Shown here: in pieces, positions 1 to 64,000 of the stretch | How positions within the stretch are numbered: position 1 is the stretch's first letter | How the letters are laid out: every line of letters begins with the position of its first letter | From: Entomortierella parvispora E1425 | Lineage: Eukaryota > Fungi > Mortierellomycota | Assembly (NCBI GenBank): GCA_020891255.1 | Contig: BQFW01000008.1 | Coordinates: 1,364,001-1,428,000 of the forward strand | Length of the DNA: 64,000 bases | Reading direction: 5' to 3' | Program-made: the position numbers and the translations under genes | Notes under the pieces: model-generated | Databases searched by the model: none | The model's input: only the letters and a program-made list of their open reading frames with translations | What the model was told of the DNA's origin: nothing

Positions 1-473
1 AAGGATCAAAAAATAATAATTCATAAAAAGAAAACAAAGAAAAAGGTGGTGGTGAACGTCAGAAACATATCGAGGAAAAGCACAGATTTTTTGCAATGGT
101 GGCCTTTCAGGTTGGTGGCGCAGGTCAAATATTTTTACAGAATGATTTTCTTTTTTTCTTACTCTTCGCGCAATTTCTCGTCATGGACGAGATCACAGTT
201 GCCCAGGTCCGACTTTGTGTTGGTGAACAGGCTGTTGGGACAAAACTTGACAAGGAAGTGCTTGCAGACCTGGGTGGTGACAAAAAAAAATAATGGAGGG
301 AGAGAAATGTTAGAGAAAAGCGCCCTCAGGATTGCAACACCGACCATTACTGGGAGCGGACGCATGGGAGAGTCATGGAACGACTGCGGTACCTCCTTGT
401 CCCAAAACTTGTGCTTGCTTGGCTCAAAGGCGGCAAAGAGCTCACTGACAGCGGATCGTGCGTAGTTAGACAT
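1..473 (-). CDS. LUC7: LUC7-family U1 snRNP-associated splicing factor, 5' part only (exons 393-473 and 163-269; runs off the window start)
   Basis: Spliced translation MSNYARSAVSELFAAFEPSKHKFWDKE|VCKHFLVKFCPNSLFTNTKSDLGNCDLVHDEKLREE matches the LUC7/LUC7L3 N-terminal CCCH finger pattern (VC..YL...CP..LFTNT+SDLG.C...HD). GT-AG sites are in frame. Confidence 0.85.
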
Positions 474-623
474 GGTCGAAATCCGGTTCCTGTTTGTGTT
501 TCCAGTGCAGAGTGATGAAATGCAGCAAGGCGGCAGATGCAAAAAATACCCCTTCAAAAAACCCGCACAAGACACGTCACGACCCTTAATTGATTTTTAT
601 TGGGGACATTTTTATCCTAAAAT

Positions 624-3600
624 TCATCGCCTCACGTACAGCTGCTCAAACTCGGCATCCAAGGTGTTGTCTCCCTGCAACTGATAGCCGGTGCCGCCAA
701 TGGCCGCTCCACATTCTGGGCAGGTCGAGGCTTGGTTGGCGAGGCCACAGTTGGCAATCACGTACTAATGGGCAACAACGACGTTAGAAGATATGAAAAA
801 TGTTTAGTAGGGTTGTTTTCTTGGCCTGTACTCGTATGCCCTCCCTTTTTTTTTCTCTCTCTTTGTAAGTAAAAGGACCTACCGTGTGCCCATTGGGGCA
901 TTGATACCAGTGGCCGGCGCCTTGCATCGTCGCTGACATGGCCATATAAATGCTCAACTTTTCTTCTGGCGACAGTGGCGCAATTATTCCCCTGGCTGCC
1001 TTCAACGCTCGCTCCATCCTCTGTTGGTAACCCTTGGCTCTTTCCAGACTCTCTTTCATGATCCCCTGGACTTGTGGTAGGTGCTCCTTTTCGAGCTCCT
1101 CATAAAGATCCAAGAATCGATATTCCAGCTCTGCGACTGTACTCTGGCGTTTGTCTCTGGCTGCTTTGGCCTTTTCTGGGTCCAGATCCAAAACAACACT
1201 TCGTTGACCGATCAACACCACGGATTCGACACAGAGGCTCATCTGGTTCAGATGGCCGTAGACAACCTTGCGCCAGTATTTGCCTCGAATAGCAGCCTCC
1301 TTGTGCTTCCCTGCGATGGCATTCGCACACCGGATCACGTCCTCCAAGAACCAATACCAACCAGAGTCAGCCCCAACTCTCTCCATAGCTTTGTCCGCTT
1401 GGTTCATGACCACAAAGAGAGCGTTCGTCATAGACTCCAACGAATCCACCAAAGTGGGACCTGGATGACCATCTGCGGGTAATCCACACTCGCGAATACA
1501 CTCTTCAATGACTTCCTCCATCAACTCCTCGTTCTCTACCTCGAGTCCTTCATGGGCGCCATCTTGTTCCATTGGATCCAGGGTCAGAGTTGTCCTCGAG
1601 CGATAGAGATGAGAGACAGCACTTTCGAAAAGAACTCTTGTCGGAGCTGCAAAAGCCGCGCGATGGATCCTCAGGGTCTTGGCGAAGGGTTCCCAGATGA
1701 ACTTGCAAAGACTCTGCCATGCAGCTTGATGTTCCTTTGGAATCCCATAGCCCCTGTGGATTAAGCAAAAGCTGACGTTCGGCGTCGGCTCTGCTTCTGA
1801 AGTGAATCGACCGAGTCTCCTGTTGGCCGGCGCAGGTGCTTTCAGGACTGGAGTGGGTACGACTTTGCTCAAGGCAGTAAGGAAAGTGGCAGATTGACTC
1901 TCAACCGCTGCACGAGCCACGTCCATTTCTGTTTGAGCTTCAGTCATGGCATTTTGCTGCAGAGCCAGGTATTTTTTGATGCGATCTGACAGGTGTGCGT
2001 GTTTGATTCGGCGACCATACCGGACCAAATGGACTATGGGCTTGCGGCAAAGATGACAGCAAACCTGGCCAACAGCATCCTCGGTTTGTAGTTGCTTCTT
2101 GCCGACAAAAGTAACCTCTCCTGTGCGCTTGTCTGTCTCTGCTTCGTAATAGAGATCTATTTCCATCATGCCGTCCAGGGAGGCTACAGTGAGGGCATGT
2201 CCGCAAGCTAGGACCAGAATAGGATCCTCGTTCAGATCAATGTCCCTCAAGGATTTTTGCATGATCAAGTCCACCATCATGTCCATCGCGTTGGTATCCT
2301 TGCCGCACTCGACACAAAAACGCACAGAGGGACAGTCTTCCATGCAAATCGAAGGACATTGGTGTCCGCACGCCAGAGTTTTGGGACACCTCTCGTTACA
2401 AGGCAACCTATTGCATGGTGCACCGCAGGGCATATCGCATCGCCCTTGATGTGGACATTCCCAGATACATGGTTGGCAACACGCAGCACAGGGTTCGCCG
2501 CACTTGAAGGCGCACTTGAAATGTGCGCAAGATACTTCGCAGTTTTGCTTGCAAGGTGGACATGGCGCTCCCTCGTGGCAGTTTTGTGGGCATGTATGGC
2601 CGCATTTTTGAGTACGTCCACATTTTGTCTTGCAGGGTCCATGCTCTGTACGTTCGACCTCCACGTTAAGCTGAGGCTCTCCTTCTGCCAAGAGAGTTGT
2701 CGTACCGAGACACTCGTAGCAATCACGAAGACATGGGTGTCCACATTTGAGAGTTTTTCTGCATGGCGCTCGACAGTGCACATCCGCCACAGACCGACAG
2801 CACACCATGTCCAGAGAATGCTCGCATCTGGGTAGTTTCCGTCTGACCTGCTGACTGCAAACAATAAGAGTGGGGTCCTGCTTTTGGTAACAGTGAGGTT
2901 CGAGGAAAACATGCTCGCAGTCCAACAAAATCGGTCCGACTTTGACCATGCATCTGCCACAGGCATCCCCACACTCCTTGGGGCAGACATGCTGACAGCC
3001 AGGAAGAAGTCTAGGGCATGGCTCGTGGCATTTAATAAGGCGATGCCCAAGATCGTTTGGATGGCCTAATATAAAGAAAGAATAAATAATACCAATAAAT
3101 ACATGCATACTGGACAAGCTATCGGGTATGAAAGAAACAACATTCGCTTACATTGTAGAGGACAGACATGACCGCATGGCATGTTGGAGCCGCAGCTTAG
3201 GGTACAGCCACCGTTCGGTGCGAGCATTTTGAGAGATTGAGGTGAAGTGACAATGTTGGAGTTTTGGGGGTGATTCTTGCATTCAATGGGGAAGCCCTCT
3301 CCGATGCGGTTGTGCTCCCTCAGCTCATTGATAACGGCTGGCCAAATGCCGTTTCGGGACTGGTCCATGAGATCAGCTTTACCAAGGAGATACATTCCAT
3401 GCTGAGCTCGTGAAAGCAAGACGTTGGTGCGGTTGGGAGATTTTAGGAAGCCGATAGTTCCAGACGAACCGCTTCGCACAAGGGAGATAATGACGATCTT
3501 GGCCTCTTCTCCCTATAGTAATAGTCAGTATGGAAAATGTCAATGCCAAACTCGATCTGCTCGTAATAATAGTAAGCAGGATACATATCTCTGTACCTGG

Positions 3601-6600
3601 TAATTGTCAATAGTTCGAAGCGTCAGATAGTTGTTCAGTTTGATATTCTTGACCTTGGCGGTCGCAGTCGGGGCTTGAGTACTTGTGGTATCTTCTTTAC
3701 CATTGTCCTCATGCGCTTCATTTTCGTCCAACTTCTCCAAATCGCGGTCGTCAATGACCAACATGAAACTTTGGCTTAAGCGATCTCGTAGCTTTGACAA
3801 TTGGCCGAGGTAAGGAGTCAAGATTGCAATATCTCCAGGCTGATCGTAACCGTTCTTGATGAGATAGTTGGCCAAGGATTCTACCATCTCAACCTCGAAC
3901 GAGTTGGAGAACGACTGCATTCCGTACTGGTCCTTGGCATCCTCGGGATGAGAATGGTCCATAAAGTAGAGGTTTTCAGCCATACCAGAGACGTTCGGGT
4001 GCTTCAAAGCATCCCCACCATCCTCGAGGTTTGGATAGAGGGTCGTTCTGATAAGACTCGAGATCTCGGGTCGCATTCGACGCTGGGTGTTCATGTGAGA
4101 GAGTGGGAGCCTGTTGGTCTGTGAGGTTACCAATCGTTCAAAAAGGGACCTGTCAAGGTTGTAGTTGGCGCCAATCTTGGAGTCGGACGACAAGTTGTAC
4201 GTTTCGATCTGTGGTCGGAGCTGGAGATGGTCGCCGATCAGGATCAGGTGCTGACTCGACGGCGTGAGCGCAGAGATGATGTGGCACTCGAGTACCTCAC
4301 CCGCTTCCTCGCAGATGATGATCTTTGGCGCCACGTTGGCAATCAGCTCTTGCATCTTGGCTGCGCCATTAGTGGTCATTCCAATAACGGATGCCCCCCG
4401 GACAATAGATCGACGAATCTCGTCAAAGGCCTGGTTCTTGCTGTTCTGAACCTCCTTGGCTCTCTTCAAGAGTATCCCCATCCTATCCATCATGAGTGCC
4501 TGAACAGCTGGTTTCCATGACGCTTGTAATCGACGACGCTCCACCTCTGACATACCCCATACGCTCTCACGATGCAGCGCCTGCAGAGGGCGGTCAGTTT
4601 TCGGCACGGGTAACAGACGCGGCTGCGATACGGGCTGAATCACGTCATCGTTGAAAAGGTCATAGATGTTGTTCTGTGGGCGAGGTTGCCTTGTCGTAAT
4701 ATTGGCGTTGTAACGTTCTTTGTGTCGAATGTCAACACAGCGGATCCATTGCTGGTATCCAGTGAGATTATTGGTGCCTCTTCCGCGGAATACAGTCTCA
4801 AAGGCTCCCTCCTCTTCATCTCCATCTTCATCTTCTCCATCTTCATCTTCTTCATCCTCGTCGGCGTCTTCAAGTCGCTCCTGAACATCCAATCCATAAC
4901 TGTACAGACTGGTTTTATAGTCGGACTCAAGCTCGTCCAAATGCTCGGGGTGAAGGACGCTAAGATGGAGACTCACAAACTCCCATGGCAAACTAGGGGA
5001 TCGGAAGGCCTCCTCCAAGTCTTGGATTTCTTCAGAGACCGAGTCTCCCAACTCAAAGGCCTCACGGAGAGTCTGTCGAACTTGGAACGGCTTTGGTCGA
5101 GTTGCCATCAGAGTGGCAAGATTGTAGCCTGCAAGACTTTCTGATTTCGAACGTGCTCCAATGCGGACAATATCCTTGACACCCTTTTTTAATAGATGCT
5201 CCAAGAACTGATCCAGCGCATGGTTGGTGTAACAAATGCAAAGGATTGGACCACAGTTCATCAGAGCCTTGTTGGCCAGGAGGACTAGAAGTAGGTCGAT
5301 ACCAATTTTGGTCTTTCCTGTTCCAGGAGGGCTAGTTGCATAGGTTGGACAAGGATAGAGGTTGTTAATTAATGCAGACAGGGACATGATACATGATCAA
5401 TAGAAAACTTACCCACTGATGAGGGCCACTTCACGACAAAGAGTTTCCACTAGAGCCGCGGCTTGGGTATAATCCAGAGAGCTGTGAAGTCGCAGTGTTT
5501 TGACAGCATCTTCGACCGACTGAGGGCTCGACGGCGCAAGGAACAATTTTCGGTTCGGAGTCAGGACTGAGAGATCATAGGCAAACCCTGGGGCAAGGGT
5601 ATATTGGGGCGGATCCACCGAAACCCTTGGCGTTCTTTCCTCTGCCGTGGGTGCCAAATACTTGCCAAAAGGCAAACACGCGGGCTCACATTGCTTCAGG
5701 GCTTGCAAAATTGGTCGATAGGACTCAAAGAATCCTCCAGAGGTCTCCACGAGAAACCAGTGATGTCGTCTGCCGTAGTCTGGGGCCTGATCATCACCTG
5801 ACTGGAGCATGGTCAGGTACTGAGAATTATCCTCGAGGGAGATGTGGAGATGTGCCTTGTTGTCGTCTTCGGCCAGTAGGTCGGTGTCCCTGTTCGTGAT
5901 GACAGCAAGAATCATCTCAATGTTGGAGCCATATTCCTCCTCGCCATCCTCGTTACTCAAACCTGGACGATCGTTCAGTTTTCTCACAAGGCAGACCAGG
6001 CCCCCATGCATCAAACGACTTTTCGACTTTTCCCAAATCTCCTTCCGACGCTTGAAGGGCTGGCCCTTGATATTGCCTGGCTGTGAGAAGGCGATGCAAA
6101 TCGATCCACTAAGGTTCTTGACGGTTTCCATTCTGAGAAATTCCACATTGCCATAGACATTCAGGTTCACGTTGTCGTCCAAATTCTTTCGAAGGACCTT
6201 TGGCTGAAGGAGGGTAGCTTCGGATCCAATCTCGACTCGGTCCAACAGTTTCAAAAAGCTTTTGATTCCATTTCTGAGCGAATCCAGCATATCCTCTCGA
6301 TAGAGGCGAAAGTGAATGTCAATCTGACGCTTCCATCCAGCAGCGATGAAGTGAGGGGCATCTTGTACATCGTTCGAAGGCAAAAATGGAGCTCGACTGC
6401 AAGTCACCTCTTTGCGAGTAGGCAGCAGCTGGATGTCTGATATCTGGGCATGGTCGTTATCGTGTCGGGCTCCTTCTCCCGAGAGGTCACCAGGAGGATC
6501 ATAGCTCATTGCCAAATGGGCCAAGCTGGGGACAAATGGGCAGGTGCCCCTTCTCGACGTAGAGTGTGTAGCTGCACCCTGCTCGCTCGAACGAGCCAGG

Positions 6601-7571
6601 GTCTCATCGGCGTCGGAAACGATTTTTTTCAGACGCGTCACCTCCTTGTCAAGGATCTTGTTGGAGAACTGGGCCTCTGGTGTTGCATTGATAGTTCGGA
6701 TGCAATCCATAGCCAGGGCATGAAGCCGTTGGATTGTGTCAGCCAACTCGAAACGGGCTTCTTGGACACGCCTGACCAACTGGTAAAAGAGTCGGACAAT
6801 TGCCAGAATCGCGTACTGCACGGAGCTGATTCTTGCACAGGACTCCTTTTCGCTCATGGCAAGTCGAGGATATCCACGGTCCTCCAATGACCCGCGCGCA
6901 ACTGCTTTGGTCAAGCAAGGGAGGACACCGTTCCTTAGGAATCTTTCTTGGTGAAGATAGACTGTCGAATAGATGAGTCCAGATTCTTTGGTCATCGTCG
7001 TCTGACAGACGCGCTCTCGAGTCAACACACCGATGAGGGGCAGCACGACGTTCTGAAAGGACATGCAGAAACGGTCATTGCTGGCATCCAAATCCATGCG
7101 CAAGAGAAGAATATCCGTCAATCGAGTCAGGCCCGAGCTAGAGGACAAGTCCTTTAAGGTATCCGAGGTATCGACGTTGTGGTGGTTCGACAGGTTCAAC
7201 AGCAGCGAGTTGACAAACCTTTGGATGGTCTTCTGAGAACTAAACCCCGGAAAATCTCTCCAGCGCAGAATGCCGCCTGCAAACGACAGCTGGGCTTCAT
7301 CCGCGGCGGCGACAATGACGAGATCATCTGTCGCTTCGCCAGCAACCTGGACCGTGGCGTCTCGTTGGGGGGTAACGACCTCTTGAACCTCTTCCTCGGT
7401 GAATCGTGAACCCCCACGGCCACGTCCTCGACCTTGTCCACGATGAACTTCTACGTTACCCCTGAAAACATGGCCTCCTTCACCTCGACCAAAACCTCGA
7501 CCAAAACCTCGACCACGACCTCCGCCTCTTCCGCGGCCTCCTTGAAAAGCACCATAGTCATTGGCCATCAT
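624..7571 (-). CDS. ZNFX1: NFX1-type zinc-finger SF1 (UPF1-like) RNA helicase, ZNFX1/Hrr1/SAD-3 family, about 2192 aa (exons 5413-7571, 3597-5331, 3152-3512, 883-3065, 624-764)
   Basis: Walker A ISG|PPGTGKT formed across intron 1; motif II CEEAGE; GDHLQLRP; TIDNYQ|GEE; NVLLSRAQHG; many CGH.C...CH NF-X1 fingers; C-terminal WYQCPNGHT|YVIANCG...CPECGAAIGG RZ finger. Exon phases are consistent and sum to 6579 nt. Confidence 0.93.
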
Positions 7572-9041
7572 TCTCGGTTCTACGAATGGGTTGCATTAGT
7601 TATCATCACACATCTTTCAAGAGCAACAAGGAGTGAGTGTACTTACAAATTCTCGTGCTTGGAGTTGCTTGGAGTCTTTTTTTGGCTTTTTTTTTTTTTG
7701 TTGTGTTGTTGTTCTTGTTTTTGTTGGAGCTACAGCCTTTGACAGAGAACCCGTGTTGATGATGGCATAAAAAGATGCATGATGGCAAGGGATACACATG
7801 TGAGCAAGTGGGCCTCATTTTTGGAGGAATACCCTTGGGAGGGTCCATCCATACCCGGAGCTTTTTACCTTGGAGCACGCAAGTATGTTATGTCGATATC
7901 TGTTTCGTCTTTGGCTTGCTGATAAAGAGAAGGATGTGATCGTACTGTTGTCTTTGAAGGGGCTGTCTGCTATCCTAGAGGGAATGATGCAGCAAAAGAA
8001 TGCTTTCAAAATGCAAAGTGAGGAAGGAAACTGGAGCGTGATGAAAGGGGAGGTACGCGGGGATGGATAGGGAGAGGGACAAGAGAAAGGAAGGCCAAGA
8101 GCATGCGTAAAAAACATAAAAAATACCACAGCAAGCAAGAAAAGCAAAAGGCAAAGCAAGCCTGGCCAGAAAATGATCGGTGGGAGACTGACTCGCGATC
8201 ATCAGCTTTGCCTTTTCATGTGGAATTGAGTGTGAAATTGAGTGTGGTATTGACGCGATCCTTTGTCCCCTGTGCACAACCAATGCGTCAAATGACAACG
8301 CTCCCTCCCCGCTCCTGCCTCGAGTACGCAGCAATCGCGTTGACTTTGCCAAAGGCGAGGCTTTTCTGGTGGAAAGAGATAGACGGGGGCCATTCATCCA
8401 TCCTAGATCAAGCTGCTGTGCTGTGCTGTGCTGTGGCGCCACCAAAATGGACCTACTGTCTGTGCGCGCAGTGAGATTCTCTCCCGTGCGCCAAAATGCC
8501 GGGCACCGTCATCGCCGTTACAATTCCATCGTTCCATCCTCTTGAGGTCACCCAGTGGCAACTCTATGCAACTCAAGGACAAACCCACCGGGGCCTTTCG
8601 CATTCGTATGAAAAACGGCCCAGCCTTGCTCTTTGCAGGAAAAAGAGGGTACGCTGGGTCATTACGCCATGACACTCCACACCAACGGCGCCTGTACAAC
8701 AAGGATAGATGCTACTATTGTAGATCTTCCTATTCTCCAACGACAACAATCTTATCATTCACAGAGGAGGCAGTACCAACAATGTTATTTGGCACAGTCC
8801 TATAAACTAGTCCAAGGTCACTGGCATCAACACCTGTAATGCATCTGTGCTCTAGACTCCTCTGTCAGTCCAGCAAATACGCAACCCATGAGCACCTTGG
8901 CCATAATACAACCTGGACATTATATCGCAAGAGTGATGAAGCTCACCATTGCATTGGATCGAATTATATTACTAAACGGAAAAAAGGAAATGCATTTTTT
9001 TACAATAGAAAGAAAGGTTGCGTTGTTTTTGCTGCTGCTGT

Positions 9042-12000
9042 CTATCCATCTGAGAGGCCAAGTGCACGACGCGGAGAAAGTGCCAAAGGGGAGGCCATCG
9101 TAGGCGTCGTAGCCGATGATGGCTGTGAAGAGGAAGGTGCTGGTGATTGTAACATCGAAGCAGCACTAGCAGACATTCGCTTTCCATTGCTACTGTTCGC
9201 TGGCGACATGTTCACACGGTCATTGTACATCCGGGTCGCCATGTGGCCCGCTCCTTTTCCCGACACATCCCCGGCATGGTTCGGATACATAGAGCTGGCA
9301 CTGCTGCTGCTCAAATAATCCTCACCGACGCTCTCCTTCCGAGATCGGTTCCCTCCAAGCCTAAAGTAGCTTCCAGATGTGGATGCCTGGGACCCAGTCC
9401 ATGACCTGTTCTCCTGGATGGAGGGGGATGTCGCGTTGCTGGGTGGTAATATCTGCGACAAGGCTGGACTGTTGGCCATAGCGGCCGCAAGGGCTTCTGT
9501 CTCGGACCACCCTGCAGAAACTGCTGCCGCTGCTGCCGAGATCACGGCGGCTGATGGAATAGTAGCGTTGCCGCTTATTGACAGATTCGTGTTCAGTCGA
9601 CTTGGTTTCTTTCGGCGACGTCTTCTCCTTTGACCACCTCCTATTCCAAACTCCGGATCATAGAGATCATCATCGTCATCGTCATTGTCGACATCGACTG
9701 TCATCATCGAGCTTCTGTTGGACGTGAGGTTGGGTCGTGGAGGGTCTGAAGGGGTTGGATCGACTGGCGATGGCTTGCCCGGCGTCCGATTCGACTTTGG
9801 CGCCGCCAAAGATGCAGTTTCTGACTGGATGGCTTTCGTGGTGCCAGCGCCGTCGGGGCGGATACTGTTCTCTTGACTCTCTTGACTTTGGATGGTAGTG
9901 GATGGCTGCTGCTGGTCTTTGAGAGCATCTTCTCCCTGATTAGGATTAGATACAGAGATGTCGTCCGCACTGATGTCTGCCAAAGGGGCCGAGGGATGAA
10001 TCGCTGCTAACTCGGAAGACTTTGGCACACTCAAACTTGCGATGGGAGCGATTTCAGGCGCCAACGCGTTCGCGATGCCGTTACTCTTTTGCTCAAGAGG
10101 CGACTCTCGTTCCGCTTCCTTGTCCTCCATCACATCTTCGCTCCTGCCCATCTCAATGAAAGGCGCTTGGTTCTTTAAGCTCTTCCTGTGGAAGTAGCTG
10201 TTGCTGTTCTCTCGGCGATTAGCAATGAACTGTTGTCCTGTGGGTATATAATTTGACGCGTTGCTATCCGTACTCGTCCACTCGATTCCGGGGCGGGCCC
10301 ATCGAGCTGCTCCATTGGCTACATCTTCATAAAACTCCCCATTGGATCCAACTTGATGGGGGTGGGCGCCATATTGATCAATTGAAGATGGAGGGAACTG
10401 GTTGTAGTTCTGGTTAAAAGTGTTGTTGGCCGCGTACACAGACTGGCTGCTGGCCCCACTTGTCGACTTTACAGAGTCCGTTCTGTGCCAAAGCCGTGAT
10501 AAACTGTTGGAAATACTCAGTCGGGAAGTCCAAGATGATGGCGCTGGTGGGGCCACGCATGGGTCCGAATAAGGAGGTCCACCTAAACCTGGAATGCCCA
10601 CGTTGGCCATCTCTGGTGAGATGACCATGGAGCGCATGTTGGTGATTGGTTGACTCATAAAGTCCGGAACACCATCCACGTTGGCAGATCTACGGCGCAT
10701 CACTGCACCGCCACTGAGCCCACCCCCGCCAGTAGGACATCCAGAAGCGTGGGGCGGGGTTGAGTTCGTTGAGGAAGTGGATGCAGATCTGGCCGATAGT
10801 GCTTGGAGATCCTCTTCTGAAAACAAACTCATCCAACTGTCTAATCGATATTGGCTGGAGAACCGAATCAGTAAAGTTCCTGCGTGACAGGTGGTGACCC
10901 TTATAGTCGGGTCTGGCTCATTCTGAAGCTGGTACATCGACAACATCAGATAGCTGGTAGATCGTCCATCGGTGCTCTTTTGAATGTTTAATTACACAGA
11001 AAGGAGGAGAAAGAGAGAGTTAATCCTCGATTCAAACGCATTGCAACAGACAAGAATGATGTAGGGGGGTTTTAACACGTGTCATCCAACTTACGTCTAC
11101 AGAAAGAAACGCGTGTGCCTCTGGCATCAGGATCAATGTCGCCATGGACCAGTGGGAGAGAAGACTAGCAATTCGGCTCTTGTGAACGCGAATTGGGAGC
11201 AAAAACTATTTGTTTTGAGAAATTTTGTTAGACCAGAGAAGCCAATAGCCTCTATGCTACAATTCCAGGACACAGTTCTTCACTTACCACATAAGCATCG
11301 AGCTAATGAAATTATAGAAAACGTAAACACAGGACATCCAGGTGTTAGAGTCATTGCTCTGTCAGCGCTCTCAGAAGAAAGGAAGGTCCAGCACAACTCA
11401 CCATTCTATGTGCACCAGAGGACGAACTGCCGAAAGTTCTCTCCGCCTGCAATCCACTTCGCAAAGGCTCTTCCTTTTCTTCTCCTTCACCTCCTGCTCC
11501 GGCATCTGTGGCATCTTGCTCATGTCTACCAAGTCTCTGAACCTGGTGTTCATTTTCATCCTCAAACAGCGGTGCCTGTATGGCGGTGTCCAAGGCCCCA
11601 GACCATTTCCTTCGACCAAAGCCTAAGCCGACCCCATCATCCAAGGGTAGGGACTCTGAGGAAAAAGTATCCGCGTGTATTGTCCTGGCTGTCGATGCAT
11701 TACCCTTTTGTGGGATCCGTGCGTTCATCCAAGCTCCTAGCGGGTTTCTTTCAATCTTGGTAATCATACCATTAGATGTGGTGGTGGACTCGGCTGTAGA
11801 TGATCGTTTCCTAGCACCACTAAACACCGGATCCAAGACTTTTTCTGCCGTGATTGAGCTCCGCTTGCCTCCTGCCATCTCCAAATCTGAAGCCGGGATG
11901 CCTCCTCCTGCAATGGCTGGTCTTCGACTGACTTTAATATCGCCAGGCATTCGTCCCATGACTGCTGCTCCACCAAACCCGCCGCCGAGCCTTGTTTGGT

Positions 12001-15000
12001 TTTGCTGACTCGGATGGCCGTCCTCGCCCCAAGGTTTGTGCAAGCTCTTCCAGATGCCCCAGAACTTTGGCAAAAAGAGGACGATCAAAGAGAGCGCAGC
12101 GATAAAAAGTGTGCCCACGATTGAAATGTAGAAAGTGGCCAGGTAAAGATCCAAAGGAAAAGCCTGAGCGACAACGATGATGATGGCAAAGAAGAATACG
12201 TTGCTAGATTTGGAAAAAAAAATGAAAGCCCGGTCAGTCATTTTTGAAGAAGTTATAGCTTGAGCCCAATGGGCAATATGTCAAAGGACGACATGCTCTT
12301 ACTATAGCACGAGTGAAATCTGTCGCGCCTCATTCCAAAGAAAGACAACGTTTCTTGTCTTGAAGGCCAGGAATACACCAAAAAGAATCAACAGCGCGGG
12401 GATGATCGCAGCGGAGATCACCCACCAGACCTGAGTGTGAATTCCACGACAGCGGACCCATTGAAAAGCTCTAATGTTGATCATGTTGGGTTCGGGAGCA
12501 TCCACTATCATTTCGACCACCATTGGTATTGCTCCGAGAAAGACTCCAAGGGCAACATATCGGAGCAACAATCGAGTTTGAAACGCCTGATTGGAGACTG
12601 TGACGGAATTGAAGATTCGGTAAATACGGTAGTTCTTGACCGTCAGCGACCTAAAATATTATATACGATAGTATTAGCGAGAAAACGATTGGTCCCAAAG
12701 ATCAGTTGTAGGAGCGCGATGAGAGGCAGTTTACCCAGCGAGCAGCGTTACACCTATTGGGAGAATAAACGTCTGGGCGATGCAGATAGCTCGGTTTGGG
12801 ATGCCAATATGGAGTGCGCACCATATGAATACCAGCAAAATGCCAAACAGTTCACAAATGCAAAAGGTTGGACTTTGTGCAAGTAGACATAGAAGAAATG
12901 TTTGTTAGAGGACATTGCATCAGAATGTTTGTTAAAGCCATTGCATCAGTGACACAATTTCCAAGTCGAAACGCATATCTTTACCTTGAAGCCTTGATGA
13001 TGATATGGTTCCTGAAATAAATCACCAGCTCAGCGGAAATCAAGGTAGCAGCGATGCCTAAGCAACACAAGATTCCATAGATGACGCCACCCGCCCCCTT
13101 CCACCGAGGATTTTGGACTATCATGGAGGGATGGTCGAATGAGTACCGTCAGGTGTTTACGCTGGAAGTTTAAAACATCAGATCTCCTTCCTTTTTGTAC
13201 TTACTAGCCCAAGGTGGAGCGTCTTTTGGGATGTCTGGATGGGAATCCTTGAAGAATGGCTTTCTGATAGACGTGAAATTTCCAGAAAAGATGATGCCAA
13301 AATGTACAGGCTTTCCATCTCTCAGACTAAGAGCGACATAGTATCTAAAGAGTGTTGAACAATGAGAAGGTCAGGCTAAGGGGTAAAAAAAGTCGGAAGA
13401 CATCGTGTGAGGATTCTGTATGAGAAAGTAGTTACCCTTCTTTTCGATCGCCGTTTCCATCCAGGGTAATTGGGCCGGCTGGCCCCCTATACGGCTTGTC
13501 TCTAAAGGTTTCAGAGACAAGAACATCCTCTGTATGGTCGCCGGCTATGAGCTCTTGGATGAGGGGGCTATGAGGGATTTGAGTAGGGTCTGTGATAACC
13601 TCGTTGATAAGATCCGCATATGCATGCGCCAACATCATCACACAAGAATAGGCCATGCTTTCGTTGTTATCAACAGTGGGGTCTCCTGCTCCCGGGTACC
13701 TACGAAAAGTCAGAGCGGGAATATAGTTAGGACTGAGCTGTCAACAACCAAAAAAGCACCGAGTCGACTGATACACCCACTTACTCATCTGGGTTAAGCG
13801 TGAGCCATTTCTCTAGGAAGGCTTCGTACGGCTCGTACCCGTTCATCTCCCAGCCGTTGTCAACCATCATTAAACCATCAAAGTCCTGGACATCGGATTC
13901 CATACGAAGCTGAGATGAAATGTCGTTGACAGTAATCCAAGCGTAGTCGGCTGAAAACAATCCGAAAAGTCTAATATTCAATGACACCATTAGTCACGAT
14001 TCAAATAAAGTGGGGGTGGAGTTCAGGGCCACTTCAACTTGCCTCATCTGCTGCAACAGTTCATGCTGTTTTTTTCCAGTCGCGATGAGCACCTGAATAC
14101 GAGATTGAGAGGACTCGATTCGATCTCGGACAAACTTGTATGTGGGATCGAAAGGAACTCCTGCCGTCGAAAGGGGCTGGTATGCAAGAATGAAAATCCC
14201 CATCTTGGAAGCACGCGCTGAAAAGTACTCACGGCCTAGAGCAGTAACCAAAATGGCATGAGCGTGTTATGTTTCTTAGAAATACTGAATGGGTCCTCAA
14301 AGAGAGCTTTGTGCGCATGATCTCCCGAGGTCCTCTTACCTGCCCATCCCAATGTGTCAATGTCGTAGATCAGGGAAATTCGCTTCCAGCCCATGCTTCG
14401 GACAACATCAAGCATGGCGTCCAGAAGAATGATTGTGGTGGGGATGGTACGAAAAAAATATGGATACGTTCGTGAGTCGGAGAGAATCGTGTTTGCTAGT
14501 GGATAAGAGGACAAGATGTTTTTTGGGAGTCAGAGACAAAGAATACACTCGGCCTGCATTGAGCCATTTGATAGCATGGAATATGACTTGCCTGATGCAA
14601 ACGAGCACTGCGAAATTTGCACGCTGGAAGTCATCAGCGCCTCATAACGTGTTAGATCTGACCGGATATCTCCAATGACGCCGCTAACCTTTGTCGGAAG
14701 AAATGTGGCACAAGAGACGCAAGAGTCCATAGTTGGTTAGGATCTGCGTGCACTTGATCCGTGCAGTTAGAGAGGAAGCAGAGTGCCATAGTTGATTCAC
14801 AGACCTTTGCGCTGATCAGCTGTCCGGCCCCACTGATGGCTGCCGATCCTCCTGAGGACGAATACAAGCTAGGATCCTGGCTGTCACGAAGAATGATCGA
14901 CATATTCAATCCTGGGATAATCTGGTTCTCATTCACATCGTTTATGGCCATCCGGATCACCGACAGCGATTTCCGAACCATTGTTGCCTCTCTTTCCGTT

Positions 15001-15632
15001 GGCCCTGCATTCAAGTTCAGGAGCACACCCAGGCGCAGTGTCTCCATGTTTGGATCCCACATTGTTTCGTACTCGAAGTCTGTTAAAAGCCGTGGTTTGG
15101 TCGGTGGGCGTGGCAACTCTGTGGCCATGGGAGGCATGTAGGGTTGTGTCCTGGTATAGGAAAACGATGATGTTTCTTCAGTGCTGGAGATCTCAGTCGT
15201 GCTTGCAACATTGCTAGTTGGCAGGCCTGTCTGAGTTGGGGCAGGACCGGCCGTCTCTGTTGACCACGGTGGGAGCTGCCTTCTTTCATGTCGTTGCTTT
15301 GCAATCAATGTTGGTGCAGACCAAGAAGAACCCCTTTCGTTGCGCCGAGAATCACCCAATAAGGGTTGGCTATTACCGAGGAGAATATGATCAGTGGGGC
15401 GAGCAGCACCTGTGAAGCGAGAGGTTGAGGTGGGGTGAAGGGAGTTTGAGGCAACGGAAATGGCGACAATGACTTCGAGACAGGTCATGGTGACCGCCAG
15501 ACAACCCACATTGGGCCAGTGCCTCTTTTTAGTCCTGTGGCGCGTTGGAAGGCGCATAGGTGGATGGCCTTTGAAGAGTCGGAAGGTATGTGAAGATACA
15601 GGTGCTGGATCAACCGTAACGGGCAGCAGCAT
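9042..15632 (-). CDS. Class C (GABA-B-like) GPCR: Venus-flytrap/ANF ectodomain, 7tm_3 domain and a very long cytoplasmic tail; about 14 exons, about 1780 aa
   Basis: N-terminal hydrophobic segment; LRLGVLL...IRMAINDVN...VSGVIGDIRS...QCSFAS|ANTILSDSRTYPYFFRT (ANF receptor pattern); TM1 followed by FRNHIIIKASSPTF; GSLTVKNYRIYRIFN; GVFLAFKTRNV...WNEARQI (7tm_3 hallmarks). Exons 11402-12203, 11288-11302, 11095-11205 and 9042-10976 join in frame. The start codon is uncertain. Confidence 0.88.
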
Positions 15633-16940
15633 GCAACAGCCTGCAACTGGCAGGAGGCAAACAGCAAGAGAGTTTTGACTGGACCCAGTAGTCCACAGCG
15701 CAAGCAGGGGACGAGGACGCGGCGGAAACAGATAGATCCGACAGAGAAGTAAGGACGCGAGGACAAAAACAAAAAATGTCAGCGCCTAGACAAAGGTGAG
15801 TGAGGTTGATTGAACGAATGCAATGGAATGGAATGGAATGAGGGTAATGAGAAGGTGATGAGAGTGCGCAGAATCGAGACCTCCCAAGCGAGACCAGACT
15901 GGAGACCCGCGCACAGGACGGACGGTCGCCAGGCAGGCAGGCAGGCAGGCAGGACAGAAAGCCAGGGATGGCGCGTCTCTCTTTCTACATGCATTTAGAC
16001 AGGGAGTGGGCGATCTGCTTCTTTGCTTTGTTGTCTCTAGTCTCAGACCTGGTACCAGATTTTTTTTTTTATTTTTTTTATTTTTTTTTTTTATTTTTTA
16101 TTTGCCTTGTCTTGCTGTCTGTTTGGTCTGTTGTTGGTCTGCCTCTTTGTCATCATCTCTCCGTCTTTGTCCTTCTAGAGTGGATGGACAAGACGACGAA
16201 CGCGTCTATGAGCGAAAAAGAGAGCAAGTGCGTAGAATCAACTGAAAGCGAATAGGAATCCCCGGAAGGTTGCAACCCAGGCAGGAAAGATGGCTGGGTC
16301 TCGAGTCTGTCCGTGTCTGTCTGTGAGCAGACACGCTCGCACGGGTCGGGATCAGACCTGGCAGAGCTGAGGAGAGAGGCAGAACAGACAAGACAGACAG
16401 GGTACCGGTACAGGAAAGCAGGCAGACAGGTAATGGAGGACCGAGACTTCGGAAGATGGGTCGATCGAAGAAACGGCTGCCAGAAGGAGGAGGGGGTTGA
16501 CCATCTCCGATATGATTCAATCATAGTATGTATTCATTCATTCAATTCAATAATGCACTGAGTGTGTGATTCAGAGGGATGACAACCCGCACCCTTTGCA
16601 ACCGCCCAACAATTCCCCTTTATTTCCTTGCACAGTTTCCAGTCACCCACCCTTGACTCGTCCTTCTCTCTCGTCCCTGTCGCGACAGGATCGTCATTTC
16701 TTCTTCTTTCTCTCCTTCTTTCTTTTCTCTCCTCTCTTTCTCTTTTCTTTTCTACACTCTCACGCTCTCTTTCCTCACCTTCATTTGCCTCTATCGCCGC
16801 CCCCCCCCCCCCCCTCCTTCTTCCTTTTCTTTTCTTTTTCTTACTCTCTTCCCCCTCTCTTTTCTCCATTCTCGTTTCCGTTTCCTTACTTTCTCCGCTC
16901 TTTCCTTTCGTGCAACCAAGAACATATATCCACTCAGGCC

Positions 16941-19900
16941 ATGGTTCACGAGCAAGAATACTCGGTCGACACGATCCGTCGCTCGACCACTGGCAAGCCC
17001 GATGATGTCCTCAAGAAGGTCATGGTGGCTAATCGAGGCGAGATTGCTATCCGTGTTTTCCGCTCCGCCCACGAGCTCTCCATGAAGACCGTTGCCCTTT
17101 TCTCTCATGAGGACAGACTCAGCATGCATCGCTACAAGGTAAGCCAGAACGCCAAGTCAAAAGCGCAGAACCGATGGGCAGCCGTCATACGGACAAAAAA
17201 AAAGATACAAGAGGAAAGAGCGTTTGCTGAGGTGGTGTCACCGGAGAAAAGAGGCTGCTTTGCGACGCCTCGTTAGGAGGGAATGGGTCTCAGTCTTCCT
17301 CTTTGGGGGACTAGGTCCGAACACGAAAAGGGAGAGAGAGTGAGGCTGGTCAGACCACGAAGCAATGTTGGCACAAAGTGAAAGATTGCTGCCCAAAGAA
17401 GTGCATGCGCAAAATGCGGGGTTAGAGTTTCTCTGGTGTGTATATCATGAAAATGTAATGAAAACGAGGCGAGGGAGTCAGAGAGAGTTTGGACGAGTAA
17501 GGAAAAGTCACCGAGAGATGGCCATGACGAGAGCCGGACGAGATGAAGTGGGTTTTCTGTGACTCTTTTTTTTTTTTTTTTTTTTTTTTTGTTCGCTCTC
17601 TTGTCAGTTTTTTTTTTTACTTTATTATCCATCAGGGCCCTCCTTTGAGTTGGGTCCTGTGATAAAGACGCCGATTGTGTGGCAATCAATCGATAGCAAG
17701 ATTGGAGATAGCAAGCCCTCGAGCTTGTGCCTCCTCTGGTATCATTGTTCTTTATCAGTGGGGAGATCGGTTATCATTCTCAACCTTGCCTGCTCGTGTA
17801 CTTTTGATCTCCACACCCCCAGTCTTTCACTTGATCGCGCTGTCACCTGGGCATGTTTTTGTTCGTTGGTGCCTGATCAATTTGAATCTTGCTACTTTTT
17901 GTACCTCCTGTGGGAACTTTTTTTTTGCCCTCTTACTTTTGACGATACTCTAGCTTCTTTGGCCTGGACCAAAAAGGAGCAAGGGCCGATCCCACTTCGG
18001 ATACGACCCAATTGCCTTAAAGCACACTACTGACAGAGCCACAACGTCATCGCCCTTCTCTTGCACTTTACTTCTCTTCACTAGGCCGATGAAGCCTACC
18101 AGATCGGAGACCCCAGCAAGTTCACCCCCGTCGCTGCTTACCTTGCCCAGGATGAGATCATTCGCATCGCCAAGCTTCATGACGTTTCCATGATCCACCC
18201 AGGTTACGGCTTCCTCAGTGAGAACGCTGGATTTGCTCAAAAGTGTGCCGACAACGGCATTGCGTTTGTTGGACCGGATGCACATGTCATCGAATCTCTC
18301 GGAGACAAGACCAAAGCTCGCGACATTGGTACGACAACCACAAAAGAAAAGACGGAAAAAAGAATGCATCGGACTCGCAATGGGTCACGTCAATGTCTCT
18401 GATCCCAGAACTAACTCGTTTTATCCGATTAGCTATTGCCGCCGGAGTTCCTATTGTGCCTGGCACCCCAGGACCCATTCATTCCATCAAGGAAGCCGAG
18501 GCTTTTGTTAAAGGTATTACACGTGCAAATTATACCATCACAGCCACAAAGTCTTGGCTACTAACGAACACCTTTTTGACCATGGTAGAATATGGCTTCC
18601 CCGTTATCATCAAGGCTGCTATGGGAGGTGGTGGCCGCGGAATGCGTGTTGTTCGCTCCCAAGCCGAGTTTGCCGAGGGATTCGAACGTGCCACCTCCGA
18701 AGCTAAGCAGGCTTTCGGTGACGGAACTGTATTCATTGAGCGATTCTTGGACAAGCCTCGTCACATTGAGGTTCAGCTTTTGGCCGATAGTGCAGGAAAT
18801 GTGATCCACTTGTTTGAGCGCGATTGCTCAGTTCAGCGTCGTCATCAAAAAGTCGTCGAGATTGCGCCTGCGAAATCATTGACGCCCTCAGTCAGAGACG
18901 CCATCTTGAACGATGCCATCAAACTCGCCAAGCATGTGAAGTACAAGAACGCAGGAACAGCCGAGTTCTTGGTCGATCAACAGGATCGCCACTACTTTAT
19001 CGAGATCAACCCCCGTATCCAAGTCGAGCACACGATCACAGGTACATGCCACCAATGGAGCTTGGTCATTTGAGTGAGAAAAGTACATCATTAATACTAA
19101 CACGACTTGTAACCCCCCTGCAGAGGAAATCACGGGCATTGACATTGTTGCGGCGCAGATTCAAATCGCCGCGGGCATTCTCCTTCCAGAGCTCGGATTG
19201 ACCCAAGACAAAATCCAGATTCGCGGATTCGCGATCCAGTGCCGAGTCACTACGGAGGATCCAGCTCAAAACTTCCAGCCCGATACTGGAAAAATCGAGG
19301 TCTACCGCTCTGCCGGTGGTAATGGTGTGCGCTTGGATGGTGGACAAGGTTTTGTTGGCGCAGTCATCACTCCCCACTACGACTCCTTGCTGGTCAAGGT
19401 CACCTGCTCAGGAGCAACTTACGAGTTGGCTCGTCGCAAGGTCGTACGAGCCTTGGTCGAATTCCGCATTCGTGGTGTCAAGACCAACATTCCTTTCGTG
19501 CAGCGCTTGATCACACATCAAACCTTCATTGAGGGCAAGTGCTGGACCACCTTTATTGACGACACCCCTGGCCTCTTTAACCTTGTCAAGCAGCTTAACC
19601 GTGCCCAAAAACTGCTTGCATATCTCGGAGATGTTGCCGTCAATGGACCCAGCATTGCTGGCCAAATTGTAAGTTTAATGAACAAATGACAGAATCATGT
19701 TTGTAATGACAAGGACATCCTCTTACTAAGTTGCATTTTCTCATTCCTTTAGGGCGAACCTCTTTTGAAGAAGGAGCTGTTGATCCCAGCCCTGTCCTCA
19801 AAGATCGATTCCACTCAAGCCGTCGATGTCTCTGCTGTGCCAACCACTGGATGGCGCAAGGTCTTCTTGGAAAAGGGCGCTGAGGGCTTTGCAAAGGCCG

Positions 19901-21854
19901 TTCGTGCATACCCAGGCGTATTGATCATGGATACTACCTGGCGAGATGCTCACCAGAGTTTGTTGGCAACTCGTGTCCGAACCATTGGTAAGAACTTGCA
20001 CAAATATCTATCAGAGGCACAGGAGAGCCAGTACTGCAAACTGTCGCTAATCGCAACTCAATTTATCATGCAGACTTGATGAACATTGCCCCTACGACTG
20101 CCCATGCGTTCTCGAACGCATTTGCACTGGAGATGTGGGGAGGAGCCACCTTTGATGTTGCGATGCGTTTCTTGTACGAGGATCCTTGGGATCGTCTGAT
20201 CCAGCTCCGCAAGCTTGTCCCCAACATTCCATTCCAGATGCTCTTCCGTGGTGCAAACGCTGTCGGCTACACCAGCTACCCAGACAACGTTATTTACGAC
20301 TTTTGCGCAAAGGCGGTTCAAAGCGGCATGGATATCTTCCGTATCTTTGACAGTTTGAACTACATTGAAAACATGCGTCTCGGTATCAAGGCCGTCAAGG
20401 CTGCTGGAGGTATTGTGGAGGCCGCCGTCTGCTACACCGGCGATGTTTCGGACCCCACTCGCACCAAACACAACTTGGAGTACTATCTCAACTTTGTGCA
20501 AGAGTTGGTCAACGAAGGTATCCACATCCTTGCCATTAAGGATATGGCTGGTCTCTTGAAGCCTGCTGCCGCTACTATCCTTGTTGGCGCGATCCGCAAG
20601 CGATTCCCCGATCTCCCCATCCACATGCACACACACGACACTGCTGGAACTGGTGTCGCCTCTATGCTGGCTGCCGCTGCTGCTGGTGCTGATGTTGTGG
20701 ACTTGGCCATCGATGTCATGTCGGGTATTACTTCCCAACCCTCCATGGGCGCCGTCGTCTCTGCTCTTGAGCATACCGAGCTCGGCACCGGCATTCGTCA
20801 GGAGGACGTTATTGCCATCAACAGCTACTGGGAGCAGGCACGTCTCTTGTACTCTGGATTCGAAGCCAATGTCCGTGCCGCCGACTCTGGTGTTTACCAG
20901 CACGAGATGCCTGGTGGTCAGTACACCAACTTGATGTTCCAGGCCCAACAACTTGGACTTGGTACTCAATGGAACGAGATCAAGAAGGCCTACATTGCTG
21001 CCAACCAACTCTGCGGTGATATTGTCAAGGTGACACCTTCGTCCAAGGTTGTTGGAGACTTGGCTCAGTTTATGGTCTCAAACTCGTTGAACTTTGACGA
21101 TGTGACGGAAAGAGCTTCGTCCTTGAACTTCCCCACCAGTGTGGTCGAGTTCTTCCAGGGCTACCTTGGTCAACCCTATGGAGGCTTCCCTGAGCCTCTT
21201 CGCACTGCCATCATTCGCGGATTGCCCCGTATTAATGGTCGTCCTGGAGCAGACATGGGCGAGTTTGATCTGGTTGGATTGAAGACGGAGCTGACCAAGA
21301 AGTACGGCAAGTCCATTCGCGATGTGGATGTGTCCTCAGCTGCAATCTACCCCAAGGTCTTTGAGGATTACCGTCAAAAGCTCGAGTTGTACGGTGACCT
21401 GTCTGTTTTGCCTACGCGTTACTTCCTCAGCAAGCTGGAGGTGGGCGAGGAGGTCAATGTCGAGATTGAGAAGGGCAAGACCTTGATCATCAAGCTCTTG
21501 GCTGTGGGACCCATCAATGGCGCCGGTAGACGCGATGTGTTCTTTGAGCTCAATGGTGAGGGACGTAATGTGGGTGTTCAGGACAACAACGCAGCAGTGG
21601 AGCACACTGCTCGCGAACGTGCTGATACAAGCAAGCCTGGTGACATTGGTGCACCTATGTCTGGAGTGGTTGTTGAGATTCGCGTGAAGCAGGGCACAGT
21701 TGTGAACGTTGGAGACCCCATCTGCATTCTTTCTGCGATGAAGATGGAGACCGTCGTGTCCGCACCTGTGGCCGGCAGAGTCGAATATGTCCCCATCAAG
21801 CAGAGTGACTCTTTGTCAAGCGGCGACCTCGTGGCTCGCATCGTCCATGCTTAA
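16941..21854 (+). CDS. PYC: Pyruvate carboxylase (exons 16941-17138, 18085-18328, 18433-18513, 18589-19041, 19124-19668, 19753-19987, 20074-21854)
   Basis: Biotin carboxylase motifs [44 protein letters not shown]; carboxyltransferase motifs [37 protein letters not shown]; biotinylation site AMKM. Confidence 0.98.
17566..17590. repeat. Poly(T)25 tract within the long first intron of pyruvate carboxylase
   Basis: Read directly from the sequence. Confidence 0.9.
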
Positions 21855-23646
21855 ACGCACAACATTTCCTCTCTTTGTACCTTCTTTTCTTTTTTACACT
21901 TCATTCTATTTCTTCATCCCCAACAACAAGCGAGGGAACCAAAAAGATTTTTATTAAAATAAATACCCAGCCATATTCTCGTTGAAGCAGATTTTGAACA
22001 GGAAAAAAAGCAGACGAGCCCTGACCCAGGCAGCAAAGGACAAAGTGACTCACGACTCAACTGGCTTTTTGACTTTTATGACAACGGAGTCAATGCCCGA
22101 GTTAGATCGGATGGAAAATGGAAATCGAATTGTGCCCACGGACTCGCGTCGGAGTCGGCATGTGTCTGTAACCTTGTCCCGGATGTGTCCTGTCCTTCAC
22201 TCTAATAGACACAAGCAAGGGCCCCGCACGTTCCCGACTCTGTTCAATCACGCCATTGTCCATCCAGCAGCAGAGAGAGAGGCTCTCCACTCGAGCCCAT
22301 TCCCCAACAGGACAGACCCCAGGTTTTATTTTAAAAAACGTGCGAGTCCCTTTACCTTTTTTTTTCTATTTTCGCCGTTTCTTTCTTCGTTATTTCCTGG
22401 CAAAGAATGCTTAATTCTTCCCACGGGGTAACCATTCCTTTCTTTCATTCTTTTCCCTCATAGTTTTTTTTAGTTTGGTGGCAACAACACTCTAGACCAT
22501 GCCTGGAATGGGAAGAACCCAACTGCAGTGAGCGCGTGTGCTAGATCTGAGCTGCATCTGCTGACTGGGTGCTTGGGTACCCCTGCAACAGTTAGACGAG
22601 TTTCGAATCCTACCAAACCTGCTACAGTTGTTGGCAGATATGTGTTTTGCGTTGAATGGACTTGATCTCACCTTTCCAAAAACTTGCTGGTGCTTTGATC
22701 ATCGGGCGGGGGCGCAGGTCTTGTTCAGCATGTTCGCCCTCACCTTGGATATCGTGAATGACATAACTAATCGGCTGGAAAAACACACACTTGCAGACAA
22801 CTACAGCCTGATCACATAACGTACTTTCTTCAAAAAAAACGAAGGTGCAGAGGAGAATAAAAAGAAAGCTGGCCCTCTTGTTTGATCTTTTTCTCATCCA
22901 AGAGACCCAAAACAGCATCATATCCCCATTCGGCCTCTTCTAATTGCAGCAACTGCGACCACGACCTCCACCTATATCTCTATCACCCCACTAGCAACCA
23001 CCGACACCGCCTTGCGTAGGTCGAAATGGACTTTATAGTCGTCAACTTGACTTTAGACTCACCTCACCATGTCTTGCAATTTCGACAAAATATTCGACCT
23101 GAGGAACCCAATGCAGCCATTGTAGCCGAGTTTCAGAGGCTCGATGATCATGTCCACTTTTGTGAAACTGGAGGAACGGACGGTAATGTCACGGTGACAG
23201 TTCTCCAGTCCACGAACCCAGACTGGCCTACCGTTGTCAGAAGCGCCAGAAGAATCGTGTACAACCTGGTTATAACTGAGGTTATTTTTGCTTTCACTTC
23301 AGGATTTTATTGCTACAAATAGGAGATCTTTGTCAATAGAAGATCGCTGTTGCAGTTGTTTTTTTTCTTTTTTTTTCAATGAAGACTTTGGCAGTATGGA
23401 TTTTTTTTTCTTATTCAGCTATCGACTGTATTAATACTGCTCATTTTGTGCGATGATCCCGATGCCGTATCGTCGCCATCTTGAGCTTTGTTTCTTCTCC
23501 CCTTGACCATTGAAAATAAACCCCTCCTTCCATTCAAAGTTCCTCTCCGGGGGAGATAAAAAAAAAAAAAAAAAATGTTCATTTTACTTTCATTAGTTCC
23601 TAGTCCCTGTCGAATGGTCGGGGAGGGGTTGGTTGGTTCTATTGAT

Positions 23647-24811
23647 TTAATCATCATCAGAGCCATCGGGTCCAAACTTGGTGTAGTCGACCCTAGCGCC
23701 ACGCGTTCTTCTGCTTCCTGTGATAATGTTGCTGGTGTCGATTGCGACCTCGTCTATTTTCAGGAATATTCAATAAATGATCAGATATAATAATTGGAGG
23801 GGAAACAACATCAAAAAAGATTCCTGTCCAACTCGCTCCACAGATATGGAAAAGAAATAAACAGCGAAAACAGAAAGAAAAAAAAATAAAATAAAAATAA
23901 AAAAAAAGACTTACCACCAGAACCCTCGGACTCACTGACAACAGAGAGAGCATCACTGTCCTCGTCTTCGCTATCGGATCCCTTCTTCTTCTTCTTTTGA
24001 GGCTTGGAAGACTTTGAGGAAGACTTCTTCTTGGGGGGTGGCGAACGACGGGAGGACGACTTCTTAACAGGGGCTGACGACTTTTTCTTCTTGGCGGGGC
24101 GACCGGAATCATCAGAGTCCACATCTGAAAAGTCTTCCGAGATATCGCTCTCGACATCATCGTCCTCTTCGTCATCAATAATATCGTCGTCATCCTCGGA
24201 GTCTATCGAGGCAGAAAATGCATAAAAAAATAAAATGAAAAACACGCAGCCACTAGGGTTAGTGAAAACACAAAAAAAACCCGACTTGGACGACCTTGTG
24301 TTTTTTTCAAACATTGGAAGGGTCAGTCTATTGCTGTCAATTTTTTCCTTTTTTTCTTCGTTACCATAGACAGGCTTCTTGCTTGGCTTGCCGGACAAGG
24401 AGTTGCCCTTTCCAGGGAACTTTGAGGACGAAGACTTGCTGCTGCTGGAGGACTTTGACTCTGGCTTTTTGGCAGGAGCAGCCCTGATGGAGATTGATTC
24501 AAAGAGAGACAAAGAAAGGGGTTGTGTCAATGAATGAACGATTGGACGCGTGTGAATCAAAAGTATCTCCTTGTGCGTAAACACTGGAGTCCTGATTGGA
24601 GAGTCTGACAGTCAGTCCATCGACATCCATTCCCGGTCCAGATGCTAGTTCCAAGATGAGCGTTCCCTGCCTAGTCGCGATGAAACAGACTAGCAGACAG
24701 GCAGGACAGGCAGGACAGGGTAGACGAGCTTTACTTGGGAGCAGCGGCTTCGCTGGTGCGCTTGGCGGCAAGGGCCTCAAGCTTTCTCTTTCGCTCAGCG
24801 GGGTCAGACAT
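23647..24811 (-). CDS. Acidic/Lys-rich protein with C-terminal CHZ histone-chaperone motif (Chz1/HIRIP3-like), about 196 aa (exons 24735-24811, 24365-24483, 23915-24202, 23647-23753)
   Basis: Last exon DEVAIDTSNIITGSRRTRGARVDYTKFG matches the CHZ motif (ID.SNII.GRRTRG..+DY). The rest is D/E- and K/S-rich low complexity. Splice phases are consistent. Confidence 0.8.
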
Positions 24812-24903
24812 TGTGGGATGGATGCGGTGGGGAGAGGGTGAAAAGGGGAGAAAGAAAGGATGAGGATGAGGAGACGGACGGCACACCTCGCACAGCACAC
24901 TCA

Positions 24904-24943
24904 CACACAACACACAACACACAACACACAACACACAACACAC
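24904..24943. repeat. (CACACAA)n microsatellite, 5+ copies, in the divergent CHZ/PPR intergenic region
   Basis: Read directly from the sequence. Confidence 0.9.
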
Positions 24944-25335
24944 TCTTCAAAAAAAAAGCACACCTGCACCACAAAACCAGCCAACCAGCTCGCCCCTGTG
25001 CTCTGCTGAGTCTGCTCTGTGCGCGCGCTTTTTTTCAGTCGCTACGCTCTGTCTCTCTCTCTCTCTTGCTCGGGTTGTTTGTGTCGGTGGCTTGGCTGTC
25101 CTTCCTTCCTTCCTCTCTCTCCTTCCTTCCTGCAAAGGACTTCCTTCACCTTCGGACTCCATTCATCCACATCCATCCACCTTCCTTCCTTCCTCCCTTC
25201 CTCCCTGCTTCTTCTGCACCACTATACCCTCCCGCCCCGTGCAGGCTCTTTCCTTCCTTCCCTTCCTTCCCCCCATTCACCCTCCTTTTTCTTTTTGCAT
25301 GGCTGCCATTCACCACTTGATCTAGGCTGCCCTTC

Positions 25336-27789
25336 ATGTCTTTTTACATTTGCCGCCAATGTGCCTCTGGCCAGGCGCTCCGGCGAGCAACTGCTGCTAC
25401 GGCTGCAACCTCCATACCCGGTCCTTCCCTGCTGGTCCATGCACTGCAGCCAAAGCCCAGGCGAAGCAATTTGTTCCCTTCGCTCGTTGCCCGTTCTCTG
25501 ACCAGCTCGACTCTAAAAAAATCAACCCGGATCAAGACCTCCGAGACGATCGCGACAAATCCGCCGTCCTCTTCCTCCACCTCTTCAACCTCCTCCAGAT
25601 CGCAGATACCACCACCACCCCGGATACGGAATTCTTCATCTGTGGAGGCACCCAACCGTCCCTCGCCAATCGACACAATACACCGCTACCTAGATCAACA
25701 CATTCAACAACTCGATGTCGATCTCTTGTACCTGAAATTCTGGAAGATTTGCGCGACAGAGTCGTTGGACTTTCAACGGCAGATCTGGGGCGCTTCAGGA
25801 GAGCGAAACAGGGTACAGGATCTGAAAATGAACCCGTCGCAACCAAAGTACAAAGATCTACCTCAACCACGCCGAGAAAAGTATAATCAAGATGCTCGGC
25901 GGCTGGAGAACTTTTACAGGGTCTTCAATACGTTAGCTGCGCCCAGGCATTCAAATGAACCGCCCAGGAAGGATTCAGGCGAGCGCTGCCCTTGGGTCCT
26001 GCAAGTGCCCACTATCCAACCATCACCCCCAAAGAGTTCAACATCAAGGAGCAGATCCATCCCAGCCTTTCCTGCAACGGTGACCTTGCATTTCATGGCA
26101 GGATCATCTCATCCGAAACGACTATTGCAGATCCACCAGTACTTTGAATCCGTCTTGGGGATTGAAGTGGATTACCATGCACGGATCGCGTTACTGGTTG
26201 CATTCTCGGCGACAGGAGATATGGTCACGGTCCAGGGATTATTTGACGAATGGAGAGACAGTGGCACGATCCAGGGAGGCAAAGAGATGTACTCTGCGAT
26301 TATCCGTGGCTTGGTTGGAAACAATTCTCGAGATAGGAAGTCTCACGGCAGTTATTCGGATGCTCTGAGCGCTGGATCCTCAATAGAACACGGAATGACC
26401 TCTGCCACCTCCTCCACAGCCATTCGGAATGGAAAAGTCACCCAGATGTATGCGGCCCTCGAGATGTTTTACGATCTCTTGCAAAAAGGAGGGACACCGA
26501 CCTTTGAGACTTACCATTCGCTGATTGCTGGAATGGCGTGTTTCAAGAACGACATGGAGGCCGCCGAATTGTTGCTGGATCATATGATTGTGACGAAGAA
26601 GAAGCCATACGTGCAGGTGCTGCATGTGATGTGTCGCGAGTATGCACGACAGCGGAACTTTGCCGGCACAGAGAGGATCTTTTGGATGTTGCGAGAATAT
26701 GGGATCAAACCCAAACCCCTGACGTGCAATGTGTTGCTAAAGGCAATCTTTCAGACCTCAACCGTCGACGCACTCGAATATATGGCCGAACATCCTCACC
26801 AGTCAAGTGGGGCTCACCCAATAGAGCACGGTCTGGATGCAGAACAGTTGGCTCTAAACTGGAAGAGGCGAAAGGTGAAGGAGCTTCGTGATTACATGCA
26901 GGAGACAGGGACAGAGTCCGACAGTGTCACCTTCAGCACGCTCTTTTACGGGTACGGTCATATGAAGGATGGATACCAAGACTTGAGAGCGGCGTTGAAA
27001 GACATGGTAGATTCTTCAAAGATCGAGCCGAACCTGGTGGTGCTGTCGTCTTTGCTCTTTGCACATCTGAACCACGGGGAACTCAAGATTGCAGAATCGA
27101 TCCTGGACCAGATGTTGCTTCGAGGCAGCCAAGGACGGCCGTTGACCCCAACGCCAACCGTAAGGAAGGTACAGCAACCCAGCCCATTTACAAAACTCGA
27201 CTCCAGTCCAGCACCGATCAAAAGTGGAAGTGCTTATCGAACTCCTCTGCCTCTTTATCCTTCCAAGGGTGTCTTTCATGCTCTCATGTTGGCCTATGTC
27301 GAACATCAGGATATCGATGGCATGGAACGAGTTCTGGACAAGCTGATTCGGGCACAGCATGAGCAGTTTGAGCTCAGTCGGTCATCGGACAGCCTCATCG
27401 CAGCGGATCTAAATGCGGATGAATACACGGCCAACATCATGCTCCTCGGATACGTCTCTCAAGGAAATCTGGAAAAGGCCGAGCTGGTCCAGTCTCAGAT
27501 CCAATCCCATCCCGAGTGGAAAAGTCGCCATCTGTTTTGGGAGCGAGAGTCTAGTCGCCAGGAGCTATTGGCCTTTGTTCGCCAAAAGGGATCCAAGGAA
27601 CAGATCGACAAAGCCATCCAACTCCCTGCGGACGAATCTCTGCTATCGACTGTCAAGCCCGGTGCTACCGAAGGAAAAGAGGAGCTGGATCCTGCCGTGG
27701 AACTGGATGATGATATTGAGATTGATGTCACCACACTCGCCGCCAAGCTCAAGAGCCTGCAACAGTCCATTCCTGCCCACACCTCTTGA
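25336..27789 (+). CDS. Pentatricopeptide-repeat protein, probably mitochondrial, 817 aa, single exon
   Basis: PPR-like helices GKEMYSAIIRGL, PTFETYHSLIAGM, PKPLTCNVLLKAI, DSVTFSTLFYGY, PNLVVLSSLLFAH, PSKGVFHALMLAY, DEYTANIMLLGY. The N-terminus is rich in Arg, Ser and Ala, like a presequence. Confidence 0.88.
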   Translation: MSFYICRQCASGQALRRATAATAATSIPGPSLLVHALQPKPRRSNLFPSLVARSLTSSTLKKSTRIKTSETIATNPPSSSSTSSTSSRSQIPPPPRIRNSSSVEAPNRPSPIDTIHRYLDQHIQQLDVDLLYLKFWKICATESLDFQRQIWGASGERNRVQDLKMNPSQPKYKDLPQPRREKYNQDARRLENFYRVFNTLAAPRHSNEPPRKDSGERCPWVLQVPTIQPSPPKSSTSRSRSIPAFPATVTLHFMAGSSHPKRLLQIHQYFESVLGIEVDYHARIALLVAFSATGDMVTVQGLFDEWRDSGTIQGGKEMYSAIIRGLVGNNSRDRKSHGSYSDALSAGSSIEHGMTSATSSTAIRNGKVTQMYAALEMFYDLLQKGGTPTFETYHSLIAGMACFKNDMEAAELLLDHMIVTKKKPYVQVLHVMCREYARQRNFAGTERIFWMLREYGIKPKPLTCNVLLKAIFQTSTVDALEYMAEHPHQSSGAHPIEHGLDAEQLALNWKRRKVKELRDYMQETGTESDSVTFSTLFYGYGHMKDGYQDLRAALKDMVDSSKIEPNLVVLSSLLFAHLNHGELKIAESILDQMLLRGSQGRPLTPTPTVRKVQQPSPFTKLDSSPAPIKSGSAYRTPLPLYPSKGVFHALMLAYVEHQDIDGMERVLDKLIRAQHEQFELSRSSDSLIAADLNADEYTANIMLLGYVSQGNLEKAELVQSQIQSHPEWKSRHLFWERESSRQELLAFVRQKGSKEQIDKAIQLPADESLLSTVKPGATEGKEELDPAVELDDDIEIDVTTLAAKLKSLQQSIPAHTS

Positions 27790-27998
27790 TGAGCTAGCTC
27801 TTCCATCCTTCCTCCATCTATTCTTCACAAAGAAGACCCAATATATCCCATATTTATCTCCATTATCCTTGATATGAAAACACTTTATCGAAAAATAGGT
27901 TATATGTAATGCAGGTAGAGTTGTGGTAAGGGGGGAGGAGAGGCGGTGTCTTTTTTTTTTTTTTTTTTTTGTTACAGCAAATTCCTTGTGTTGAATAT

Positions 27999-29597
27999 TT
28001 ACTTCTTGCAGTTGTTCTTGTGGCCGCTCTTCCAGTCGTTGACTTGGCAGAGACGTGAGCAAAAGAAGCGCTTCTTGCATCCGGCACAGCGTTGGAACTC
28101 GTCCTTCTTAGTCTCGACCTTGCCACAGTCCTTGCCCGCACAGGTCTTGAGGCCCGTGGTAGGATCGACAGCCTGGGGCTTCACACCTGCAGAGGTAGCG
28201 GCCTCAGCCTGCTGCAACTTCTCGGCAATGATGGTGCGCTTGGCCGACAAGGTGCGGACCAAGAACTCAAAGGATTGTTGACCCCCGTTCGAGGTGATGA
28301 AGGCCAACTCGAACAAGTTTTGGGCGCGGTCGATATCGTACAAACCGAAATCCTTGGAGCCGTAGATCATGCCCAAGAACTGAAGAGCCTCCCATTCGGC
28401 CAACGTGGCCGACTTGTCAAAGAACGAGATGGCGGTCATGAGGTACTCCTGGGGGTCCGAAGAGTAGGAGCGGTCGGTGGAGGGCAAGCGGTCGCGCAAG
28501 TTTGGGTCAGTGGCCATCATGAAGAAGAGACGACCCATCTGGGTACCAGAGGGGCCATAACCGTAGTGCAATCCACGAGTGTAGTATTCAAGGGCCAAGG
28601 GCAGGTTGACCTCAATCTTGGGCTCTGTCTTGGGGTGTCCCTCCTGATAGATCATTCCGAGGTTATGAGCAGAGTCGGGGTATCCTAGAACGATGAACAT
28701 TAGAAACGTCTGTTAGCACCCGTGGGTTGACTAAGACTAGAACGCCACCAAAAATTATGGAAGAATACAAAGAAAGAAAGGAAAAAAAAGAGAAGGTATG
28801 AACATGTCCTCACCTTGATCCGCAGCCTTGACGTACCACTCAATGGCCTTGTGCCACTCTCCCTTCTGATCGTAATGCCAGGCAACCTTGTGCATGGCCA
28901 TGGGGTTGCCCTTGACGGCAGCCTTCATAAAGTAATCCAACGACATTTGCTCGGGATCCTCGCCAGCCTGACAGTTCTCGCCCTGGCACTCCTTGAATTC
29001 ATGGTGGTAGAAAGAACCCAACTGGACAGCCGCCATCGTGAATCCAAATTTGTCAAAGGCATAGTCGTAGTAAGCCTTGGCCGCCAAGAAGTTGGGCGAG
29101 GCAACAGGGGAAGCCTTCTTCTTTCGCTCAGCCTCAGGGATCTTTGAATCATCACGGACACCGCCCAACAAGAATCCGTTCGAGAGCACTTCCTGAATGG
29201 TCAACTCCTCCAAAGGGGTGTCCTTGGATCGCATCTTCAAGTACTCGCGTGCCTTCTCCGTGTCCATGTCCGACTCGACCAAGGCCACAAAGACGGCCTT
29301 TTGGATCTCCTGGAGGTTCAAAACTTCCTGTGCATAGACCTCGTCCGAACGCTCCAACTTCTTGACCAACGAGTTGCGCTCCTTGCGATCCTCTGTAAAC
29401 TTCTCGGCCATGGTGGGGAAGAGCACGGGCACGTTGGGCTCCAAAGTAGGGTCCACGACGTGGTAGAGGGCCAAGAGGATATGGCACTGTTCACGGCTCA
29501 AACCCAAGAAAGGCTCAATGCCCTCACCGGTGGCTTCGGTGCCAGCAGCAGCAGCGGGGGCGGCGACGGGTTCGGGGATTTCCTCAAGAATAGCCAT
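27999..29597 (-). CDS. Sel1-repeat protein with C-terminal MYND zinc finger, about 489 aa (exons 28814-29597, 27999-28684)
   Basis: Sel1 repeats YFMKAAVKGNPMAMHKVA, WYVKAADQG|YPDSAHNLGMIYQEG, ALQFLGMIY; MYND finger CAGKDC...RCAGCKKRFFCSRLCQVNDWKSGHKNNC. Confidence 0.9.
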
Positions 29598-29771
29598 GGC
29601 GACAATGGTGAATGGAGTGTAAATTGGAAGGGATGAATGACACTCTTTCATGTGCAGAGCACAGGCCGCCTAATCTGATCACATGACCTTGTTTACACTG
29701 AATTGGCGGTCACAATGCGCCACCAAAGATTCTGGAAATTCTGTGGAAGGAGGTCAATTTTATTAAAAAGA

Positions 29772-32700
29772 TCAAGGATCGCCTGTTAAGTTTGCCTGTG
29801 CCTGGAATTTAAATAGTTTATCGGCATCGCCCAACGCTTGTCGAACACCAAAGGGCAGTGCATTATCGCCTCCGACATATCCTGGGAACGAGCTGGACAT
29901 GTCAAGGATCGGGAATGATTCTGGAGAAGGCGTATCTTTCAAGTTTGGACTTTGATGATGTCTTCCTAAGGCCGTCGAGTCGTTCAGTCCTGCCTCGTCC
30001 AACGAGAGGTTCCGTTGCTGAGGATCTGGCAAGAACAATCCTGATTGAAAGGAAGTATTGTTACCACTGGTATCAGGACTGAAAGGGACTGAAGACATCG
30101 ATTCGTTCGAAGGAGAAAGGGACGACGGCACTCGATCCTTGGAATTGTATCCAGTGTGAGCGTCTTCGGTGCCATAGTTGAGGAGGGACGAGTCCAACAT
30201 GGACAAGAGTTCGTTTTGTTCTCGATCCGAGTTCAACTGTTGATAATTGTTCAAATTTTGCAGGTTGTTCAAGAATGCGTTCACAAGAGCTGGGTCTTGC
30301 TGCATTTGGAAGAGCTGTTGTTGCCGTTGTTGATGCTGTTGTTGCAATTGTTGTTGCTGCATTTGCAGCGCTTGGTGTTGTTGAAGTAGTCGAAGATGCT
30401 CTTGAATTTGTTCCGTCGTTAGACTATCCAAAGCGGCAAAATTGGATTGCTGCTGTTGTTGCTGCTGCTGTTCTTGTTGTTGTTGCTGTTCTTTCTGGAG
30501 GCGTTGCTGATCATACTGGAACGCCAAAAACTGGGAGAGAGAAAGCAAAGGAGGGGCACTCTGACCGCCCAAGGACTGCTGACGTGATAACGCAAATTCG
30601 TTAAAGTCAGAAGGCAGAGAAGCCGGAGCGAGGAACGTTGGGACGGATTGAAGGTACGACTCGGCGCTCTCCCTTGCTGAATCATCCAAGGCACTGCTCA
30701 AACTGGCAGTCATGGGTCGAGAAGCCATGTCAGGCGATGGTGAAGACTTGATGCAGAGGTCCAAGTCGTCGTCAACAAGCTGCGGCGAGGTAGACATCTC
30801 CATAGATCCTAAACAAGTAGCATCTGCCTCTGCATCCTGTCCATCCTGCTGCCGCTTCTCGTTTGATGTTGATGAGGAAGGGTCTTGGGTATTTTGAGAC
30901 TGAGTCGAGGTCTTGACCAACGGCGAAGCTGAATGAGAACTTGAAGGCGACTTTGGTGAAATCTTGCGGACGCGGGCAGGAATGACGCTGGAGCCACTAA
31001 AGCTCATCCTAGAACCATACTTCTGGGACATGGGCAAGATGGGCTTGAGTGGAGGTCGATGGTCGTAATGGGCAGTATTTGTGTTTGTGGATGATGAGCT
31101 AGAGGATGAAGGCCCTTCCATGTGCGTGTCCAGAGAGCTTTTGAGTAGCTCCACTTCCTTTTCAATATCAACCGCCGTCGATCGCCGCAAGATGATATTC
31201 AACAGCGCCAGTGACCGCTTGAACATGATAGTACTGTTGCCTCCACGTCGGATATCGCTGACTTGAATCGTGGCAGCAGCAATCAGACAATAAATAACAA
31301 AGTAACAACCTCGAATGGGATAGCTCAAAGAGAGCATTCCATGGTTTGTGTAGAGATCATCGGTGATCACGGTGATATTGGTTGCGGAGACTGTACAGGT
31401 ATCCCTCGATACGGTCGCGATCTCGAGATGGTCAATACTAGGGTCTTCACAATAACAGCGCTGAATCATGATGGCGCAAGCGTGGTAAAGGATGTGAAGC
31501 AGGGCCACAAAGGGGGTATGGGGAGACATGTTTGGAGCCAGCTGGAGACGCGCCGGAAGGTTGGCTTTCCAAGAAAGCATGGCTTGATGAAGGAAGAGAC
31601 CCTGGGGAATCGTCTCTTCAGGTGTGACCACTTTTGTCAAGAACTTGCGGACAAGGATCAGAGCCTGGTGGTCGATCTTGACCAGCTTGATGTACTCGAC
31701 GGCGTTCTCAATCACTTCAGTCTCGCCGGGGTCATTAGGATCCTCGTTGTCAGTGCGGGGTAAATCTGCCTCGGGCTCGACTTCTCTAAAACTCATGGTT
31801 CGGCCTTGTGAAACTGAAAGGAATTGGTCCAGAACGAAGATTGACCAGAAGAGCCGCCTCCGAACCTCGTGGCTCTCAGGGTCCAGCTTGGCATTGACAG
31901 GCGTGGTCTTGTGCAATTGAAGTTCCTGTAACGGTCGGAACACAAATGAAGAGAAGGACAAACGTTCAGTGACAAATCGTCATTGCTCATTGAACGCAGG
32001 CAAAAATAATAACAAGATGAGAGCAAAATAGATCGACGGTCATGAAGATAAATGTTATGAAAAAGAACCCTTACCCGTGCCAAAACAATCACCATCTGCG
32101 TGTACATGTACGTTCGGAAGTAAAAGCCAGTCTGTTTGACGCCTTCTTGGTACTTGATGATCATGAGTAACGCCTGGATAGTTGACAATCGAGGTTTGTC
32201 AAGAGTATCATCCAGTCGACTCAACCAAAACTGAAAGTACCGTCGTCCATCCTGTTCACGCCCGGGTGCATAGTGCGAAGCTACGGCATACATGGCAGCG
32301 AGCAAAAAGTCGGGCACTGGGTCCTTTGGGTCATGTAGACGTCGGAAGAACGAGGGCTTGTGGAGGACAAGTAGGAATGGATGTACGTGCTGAAAATATA
32401 GATCAATCAGATCGGGCTGAATATCGACCAGAGGAACGGAACGGCTCCTTGAAGATCGATGGCGGTGGAGAGCGCCTGCATGACTTCCGGAACTATTTCG
32501 CTTCAAGGCCGGACCCGGCTTATTCTGATCCGGATCGACAGCATCTTGGAAGGCTGAAGGTGAAGGATCGGCAGACTCGGCATCGGAATACTCTGCTGAT
32601 GAGGTTGCTGCCGAATCATTGTCCCCGGCTACTTGACTGAAGCTTCGAAGGGTATGAGGCGCAATACCAAAGGCATCGATCTGCAGGCGGTCCATCACCT

Positions 32701-33148
32701 GCGATAGATCCTCGGTAGAAGATGTTCGTTCCATGAAGGGTGCAGCACCGGAGGTGCTGTTGCTCCTACTGGGCCTGTTGTGGAAATTGGGACCAGCGCC
32801 AGACATGTACGAGGTCGAGGGCGTGGATTTGGAGTAGGCGGAGTAGTCAGTTGCAGGCGCCAGAGTGGGGCCCGACGAAGAGGAGGAACCATATTGACCG
32901 CTGAACTTGGCACGGTCTTTAGCCCGCTGTTCCTTCTCACGTTGGTGGACCAGATGTGGGTTGTTCTCCTCCATGACTTTGTCCATATCAAGAACGACGC
33001 CGTTCTTCTGGGCAAAGATGCAGGCGGTGCCAATGCGAGCACAGGTGGAACATTTTTGGCTCTGACCATCAAAGTTGCAGCGGGTCTTTCTTCGGCGACA
33101 CTCCTGGCAGGAGATGCGAGCAATGAGCCTGGGCTTGATCTTTGTCAT
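29772..33148 (-). CDS. Zn(II)2Cys6 transcription factor with fungal-specific TF (middle homology) domain and polyQ tail, about 1075 aa (exons 32075-33148, 29772-31925)
   Basis: SCQECRRRKTRCNFDGQSQKCSTCARIGTAC binuclear cluster; LIDLYFQHVHPFLLVLHKPSF; EVRRRLFWSIFVLDQFLS; Gln tracts. Confidence 0.93.
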
Positions 33149-33888
33149 GGCCAGGGAAACTGTGTGAATGTGCTGTGAGCTGTGAAGAAGAAGAGTGTGG
33201 GGAAGCAAATAAAAAGTACGGAGGAATAAAAGGAATAAAAGGAAGGAATGGAAGGTTGTGGAGTGAACAAGGAGGGAGAGATGGAGTGGGGAGAGGGGAG
33301 AGGGTTTGCACAGACAATGGCGGAAGAGAAGAAAGGAAAGAGGGAAGGAAGGAGGGGAGGAAGGGAGGACGAGCAGACAGACACAGAATAGCGCAGCTGA
33401 GGGAATTGAAGAGAGAAGGGAAGTGAAGTGAAGAAAAAGAACAAAAAGGGAGAAAGGGAGATGGCACGAGTACTTGGAGAAAGTGAGCGAGGGTGGTGTG
33501 AGGTGCGTGAGCGTGTGCGTGGTGTGTGGTGCGGTGTGGGGAAGAGGATCTCTTTTTTTTTTCTTCTCTCTTCGATGTCTGGGACTGCGTGGGGGTGGTG
33601 ACTCGACTTTCCCTGCAGGCTCTTTCTTTCATTTCATTCTTTCTCTTCTGGTCTCGCTCTCTCTGGTCTTCTTCGTATGTTGTGTTGACTTCCGGCGAGC
33701 CATGAAAGGGACCGATCATCTATTCGTCTTTCAGCACGCCAGGTCAAAGCCAAGCCTTGTCCTCCCCTGCCCTTTCTCTCTGTGCGACTTGCTTGCCTTG
33801 TTTCTCACTCCAGACGTCTTCATCTGTGGCTGTTGTGCCTGCACCAAAGGTACTGAATATAGCGTAGCCTCTCTTGGGTTCATTGGCT

Positions 33889-33916
33889 TTGTTGATTGTT
33901 GATTGTTGATTGTTGA
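33889..33916. repeat. (TTGTTGA)4 microsatellite upstream of the Zn2Cys6 gene
   Basis: Read directly from the sequence. Confidence 0.9.
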
Positions 33917-35683
33917 TGTGGCCGCTTCTGTCCGTCTTGTCTTTTGTTGATTTTGTTGTTGCCGTTCCTTCGAAAGGGGGCCCCTACCCCTCGTCCTGCC
34001 CTGTTCTCTGTGCAACCACCAACGGATGAGCCAAACCAAAAGATGCTTTCATCAGAGTCCACGCCACTCCATGGTCGCCGGGATGCTCTCATACTCTGGC
34101 AGCGGCATTAAGGGATCCGTTGCACCCGATAAATAACGCCGCCCCGTGCCAGTGTGCAAGTGAAAGGGGGAATTAATCCAGAGACTCCCGGGCAGAAAAT
34201 CTCCCGGAAAAGTGGAACCAACCCATGAGGGCATGAAGGGGTGACCAGGCTCTCCACATCCATCCTCGTCTCCACTCCCAGGAAAGTTAACATAGAGACA
34301 AGCTGTTCCAACTCCACTCAGTGTCTCGAATCATATGGGGGGCGTGTGTGTCCATGGGCATCTGTCGCCATATTCGAGTCCACCTGCGGGAAGGAGATTC
34401 AAAATGGTGAACTTTAACTGGCTTCTGGAGCTGTTCATTGATCCTCTCATCCAGCTCAGCTTCCCTCCCACATGACAGCCTGTTGGCTATAGTTTATTGC
34501 AGAGAATAATATGAGTCTTTTTGTTTTGACGCTGCTACCGTTGTTGTGTTTTACATTGTTGTTGCTGGTTGTTGTGTTTGCTGTTTGTTCTTGGTCCAAG
34601 CTGACATATTTTATTAATTGGTGGGCGTAGCAAAGAGCTCTGCTGGGGTAGGTAGCTTTTTGGGGTTTGGGAAACAGGCCGACCTGGCTCAATTGCGTAG
34701 CCCACCGATCAGGTCCGTGGGCCAAATTTGTGGCCGATGCCACCCTATCTCCAATCTCTTTTTCACTTTTGTCCTCCTTTTGGGTTGCCCTACGTTGCTC
34801 TTGCATCAATGTATTGTATCTGTACTGTCAGTCATGGACCATGGTGGTTGCGCTCGCTAACCGACCGAGTCCCATCTTTCCCCGAGACCCGATCATGACT
34901 TGGACGTGAACCGAAAAGAAGGGGACGTCCTTGTTTCTCAATTGTCTTGGTCCGATTCCGTTTGCTCTCATTTCAGTCCAAAGATTCCGTCGATGCAAGG
35001 GCAAACCCTGCCCCTGAGCCAGTTTTAGTTTCCACTGCTGACGGAGAAAATTACCCGATCAAGTTGAGCGGAAAGGACGGTCAAGGATCACCACCAGGGC
35101 CCGATGCGCAATTGCTCCCAGATACAAAAATGACTCCACAGCAATCAGCAATCAGCAATCATATTGCCGCCACCCTCTTCCTTCTCACAATTTGCATATC
35201 CTTTTACAAATACTCACCTCTCTTACCCCACTCAGTTTTTGTCCTGGTAAAGACTTTTGCCTTTACGTTTTCCCGTAGACACGTTCTCCTCTCCGATTTC
35301 CCCCACTTTTGTTCCCACAGCCCTCTTCCACTTTCAGCTCTCGCAGTGGAAACGAGCGCCAGTAATAAACACCCCGCTCTCAGACGGCTCTTACGCTTTA
35401 CCTAGCTGAATGTACCGAGAGGTCTGTCTCCTCGTCATTACGGCATCCCTCCACGCGACGTCGATCTGGCATAATAATCATTACTCAACTGACGTTTAGT
35501 TTTTTTTGTCAAAGAACAAACAATATTTTTTTAATGGTTTTGTACAAGGAAAAGAAATACAAGAAGAAAACATATAAAGTTTTGTAGTGATCATCTATCT
35601 ATCGATCAAGAAGGGCAACGCTATTCGACCGTGATGGAAAGAAGGTAGGTGGAAGAGGGGACCAAACTCCAACCTTTCGGGCT

Positions 35684-38600
35684 TCAGAGAGAGATTTTAT
35701 CCAGGTCCAAGCTATTGGATCGAGTCTTCATGGTCATCGTCCCCGTCCGACCACCATGCTGTCCTTTGTTGGCGTTAGCGCGTCTCCTTCTGCCACGGGT
35801 CATCCTCTCTGTGCCATCGTCGTCCTCTTCGTCATCATCCGAGGCTGAAACTAGCTTTTCGGCGTCGTACATGTTCGTGTCCATATCGACATTATCCGGG
35901 ACAACACTCTGCAAACTCGCGAGGCTATTGGCTCCGCTACAGGATCCTGATTCAGGTTGTTGGTCCCCTGTGGCTGTGATGGATGCTGATTCGGATCCAA
36001 GAGTCGCCCCGAGTCCTCCAAGAGCGCTCATACTGCTCAGTTGATGTTGACTTGCCATGGCCAAGGCCTTTTGAATCCGCTCCTGCAACCTATACTGCTC
36101 ATCGATTTTGGGTCGCACATCTTCTACACCTTCGAGGGATTCAAGGAATTCCATCACTTTAGCCAGCTCACGATCGCTCTTGTCGTCATACCAAGACTCA
36201 ATCGGAATACCATTGGAGATTTGATAACCAAAAGCCTGAGGAGAGTTATCAATGATGATGACTTTGGAGAGATCCCGATTCAAAATACGTAGGTCCTGAA
36301 AATGAGGAGTAGGCAAGTAGTAGATCATTAGTCTTGTCGTTCATTTTGTTCTCTGGCTATCCATTTGCCTAGGGGGAGAAATATCTTGCATTTTTACCTT
36401 CACATAATTGCCAAAGACTGGCACGCAAGAGTCGCGATAGTAACGGTGCTTGATGAACTTCTTATCGGGGTCGATGAGTTTAAGCAGCGCTTCTGCGTAA
36501 CATTCCTGGCTGGCTGTGAAGGTGATCACCTCGAACTTTGTTGACATTTTCTCTGAAGGGTGGAAAAGAAGTATCACGTATTGGCACGTTAGTATATCAT
36601 AATGAGGTAGAAAAAATTCGGCAAATAAGCTTCCTGTACAATTACCTAAAAACTCGTGCATGCCAGGCCGGATCCTTCCATAAACTTCCCATGTTTCTTG
36701 GTTATATTCGACTGGGAAAATCATGTCTGGTGAGTCTATGATTGACAGGGGTCGAATCACAAGTGAACATCGGTTAGAAATCAAGTATCTTAATCTTGGG
36801 ACTTGACAAAAAAACAAAAAAAAAAGGAGTTGTACCAAGAGGTCGTGTGGCACAATGCACAAGAGTTTCGTCAATGTCCAAAACCAGGGTGATGGGCGGC
36901 GTCGTACTAGTCCTTTCAGGCATAGTGAATGCAAAGTTGACCGGCAATGGACCCAGAGGTGGCAATGTGGCGATGAATTCCCAACTGTTCGACAAGCAAG
37001 AAGCACATGTTAATCTCAGACTGCTGGAGGGTACGTGCACTATAAATTCACATGGCATTTGCCCATACTTACACATCAATTTCCTCGAAATCGTCGTCGT
37101 CATCCTCGGATTCCAGATCTGCATCCTCTGATTCTGAAGACAGGATACCTTCATCATCTATTATAGTTCGGAAACCAAGACGCAATAAGAAGGTGAGTAT
37201 ACCATGCCATGTTTTAGCTTTTCTTCAACAGAACCAACGGGTCGTAGAAGTTGGCTTCTGCTCTTAACCCCATGCAGACTTGAGCCCCCTTTTTGATTTT
37301 CATCCTCGTACCTTCGTCTCTAGGACTCTTCAGGATGTTGTAAAACGTCTTCATGTAGCCGTTCTTGTCGTTGTCTGTAGTCTCGTCGATCCTCGCCAAC
37401 TTTGTGCTGACCACTTGACCTTCATCCAAAGAAATAGAAGCCGTGGGATCTTCCATGTCTTCATCACCGACTTTGCGTTTTGCATGGAAACCCATGGTGC
37501 CCCCCGCTGCTGTCAAGGACGCCTCTGGTTTTGACGCAATGAATCCTTCTTTAGTGGTCCATCCTGAAATATCCTCTGTGGGTTGCTGTCGAAGACTCAA
37601 ACCACATGGTATCTGTTGAGCATCGGTCATCTCTTCGTCTTGGTCACTCCGAGGATAGGATTCGAACTCCTCCTCATCTTCATCCTCATCCTCATCTTCG
37701 CCGTCGTCCTCGATATCGTCCTCATCTTCGACATTGCCGAGACCCTTATCAATGCCCATCTTTGCAATCTTTGTAGTCCGGCCTCGAAGCCGACGGCCAC
37801 TGGAGGGCAAGCTCGGAACTTTGTGGAGCCCCACTGACTTTTTCTTTGTCTTCTTGGGAGCCACATGGGCTCCTGAAGACGTGTACACGGTGGGGGACAC
37901 GGGTTTGTTTTCCTGGTTACTGCTGGTAGAACTCGTGCTGGAGCGAGACCGTCGACCATCCTGGTGGTCCACTTTGTTCTTTTCCATTTCCAAATTTTTC
38001 AAGAGTCGACTCCTGCAGCCACCTCCTCCAGCAGTTGCTGCCAGTAATTCCTGGTCCTGCTCTGGATCATCGTCGAAATCATGGCCAGACTCATGGCGAG
38101 CCCCCAATCGTGTGAGACGAGGAGTCAAGGTCAATCTGGAGATATCTGCATTCGAGGCCAATTCAGGAGAGGGTCTTTTCAATAACGAGCGACGTCGATG
38201 ATGCGCGGGTGATCTTAGATGGTAACGGTTTTGTGCATCATCTTCATCATCATCATCCTCGTCTGATTTTTCTTCTTCGTCCATTTGAACCCCTGGTCCC
38301 TTGAGGGTCTTCAAAGGCATGGCTCTAGCTCTGGTTCGTGTCCGGCTACTCCTAGATCGGGTTGATTCTCGTGTCTGAGACGTGCTGCGGGTGGCTACCC
38401 TGGAGCGCCTTTCACTCCCATTGGCTGCAGATCCGTTGGTTTCTTCTGTGGAAATGGATGTTGGTTGATGTCCTGAAGCTGCTAGAATCCTAGAGGAGGG
38501 ACTAGATAGGGTATAGCTGCAGATGGTTGTTGCGGTGGTGGACTCTGTCAACACACCTGAGGCTGATAGAGAACGCAGAGAGCGAGTCTGAATAGTATTC

Positions 38601-39139
38601 TCCATGACAACATCATTCGTATCCTGACGAAGGCTCTCTGGAGAAACCACGGATGTGGTCGCGGTGGACAAAGCTTGGGTGGTCGAAGAGGTGGTGGCGG
38701 TCAGGTTGCTGGTCATATTATTGGTATATTGCGATGACTGACCGTTGCTGTTACTTGCTGCGTGTCGTTGTTCGCTTTGTTGCTCCTGCTGTGATGGTTG
38801 GAGTTGCCTCGAAGATCTTTTTGACCGAGTATTCATGAGTCGAGCACTTGTGTTCCTGGTCTGGAGACGGGTCGATGCCCTGAGGGACGGGCCTGCACCA
38901 CGAGCAAAGATGTCGGGACTCTGGGGTGGCTCCTTGAGCGCACTGGCCGACTTGCGGAGCAGCAACCTTGGACTGTGGCGCAACGTCGCTACCACAGACG
39001 TGGAACTAGGCCTCGGGTCTTCGTCGTTTGTGCTTGCAGTCGAGTGTCGCCCTGAAGGGGCGAAGGATATAGCAGAGGACATCTGGCCTGTATCTCGCTT
39101 GAGAAGACGATGAGGTGTGTTCAATGTGTGGAAATGCAA
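35684..39139 (-). CDS. CTD small phosphatase-like protein (CTDSPL2/SCP4-type; FCP1/NIF HAD domain) with long disordered N-terminus; about 6 exons
   Basis: EEIDV|[10 protein letters not shown]; [12 protein letters not shown] (DxDxT motif); [10 protein letters not shown]; FTASQECYA; HRYYRDSC; [36 protein letters not shown]. Confidence 0.9.
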
Positions 39140-40166
39140 ACGACAGGGGGCCTTTTTCTTTTGCTTGCTTGCTGGCGTAATGAGTTTATCTCAAACCTGG
39201 AGAGGCTGCGTTCACGCTGACAAGAGAAATCCGATGTAAGGAAGGAAACGCAAGAACAAGATTAAGAGAGGAACGAGCGAAAGGGGAAACGAGAGTATGC
39301 AATCGAGTGATGGAGAAGGAAGGAAAGGGTAATTACACAAAGGTACCAGGTGAATGGGCAGTGTTGCTGTGCTGTGCTTGATGGAGTAAACGGGCGAAAT
39401 GTCCTCGGGGGTATACAGTGAAAGACTCTCTTGACGTTCACAGGACCCTGCCTTGGTCTGTGTGGCAGAAAGGAAGAAGCAAGGGTTCGTTGGGTTGGTT
39501 GAAGGTTGCTTTGCTCGGAGAGATGGTGGCACGGGAGGGGAACAAGGTATGGACGGCCAGGGAAAAGATGAGCAGGGCGCAAGAAGAGCAAGGAATGATG
39601 AGGGGATGTCCTGGGTCTGGCTGTGTTTGAATTCAGAAAAGATGCGATGACCTCGGTCGGATGGGGAGTGATGGGATGGGGATGAAGCGACTGAGGGATG
39701 GAGCAAGGAGAGGGATGATGGAAAGAGATTAAAAGCAAAAAGAGATGGCATGCAGACAGAGAAGGGTGTGCGCAGGGAAAAAAGGGGCGGGGCAAGGACA
39801 GAGGCAGACAGAGACAGACAGACAGACAGACAGACAGGGGGCAGCTGTGTGCGTCTGCTGGGAGCGTGCGGGAATCTGCCAGTGTGTATCGCTCTGTCTT
39901 TCTTGCTCTTCGCCACTTCTCTCTTTGTGCTACCTTTCATACCCTTTCATGCCCTTTCATACCCTGTCGAAACCAAAGCCCCTGTCTTCCTCGATGACAT
40001 ACATGCCTCCATCCTGGCTACACTTGGGCTCCTCCTTTGAACAGACAAAAGATGTCAAATGACGAAATCCCCTCCCTCACTTCCCCCAAGCACGAGTCAA
40101 TCTCAAAAAAAAAAGGTTCTTTTTTAGTTTCTGGAAACTGGTTATATGTACAAAAGTGGAGTCTTT

Positions 40167-41208
40167 TCAAAAGAACTGCTTGAGCATTCCAGCGACCTGG
40201 GGGTTCTGGCTGGCCTGTCCGAGCATGCCCATCATATCGCCCATGCCACCGCTGCTGCCGCCCGAAGATCCTCCACCGCCGAACATGGACATCAACTGAC
40301 TAACGCCTCCGCCACCGGCGCCAGAGTGGCCCATGAACAGCTTCATGGCCATGGCAACCGCAGACTGGATAACGGTACTCTTGTCGGATCCTCCGGCACC
40401 CGAGAACAACTTCATGGCCTCGGCCATCGCCATCTGGATCAACTGACCTTGTCCACCACCGCTTTCACCTTCGCTCTGTGCTACAGCTTCCTGCTTCTGG
40501 TAGGCATGGTAGGCCTCAACACCGGCGGCCTTGCCCAAGTCCTCGTCGGAGACGTCACCGGATCCTTGCTGATAGACCTTCTCATGGGCAGCCTTGGCAG
40601 CATGGAGCTCGTGCTCCTGAGGGGGGGCGACACCGTTGTCCCTGATATTGCCCAAAGAATTGTCCATCGCTTGTCTGTCTGTTGAACCGAGGACAAATTG
40701 ATAAAAACATGGTTAACCATGGTTAATCACGGGGAAAAGGTTATCAGCTTCGGTTGCAAGGAGTTCTCAGGCCCAAGCGCAACATATCGCGCACAGGGGT
40801 TTGAGCTGAAAAGGAGAAAAGGTCAAAGGGGTACAGAAACGGGCGAAAAGGAGAAGTTGCGTTCTGGCGTGAGAAAAAAAAAGAGACGATGGAACAACCG
40901 GGCAAGCTCTCTGTCCACCTGATAGTTCTATGGGCCACTCCATGAAACGGTCCTGTTTTCCGTTCCTTGCAGCCGTTGTGGCCGCTTGTACACGCGGTAT
41001 GTAAGGTGAAAGTCCAGGAAGACGATCTCCTGTCGCGCAAAATCACGACTTCTTCCTGAGAGAGTGGCCACTTTCAGCCAGCATCAAAAACAGCAAAGGT
41101 AAGAGCGAAAGTAGAAAGTAGCAAGGAACAGACCATACCTTCGTCGTTGTTGGCAGCAGCAGCAGAGTGCTCGCTGAAGTTGGCAAGGACGCTTTGGAAG
41201 AGATCCAT
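40167..41208 (-). CDS. Small Gly-rich fungal protein (beta-flanking-protein/DUF7721-like), about 193 aa (exons 41139-41208, 40167-40678)
   Basis: Exon 1 MDLFQSVLANFSEHSAAAANNDE joins in phase to the ORF at 40167-40667. The motifs AAHEKVY, LIQMAMAEAMKLF and DKSTVIQSAVAMAMKLF resemble this fungal family. The family assignment is from memory. Confidence 0.65.
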
Positions 41209-42105
41209 GATTTTGGTATCTTTGAGTTTGAGTGAGGGGAAGGGGAAAAGGGAAGGACTGAGAGATAAACAGGAAGAAAGAAAAGAAAAAAAGAGAAAGC
41301 AGGAAAGATTGTTGAAAAAGTCAAAAGAAAGAGAGCATCACCCATGACCAAGCTGCTGAAGCAACTCCACTGGACACAAAACAGTCATGCCTCTCCCTCT
41401 CGCTTACCTCAGTCAATCACTTTTTCAACAGGTACGGACCAACAGGCGCCCCGATGCCGATGCTCAAACAGCCCAACGGTGCCGTTTGACTGGCTGATGG
41501 ACCATCTCTCCCCCCCCCCACGCTCCCACTCTGGCACTCTCACATTCACTCCCACCTTGACGCGCAATTCATGCATCTTCTCTTGTGCTCTCTGGCTTTC
41601 AGAAACCGGCCACAGAAACAATGGCTGTCTGGAAAAGTCAAAACACGTCCACGCACCCCTTTCGCTCTTTTCTTTTCTCTTTTTCTTTCTTCCTCCCCCG
41701 TCCTTTCACTGTTCCAAACCTGATTTCTCCCTCTTTGTGCACCCTTTTCTTTTCTTGCTCCATACTCACGATCACGCAGGTCCAGAGGTTGCACCACAAG
41801 AACAGAAAAAAAAAGAAAAAAAAAAAAGCGCGCGTCTGGCTATTTTGAGAGGCAGCATTCAAATCAAAAAATAAAAAAGACACTTTGTCTCAACTCTGTT
41901 TTCATCTCCAGCAAGCATCATCAAGTGGACACTGGACAGGGACCCAGACCAAATCAAGGGCTTTCTAGCCTAGCCTAGCGCTTTTTAATGCAGAAAAGCT
42001 GAAAAGGGGGGGAGGCTGCGGGGGACAGCTGGATATAATGCAGACGATGCCTGTTAGCTTCCACGTTCGATAAAGAGCTCGCTTCTTGTTGTTGTTGGAA
42101 TCCTT

Positions 42106-45100
42106 CTATACGGCTCCCAGTGCCTTTCGCAAGTCGTTCAGTTTCCTTGTCAGCGCGTCCTTCTCGTTTTCGCTCTCAGCATACTTCATCTTTGTCTCAA
42201 TGATCAAGTTCTCCAGGTACGCCAATTGATCCTCGGCCTTTTCATTCTTCCGAGCAAGCTCCACGTTCCGCTGCAGCACCTCCTGGATCTCGTCCCTGTA
42301 TTTCTCCTCGACCTCCTTGGCCTGAGAATCCACAATCTTGGTCAGGTCAGAAACTTTCTGGGTCAAGACATCGTTCTGGTCCTGCAATTGAGCCATCTCC
42401 AATTTACGAGAAATTAATTCCTTGGCCATCTCCACATGCTCCTTGTTGATCGTGTGGATCGACCCTTCCAGACGACGGACGTGCAAGGACAACTGGCGGT
42501 TCGACTCCTTGAGCGACTCCTCAGCGGCGAGCTCCGCCTGTTGCTTTTGAATCATTGCTTGATACTTTTGAGCATATTGGGTCAACTTCTTTGGCGTCAC
42601 CTTGACATTGTAAGCATCCTGAATGAACAAGCTGGCGTCGTTCTAGTTGGAAGAAAAAGCAAATAAAAAAATAAAAGGGTAAAAAAGGTGTCAGACAAGG
42701 GTTTAACCGTTCCAAACGTCCTCAAGTGCCTTGGCCATCAGAAGCAGAGGACACTAGATCAAGTTTTACCATGTAAGGCTCAAAGAGCCCGTTCTTCAGA
42801 AATTCGATCAAAGTCTCAAAATCGTGGTTCAAGATCTGGTCATGGTTGGCCTTGAGGAGAGCGATGGCAAACCGAAGGAGAGAATCAACACCTTCGACAA
42901 ACAAGATATCGTAGACTCTGAAGACCAGCTCCAAAGGAAACTTGTAGGCAAACAAGGTCATGAACCACTGAGATGCGTACATGGTGGACCGGATTCCTTG
43001 TGTCTGAAAGTGCTTCGCAATCAAAGGTACGGTCTCTTCCATCAGCTGCTCATATTGATAGAGTCGCAGTTGGAGCATGCCCATCTCTGGAGTAAAGTGT
43101 CCCCGCATGTCATAGGAGTTCATCATCCGGACTAGAACACAGAATGCTTCCTCATCGGGCATCTACGATTACAGCAAAATATGGTGTTGGTTAATCAAAA
43201 AGAGGATATGGTTGATCACAATCCTTCTGAAATGATATCAGTGGGCTCAAACTCTTACGTTCAACAGCAATGGGCCAACAACAAAACTCAATCCTTGGCA
43301 ATATCCGACCTCGGGGTCATAAAGACTATAGGCTTTGACAACATTAAACAAAGATTCTTGACCAAGCCCATCCGCCTGAAAGTGTTCATGATTGGGAAAG
43401 GTTCGACTCATATCCCGAGTAATCTGCTTTTCGTGTGTACTGGTGCTCTTAAGCAGCTCCGCGTACTTTTCTTCGAGCGCGATATCCTTTGATTTAGCCA
43501 GTAGCTGCCAGATCAGGCCTCTGAGTGCTGGCGGGACACCCTTTTGAATCATTTGCGTGAGTTGCTTGGGATTCTTTTTGACAACGGCATTGTAGTCATG
43601 CATCAGGGCTCCCCAGTAGTCTATTTTGTAAAAGTAAATGAAATAATGAAATGCACAGGTTATGAACAACTCTATGGGATCGTGGCACAAAACCATTACT
43701 CCATTTTTTCCAATTTGAATAATAAATGGTAGCTTACCCCAGTCTACATCCTCGCCGCTCGTAGACTCTTCCTTGGCATGGCCCAGCGCTCTGTCCATCT
43801 CTGATTCGGTAGTGGCTCGTCTCTTGGAGTCCTGCTCCAACATTGAATTCTGAGCCTCCAAACGTGCCAGCAGCAAGTCCATATTTGAATCCGTGGTCAT
43901 GGTCGAGAAAGTAGAAGCTCTCTCAGGACTGATGTTGTTGGAAGGTCTGAGATCAATTCCTCCTGTGGTAATTGCCACGCCTGCATTTGATCCTCGTTGA
44001 CTTGTCCGACTCGGCGTCCTGGGAGCTGGAACAGCAGGGGCAGCTCCACCACCAAAACCTCTGCTCATGAACGCGCCTTGAATTGTGCTTGCAATTGAGC
44101 TAATCGAAGTGTTTCGACTAGTGCTTGATCGAGCTTCAGGTGGCGACGCTGACAATGTTGGAGACGTGTTGGCTGTTGACGCAATGGTTGCTCCTGACTG
44201 GGCTACAGGGGGTAGCTGATGGCTGAGCTGTTGCGATTTAGGATGTGGTCTAGTTCCAAAAAAGCTAGAAGGGAAACCTGCTGTTGAGGGTGCAACAGGC
44301 GCGCGGGGGGCAGCAGTGGTACTCCTTCGTGGAGCCTCGTGAGAAGGTTCGTCCAGCGATACTTCATTCAGCTCAGCATCAGACGTATCGGAATAAGATA
44401 GCGATCGTGGTGGCTCATGTTGACCATGGACAAAACCTCTTGCAGAAGAAGTGCTTGATACCGAGCGATGAAAGATGTTGGGCCGCTGAGCAGACGTTGT
44501 GTTGGCGTGGCCATTCAGGACAGGTGAGCGAACATCCTGAAAAGAGTTGGATGAATCGCTGCTGTCCGTGCTCGACTGTCGCTGTTGCTGATGATGCTGT
44601 GTCTGCTGTGCTTGATCAGGTGTGAGAATGGTTGGCGGAGATAGTGCCTCTTTGGACGACTTGTTTTCAGTTGAGGTCAGCATTGGTGATGCTGGTGGAG
44701 AGGATGCAGACAGGGAGCTGTTGTTGGCGTGATCCTGTTCATTCTCCTTGTGGTCCAGTGTCTGTGGTGTTGCCACCTCGACAGTAGCATCAACAACAGG
44801 AGCAGCCTGCGAAGGCGAGGGAGTATCGGCGTGAAGGGTCGCAATCGCAGGCAGCGAAACAGAGGTGGGACGAGACTTGACCAGGAGTGACGGAGCTGGA
44901 GGGGAGGACGAAGCATTCACAAACGGTTCCCGGTCAGACTCTGACTCTGAATTCGACTCGGACTCGGACTCGGAGGGTTCTGGGCGGTCCCCTTCGTCGT
45001 AGCCAAAAGAGTGGTGTTTAGTGTGGCTGGAGTAGGACTTTGCAGAGTTGACAGACGCCCGTGGACCAGTGGCCCTGTCCAAGAATAGATTGGGATTCTT

Positions 45101-45517
45101 GACCTGGGCACGGCCCTTGGATTGGATCCCTTCGCCGTCGTCGTCTTCGTCTTCAGACGCCGATTGATCAAAGGTTCGCCCAGGGCCGTTGGGACGTGCC
45201 TGACTCGCCTCATCTTGATCGCCTGTGCTGTCCTTGTCTTTGACCTTATCCTCATCGTCGTCTTCGTCGTCGTCGTCATCAGGGCCATAGTCATAGGCTG
45301 CGACATGATATGGTTCGTCATCGCTGTCATTCTCTTCCCAAGAGTTCCTGGACGGCTTTTCAGGGGCAGGTACAAGAGAAGTATGTTCGTTGTTGTCGGT
45401 GAGGTCCTTTGCGTGATCACGCCCACTCTCTATCTCGGAGGTGGCGCCATAAGTATCGAGTGGGTCATAGTCTGCACCGTCTTGGGATGTAAGAGAAGCG
45501 TGCTTGTTGACCATCAT
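42106..45517 (-). CDS. TBC-domain Rab GTPase-activating protein (Gyp5/EVI5-type) with disordered N-terminus and coiled-coil C-terminus; 4 exons
   Basis: GVPPALRGLIWQLL; QITRDMSRTF (IxxDxxR finger); YDPEVGYCQGLSF (YxQ finger); MPDEEAFCVL; YASQWFMTLFAYKFP; C-terminal heptad region. Confidence 0.93.
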
Positions 45518-46252
45518 TGCTGAGAGAATGCTGAAGAGGTTGAGATGAAGTAAGGAACGAATTCCAAAAAAAAAAAAAAATAAAAAATAAAAAATAAAGG
45601 CACCAAAAGGAAGAGGGAAATGTGGAATGTGAATGCAGCGTCTCTTCTTTTCAGAGTAGGGGAATGACGGAGAGAGAGAGAAAGAGAGAGGGTTATTTGG
45701 TGGAAGAGGAGGAGGAGGCGGCGGAGGAGGAGGCGCGAAGGTGAGGAGTGGAAAGGAAGAGCAATACAACTGTGAAGCAGACGGGGCCTTTTCTCTCCCT
45801 GTCCTCGCCCCTTCTCCTGTTGGAAAAGGGGAAGAAATGAACCCAACGCTCCAGCAGGGTTTCGGTCACGTGCAGACACGCCGCCACCATTTTATTGGCA
45901 ATACCGCCGCCAAAGTACACGGAAGCGTGCGCGCAATTACCGTGGGGCCATTGTGTGGACCCTTGAACAGGTGGGTAATGAAAAACAAAGTAACGTGGGA
46001 CCCTGGCAAGAATGAACGTCCGCCTACGGGGCAGGCTTCTGCTCCATGGGCAAAAAAAGTAAAAAATTTGATGCTCAGAGTCAATAAAAAAAGAAAACAG
46101 AGATTGCAGATCGATGGCCCATGCTTCAATGTTGAGCCCCCACCTCTGGGTGCAGGGCGTGGGCTCCGGTGCGGGATCTTTGACCGCCCCTGTTATATGG
46201 ATCCCATAGGATGACTGTGTAAAAATGCTTTATACTGTAGTCTATATAGTCT

Positions 46253-47542
46253 TTAGATTGAATTTTTGTACATCCTACCCTCTTTCCTTCCAATGCGGAT
46301 GTACCTCTCCTCATCATTCCGCGCCTGGATCAAGATGACATTGCTCACGAAGCAGACCACGTTCACCACAGTGAAACCAAACAAGGACGTATACAGCTTA
46401 CGAAGGTAGCTGTCTGCAAAGGCCGAGACCTTTTCTTCACACCCCGGGAATTTGGAGGGAGTCGCCACACAGGCTCCAGAGAGAACTACTTCCACGCCAG
46501 GAAGATATCCGCAACACTGCCCATACCCTGAAAGACTTGTCTGATGAGAGATACGAGATACCAGCGATGAGAGAGGTTGAAAATGAAGAAGAAAAAGTGA
46601 ACGTTAAGATTACTTTTTACACTGAAAAGTTTGACGATCTTTAAAGCACCAATAGCGCCGTCTTACCATATCTTGAAAGGCAACCTTGAGCGAATCCTGC
46701 CAGGTGGGCCACTGACGGGAAAAAAGGCTTCGCATCGTCAACGTCTTGAACCAGATGACGCCTCCGAGCGAGAGCTCCGCAATCATGGCAATGATCATCA
46801 ACCAGGCAAACGCCAACAAGAAGTTCTTGCGTTGTACGGGGGCAAAGCCTCCGATATAGCCTACAAGGGCCGTCACCGCCACAAAAGCACCTGTGAACGT
46901 GCCGGCTAATTGCAACGCAACAAGAGGAAGGAAAAAGGGATTTTGGGCCGTTAGGGAGAATGATAAATAGCTTGACAGAAGCCAGACCGTAATCATAGGA
47001 GAGGGCACAGGGCGCTAATTTCATTTCCAATCTGTGCTTTTTCAGGAACCCGAGTTTGACGCGGGTCAACAGCATAGGAACACAAGTCAATGTGTCCTCC
47101 CTCCAATTCCTTGTCTGCGGCCGTAGCGCTCCTGATCCTGGTGCAGCCCATCATCTGATGAGCAATTCCCTGGTTTCAGAAACATTGTCCAATCCCGCAA
47201 CGTGTCATCAAGAACAAAAAGTGTGTCAGACAAGATGATGGCGGCAAGGTGGATGAGGAGAAGCTGCTCACGTAACAGCATGCTTCTCATGGTCGTCATT
47301 GTTCATCCCTTCTGTCCATGCATTCATGCCTGCTCCACTGTCATGTACTGCATGTGTAACAGAAAAAGATGGCTGTCTCATGTACCCTTTTCAATAGACC
47401 GTGAGATAACAGCCTCTCGTGGTGCTCCTTCGACAGACTGTTGTAGCCAAAGTGTACCCATGGCCAGTGCACCAATACCGGTGACCATATAGACCGTGAT
47501 GAAGGCGAAAAAGTAGCCCTGCAGCTTCCGTAGTGTTGTCAT
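46253..47542 (-). CDS. Fungal tetraspanin, about 227 aa (exons 47386-47542, 46667-46905, 46253-46540)
   Basis: Four hydrophobic segments; large loop with QCCGY, then GAC and FPGC; C-terminal ARNDEERYIRIG after TM4. Exon phases are consistent. Confidence 0.85.
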
Positions 47543-47977
47543 GTTGAACTGTGCTGCGCTTGGTTGTAGGGCTAAGGGTTTGCAAATTGGTGCTTGGGGT
47601 CTGACTCGTGGGGCAGGTTGGTCGCGTTGAAAGATATAAAGCAGACAAATGGACGGACAGCGAGCAAGCAAAAAAAAAAAGACGGGGTTGACAATGACAA
47701 GTGGGTGCGAAGGGGAAGAGTCAGGAAACGAGGGTCAGGAGTTGGAGCGAGATGGAGAAAGAGAGCGAGTGAGAAAGAGTACAAGGAAGGTATGGAAAGT
47801 GACAAAAACAGAGCAGGCTACCTTGAGAGCATCAGGCGTATCCCCGAGGGTTTTGATTGCCGCTAGCGTTTATTGCCATTTGACTACCAAGACTATGGCC
47901 GCAAACATGGAAGAGCGCCACCAACGCTTTTCTAAAGAGAGGAGAGGGGGGGGTTTTTTTTTTTTTTGGCAGTATCA

Positions 47978-49793
47978 TTACGCGTTTACAGCTACAACTC
48001 CACGCCTGCTAACTCGGATCGTCTCAAGTTCATGTTCGCGGCTGCCAACTCGCAGCGTGTCATCCGTGTGCGTCTGGTCTTCGCTCAACGGCGATCGTCT
48101 AGACCTTAGTCCAATTGAGCCATATTGATGTTGAGGGTGTGATTGCCGGTTCTCTTTTTTCTCCCTGACCACGATCGGCTCCTCAAACCGAACAGCATCC
48201 AGGCCAATTCTACGTTTACAATCGCGCATTGAAGAGGCACGACTGATACCGGCCATAACGCCTAGTCCTTCGCGGCCTCCAAGAGCCACAGCATTTGCAC
48301 CTTCCTGACCTTGAGCGAGATCGCTTTTGCCTTGACTTGACATGAGTCGTTTTAGGGCCATGGCAGAAAACGTCTTGTTGGCTCGAGACTTTTCTCTGGG
48401 CAGAATTGGGCAATTCCGCACAAATGTCTCCTCGTCCTCGCCTGCACACTCTTCCAGTAACTGCTCCATAGTCTTTGTGGGTGAGGTCGCCTCCATCATC
48501 GTGTCCGGGAGAGAGGGTCGAGCGCAGGTCTTTCTGGTCGTTACCACTTGAGCAAGCTTTGTGGCTGACCCGTGGTTGGACTGAAGGGTCTCAACGCTGG
48601 TCACAATAGCGTTTTCCTCTTGTGGTTGTTGTTGGAGAGTTTCGGCCATGGCGTTCTGACCCTCTGGGATATCGTGAGCCCTATCTGCCTTGGTCGTGTT
48701 GGTGGTTGAGGAATACTCAAAGACGATGTCCACGGGCTTTGTCATTGAGTTTACTTTTGGCACAGCCTGTGGTGACAGCAGGTGTTCGATTGTAGTGGTG
48801 GAGGTTATTTTTTCTGCCAGAGGTGTCTCCGTCTCCGTTTGAACGTTGTGGGTCGTCGATGGGTGCACGTTCTCCACCAAAGGCGCATGACGGGCACGGT
48901 AATACCGAATTTGTTGTTGAACAAATTTTTTGAACCAATGCACGTGGACCATCAAGGCCATCAAGCCGACTTTCCAACACAGTCTCGAGTCCACGTTCAA
49001 AAACAACTCTGGAAGAAGGACCACGGGATAGATGATGCGGCTCAGGAAGAAGGACGTCGCAAACAAGAAATCAGATCGAAGCTTTGGAAAGATGTGACCC
49101 GAAGCCAGAAAGATGGTCGACACTACGAGACAAAAGGAAGGGTATGAATAAACAAACCTCTTTGTGGAGTGGAGAAATCATTATATGATGAGGTATTTGT
49201 AGCCTACCTTCAATTGGCGTACCCATGGCGAAGAGAGTCGAGACGTTTTTTTGCATTGTTGCATTCGAGACCACAGCGAGATAAGCCAGATGATGACACC
49301 ATCCCGAGAGAGGGTCAATATGTGCTCGATAATAAATCATCCCCAAAAGAAGATCGCAAATCAAATAGCTGACGAAATAGGCAGAGTACATCGTTGCTAC
49401 GCTGGATTCTCTGGGGAAAGCCCGGAGCGACAATGGTGGTTGCCAGCTCCAGGTATGATCTATATCTTCCTCTGGTATCCCTGTCCCAAGTGTATCCCGA
49501 GGGATGTGTCCACTGCGGCTCCACTCCATACCAGAAGAGAGTGTGAAGGTTCCAGTGAAGAGGACAAGGGACGAGAAGAGGGTAAGGACCCATGATAATC
49601 TCCTCTTCTGAACAGCGAGTTCTGGTACAAACTTTCGGAAGAGATAAAAGCCAGATATCTGAAAAAGGGTCGCGGCCAGGAAGGTCAGACTGAAGACTGA
49701 GGTGTTGGGATTGAGATCAAAGTTGAAGAACAATAGTGGTTCTTGGAGCGAGAAGAGGTGTTGCGGAGAGTGCAAAGTAGCGGTCTGTGGCAT
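47978..49793 (-). CDS. TLC (TRAM/LAG1/CLN8)-domain membrane protein, paralog 1, about 576 aa (exons 49208-49793, 47978-49122)
   Basis: RLSWVLTLFSS; YLICDLLLGMIYY; SGWCHHLAY; GTPIE|VSTIFLASG; FFLSRII; HVHWF - TLCD4/TMEM56-like pattern. Confidence 0.85.
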
Positions 49794-50895
49794 TGTGGAA
49801 GGCCGTTAGAATTGTAATTTTGTGGATGTGTGTGTCGTACTGCGAGTCGTTAGAGGTTATTTGAAAGAACCAAAGTGTAATGCTGTGAAGGGAGTAAAAA
49901 AAACGAAGGAAGGGTTGGGTATAAGGTGGATGAAGGAGAATTAAAGAGGATCAAAGGAGAGAAAGAAAAAAAAAAATAAGAGAACGAAAAAGGATGAGGT
50001 TCCCCGAAGGTTAAAAGAGAAAGAGTCAAGCTGGGATATCGGGAAATGTATGCTGGATGGTCATTGATTATCGCAACCTCTTTTTTCTCTCTCTTGGCAC
50101 CGCCTGCCTTGGTCACCCGGACGTTCCCAGCGCACACAGCAACAAAAAAGAAGCGATGCTCTGCTTTGCAAGCAGAGCCTCATGATCGTTATTGATAGAC
50201 ATCTCGAGCATGCAGGTGCCGAAGGCGAGCTGACTGCATTTTGTCGATGGGATACATACCAAAGTGTCCGACACATCTTCCATGATCCTGACACTCGATC
50301 CTGCTGACCCGTTGGGACATTGACTGCAATGACTGATATGTTGTGCCATGGGACTTGAGGTGTGGATGGGAAACTTGAAAACAAACAAACAAACAAACAT
50401 CAGTGTTTTGCACGAGCGAAATGATGTCGATTGTCTTCATGCATGCTTTTTTTCCTCTTGTGGTGGAACCATTCAACTGCCAGTGTGCCACCACGCGTTC
50501 TGATTGACTCGCATCGACTTTCATGCCTCCAAACTAACTGAAATGAACGCAGGTGGCCTTGTTTGTGGTCATGGGAAGGGAAGAGTAGGTGGTGTTGAGG
50601 TCAGGCCGTCAACAGGAGACTGTGTGTGGTGAGTGGAAGCGAATATTCAGGATAAGACGAGTCAAGAATGAGGTTTGCTCGACTCCTCCTTGGAGCCAAC
50701 GGTTCCCCATCTTTAGTCGTCGTGCAGTGCGGTACAGCTCTGGTTGGCAGTGAGGTGGAAAAGACAAGTGGAAAGGACGGATGAATCCTCTTTTCTTCCA
50801 CCAACCAGCCAACCGCGTTTTGCCATTTGAAATTTTATTTGTCAGGAGGCGCAGACGACGCGCCAAAGTGTAAGTTGAACATCTTTTTATTTTCT

Positions 50896-52534
50896 CTAAG
50901 ATTCGTGGTTTGTCCGACTCATCACCTCATACTCATCCGTGTACGAGCTACGAGACGAAATATTTCTCGAGAGGGAAGGTCGTAATGCCCCGCCTGTAAT
51001 CTGGCCATCTATGGTGCTCTGGTTCTCATGTAAGTTCAAGGGCAGTCCAGTCTCGTCCACGGGCCCACTCTTCAAAGACCACACGCTGGGCGGTGCGCCC
51101 GCCTTTTCATTGGTCACATTTTGCCGTATGAGGGACACCAAGGGGGAGGGGTACTGGCCGTGATGTTGTGGCGATGGTGATGTAAATGCAAGATTCTCCT
51201 TAATAGCCAGTGCGTTCGTTTCCAAAACCGCAATCTCCTCCCGAACTGAGCTTGCTAGCGATTCCAGGACCGCACACAGGTGCTGCCTCCTCTGCCGTGC
51301 TTGAAATCGTTTTTGCGTTTGGATATAGAGCACGAACCAGTAGACATGCAAGGAGAGAGTGATCGTGTAAAGGAACGACACGGACTTGTCGGGATAATTG
51401 TAGTAAATTTCGTGCCATAGCAGAGACACGTATATCAATCGAGTTGAGATAAAGCAGAGAAGGTAGAGCCTCTCCACAGTCTTAGTCCTTCGTGGAGGAA
51501 ACATCCTCCCGTAGGCCAAGAAAATACTAGACGCTATTTTTTTTAGTTCCGGACAAAGAGTGAAGTGTCAGTGAACATTCCATCCAAGGAGGAGATTCTT
51601 TGTAACAATTAGTCCAATCAACCAGTTGGTTCAATCAGCAAATAGAGGTCAAGTCTAGGGTCTAGGGGTTACCTTCAATTGGAGTTCCACAGATGCAAAA
51701 GACAGACAACATGTCTCCTGCCCGCATATGCACAACAATAAAGTAGTAGATGATGTGATGGATCACGGTCGAAAATACCTCAAGCTGCCTTCGATAGTGG
51801 ATAAACCCCAGGATTAGGTCCACAACCAAGAACGCTTGAAAGTTGCCTGCGATCAAATGGGGTCCAATTCGGCCATCATCCGGATAATTCTCCAATGAGA
51901 ATACTAAATGAGGTCGTTCCATTTGCGCCTGATAAACACGATGTCGAAGGGACAGAGGAGGTAGTTTTTCCTTTCCTGCGCCGCTCTGCAGTATGACGGG
52001 CTCTGCCTCCAACGGATTTTTATGATGGGCCTGATCCAGGTCCGAAAAACAATGATACTTTGGCACCCGATAATTGGAATCGGTGTCGCCTGGACTTGTC
52101 CACAGGCACGAGGGCAAAGACGCAGCCAGGGCAAGGGTCCCAGCCTTCAGGATCGGGTAGCAGACCCCGATTGATTCAGATGAGGGTGCGGTAGTGGACC
52201 ATGCTTGTAGGGATGAGGACCCTACTGTCGTGGATTGAAAGTCCACGGCGGCATTAATGACTGTCCTCAAGTGGGGAACCTCATAGAACCCAGCTAACGT
52301 GAACAAGGAGGCCGAATAGAGGCCTAGGACCCAGGAGAGACCCAGACGATTGTTGGATAGGGAGGGATTCAAGTACCAAGTGAGATAGAACAAACAAGGA
52401 AAGCTGATTATGGTAACGGCAAAGGATGTCCAAAACGGATTGTCTCGTAGACTCCAGTCCAGGGGTAGCAATTTGGCATCGTGTAGTCCAAGAAAGTAGA
52501 TTACAGACGGCGTGGACTCATGAGGCATCCACAT
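50896..52534 (-). CDS. TLC-domain membrane protein, paralog 2, about 499 aa (exons 51673-52534, 50896-51533)
   Basis: LGLSWVLGLYSA; FLVVDLILGFIHY; TVIHHIIY; GTPIE|ASSIFLAYG; FISTRLI; HVYWF. Confidence 0.83.
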
Positions 52535-52881
52535 TGCCAGATAGCAGAAGGAGGGGGAGAAGGGTATATGAATATGTCAATGCCGCGGTGCAGACACAAG
52601 TGATGGCAAGGGAAGTGACAATACAAAGTGGAAGGAGTAAGGGAAGAGAAGCAACGGTGGGAATATAAGTAGTCTCTGTGGCTGTGGCTGGAAATTAAGG
52701 AGCGCCTTCCAACTCATCCTGGCAAGTTAACGACTGATTGCCATTGGACATGTTTGCAAACGATCGAAAAAAAAACGATAAAAGCTGGCGTTTAATTACG
52801 ATTCTTTACGCAGCTTCAAGTATAAGGCGGCTATATGGCGAGAGATAGTAATAAAGTTTCTGGACAGACGTCTGATCGGTC

Positions 52882-53434
52882 TTAGACCATGAAACTGACA
52901 AAGGAAGCGACCAAAGTTGTGATTCCTGCAGTAAGGGCGCCTGCATACAAAACATTGGCTCCCGAACCTTTCGTCGTCGTCGTGGGACCCGATGTCGAAG
53001 TGGGGGCCACACCAGAGACAGCCGTGGCAATAGGACCAGGAGCGGTCGCCGTGACAGTGGGAACACCAGCAGAGGCAGGGACGTTATAAGCGTTGTAAAT
53101 GCAGGTGTTTTCACAGGCCAGGGCATTGTCACCAGAGCACGCCTCAACACACTTCACTGTCGCATCAATCTTTTCCTCGGCAGCAGTGATTGGTCCAGCT
53201 AAGGCGCGCAAGAGAACAAAGAACGTCAGCCATTGTCTGTACGAATTGAAGAACGCCATATCCATTGAGATGCTTACCTGGAGTAGGGACAGGAGCGGCT
53301 TCGGCCACAAGAGCTGCGGCGTCTGTTGCGCCTTCATCGAGTGCCTTGACATTAGGATAGGACACACCGGACACACCGGCCGACACGGCCCAGATGAAGA
53401 GGGAGAGAGTGACGAGAACAATGAAGAAGCGCAT
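52882..53434 (-). CDS. Small secreted, probably GPI-anchored Cys-containing protein, about 157 aa (exons 53278-53434, 52882-53198)
   Basis: Signal peptide MRFFIVLVTLSLFIWAVSA; CVEACSGDNALACENTC; Thr/Pro/Ala-rich stalk; small residues SGA followed by a hydrophobic C-terminus. Confidence 0.78.
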
Positions 53435-54738
53435 GGTGATTAAGATATGATGTGTGTTGCGAGTGTGGAGTCGAAAACAAGAGAGAGAGAAGAAAAGAGT
53501 GGTGGGAATCGACGAGTGAGATTGAAAGAGAAGAGAGTGTTGTATGCTAGGTACGTAGTTAGAAACGTAAAGGTAGGGCGATCCCCTTGTGGCCCTTTTA
53601 TAACAATTAGAAGAGAGGACGGCCAAGTACCCGGCGCAAGGGCAGAAAGGGGACTCCGGGGAGGGTGGGCCCGCTATCCAGGTGTGTTGGCTACATGACT
53701 CCAGTCTGGGACGGCGATTGGTATCATGGAGTCCCTCTCTTACTGCTCGCTTTCAAGGGTGAGAATATCGGTTGACAAAGACGGGGTGGAAAGGAGATGG
53801 TTTTTTTGTCTTGAAGGGCACAAAGGGCAGAAAAAAAGAGGCAGGCAAGGGCAGATGGGAGGGGAGGCAACCAGTCCATAAAGGAGGCGATGAACAAACA
53901 GAGGTGGTGTCCAAGGGACAAGCTGGCCCCTCCGCGCCAACACCCTCTGGTCAAGATCCGATCGAAGGTCAGTTCGCCATACCGTAGTTTATCCTTGCAT
54001 CTTCTTTGTGAGATATTCACTTTTGCACTCTGCGCAACATCGTCTAATTGTAGCCAGTAACACAAGCGAACAGGACGCGTTCGCACTGAGAAGAGACACG
54101 ACGATCTCGACACGCGCCACACTTCATCTGATGATGGCCTGCACGCGTCTGCTGTGGTTTAACCAGCACATTGTCGGATAAAGTTTTCTTGCAACAACAA
54201 GAACTTACTTATCCCTGGATTCCTGATCCCTCGCCGTCTCCTGAAAATGAGGAAAAAAGCGCTACAGTGGCCGTTCTTTTTGCTTCTGAACTGATGGTTC
54301 CGATGAAGGCACCGTCTGGCCATGGTACTGTTGGCTGTGAGGGTTTGTCCACACGGGCACGTTCCAAGGATTTATCTCTTCCGTCTTTCGCGCTGAGATT
54401 ACGATATCAGCATTGGGGCCATGTTCTTTGTTCTTGAGAGGGTGACAGGGAGAGCCGAGACGGGGGCGGTCTCCAGGGCATTCTAACACGAACAGGTTCG
54501 GGAGGGTAAAAAAGGGGCTGGCTGCTCTTGTTTGGCACCACTTGGCTCTCGCACCGTCCCTGCCTGGAATGCACACGTTCAGCCCTTGTAACAGTTGAAC
54601 CGGCTTGGAACCTATATCTCCTCGTCATCCCGTTACCCCATCATCTCCAGCAACCATAAACAATTTGAACCATTGAATTTTATTCAAGTTGTTTCTGTTC
54701 AGATCCATAGATGGACAAAACACCCAAGATTTTATTGC

Positions 54739-55781
54739 TTATGCCTGGGTGGGACGGCCACGGCCCAAACCAGAGCGGAACTCGGGCTTGTAGTCACCGG
54801 AGGCACCCTCCTTCTTCTCACCATCATCGCGACGGCGGTAATCCTCGCGATCACCGCGGGGGCGGTAAGCACCCTCGGGACGCTCTATTAAACGGAAATA
54901 GTATTCATGATATTATGGTCAGAAGCGGAGCATACGCTGTTGCAAATGGCATTTTGAATCTTCTGCTGATGTCCAACTCCATGTAAGGTTAATGTTGGGT
55001 CGCAAAAATCCAAGACCCGTGAGTGTAAATAGTACAATTCCTGACATCCCAAAATAATGGCGATAAGGTGTACTCTGTTCTGAATGTTGTTCGTACTGGC
55101 ATCGCCTTCAATCATCAATTAATCCAATTGATCTGGTGATAGAACTCGAGCTGCAGGTGTGGTGAAGTCGATCCAAGGGTCTAGTGTCCATTCTGCATTG
55201 AAGTAGGTTCTTACCAGCACGGCGGGGAGCACCGGTGCGGACGGTCTTCTTGAAGGTGGCGGGGAAGATCTCCGAGGGCAAGTGGAGGTACTCGCGCAAG
55301 TACTCGATACCCTCATCGGTCAAGGTGTAGTAGTAGTATTGCCACGAGAACTGGGTCTTGACATACTGCTTGGAGTCCAAGGACTGGAGAGCCTTGATGA
55401 CCTGCAAGTTGGGGACATCGATCTCGTCGTGCTTGGGGGCGTTGAAGTCCTTCTTGGCGACCAAGACACCATCTGCATCCAGCAAGTCAATATTTTGTCG
55501 AATTCAAGGAAACGATCGTATGAAGGGTTGGAGATGGCGCATCCAGTGAAATCAAAAAGTGATTCAGTTGTTTTGTCGTCCAATGTCAAAGGGAATCCAG
55601 AAAGAAACAGACAGGGTACAAAGGGTTGGAATTAAGAAAGAAAGAGGTCGAATTAGCTCCAAGATCATAGATTCATCCTGATTTCTGACAATCTGCACAA
55701 TCTCCTGTTGATTTGTTGTTGATGCATACCCTTGAAGAGGGCCTCGTAGATAAGCTTGCGGTTCTGCTTGGGGATAAGCAT
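54739..55781 (-). CDS. RPS10: 40S ribosomal protein eS10, 151 aa (exons 55730-55781, 55215-55472, 54739-54884)
   Basis: [17 protein letters not shown]|[15 protein letters not shown]...[26 protein letters not shown]...RREDYRRR...GRGRP. An acceptor-like AACCAG 10 nt before the ATG suggests a 5'-UTR intron. Confidence 0.97.
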
Positions 55782-56617
55782 GCTGAATTATCTGGTTGAT
55801 GGAGAAGAGAGAGGACGAGCGTTAGAGGCGCTGGAATCATAGGTTTGATGATGCTCTCGCCACTTCCTGGACTGCTCCTATGATGAACATGTAGAGTTCT
55901 TCCGTTTCGATGTCATTCTTTCATTCGTTCACTCATCCTTGAATGCCTGCTTCTCTTTTGGAGAATGCTCTCATTTCCTGCAGCACTGTTTCATCTCTGA
56001 TACTCCATGGTCATCATCTGAGATGCAAAGTCGCCCGCCAACAAGACCTTCGATCGACCACGTAGGATCCGATGTCGAGAATTCGGCGGTTCAGGATTGA
56101 TGGATAGATAGATCGATTGATGGTTGCTCTCCTGACCGATGGATCCGCAATGGTCAACGTATATCGATGTATCTTCTAAGTCGGGCTCCAGTCGCAGTCA
56201 CGTGCATCAGCACTCTGGGTAAAATGCGCTACCTGTTTGAAAGAGGGAACAAAAGGCCTCCACTGGCGGAGCAATTAAAAAGCACCTCGAGAGCAAAGCC
56301 ACCAAATTTTGTTCCCCCTTCACGACGCGTCTCTCTTTTTTTTTTTTTTTGGACCTTGCTCCCTTCTGTGCAACCCATGTCTACACTGGTGTATATCACT
56401 TTAATAGTCGTTTCTATCTACAACATTATGTACAGAAGAGACCGCAGTGCTTTCTCTATGCACTCGTTCCTCCTTACGCAAGCTTGGGATGGAACTCGGG
56501 GGCATCAACTCGCAACTCGGAGTGTTCGACATCTAAGAGTGAATAAAGACAAAGATCAGAACCAGGGTTCCTTTTTTTTTATCTTCTGCTCTCTTCATTC
56601 TCACACACGAGCCATAC

Positions 56618-58162
56618 TTAATCAATGTCCAAATCGATTGCATTACCAATGACACCCTGGTGGGCACGGTGACCAGAATCAGCGTTAGGGGCATGCATGT
56701 CAGAGCCATCGTTGTTGGACTCAGCGTGGATTCCGCGCGTAGCAAATGTCTTCAAGTTGTTAGTGTGAGTCTGGTAGCCTTGGCCATTGCCTTCCTTGTC
56801 GTGGGACATGTGCTCCTTGTTGTGGGACTTGTGCTCGCCATCATAGTGAGGTTTGTGCTCCTTATGTTCATGTCCCTCGTTCTTGAGGTGGGCCTCCTTC
56901 GCATCATGCTTCACATCGCGCGCAGCAGACTTGATCGAATCCTTGGCATCATGGGCGGCATGCTCAGCTCCCTTCTTGGCCTTTTTGGCCTCGCCCTTGA
57001 CGTGCTCGCGGGCATCCTCAAATTCGTCAACAGCATCTTCGAATTCATCACCGGCTTCCTCAGCGGCATGCTTGGCAGAGTCCTTGGCGGACTTGACGCC
57101 ATCTTTGACATTCTTGGCAGCGTTTTCGGCACCCCTCTTGACATCCTTCGCAGTCTTGTGGGCGCCGTCTTTTGTGTCGTGAGCAGACTTCTCAGCTCCC
57201 TTCTTTGCGTCGTGGACGGTATCCTTCGCGTTCTCCTTGGCTTTCTTAGCACCGTCAGCCATCTTTTCCGCTCCCTTCTTGGCGTCATGAGCAGCGTCTT
57301 TGACGTTTTCCTTTGCGTTTTTAGCACTATCCTTCACGTTATCAGCGGCTTTCTCAGCACCCTTCTTAACATCCTTTGCAGCATCCTTGACGTTCTCCTT
57401 GGCCTTCTTGGCACCATCCTTGACATCGTGAGACATCTTCTCAGCTCCTTTCTTCGCGTCATGAGAAGCGTCCTTCATGTTCTCCTTTGCCTTCTTAGCA
57501 CCGTCTTTGACATTGTCCACCGCCTTCTCAGCGCCCTTCTTTGCATCTTTGGCTACATCCTTGATCTTGTCTTTCGTGTTGTCGACACCCTTCTTGGTGG
57601 CCTCTGCAGCTTCGGAGACCTTATCGGCTCCGGCCTTGATGGCGCCGGATGCCTTCTCGAGACCCTCGGAGGCAAGCTCGCGTGCATGGTCAGCGGCCTC
57701 ACCGGCCTTCTTTTGGATCGTCTCGGAAGCCTCGGACAACTTGTGCTGAGCCTCCTCAGCGGCATGTGAGACCTTTTCCTTGGCCTGCTCTCCGAGCTAT
57801 TCATGATCAGCGTCGTTTAGAGTGTTGCTTTGGAGAATAACAAAACCTGGGAATACTCTACTATAGTTACCTTCTCTGCCTCCTTGATTGCCTCGTCAGT
57901 AGCAGCTATGGATGGGGGTGGTAAGATCCAGCAACACTATCAATATTTTGAGTGAGGATGGAACGGCGGTTCCCAATCGCTGGTGGGACTTACCAGACAC
58001 CTGCTTGGCAGCCTCAGAGGCCTTTTCCTTCAACTGAGCAGCTTGCTCAGCACGCTGCTCTTCGGTCGTGGACATGTACCAGTAAACTGCAATACTGATG
58101 AGAGTGACAAAGCCAGCAAACAAGGTGTTGCTGGCGGCTGTTGAGCCATGATGATGAGCCAT
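56618..58162 (-). CDS. LEA-like amphipathic repeat protein with N-terminal hydrophobic anchor, about 460 aa (exons 57994-58162, 57871-57905, 56618-57796)
   Basis: N-terminal LFAGFVTLISIAVYWYM, then A/K/D/E-rich repeats (AKKGAEK...VKDGAKKAKENVKDAAHD) and a His-rich tail. The 35-nt middle exon restores the frame. Confidence 0.8.
57030..57600 (-). repeat. Imperfect coding tandem repeat, unit about 87 bp (29 aa), about 5-6 copies with deletions
   Basis: Recurring AKKGAEK / KDGAKKAKEN / KDAAHD units in the translation. Confidence 0.8.
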
Positions 58163-58657
58163 TGTGATGAAGTCGGTTGTATGAGTTTCGTAAGCGATAT
58201 ATGTATGTATATGGAAAAGGGAGATGCTTTTTGAGGTTGGGAGATGATAAAAGAATGAGAGAGGTTTAGAGATTAGGCAACTGCAGTGAACAGAGTGATG
58301 AGGTATCTGTTGGTCAAAAAAAAAAAAAAAAAATCGAAGGAGGGTCCAAAAAAAATGTCTCGAAAATTTTTCATGGACGCGATGAGATTTGTGTGATCAA
58401 GATCAAGTGAGACGCAGGATCCGTTTTACGCAAAGCTACGAGATCTGGTTTCTGTCCAGTGTTTCCACAGAGGCCAATACATGCACCCGTGTTGGGTTCT
58501 TATATTAAACAGCCCGGATACGCCAAGAACACCAGACTGTTGGTTCCATTTACAAATCTCATCTCTTGACGCCATTTCTAGTATGTGATATGGTATATTA
58601 GGTAGATGGTGAAGAGTGCTATAATACAATTGAGGGTGTCAAGTCTGTCTGTTCATG

Positions 58658-59848
58658 TCACCGAATGGCCTCCTCGAAAGTCAAGTTTTCTGACATTCGT
58701 CCGGAAGGATTGGACATTAAAGGGGATGTTCTCGTTGGCGACTCCAAATCGATAGAGCTAGCTTGGTTCCGATCCCTCCGTGGAAAGATACAGGGCAAAA
58801 ATACGAGGCCCATGGTCCGAACTGCATCTTTGGTTGTGCCAAAGACAAGAAACACTCCAATACCCGCAAAGCTGCCGCTAAAATCTGAAAAATTATTCAG
58901 TTCGTCCGTAGTGCTATAGTCGTCCTTGGTTGCCACCTTTTGGCCAAATTTTTCAAGCACAGCTAAAAGGACAATGATCCCAAAGGCGAGGCAGAATATG
59001 ACCAGCCGAATGCAATGACTATTACATCAAAAGACATATATAATTTCAAATTAGCACGAGGGAAGGGTTTCTACATGACAGACCAAGTTTGCCATAACGA
59101 GGAGCTAAGCGAACCTAAGATCCATAGCAAGACTGGGAGCGTGCGTCTCCGATCGATAGAGGGTTCGCCTCACACGCAGTGTGTGCAAGACCAGAAAGAT
59201 CACGGAATGAGCTACGCCAACGAGAGTGTGGTGGATGAGAAAGTAACAATATAAGTTAGGCATTGACTGTGCGAAGAAAGAAACCGGTCAAGACCAAAAT
59301 GAGGGGCCGGAGGGCATCGTACTTGCGCAAATGATTCCAGGGATCGCCACAACTAACATCGGGATTGCGAAGGTGCCCAGGGTGATATTTGAACTTCTCA
59401 GGTCGCAGTAGAACTTTCGAGGATAAGAACTCAAGTCCTCCCAGTCCCTAAGGAGGATACAGGCGATGGAGGTCGCAATAGCAGGCATCCCAAAGGAAAA
59501 TAGACAATACCACTTGAGGAGTTGCTGCTCTGTATATTTGCTCCGGCGGACGATCACGAACCAGATGTGGAACCCCATGCATGATGCCAAGCATGTGATC
59601 GCAAGGGGCAGGAACTGCTCAAAGACGGCAGAGATAGTACAGCCCGGGGACCCCCCAGCCCTTGCCATGACACGATCATCATATGCCAACAGGAGTACCG
59701 TCTCGTTGATGTTGTTCAGGATCGCAACGATGCAAAAGATTTGCAGAGTGTAGTTGATACCCCGATAAAAACAATGACCAAAAAGGAAGAGGAAGAGGGC
59801 AATGCTGACATATTCGAGAATAAGGTAGTTCACTTCATCGCTGGCCAT
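58658..59848 (-). CDS. Orphan 7TM GPCR-like receptor (cAMP-receptor/frizzled-like fold), about 327 aa (exons 59323-59848, 59115-59211, 58658-59018)
   Basis: Seven hydrophobic segments; Cys at the top of TM3 (GCTISAVFEQF) and in ECL2 (KFYCDL); FHIWFVIV; YCLFSFGMPAI; GVFLVFGTT at the end of TM7. Exon phases are consistent. Confidence 0.78.
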
Positions 59849-61280
59849 ATTCAAAGAGATCGACAGGCTGAGAGCATAGAGAGAGAGGAGGGGGGAGAGG
59901 CGGAGAGGGAGAGAGGGGAGGAAGGAAGATGGCGGCAGGGAGAAAGAAAAAGGGGAAGAGAAAAGGTGAAAGAGAACAACAACAAAGACAAAAACTCCCG
60001 ACCACTCAAAGACCGTTGACAACGGAATTACGATTCCCGACGCTATCGACTGAGAGGATCAAGACAGGAGCAATGGGCACTGGGCGGGGCGATCGATCTG
60101 TGGTTTTTTGGACAGTCAGACAGTTAGCGCAAAGGCCCGCAGTTGTAATTGGCCACGCTCCTTGATGTGGTGGACCGTTAGGCGGTATGTTTCATGTTGT
60201 GAAAAGTGCGGGAAAAGCATGGCAGACTCAGGACTGATGACCAAAGGAAAGGAGCCCGAGGGTGCACAAGGCGGCTTTGGCGCCTCGCATGTATGCATGT
60301 ATCTCGACTGTCGGCGTGCTTACCGAGATTCGTCCGTGGATTGATCCAGACACAGCTGCCAAGGTCCTGTGGAACATCAATCGGAGACGCCAGGGCCCTC
60401 CACGTGCATGCTGCACGCCGCAGGTTCGATTCTTTGGAGATAGGCACGCGTGTCGACCCTGATCTCTGCAGTGAAGCCTTCGTACAGCGTTCGCATCTAC
60501 TACAGGGTGTTCGTTGGTGGCAACAGGAAAAAGGAGAGTACGGAAGCCGAAATGGGCAAGGTCGGATCCGTCGGGGAATGTAGGGACGAAACGGCTCGTG
60601 CGCACAAAGAAGCTTTCTTGCTGCGTCCGCAGGCAGTCGAAGACAGCTGCCCATGACTCGGCACTCATCCTGCCTCCCTTGAATGGCTGCACTGTTCACC
60701 GACTATGAGGGGAATAAGTCTTGCAGACAAGTGAGTGCAGCTCTCGCCACCGCTTTGCAGTCATCAAGACAATTAAGGTTGTCGAGGTGGGTCCCAAGGA
60801 GTCAGCATCTCTGGCTAGCAGCGGCTGGCAGACTGGCATTTCGCCGTCTTTGTGGGTTCAAAGTTGTGGGGAGGAAGCTTCATGGAGGGCGACACCAAAA
60901 TGAGCGGAGCGGGGGCGGTGGGATGGAGAGGGCCAGCATTGACTGGGCCAACTGTCTGAGCCCCACGGCGGCAGCATGGGGAACGAAGGTAATTGCCCAC
61001 GGACGACTATCAGCCAGTCAGCCCCAGAACGTTCATCCAGCAGAAGCAGCCGGGACGAACTCGTTCCTTTCAACTCAAATTGATCGGAGCCATCCCCACT
61101 TCTTCCTTTCCTCTTCTCTGCCCTTTGTCAAACGACATCTTTCATTCTCTCATTCATTCTGCCTTATGAATTGAATTCATCTTGCTGAATTCACCATTCG
61201 CTGTCACCTACCACATTTTTTTTGTACAGCCACCTTGCCTCGATCCGTTGTACCTGCAGTCCACAAATTAACTCACAATC

Positions 61281-63236
61281 ATGGACCCTCCTCACGCAAC
61301 CAGCACTTTGAACACCCACCAACATCGCCAGACTGATCCCTCAAATGGCAACCATAATCATACCAACGATAACGACAGCTCACAACAGCAGCCTGAAGAC
61401 GAGTCTGCCGACGCCAAAAAGAAAAGAACTGGCCCCAAGCGACGAAAAGTTACCCATGGTAAAAATGATCACTGCCAGCGGCACAACCATGAGATGGGGA
61501 CAGAGAGATCTCTTCTCGCTCATCCACATGTACTGACTAACCAAAGCGACGCGCTCTCTTCTCTTATTTGTGCCCTAATCAATCTTTTTGTAGCATGTGT
61601 TTATTGCCGGCGGTCACATATGACTTGCGACGATGGTAAGAGGTGTATACGGTTTGATGCTGATCCCAGCATTTGCTTCCTCATGCCAACTGCTGATACG
61701 GAAGAGTTCTCTTCTAATGCTAGGACGACCTTGCCAAAGATGTATCAAACGAAATATCGGACACCTTTGTCATGACGAGCCAAAGCCATCAGTCGCGGCT
61801 GCGGCGGCTGCAGCTAACCAAAACTCGACTGACGATCAAGGTGAGAATAATGCCCTGTTGTATTAAAGAGATAGTTACAAGTCAAAGGAATGCTGAGTCT
61901 GACACGCCTCGTTTCTAATCGATAGGACGACGACCATCGCAACAGCAAAACATCCCGAAGAACCCCATGATAAGCCAACCCCAGGGTCAGCAGCAACAAC
62001 AGCAGCAGAATAGTATGCAAGCAAACCAGTCCAATGGTATGGGCATGTACGGTGGATTCAGCAATCAGTTGTCGACCCTACCCGTTACGCCACTAACTTT
62101 CGCAAGTGAGCACATGGGTAACGAGTTCACAGTGATCAGGTACGAAATGGAAATTGATGCAAAGTAACGCGTATCGATCCTATGTGTGCGACTAGTAGCT
62201 AACATTCGATGTATGCCTCTTTTACAAAACCCACAGTGACTTCTTGGAGAGCTTGGGCGGTGACAACAACCAAGGACTGTACCCAGGGGGATCTGGGGTG
62301 CCAGTCAACACGACCGAAAAGTTCTTCTTGACTGCGGCAAACCCCAGCGATGGGTCTAACGAGGATCGACTGACCCAAGTGATCAATGCGAAATTTGAGG
62401 CTGGGTTCTTGAAGCCCTACAACTACGTCAATGGTTATTCTCGTCTCCAAAAATACATGGATAGCAAGTATGTGCTAAGTTCCCTTTGACGGACAGTTTG
62501 GGTCTCACATTTGTCCCACATCCTAACTTATGAACAATACTTTGTTTTCGATATTCAATAGCATGTCCAACATTAGCAGGCAAAGGATATTGAACGTTAT
62601 GGGCACATTTCGGCCAGCCTTCAGAACTGTTGCCCAATCCCTGACAGATATCGATCTAGTGCTTGTGGAGGAGGCGTTCGAACGTCTATTGCTAGTAAGT
62701 TTCGCCTGCACCTGCTCATGTCGACAATTGCCTTTGGTCCCATAGTGCTCACCAAAAGTGGTTGTAACTTGTTTGAACTTGAATAGGATTATGATCGTGT
62801 GTTCAGCTCGATGGGTATCCCCGCCTGTCTTTGGCGCCGAACTGGAGAGATCTACAAGGGCAACAAAGAATTTGCAGCCCTTGTCAACGTTCCACTGGAG
62901 ATGCTCCGAGAGGGCCGCCTTTGTATATATGAGTTGATGGCTGAGGAGTCGGCCGTGAACTATTGGGAGGTAAATGAAGTTACAGTGTCCTGAGTTCATG
63001 CCAATATTTCGGCATTTGCCTCGTTCTAATCATTTCTATCATTTTCCTCTCAGAAATACGGGAATATCGCTTTCGATGCTGGTCAAAAGGCTGTGCTTAC
63101 CTCTTGTCTTCTTAAGAACCCAGATCCAGAGAGTCAGAACGTCATGTCATGCTGCTTTTCGTTCACGATTCGGCGCGACCGCTACAACATCCCCACGGTG
63201 ATCGTTGGCAATTTTCTTCCAGTCGCTCTAGGATGA
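61281..63236 (+). CDS. RDS2: Zn cluster transcription factor of the RDS2/AcuM (gluconeogenic regulator) type with C-terminal PAS-like domain; multi-exon
   Basis: KRRKVTH|ACVYCRRSHMTCDD|GRPCQRCIKRNIGHLCHDEPK; FFLTAANPSDG; LKPYNYVNGYSRL; IPACLWRRTGEIYKGNKEFA; SAVNYWE|KYGNIAFD; CCFSFTIRRD. Confidence 0.9.
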
Positions 63237-63439
63237 TTTGTTTTAGAGATCTTTCCTGAATAAAATAACTATGAAATTCCGTATAATTTACTCGTTAAAA
63301 TTTCATCGATTAAAGAGATGTCGACCCCTTAACTTTATTTAATCGCATAGTGACTTCTTTCCATCAGGGAAAACAAAGGCAAAGTGCGACGTCCGGATGC
63401 ATTACTTCGTCAGACACCTCTCTCCCCACACATCACGCC

Positions 63440-64000
63440 ATGCTGTCTAGCACATCGTCCATTGTCCAGCTCGCTAAGGCTCCTTTCAAACGTGCCCAGC
63501 GTGGTCTCTTTGGAGGTAAACATGGGTGAAATTGGCCATCTCACTGCCCCACTTTCCTCACATCTTAGCCTGATCACCCGATTTTCAGGAACCAGGACTA
63601 GAGCATCGCAACCAATGTCGGGATCACCTTACACCTTTGGAGAGACGATAGGCGCATAGAGCCTTTCTTCCGACCGGCGCTCTCCCATCCTCACTTCCTT
63701 CTCCTCCAAAGAAAAAAAAGACGGCGCTTCTAAAGTGTCCAGCACGCATCAGCAAATTGGTCTCTCTATTCAACGGCTCAAAACTCACCATGCACTCTGC
63801 CTTTCTTCTTACCCTATTCTGTGCTCTTGTTCGGACGACTTTTTTTTTTTCAAATCGGATAAAAAAAAACATAGGCAAGCAGATCCAGTTCGGTAACAGC
63901 GTTCCTCACTCCAAGACCAAGACCCGTCGTACTTGGTTGCCCAATGTCCAGACCAAGCGCCTCTTCTCCGAGACCTTGAACGACTGGATCCGTTTGAACA
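63440..64000 (+). CDS. MRPL24: Mitochondrial ribosomal protein bL28m, 5' part (exon 63440-63515, then 63875 to the window end)
   Basis: [25 protein letters not shown]|[35 protein letters not shown] is the L28 family signature. Confidence 0.92.

What the first reader, a model, noticed from the sequence alone, without database searches (positions are those of the whole stretch)
9042..15632. Class C GPCR whose cytoplasmic tail carries a hidden PH-like domain
Seen in sequence: five apparently separate minus-strand ORF groups splice in frame into one receptor (flytrap ectodomain with no cysteine-rich linker, as in GABA-B; 7tm_3; tail of about 900 aa). Inside an otherwise low-complexity tail, three exons (11288-11302, 11095-11205, and 10976 down to about 10820) give an ordered segment of about 100 aa: LDAYVFLLPIRVHKSRIASLLSHWSMATLILMPEAHAFLSVDSTDGRSTSYLMLSMYQLQNEPDPTIRVTTCHAGTLLIRFSSQYRLDSWMSLF. 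It has about 7 short beta-strand-like runs, a W before strand 2, and a terminal helix with the PH-typical W. Established: class C GPCRs are reported mainly from early-diverging fungi rather than Dikarya, and animal class C receptors have no PH domain. Inference: a receptor with a built-in lipid- or protein-docking module (for example phosphoinositide or G-beta-gamma binding), an architecture I do not know to be described.
Basis: partly seen in the sequence, partly recalled or inferred. Interest (0 to 1): 0.72.

Follow-up and report, generated by a model that had tools for sequence, protein, structure and literature searches.

The report
Fungal class C GPCR with PH-fold tail domain
A soil fungus (family Mortierellaceae) encodes a glutamate/GABA-B-type receptor whose long inner tail holds a small, well-folded pleckstrin-homology (PH) type docking domain; this layout is shared by all five such receptors in the genome, and I found no paper describing it.

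Summary
Minus-strand 15632-9042 is one 14-exon gene of about 1781 aa: ANF_receptor flytrap, a cysteine-free linker, 7tm_3, and a tail of about 900 aa. All three introns are phase 0.

- **Coding evidence:** a related metagenome contig keeps these exons at 86-87% identity, with 36 of 44 changes at third codon positions. The introns between them are only 50-63% identical.
- **One gene:** four full-length annotated orthologues align colinearly with the window.
- **Fold:** AlphaFold2 on the closest orthologue domain (86% and 79% identical to the window exons) gives five confident models. Structural searches return only PH-superfold domains (Z up to 10.5).
- **Sequence level:** Pfam PH does not match, so "hidden" is a fair description.
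- **Distribution:** a profile search of 1.84 billion proteins finds the domain only behind 7tm_3, in Mortierellaceae and in Calcarisporiella. All five class C receptor genes of this genome carry it. In two of them TM7 and the first PH strands share one exon.

No RNA run was listed, so splicing is inferred. The function is unknown, and this copy lacks the canonical phosphoinositide motif. Other first readers of this scan noted the same layout elsewhere in this genome.

The parts
14805..15632 (-). Exon 1: N-terminus with a hydrophobic signal/anchor stretch and the start of the flytrap. The start codon at 15632 is assumed.
   Evidence: ORF 14652..15632. Orthologues align from about 15149. Donor at 14804, junction ...LISAK|VSGVIG.
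14592..14688 (-). Exon 2 (flytrap). It is followed by a GC-AG intron (GCAAGT donor at 14591).
   Evidence: The junction reading ...CSFAS-A-NTILSD fits the ANF_receptor pattern. The GC donor is inferred.
14340..14495 (-). Exon 3 (flytrap, best ANF_receptor match).
   Evidence: Pfam ANF_receptor E 2.9e-10, 40.2 bits against a cut-off of 25.4. Donor GTAAGA at 14339.
14043..14235 (-). Exon 4 (flytrap). It is followed by a 72-nt GC-AG intron (donor 14042).
   Evidence: An in-frame stop at 13994-13996 between two same-frame ORFs requires an intron here. Sequence read.
13785..13970 (-). Exon 5 (flytrap).
   Evidence: Donor GTAAGT at 13784.
13436..13699 (-). Exon 6 (end of the flytrap).
   Evidence: The junction ...NPDE|YPGAGD matches the orthologues.
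13205..13344 (-). Exon 7: 46-aa linker between flytrap and TM1, with no cysteine and so no nine-cysteine domain.
   Evidence: No NCD3G hit in any full-length orthologue.
12985..13117 (-). Exon 8 (TM1).
   Evidence: 7tm_3 model positions 3-41, E 2e-4. Sequence read.
12735..12872 (-). Exon 9 (TM2-3).
   Evidence: Orthologue alignment.
12303..12650 (-). Exon 10 (TM3-6).
   Evidence: 7tm_3 model positions 119-202, E 1.5e-7. Donor GTAAGA at 12302.
11402..12203 (-). Exon 11: TM6-7 (TM7 about 12133-12050) plus 216 aa of low-complexity proximal tail, including the conserved NPLGAWMN motif at 11746-11723.
   Evidence: One open frame with no stop. Donor GTGAGT at 11401.
11288..11302 (-). Exon 12: 15-nt microexon encoding LDAYV, the start of PH strand 1.
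   Evidence: Splice sites. In the relative L003 both nucleotide changes are synonymous, while the flanking introns are 50-52% identical. The equivalent residues are present in orthologues.
11095..11205 (-). Exon 13: PH strands 1-3 (37 aa).
   Evidence: Profile match E 1.3e-17. 86% identical to P0020. Against L003, 13 of 14 changes are at codon position 3 and 1 of 37 aa differs.
9042..10976 (-). Exon 14: the rest of the PH domain plus 592 aa of distal tail. Stop codon at 9042-9044.
   Evidence: A single 644-codon open frame. 70% identical to metagenome ORF P0001.
10790..10976 (-). PH strands 4-7 and the C-terminal helices. The conserved Trp of WMSLF lies at 10835-10821.
   Evidence: Profile match E 1.1e-32. 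The AF2 secondary structure of the orthologue places the Trp in the helix.
9612..9665 (-). Conserved distal tail motif: an acidic run, then LYDPEFGIG, then an Arg run.
   Evidence: Invariant in 13 of 13 group A orthologues; absent from group B and Calcarisporiella. Coordinates.
9474..9560 (-). Conserved Ala-rich element (IPSAAVIS...GWSE...ALAAAM), probably a helix.
   Evidence: Found by regular expression in 9 of 13 group A orthologues and aligned by tblastn. Its structure was not predicted.

Best explanation
Window 15632-9042 (minus strand) is a single 14-exon gene of a Mortierellaceae fungus. It encodes a class C (glutamate/GABA-B-type) G-protein-coupled receptor with these parts:
- a Venus-flytrap ectodomain (ANF_receptor);
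- a short cysteine-free linker;
- 7tm_3;
- a mostly disordered cytoplasmic tail of about 900 aa.

About 216 aa after TM7 the tail holds a compact 95-aa domain with the PH (pleckstrin homology) fold. It has seven strands in a sandwich, capped by a helix that carries the conserved Trp. A 15-nt microexon and two further exons encode it.

The domain is an old, family-wide part of these fungal receptors. All five class C receptor genes of this genome carry it. So do many Mortierellaceae orthologues in three subgroups, and so does Calcarisporiella thermophila. One intron sits at the same place and phase throughout.

Inferred mechanism (not shown): the domain is a receptor-tethered docking module. 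It would hold a signalling partner, or a part of the receptor's own tail, near the membrane face of the receptor. In this copy (group A) the partner is more likely a protein or peptide than a specific phosphoinositide. The domain is about neutral and has Ser-Met-Ala where canonical lipid-binding PH domains have (K/R)-x-R at the start of strand 2. The basic strand 1-2 loop (R-V-H-K-S-R) could still give weak contact with acidic membranes.

The confidence of 0.75 applies to the identity and architecture. I would put the docking mechanism alone at about 0.35.
For: **Gene and family**
- ANF_receptor and 7tm_3 hits fall on the window's exons.
- Full-length orthologues P0020, P0022, P0046 and P0049 (1556-1781 aa) carry ANF_receptor, 7tm_3 and the domain. 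They align colinearly with the window from about 15119 to 9186.
- The splice sites and phases are consistent across the gene, and the exons sum to 5346 nt, a multiple of 3.

**Coding selection on the PH exons**
- Against L003 the exons are 86-87% identical, with 36 of 44 differences at codon position 3 and 3 of 107 aa changed.
- The introns are 50-63% identical and contain indels.

**Fold**
- AF2 run 1 reached pLDDT 84.5 in its best model.
- AF2 run 2, with 27 sequences, gave five models at 84.3-87.7 and pTM 0.76.
- Foldseek against the PDB: all top-50 hits to model 1 are PH-superfold; for model 2, 48 of 50 are (the two others are SsgA/SsgB). Best E 8.5e-4.
- VIA-align gives Z 10.2-10.5, with 54-65 chains at Z >= 8.
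- The ESM Atlas's own model of the Calcarisporiella domain matches PH domains at TM 0.63-0.75.

**Linkage to the receptor**
- The profile search of 1.84e9 proteins gave 37 hits. Every hit long enough to include the receptor body is ANF_receptor + 7tm_3.
- In Calcarisporiella one exon encodes aa 568-830, which covers the TM helices, the linker and PH strands 1-3.
- In paralogues L015 and L016 of this genome, TM7 and PH strands 1-3 share one open frame.
- The shared intron follows strand 3.

**Against a canonical lipid site**
- Net charge of the domain is -1 to +2 in most group A copies, ranging from -4 to +5.
- Strand 2 starts W-S-M-A.
Against: - No RNA data: no run was listed, so the three tail junctions and the microexon rest on comparative evidence.
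- The fold was predicted for orthologue domains (P0005, P0020), not for the window's own spliced peptide, which has no single reference.
- Sequence methods do not place the domain in PH. Pfam gives nothing at E <= 10. The PDB sequence search gives nothing relevant. hhalign against four canonical PH domains of this genome gives only P 0.044 and 0.0078, over the last two strands and the helix.
- Several NCBI models split the tail off as its own protein (P0005, P0007, P0014-16, P0026).
- Nothing here tests binding. The charge and motif argument is by sequence register only.
Confidence: 0.75

Rival explanations
1. The PH-fold domain is a phosphoinositide sensor. It would pin the tail to PI(4,5)P2- or PI3P-rich membrane and so control receptor localisation or gating. 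This is one of the ligands the reader proposed.
For: Many of the top structural matches are lipid-binding PH domains, including ArhGAP9, TAPP1, Akt, Grp1 and Btk. The strand 1-2 loop keeps R-x-x-(K/R)-x-(R/W). Paralogue groups B and C keep one or two basic residues at the start of strand 2, as W-R-M-S-K and W-x-M-(R/K)-R.
Against: Group A, which includes this gene, has W-S-M-A-T at the start of strand 2, and its net charge is about zero. From general knowledge, most PH domains do not bind phosphoinositides specifically. No binding test was possible.
Confidence: 0.25
2. The tail is a separate gene. The receptor would end near 11351 by reading into the intron, and the PH-bearing protein would be a soluble partner encoded next to it.
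For: If the intron at 11401 is retained, the frame stops at 11351. Six NCBI orthologue models are tail-only. No RNA evidence is available.
Against: Two tail-only models start inside TM7 (P0014, P0026), and P0016 starts at an internal Met just before the conserved NPxxxWM motif that the window encodes in the TM7 exon. These look like prediction artefacts. Twelve or more full-length models join the two parts. TM7 and PH strands 1-3 lie in one exon in Calcarisporiella and in two paralogues of this genome. The profile finds the domain in no protein family other than these receptors.
Confidence: 0.05
3. The domain is mainly a structural or dimerisation element of the tail, comparable in role to the GABA-B coiled coil, with no outside ligand.
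For: Class C receptors act as dimers (established knowledge). Group A tails carry further invariant motifs, LYDPEFGIG and the Ala-rich helix, which could pack on the domain.
Against: Group B, group C and Calcarisporiella keep the domain without those motifs. Nothing here tests self-association.
Confidence: 0.15

Closest known systems
GABA-B-type class C GPCRs (ANF_receptor + 7tm_3 without the nine-cysteine domain), including the fungal Glutamate-family receptors described by Krishnan et al. 2012 (PMC3251606)
   Same: Flytrap ectodomain, no cysteine-rich linker, 7tm_3 core, long cytoplasmic tail. Occurs in early-diverging fungi rather than Dikarya.
   Different: Animal class C receptors have no PH-fold domain in the tail (general knowledge). 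The fungal surveys I read discuss N-terminal domains only and mention no PH domain.
PH domain of GRK2 (binds G-beta-gamma and PIP2 next to an active receptor)
   Same: PH fold. GRK2 chains are among the Foldseek matches. Both work at the cytoplasmic face of a GPCR.
   Different: In GRK2 the PH domain sits on a soluble kinase, whereas here it is part of the receptor chain. No sequence similarity was found and G-beta-gamma binding was not tested.
GPCRs fused to cytoplasmic signalling domains: RpkA/GPCR-PIPK (cAMP-receptor 7TM + PIP5K; named in PMC3971589), and 7TM-RGS proteins such as AtRGS1 and fungal GprK (general knowledge)
   Same: A 7TM receptor with a folded signalling module in its C-terminal tail.
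   Different: The 7TM class differs, since none of these is class C. The fused module also differs: those carry enzymes or a GAP, this carries a non-catalytic PH fold.
Split PH domains (for example PLC-gamma, syntrophin, Vps36; general knowledge)
   Same: Paralogue group B carries the same domain interrupted by an insert of roughly 100-250 aa after strand 4.
   Different: The gene in this window has the uninterrupted form.

Membership tests
Class C GPCR (Pfam 7tm_3, PF00003) | 7tm_3 profile match over the seven helices | tested here: met
   The window exons match at E 1.5e-7 and 2e-4, each below the cut-off only because the domain is split by introns. The genome search gives 38.9 bits over the cut-off at this locus. 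Colinear orthologues score 73-132 bits.
Class C GPCR (flytrap type) | ANF_receptor / periplasmic-binding-protein ectodomain N-terminal to the 7TM | tested here: met
   ANF_receptor scores 40.2 bits against a cut-off of 25.4 on exon 3. Orthologues score up to 144.7 bits.
GABA-B-like subgroup | No nine-cysteine (NCD3G) domain between flytrap and TM1 | tested here: met
   The 46-aa linker exon has 0 Cys. No NCD3G hit at E <= 0.01 in 20 orthologues or paralogues. Phylogenetic placement with GABA-B was not tested.
PH domain (Pfam PF00169) | Match to the sequence profile | tested here: not met
   No PH-clan family at E <= 10 for any of 11 members. hhalign against canonical PH domains of this genome gives P 0.044 and 0.0078, over 30-31 columns only.
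PH-like superfold | Seven-stranded bent sandwich capped at one end by a C-terminal helix | tested here: met
   AF2 gives strands at 17-26, 38-45, 50-55, 61-72, 79-84 and 88-93 and a helix at 97-104, with five models at pLDDT 84-88. VIA gives Z 10.5, 10.4, 10.4 and 10.3 to the Bem3, spectrin, ArhGAP27 and ArhGAP9 PH domains. Foldseek's top 50 are all PH-superfold for model 1, and 48 of 50 for model 2. Tested on orthologue domains 75-86% identical to the window's.
PH-like superfold | Conserved Trp in the C-terminal helix | tested here: met
   The Trp of W-M-x-L-F is nearly invariant, lies in helix 97-104, and aligns with the canonical PH Trp.
Phosphoinositide-binding PH domains | Basic motif K-Xn-(K/R)-X-R across strands 1-2 | tested here: inconclusive
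   By sequence and predicted strand register, group A has R-x-x-K-x-R in the loop but S-M-A at the start of strand 2. Net charge is about 0 in most group A copies. No structural superposition or binding assay was possible.
G-beta-gamma-binding PH (GRK2 type) | Binding of G-beta-gamma through the C-terminal helix region | not testable with these tools
   Only fold-level similarity is available.

The most novel reading that the evidence does not exclude
A PH-fold domain directly behind TM7 is an ancestral hallmark of a whole clade of fungal class C GPCRs. The clade covers Mortierellomycota and Calcarisporiella, and possibly chytrids, where an ESM Atlas cluster of 7tm_3 + PBP_like_2 proteins gives a structural match. 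The domain would act as a built-in transducer dock, for example for G-beta-gamma, G-alpha or a small GTPase. These receptors would then be pre-coupled or would signal by a route that animal class C receptors do not use.
Probability: 0.25. Interest if true: 0.8.

Novelty: new variant of a known kind. Interest (0 to 1): 0.6.

Why it matters
Class C receptors are among the best-studied GPCRs, and their tails are usually seen as disordered strings of short motifs that bind outside adaptors such as Homer (itself a PH-superfold EVH1 domain), GRKs and arrestins. Here the receptor carries a folded PH-type module of its own. The module is kept under purifying selection in every paralogue of the genome and across at least two fungal lineages, with a shared intron.

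That gives a concrete, testable handle on how GPCR signalling is wired in early-diverging fungi, where almost nothing is known experimentally. It also adds a new entry to the short list of GPCRs with built-in cytoplasmic signalling domains.

There is a practical point for annotation as well. Many public gene models of these receptors are split, truncated or lack the microexon and the first PH exon.

Tried and rejected
- **RNA evidence:** The look-up of sequencing runs listed no run, so read laying could not be used.
- **Sequence-level assignment:** Pfam on the domain members gave only chance hits such as CueP and PTS_EIIB. The PDB sequence search gave one chance hit, topoisomerase at E 1.6.
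- **False positives in the profile search:** two of the 37 hits were rejected. P0042 is a bacterial PPC/WSC repeat protein and P0045 is an Ig-repeat protein; both match only as repeated beta-rich stretches.
- **Reaching beyond Calcarisporiella:** two homologous-protein searches with P0043 (regions 770-919 and 480-919) found only P0043 itself and one MMETSP receptor (P0050). P0050 has no such domain.
- **Zinc site:** I considered one formed by the conserved His/Cys residues of group A (SHW, EAHAF, TCH). I rejected it because those residues vary in groups B and C and in several group A members.
- **Skipping the microexon:** joining 11402 directly to 11205 would also stay in frame. I consider it unlikely to be the main form, because the five residues and both splice sites are conserved.
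- **Joined protein:** the window's spliced protein was never assembled or sent to any tool. All searches were exon by exon, by reference, and the fold work used database orthologues.
Full report
**What is in the window**

On the minus strand between 15632 and 9042 lies a string of ORF pieces. Pfam assigns them to a class C GPCR:
- ANF_receptor on 14236-14514 (E 2.9e-10, 40.2 bits, above the 25.4 cut-off);
- 7tm_3 on 12981-13124 (model positions 3-41) and on 12302-12571 (model positions 119-202).

I read the junctions directly and scored every frame-keeping GT-AG pair between the pieces. The result is a 14-exon model:

| Exon | Coordinates |
|---|---|
| 1 | 15632-14805 |
| 2 | 14688-14592 |
| 3 | 14495-14340 |
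| 4 | 14235-14043 |
| 5 | 13970-13785 |
| 6 | 13699-13436 |
| 7 | 13344-13205 |
| 8 | 13117-12985 |
| 9 | 12872-12735 |
| 10 | 12650-12303 |
| 11 | 12203-11402 |
| 12 | 11302-11288 |
| 13 | 11205-11095 |
| 14 | 10976-9042 |

The exon lengths sum to 5346 nt, which is 1781 codons plus a stop. Two introns seem to use GC-AG with a GCAAGT donor (14591 and 14042); this is inferred from frame and orthologue fit. The 46-aa linker exon between flytrap and TM1 has no cysteine, and no orthologue shows an NCD3G domain.

**The tail junctions**

- Exon 11 encodes TM6-7 (TM7 about 12133-12050) and 216 aa of low-complexity tail in one open frame. It ends at 11402, before a GTGAGT donor.
- A 99-nt intron leads to a 15-nt microexon (11302-11288, LDAYV).
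- An 82-nt intron leads to 11205-11095 (37 aa).
- A 118-nt intron leads to 10976, from which one 644-codon frame runs to the stop at 9042-9044.
- All three introns are phase 0.

**Are the small exons real?**

No RNA run was listed for this stretch, so I used comparison instead. A metagenome contig from a close relative (L003, found through P0001, which is 70% identical over the distal tail) aligns across the whole region. Counting by segment:

| Segment | Identity to L003 | Differences |
|---|---|---|
| Microexon | 13 of 15 nt | both synonymous |
| Exon 13 | 87% | 13 of 14 at codon position 3; 1 of 37 aa changed |
| Start of exon 14 | 86% | 21 of 28 at position 3; 2 of 65 aa changed |
| The three introns | 50%, 52%, 63% | with indels |

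All GT and AG sites are kept. This is the signature of spliced coding exons under purifying selection.

Annotated orthologues from Linnemannia, Lunasporangiospora, Podila and Mortierella contain the same five microexon residues in the same place, as L/M-D/E/A-x-F/Y-V/M.

**One gene or two?**

Several lines of evidence point to one gene:
- Four full-length database proteins align colinearly with the window from about 15119 to 9186, across every exon including 11205-11095 and 10976 onward. They are P0020 (Linnemannia exigua, 1556 aa), P0022 and P0046 (Podila epicladia, 1686 and 1781 aa), and P0049 (Linnemannia elongata AG-77, 1654 aa).
- Some NCBI models are tail-only. Two of them begin inside TM7, and P0016 begins at an internal Met just before a conserved motif that the window encodes in the TM7 exon. 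I read these as prediction artefacts.
- In Calcarisporiella thermophila (P0043, 919 aa), exact mapping of the protein onto its contig shows one exon (L010:3597-4385) encoding residues 568-830. That stretch covers most of the 7TM, a 55-aa linker and PH strands 1-3.
- In two paralogues of this same genome (L015 on contig 1, L016 on contig 6), TM7 and PH strands 1-3 lie in one stop-free frame.

So the PH-type domain belongs physically to the receptor in this family.

**The fold**

I folded the nearest database orthologue domains instead.
- Run 1 used P0005:200-325, which is 81% and 74% identical to the two window exons, with 11 sequences. Its best model had pLDDT 84.5, but the other four were only 64-67.
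- Run 2 used P0020:832-962, which is 86% and 79% identical, with 27 sequences that included paralogues and Calcarisporiella. All five models came out at 84.3-87.7, pTM 0.76.
- The topology has strands at 17-26, 38-45, 50-55, 61-72 (long and bent), 79-84 and 88-93, then a helix at 97-104 that contains the conserved Trp, then a second helix.
- The microexon encodes the start of strand 1.

Structural searches agree:
- Foldseek against the PDB: all top-50 hits to model 1 are PH-superfold; for model 2, 48 of 50 are, the two exceptions being the bacterial cell-division proteins SsgB and SsgA. The PH-superfold hits include ORP11, evectin-2, GRK2, ArhGAP27, Btk, Grp1, Ran-binding domains, EVH1 and SSRP1. 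The E-values are marginal (best 8.5e-4) and TM is about 0.5-0.56.
- The Foldseek-independent VIA-align search of 48,161 chains gives Z 10.2-10.5. The top hits are Bem3 PH (rmsd 2.2 over 82 residues), beta-spectrin PH and the ArhGAP27 and ArhGAP9 PH domains. There are 54-65 chains at Z >= 8, and rank 50 is still at 8.0-8.3. That is above the stated background of 7-8 best and 4-5 at rank 50.
- The ESM Atlas's own single-sequence model of the distant Calcarisporiella protein matches PH domains at TM 0.63-0.75 over residues 787-895.

By sequence the domain stays hidden:
- Pfam gives no PH-clan hit at E <= 10.
- The PDB sequence search gives nothing relevant.
- hhalign against four canonical PH domains taken from this genome aligns only the last two strands and the helix. 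The Trp is in register, at P 0.044 and 0.0078.
- The one public hint is UniRef's automatic name for the truncated orthologue P0014, 'PH domain-containing protein'.

**Distribution**

A profile of the domain searched against 1.84 billion representative proteins gave only 37 hits at E <= 0.001, of which 26 were at E <= 1e-10.
- Two hits are false positives (P0042 and P0045).
- All the rest are Mortierellaceae proteins or fragments, plus Calcarisporiella.
- Every hit long enough to include the receptor body has ANF_receptor + 7tm_3 upstream of the domain.

Three subgroups appear:
- **Group A** (this gene and a paralogue on contig 4) has a long linker, plus invariant distal motifs: an acidic run followed by LYDPEFGIG and an Arg run, then an Ala-rich IPSAAVIS...GWSE element.
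- **Group B** has the domain split by an insert of roughly 100-250 aa after strand 4.
- **Group C** (two genes in this genome, and Calcarisporiella) has a short linker and a sequence somewhat closer to canonical PH.

The genome has five 7tm_3 loci. With the broader profile, all five show both halves of the domain downstream, in order, on the same strand, and broken at the same point. That intron, after strand 3 and in phase 0, is shared with Calcarisporiella. This argues for one ancient fusion rather than repeated gain.

A structural search of the ESM Atlas also returned a chytrid cluster of 7tm_3 + PBP_like_2 proteins (TM 0.58, 106 residues aligned). I could not locate the match within those proteins or fetch them, so it is a lead only.

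**Function**

Nothing here tests binding. What the sequence shows:
- The group A domain is about neutral, with net charge -1 to +2 in most copies (range -4 to +5).
- Its strand 1-2 loop keeps R-x-x-(K/R)-x-(R/W).
- The start of strand 2 reads W-S-M-A-T, where canonical phosphoinositide-binding PH domains carry W-(K/R)-x-R. Compare the genome's own PH domains.
- Groups B and C keep one or two basic residues there.

I therefore favour a tethered protein- or peptide-docking role for this copy, with at most weak electrostatic membrane contact. Specific lipid sensing is kept as the main rival. This is inference.

**Literature**

- Krishnan et al. 2012 (PMC3251606) established Glutamate-family GPCRs in basal fungi and their absence from Dikarya. 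The paper analyses N-terminal domains only and has no occurrence of 'PH domain', 'pleckstrin' or 'C-terminal'.
- Seppala et al. 2016 (PMC5168858) and de Mendoza et al. 2014 (PMC3971589) likewise treat N-terminal architecture.
- Full-text searches combining GPCR, class C, PH/pleckstrin and early-diverging fungi, chytrid or Mucoromycota found no description of this layout.
- Absence from this library is not proof of absence.

**Earlier notes of this scan**

Other first readers flagged 'class C GPCR with PH-like tail domain' on three other pieces of this genome (s1-199079, s1-196967, s1-201203), and a GABA-B-like receptor on a fourth (s1-193987). None had been followed up. My paralogue analysis agrees with them in substance, though I cannot map each note to a locus.

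**Verdict**

One transcript is very likely but not shown by RNA. The fold is PH-type with good confidence. The ligand is unknown. This is a new variant of a known kind: a class C GPCR with a built-in PH-fold module that is family-wide in Mortierellaceae and shared with Calcarisporiella.

Noticed in passing
G000 contigs C1:2188 kb (L015), C6:2407 kb (L016), C4:2047 kb (L017), C1:2282 kb (L018): All five 7tm_3 genes of this genome carry a PH-like domain after TM7, in three subtypes. In L015 and L016, TM7 and PH strands 1-3 are in one exon, and the sequence there is closer to canonical PH (G-Y-M-G-V-K...W-x-M-R/K-R).
   Followed up: partly
L018:4266-4391 and L018:2223-4187; proteins P0036-P0041, P0044: In paralogue group B the PH-like domain is split after strand 4 by an insert of roughly 100-250 aa. 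This is a 'split PH' arrangement inside a receptor tail.
   Followed up: partly
window 9612-9665 and 9474-9560: Two strongly conserved elements in the otherwise low-complexity distal tail. The first is an acidic run + LYDPEFGIG + Arg run, invariant in 13 of 13 group A orthologues. The second is an Ala-rich probable helix (IPSAAVIS...GWSE...ALAAAM). Both co-occur only with the group A domain. Function unknown; they may be a ligand for the PH-fold domain or a trafficking signal.
   Followed up: partly
window 11723-11746: Conserved proximal-tail motif N-P-L-G-A-W-M-N, seen as N-P-x-x-x-W-M in orthologues P0006, P0011, P0016 and P0018. It lies in the same exon as TM7.
   Followed up: no
window 14591 and 14042: Two introns of the gene appear to use GC-AG splice sites with the same G|GCAAGT donor. 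This is inferred from frame and orthologue fit, without RNA.
   Followed up: partly
L010:4385-4457 (Calcarisporiella thermophila) versus window 11094-10977: The phase-0 intron after PH strand 3 (...D|S...) sits at the same position in Calcarisporiella, in Mortierellaceae and in all paralogues here. This points to a single ancient origin of the receptor-PH fusion.
   Followed up: yes
database proteins P0005-P0016, P0026: Many public gene models of these receptors are faulty. Some tails are split off as separate proteins, some starts fall inside TM7 (P0014, P0026), and some models lack the microexon and first PH exon (P0006, P0008, P0009, P0011, P0012).
   Followed up: partly
ESM Atlas cluster (row 3): A chytrid cluster of 7tm_3 + PBP_like_2 receptors (1011 aa representative, 50 members) matches the PH-fold model structurally (TM 0.58, 106 residues). 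This hints that the layout reaches Chytridiomycota. I could not fetch the proteins or locate the match within them.
   Followed up: no
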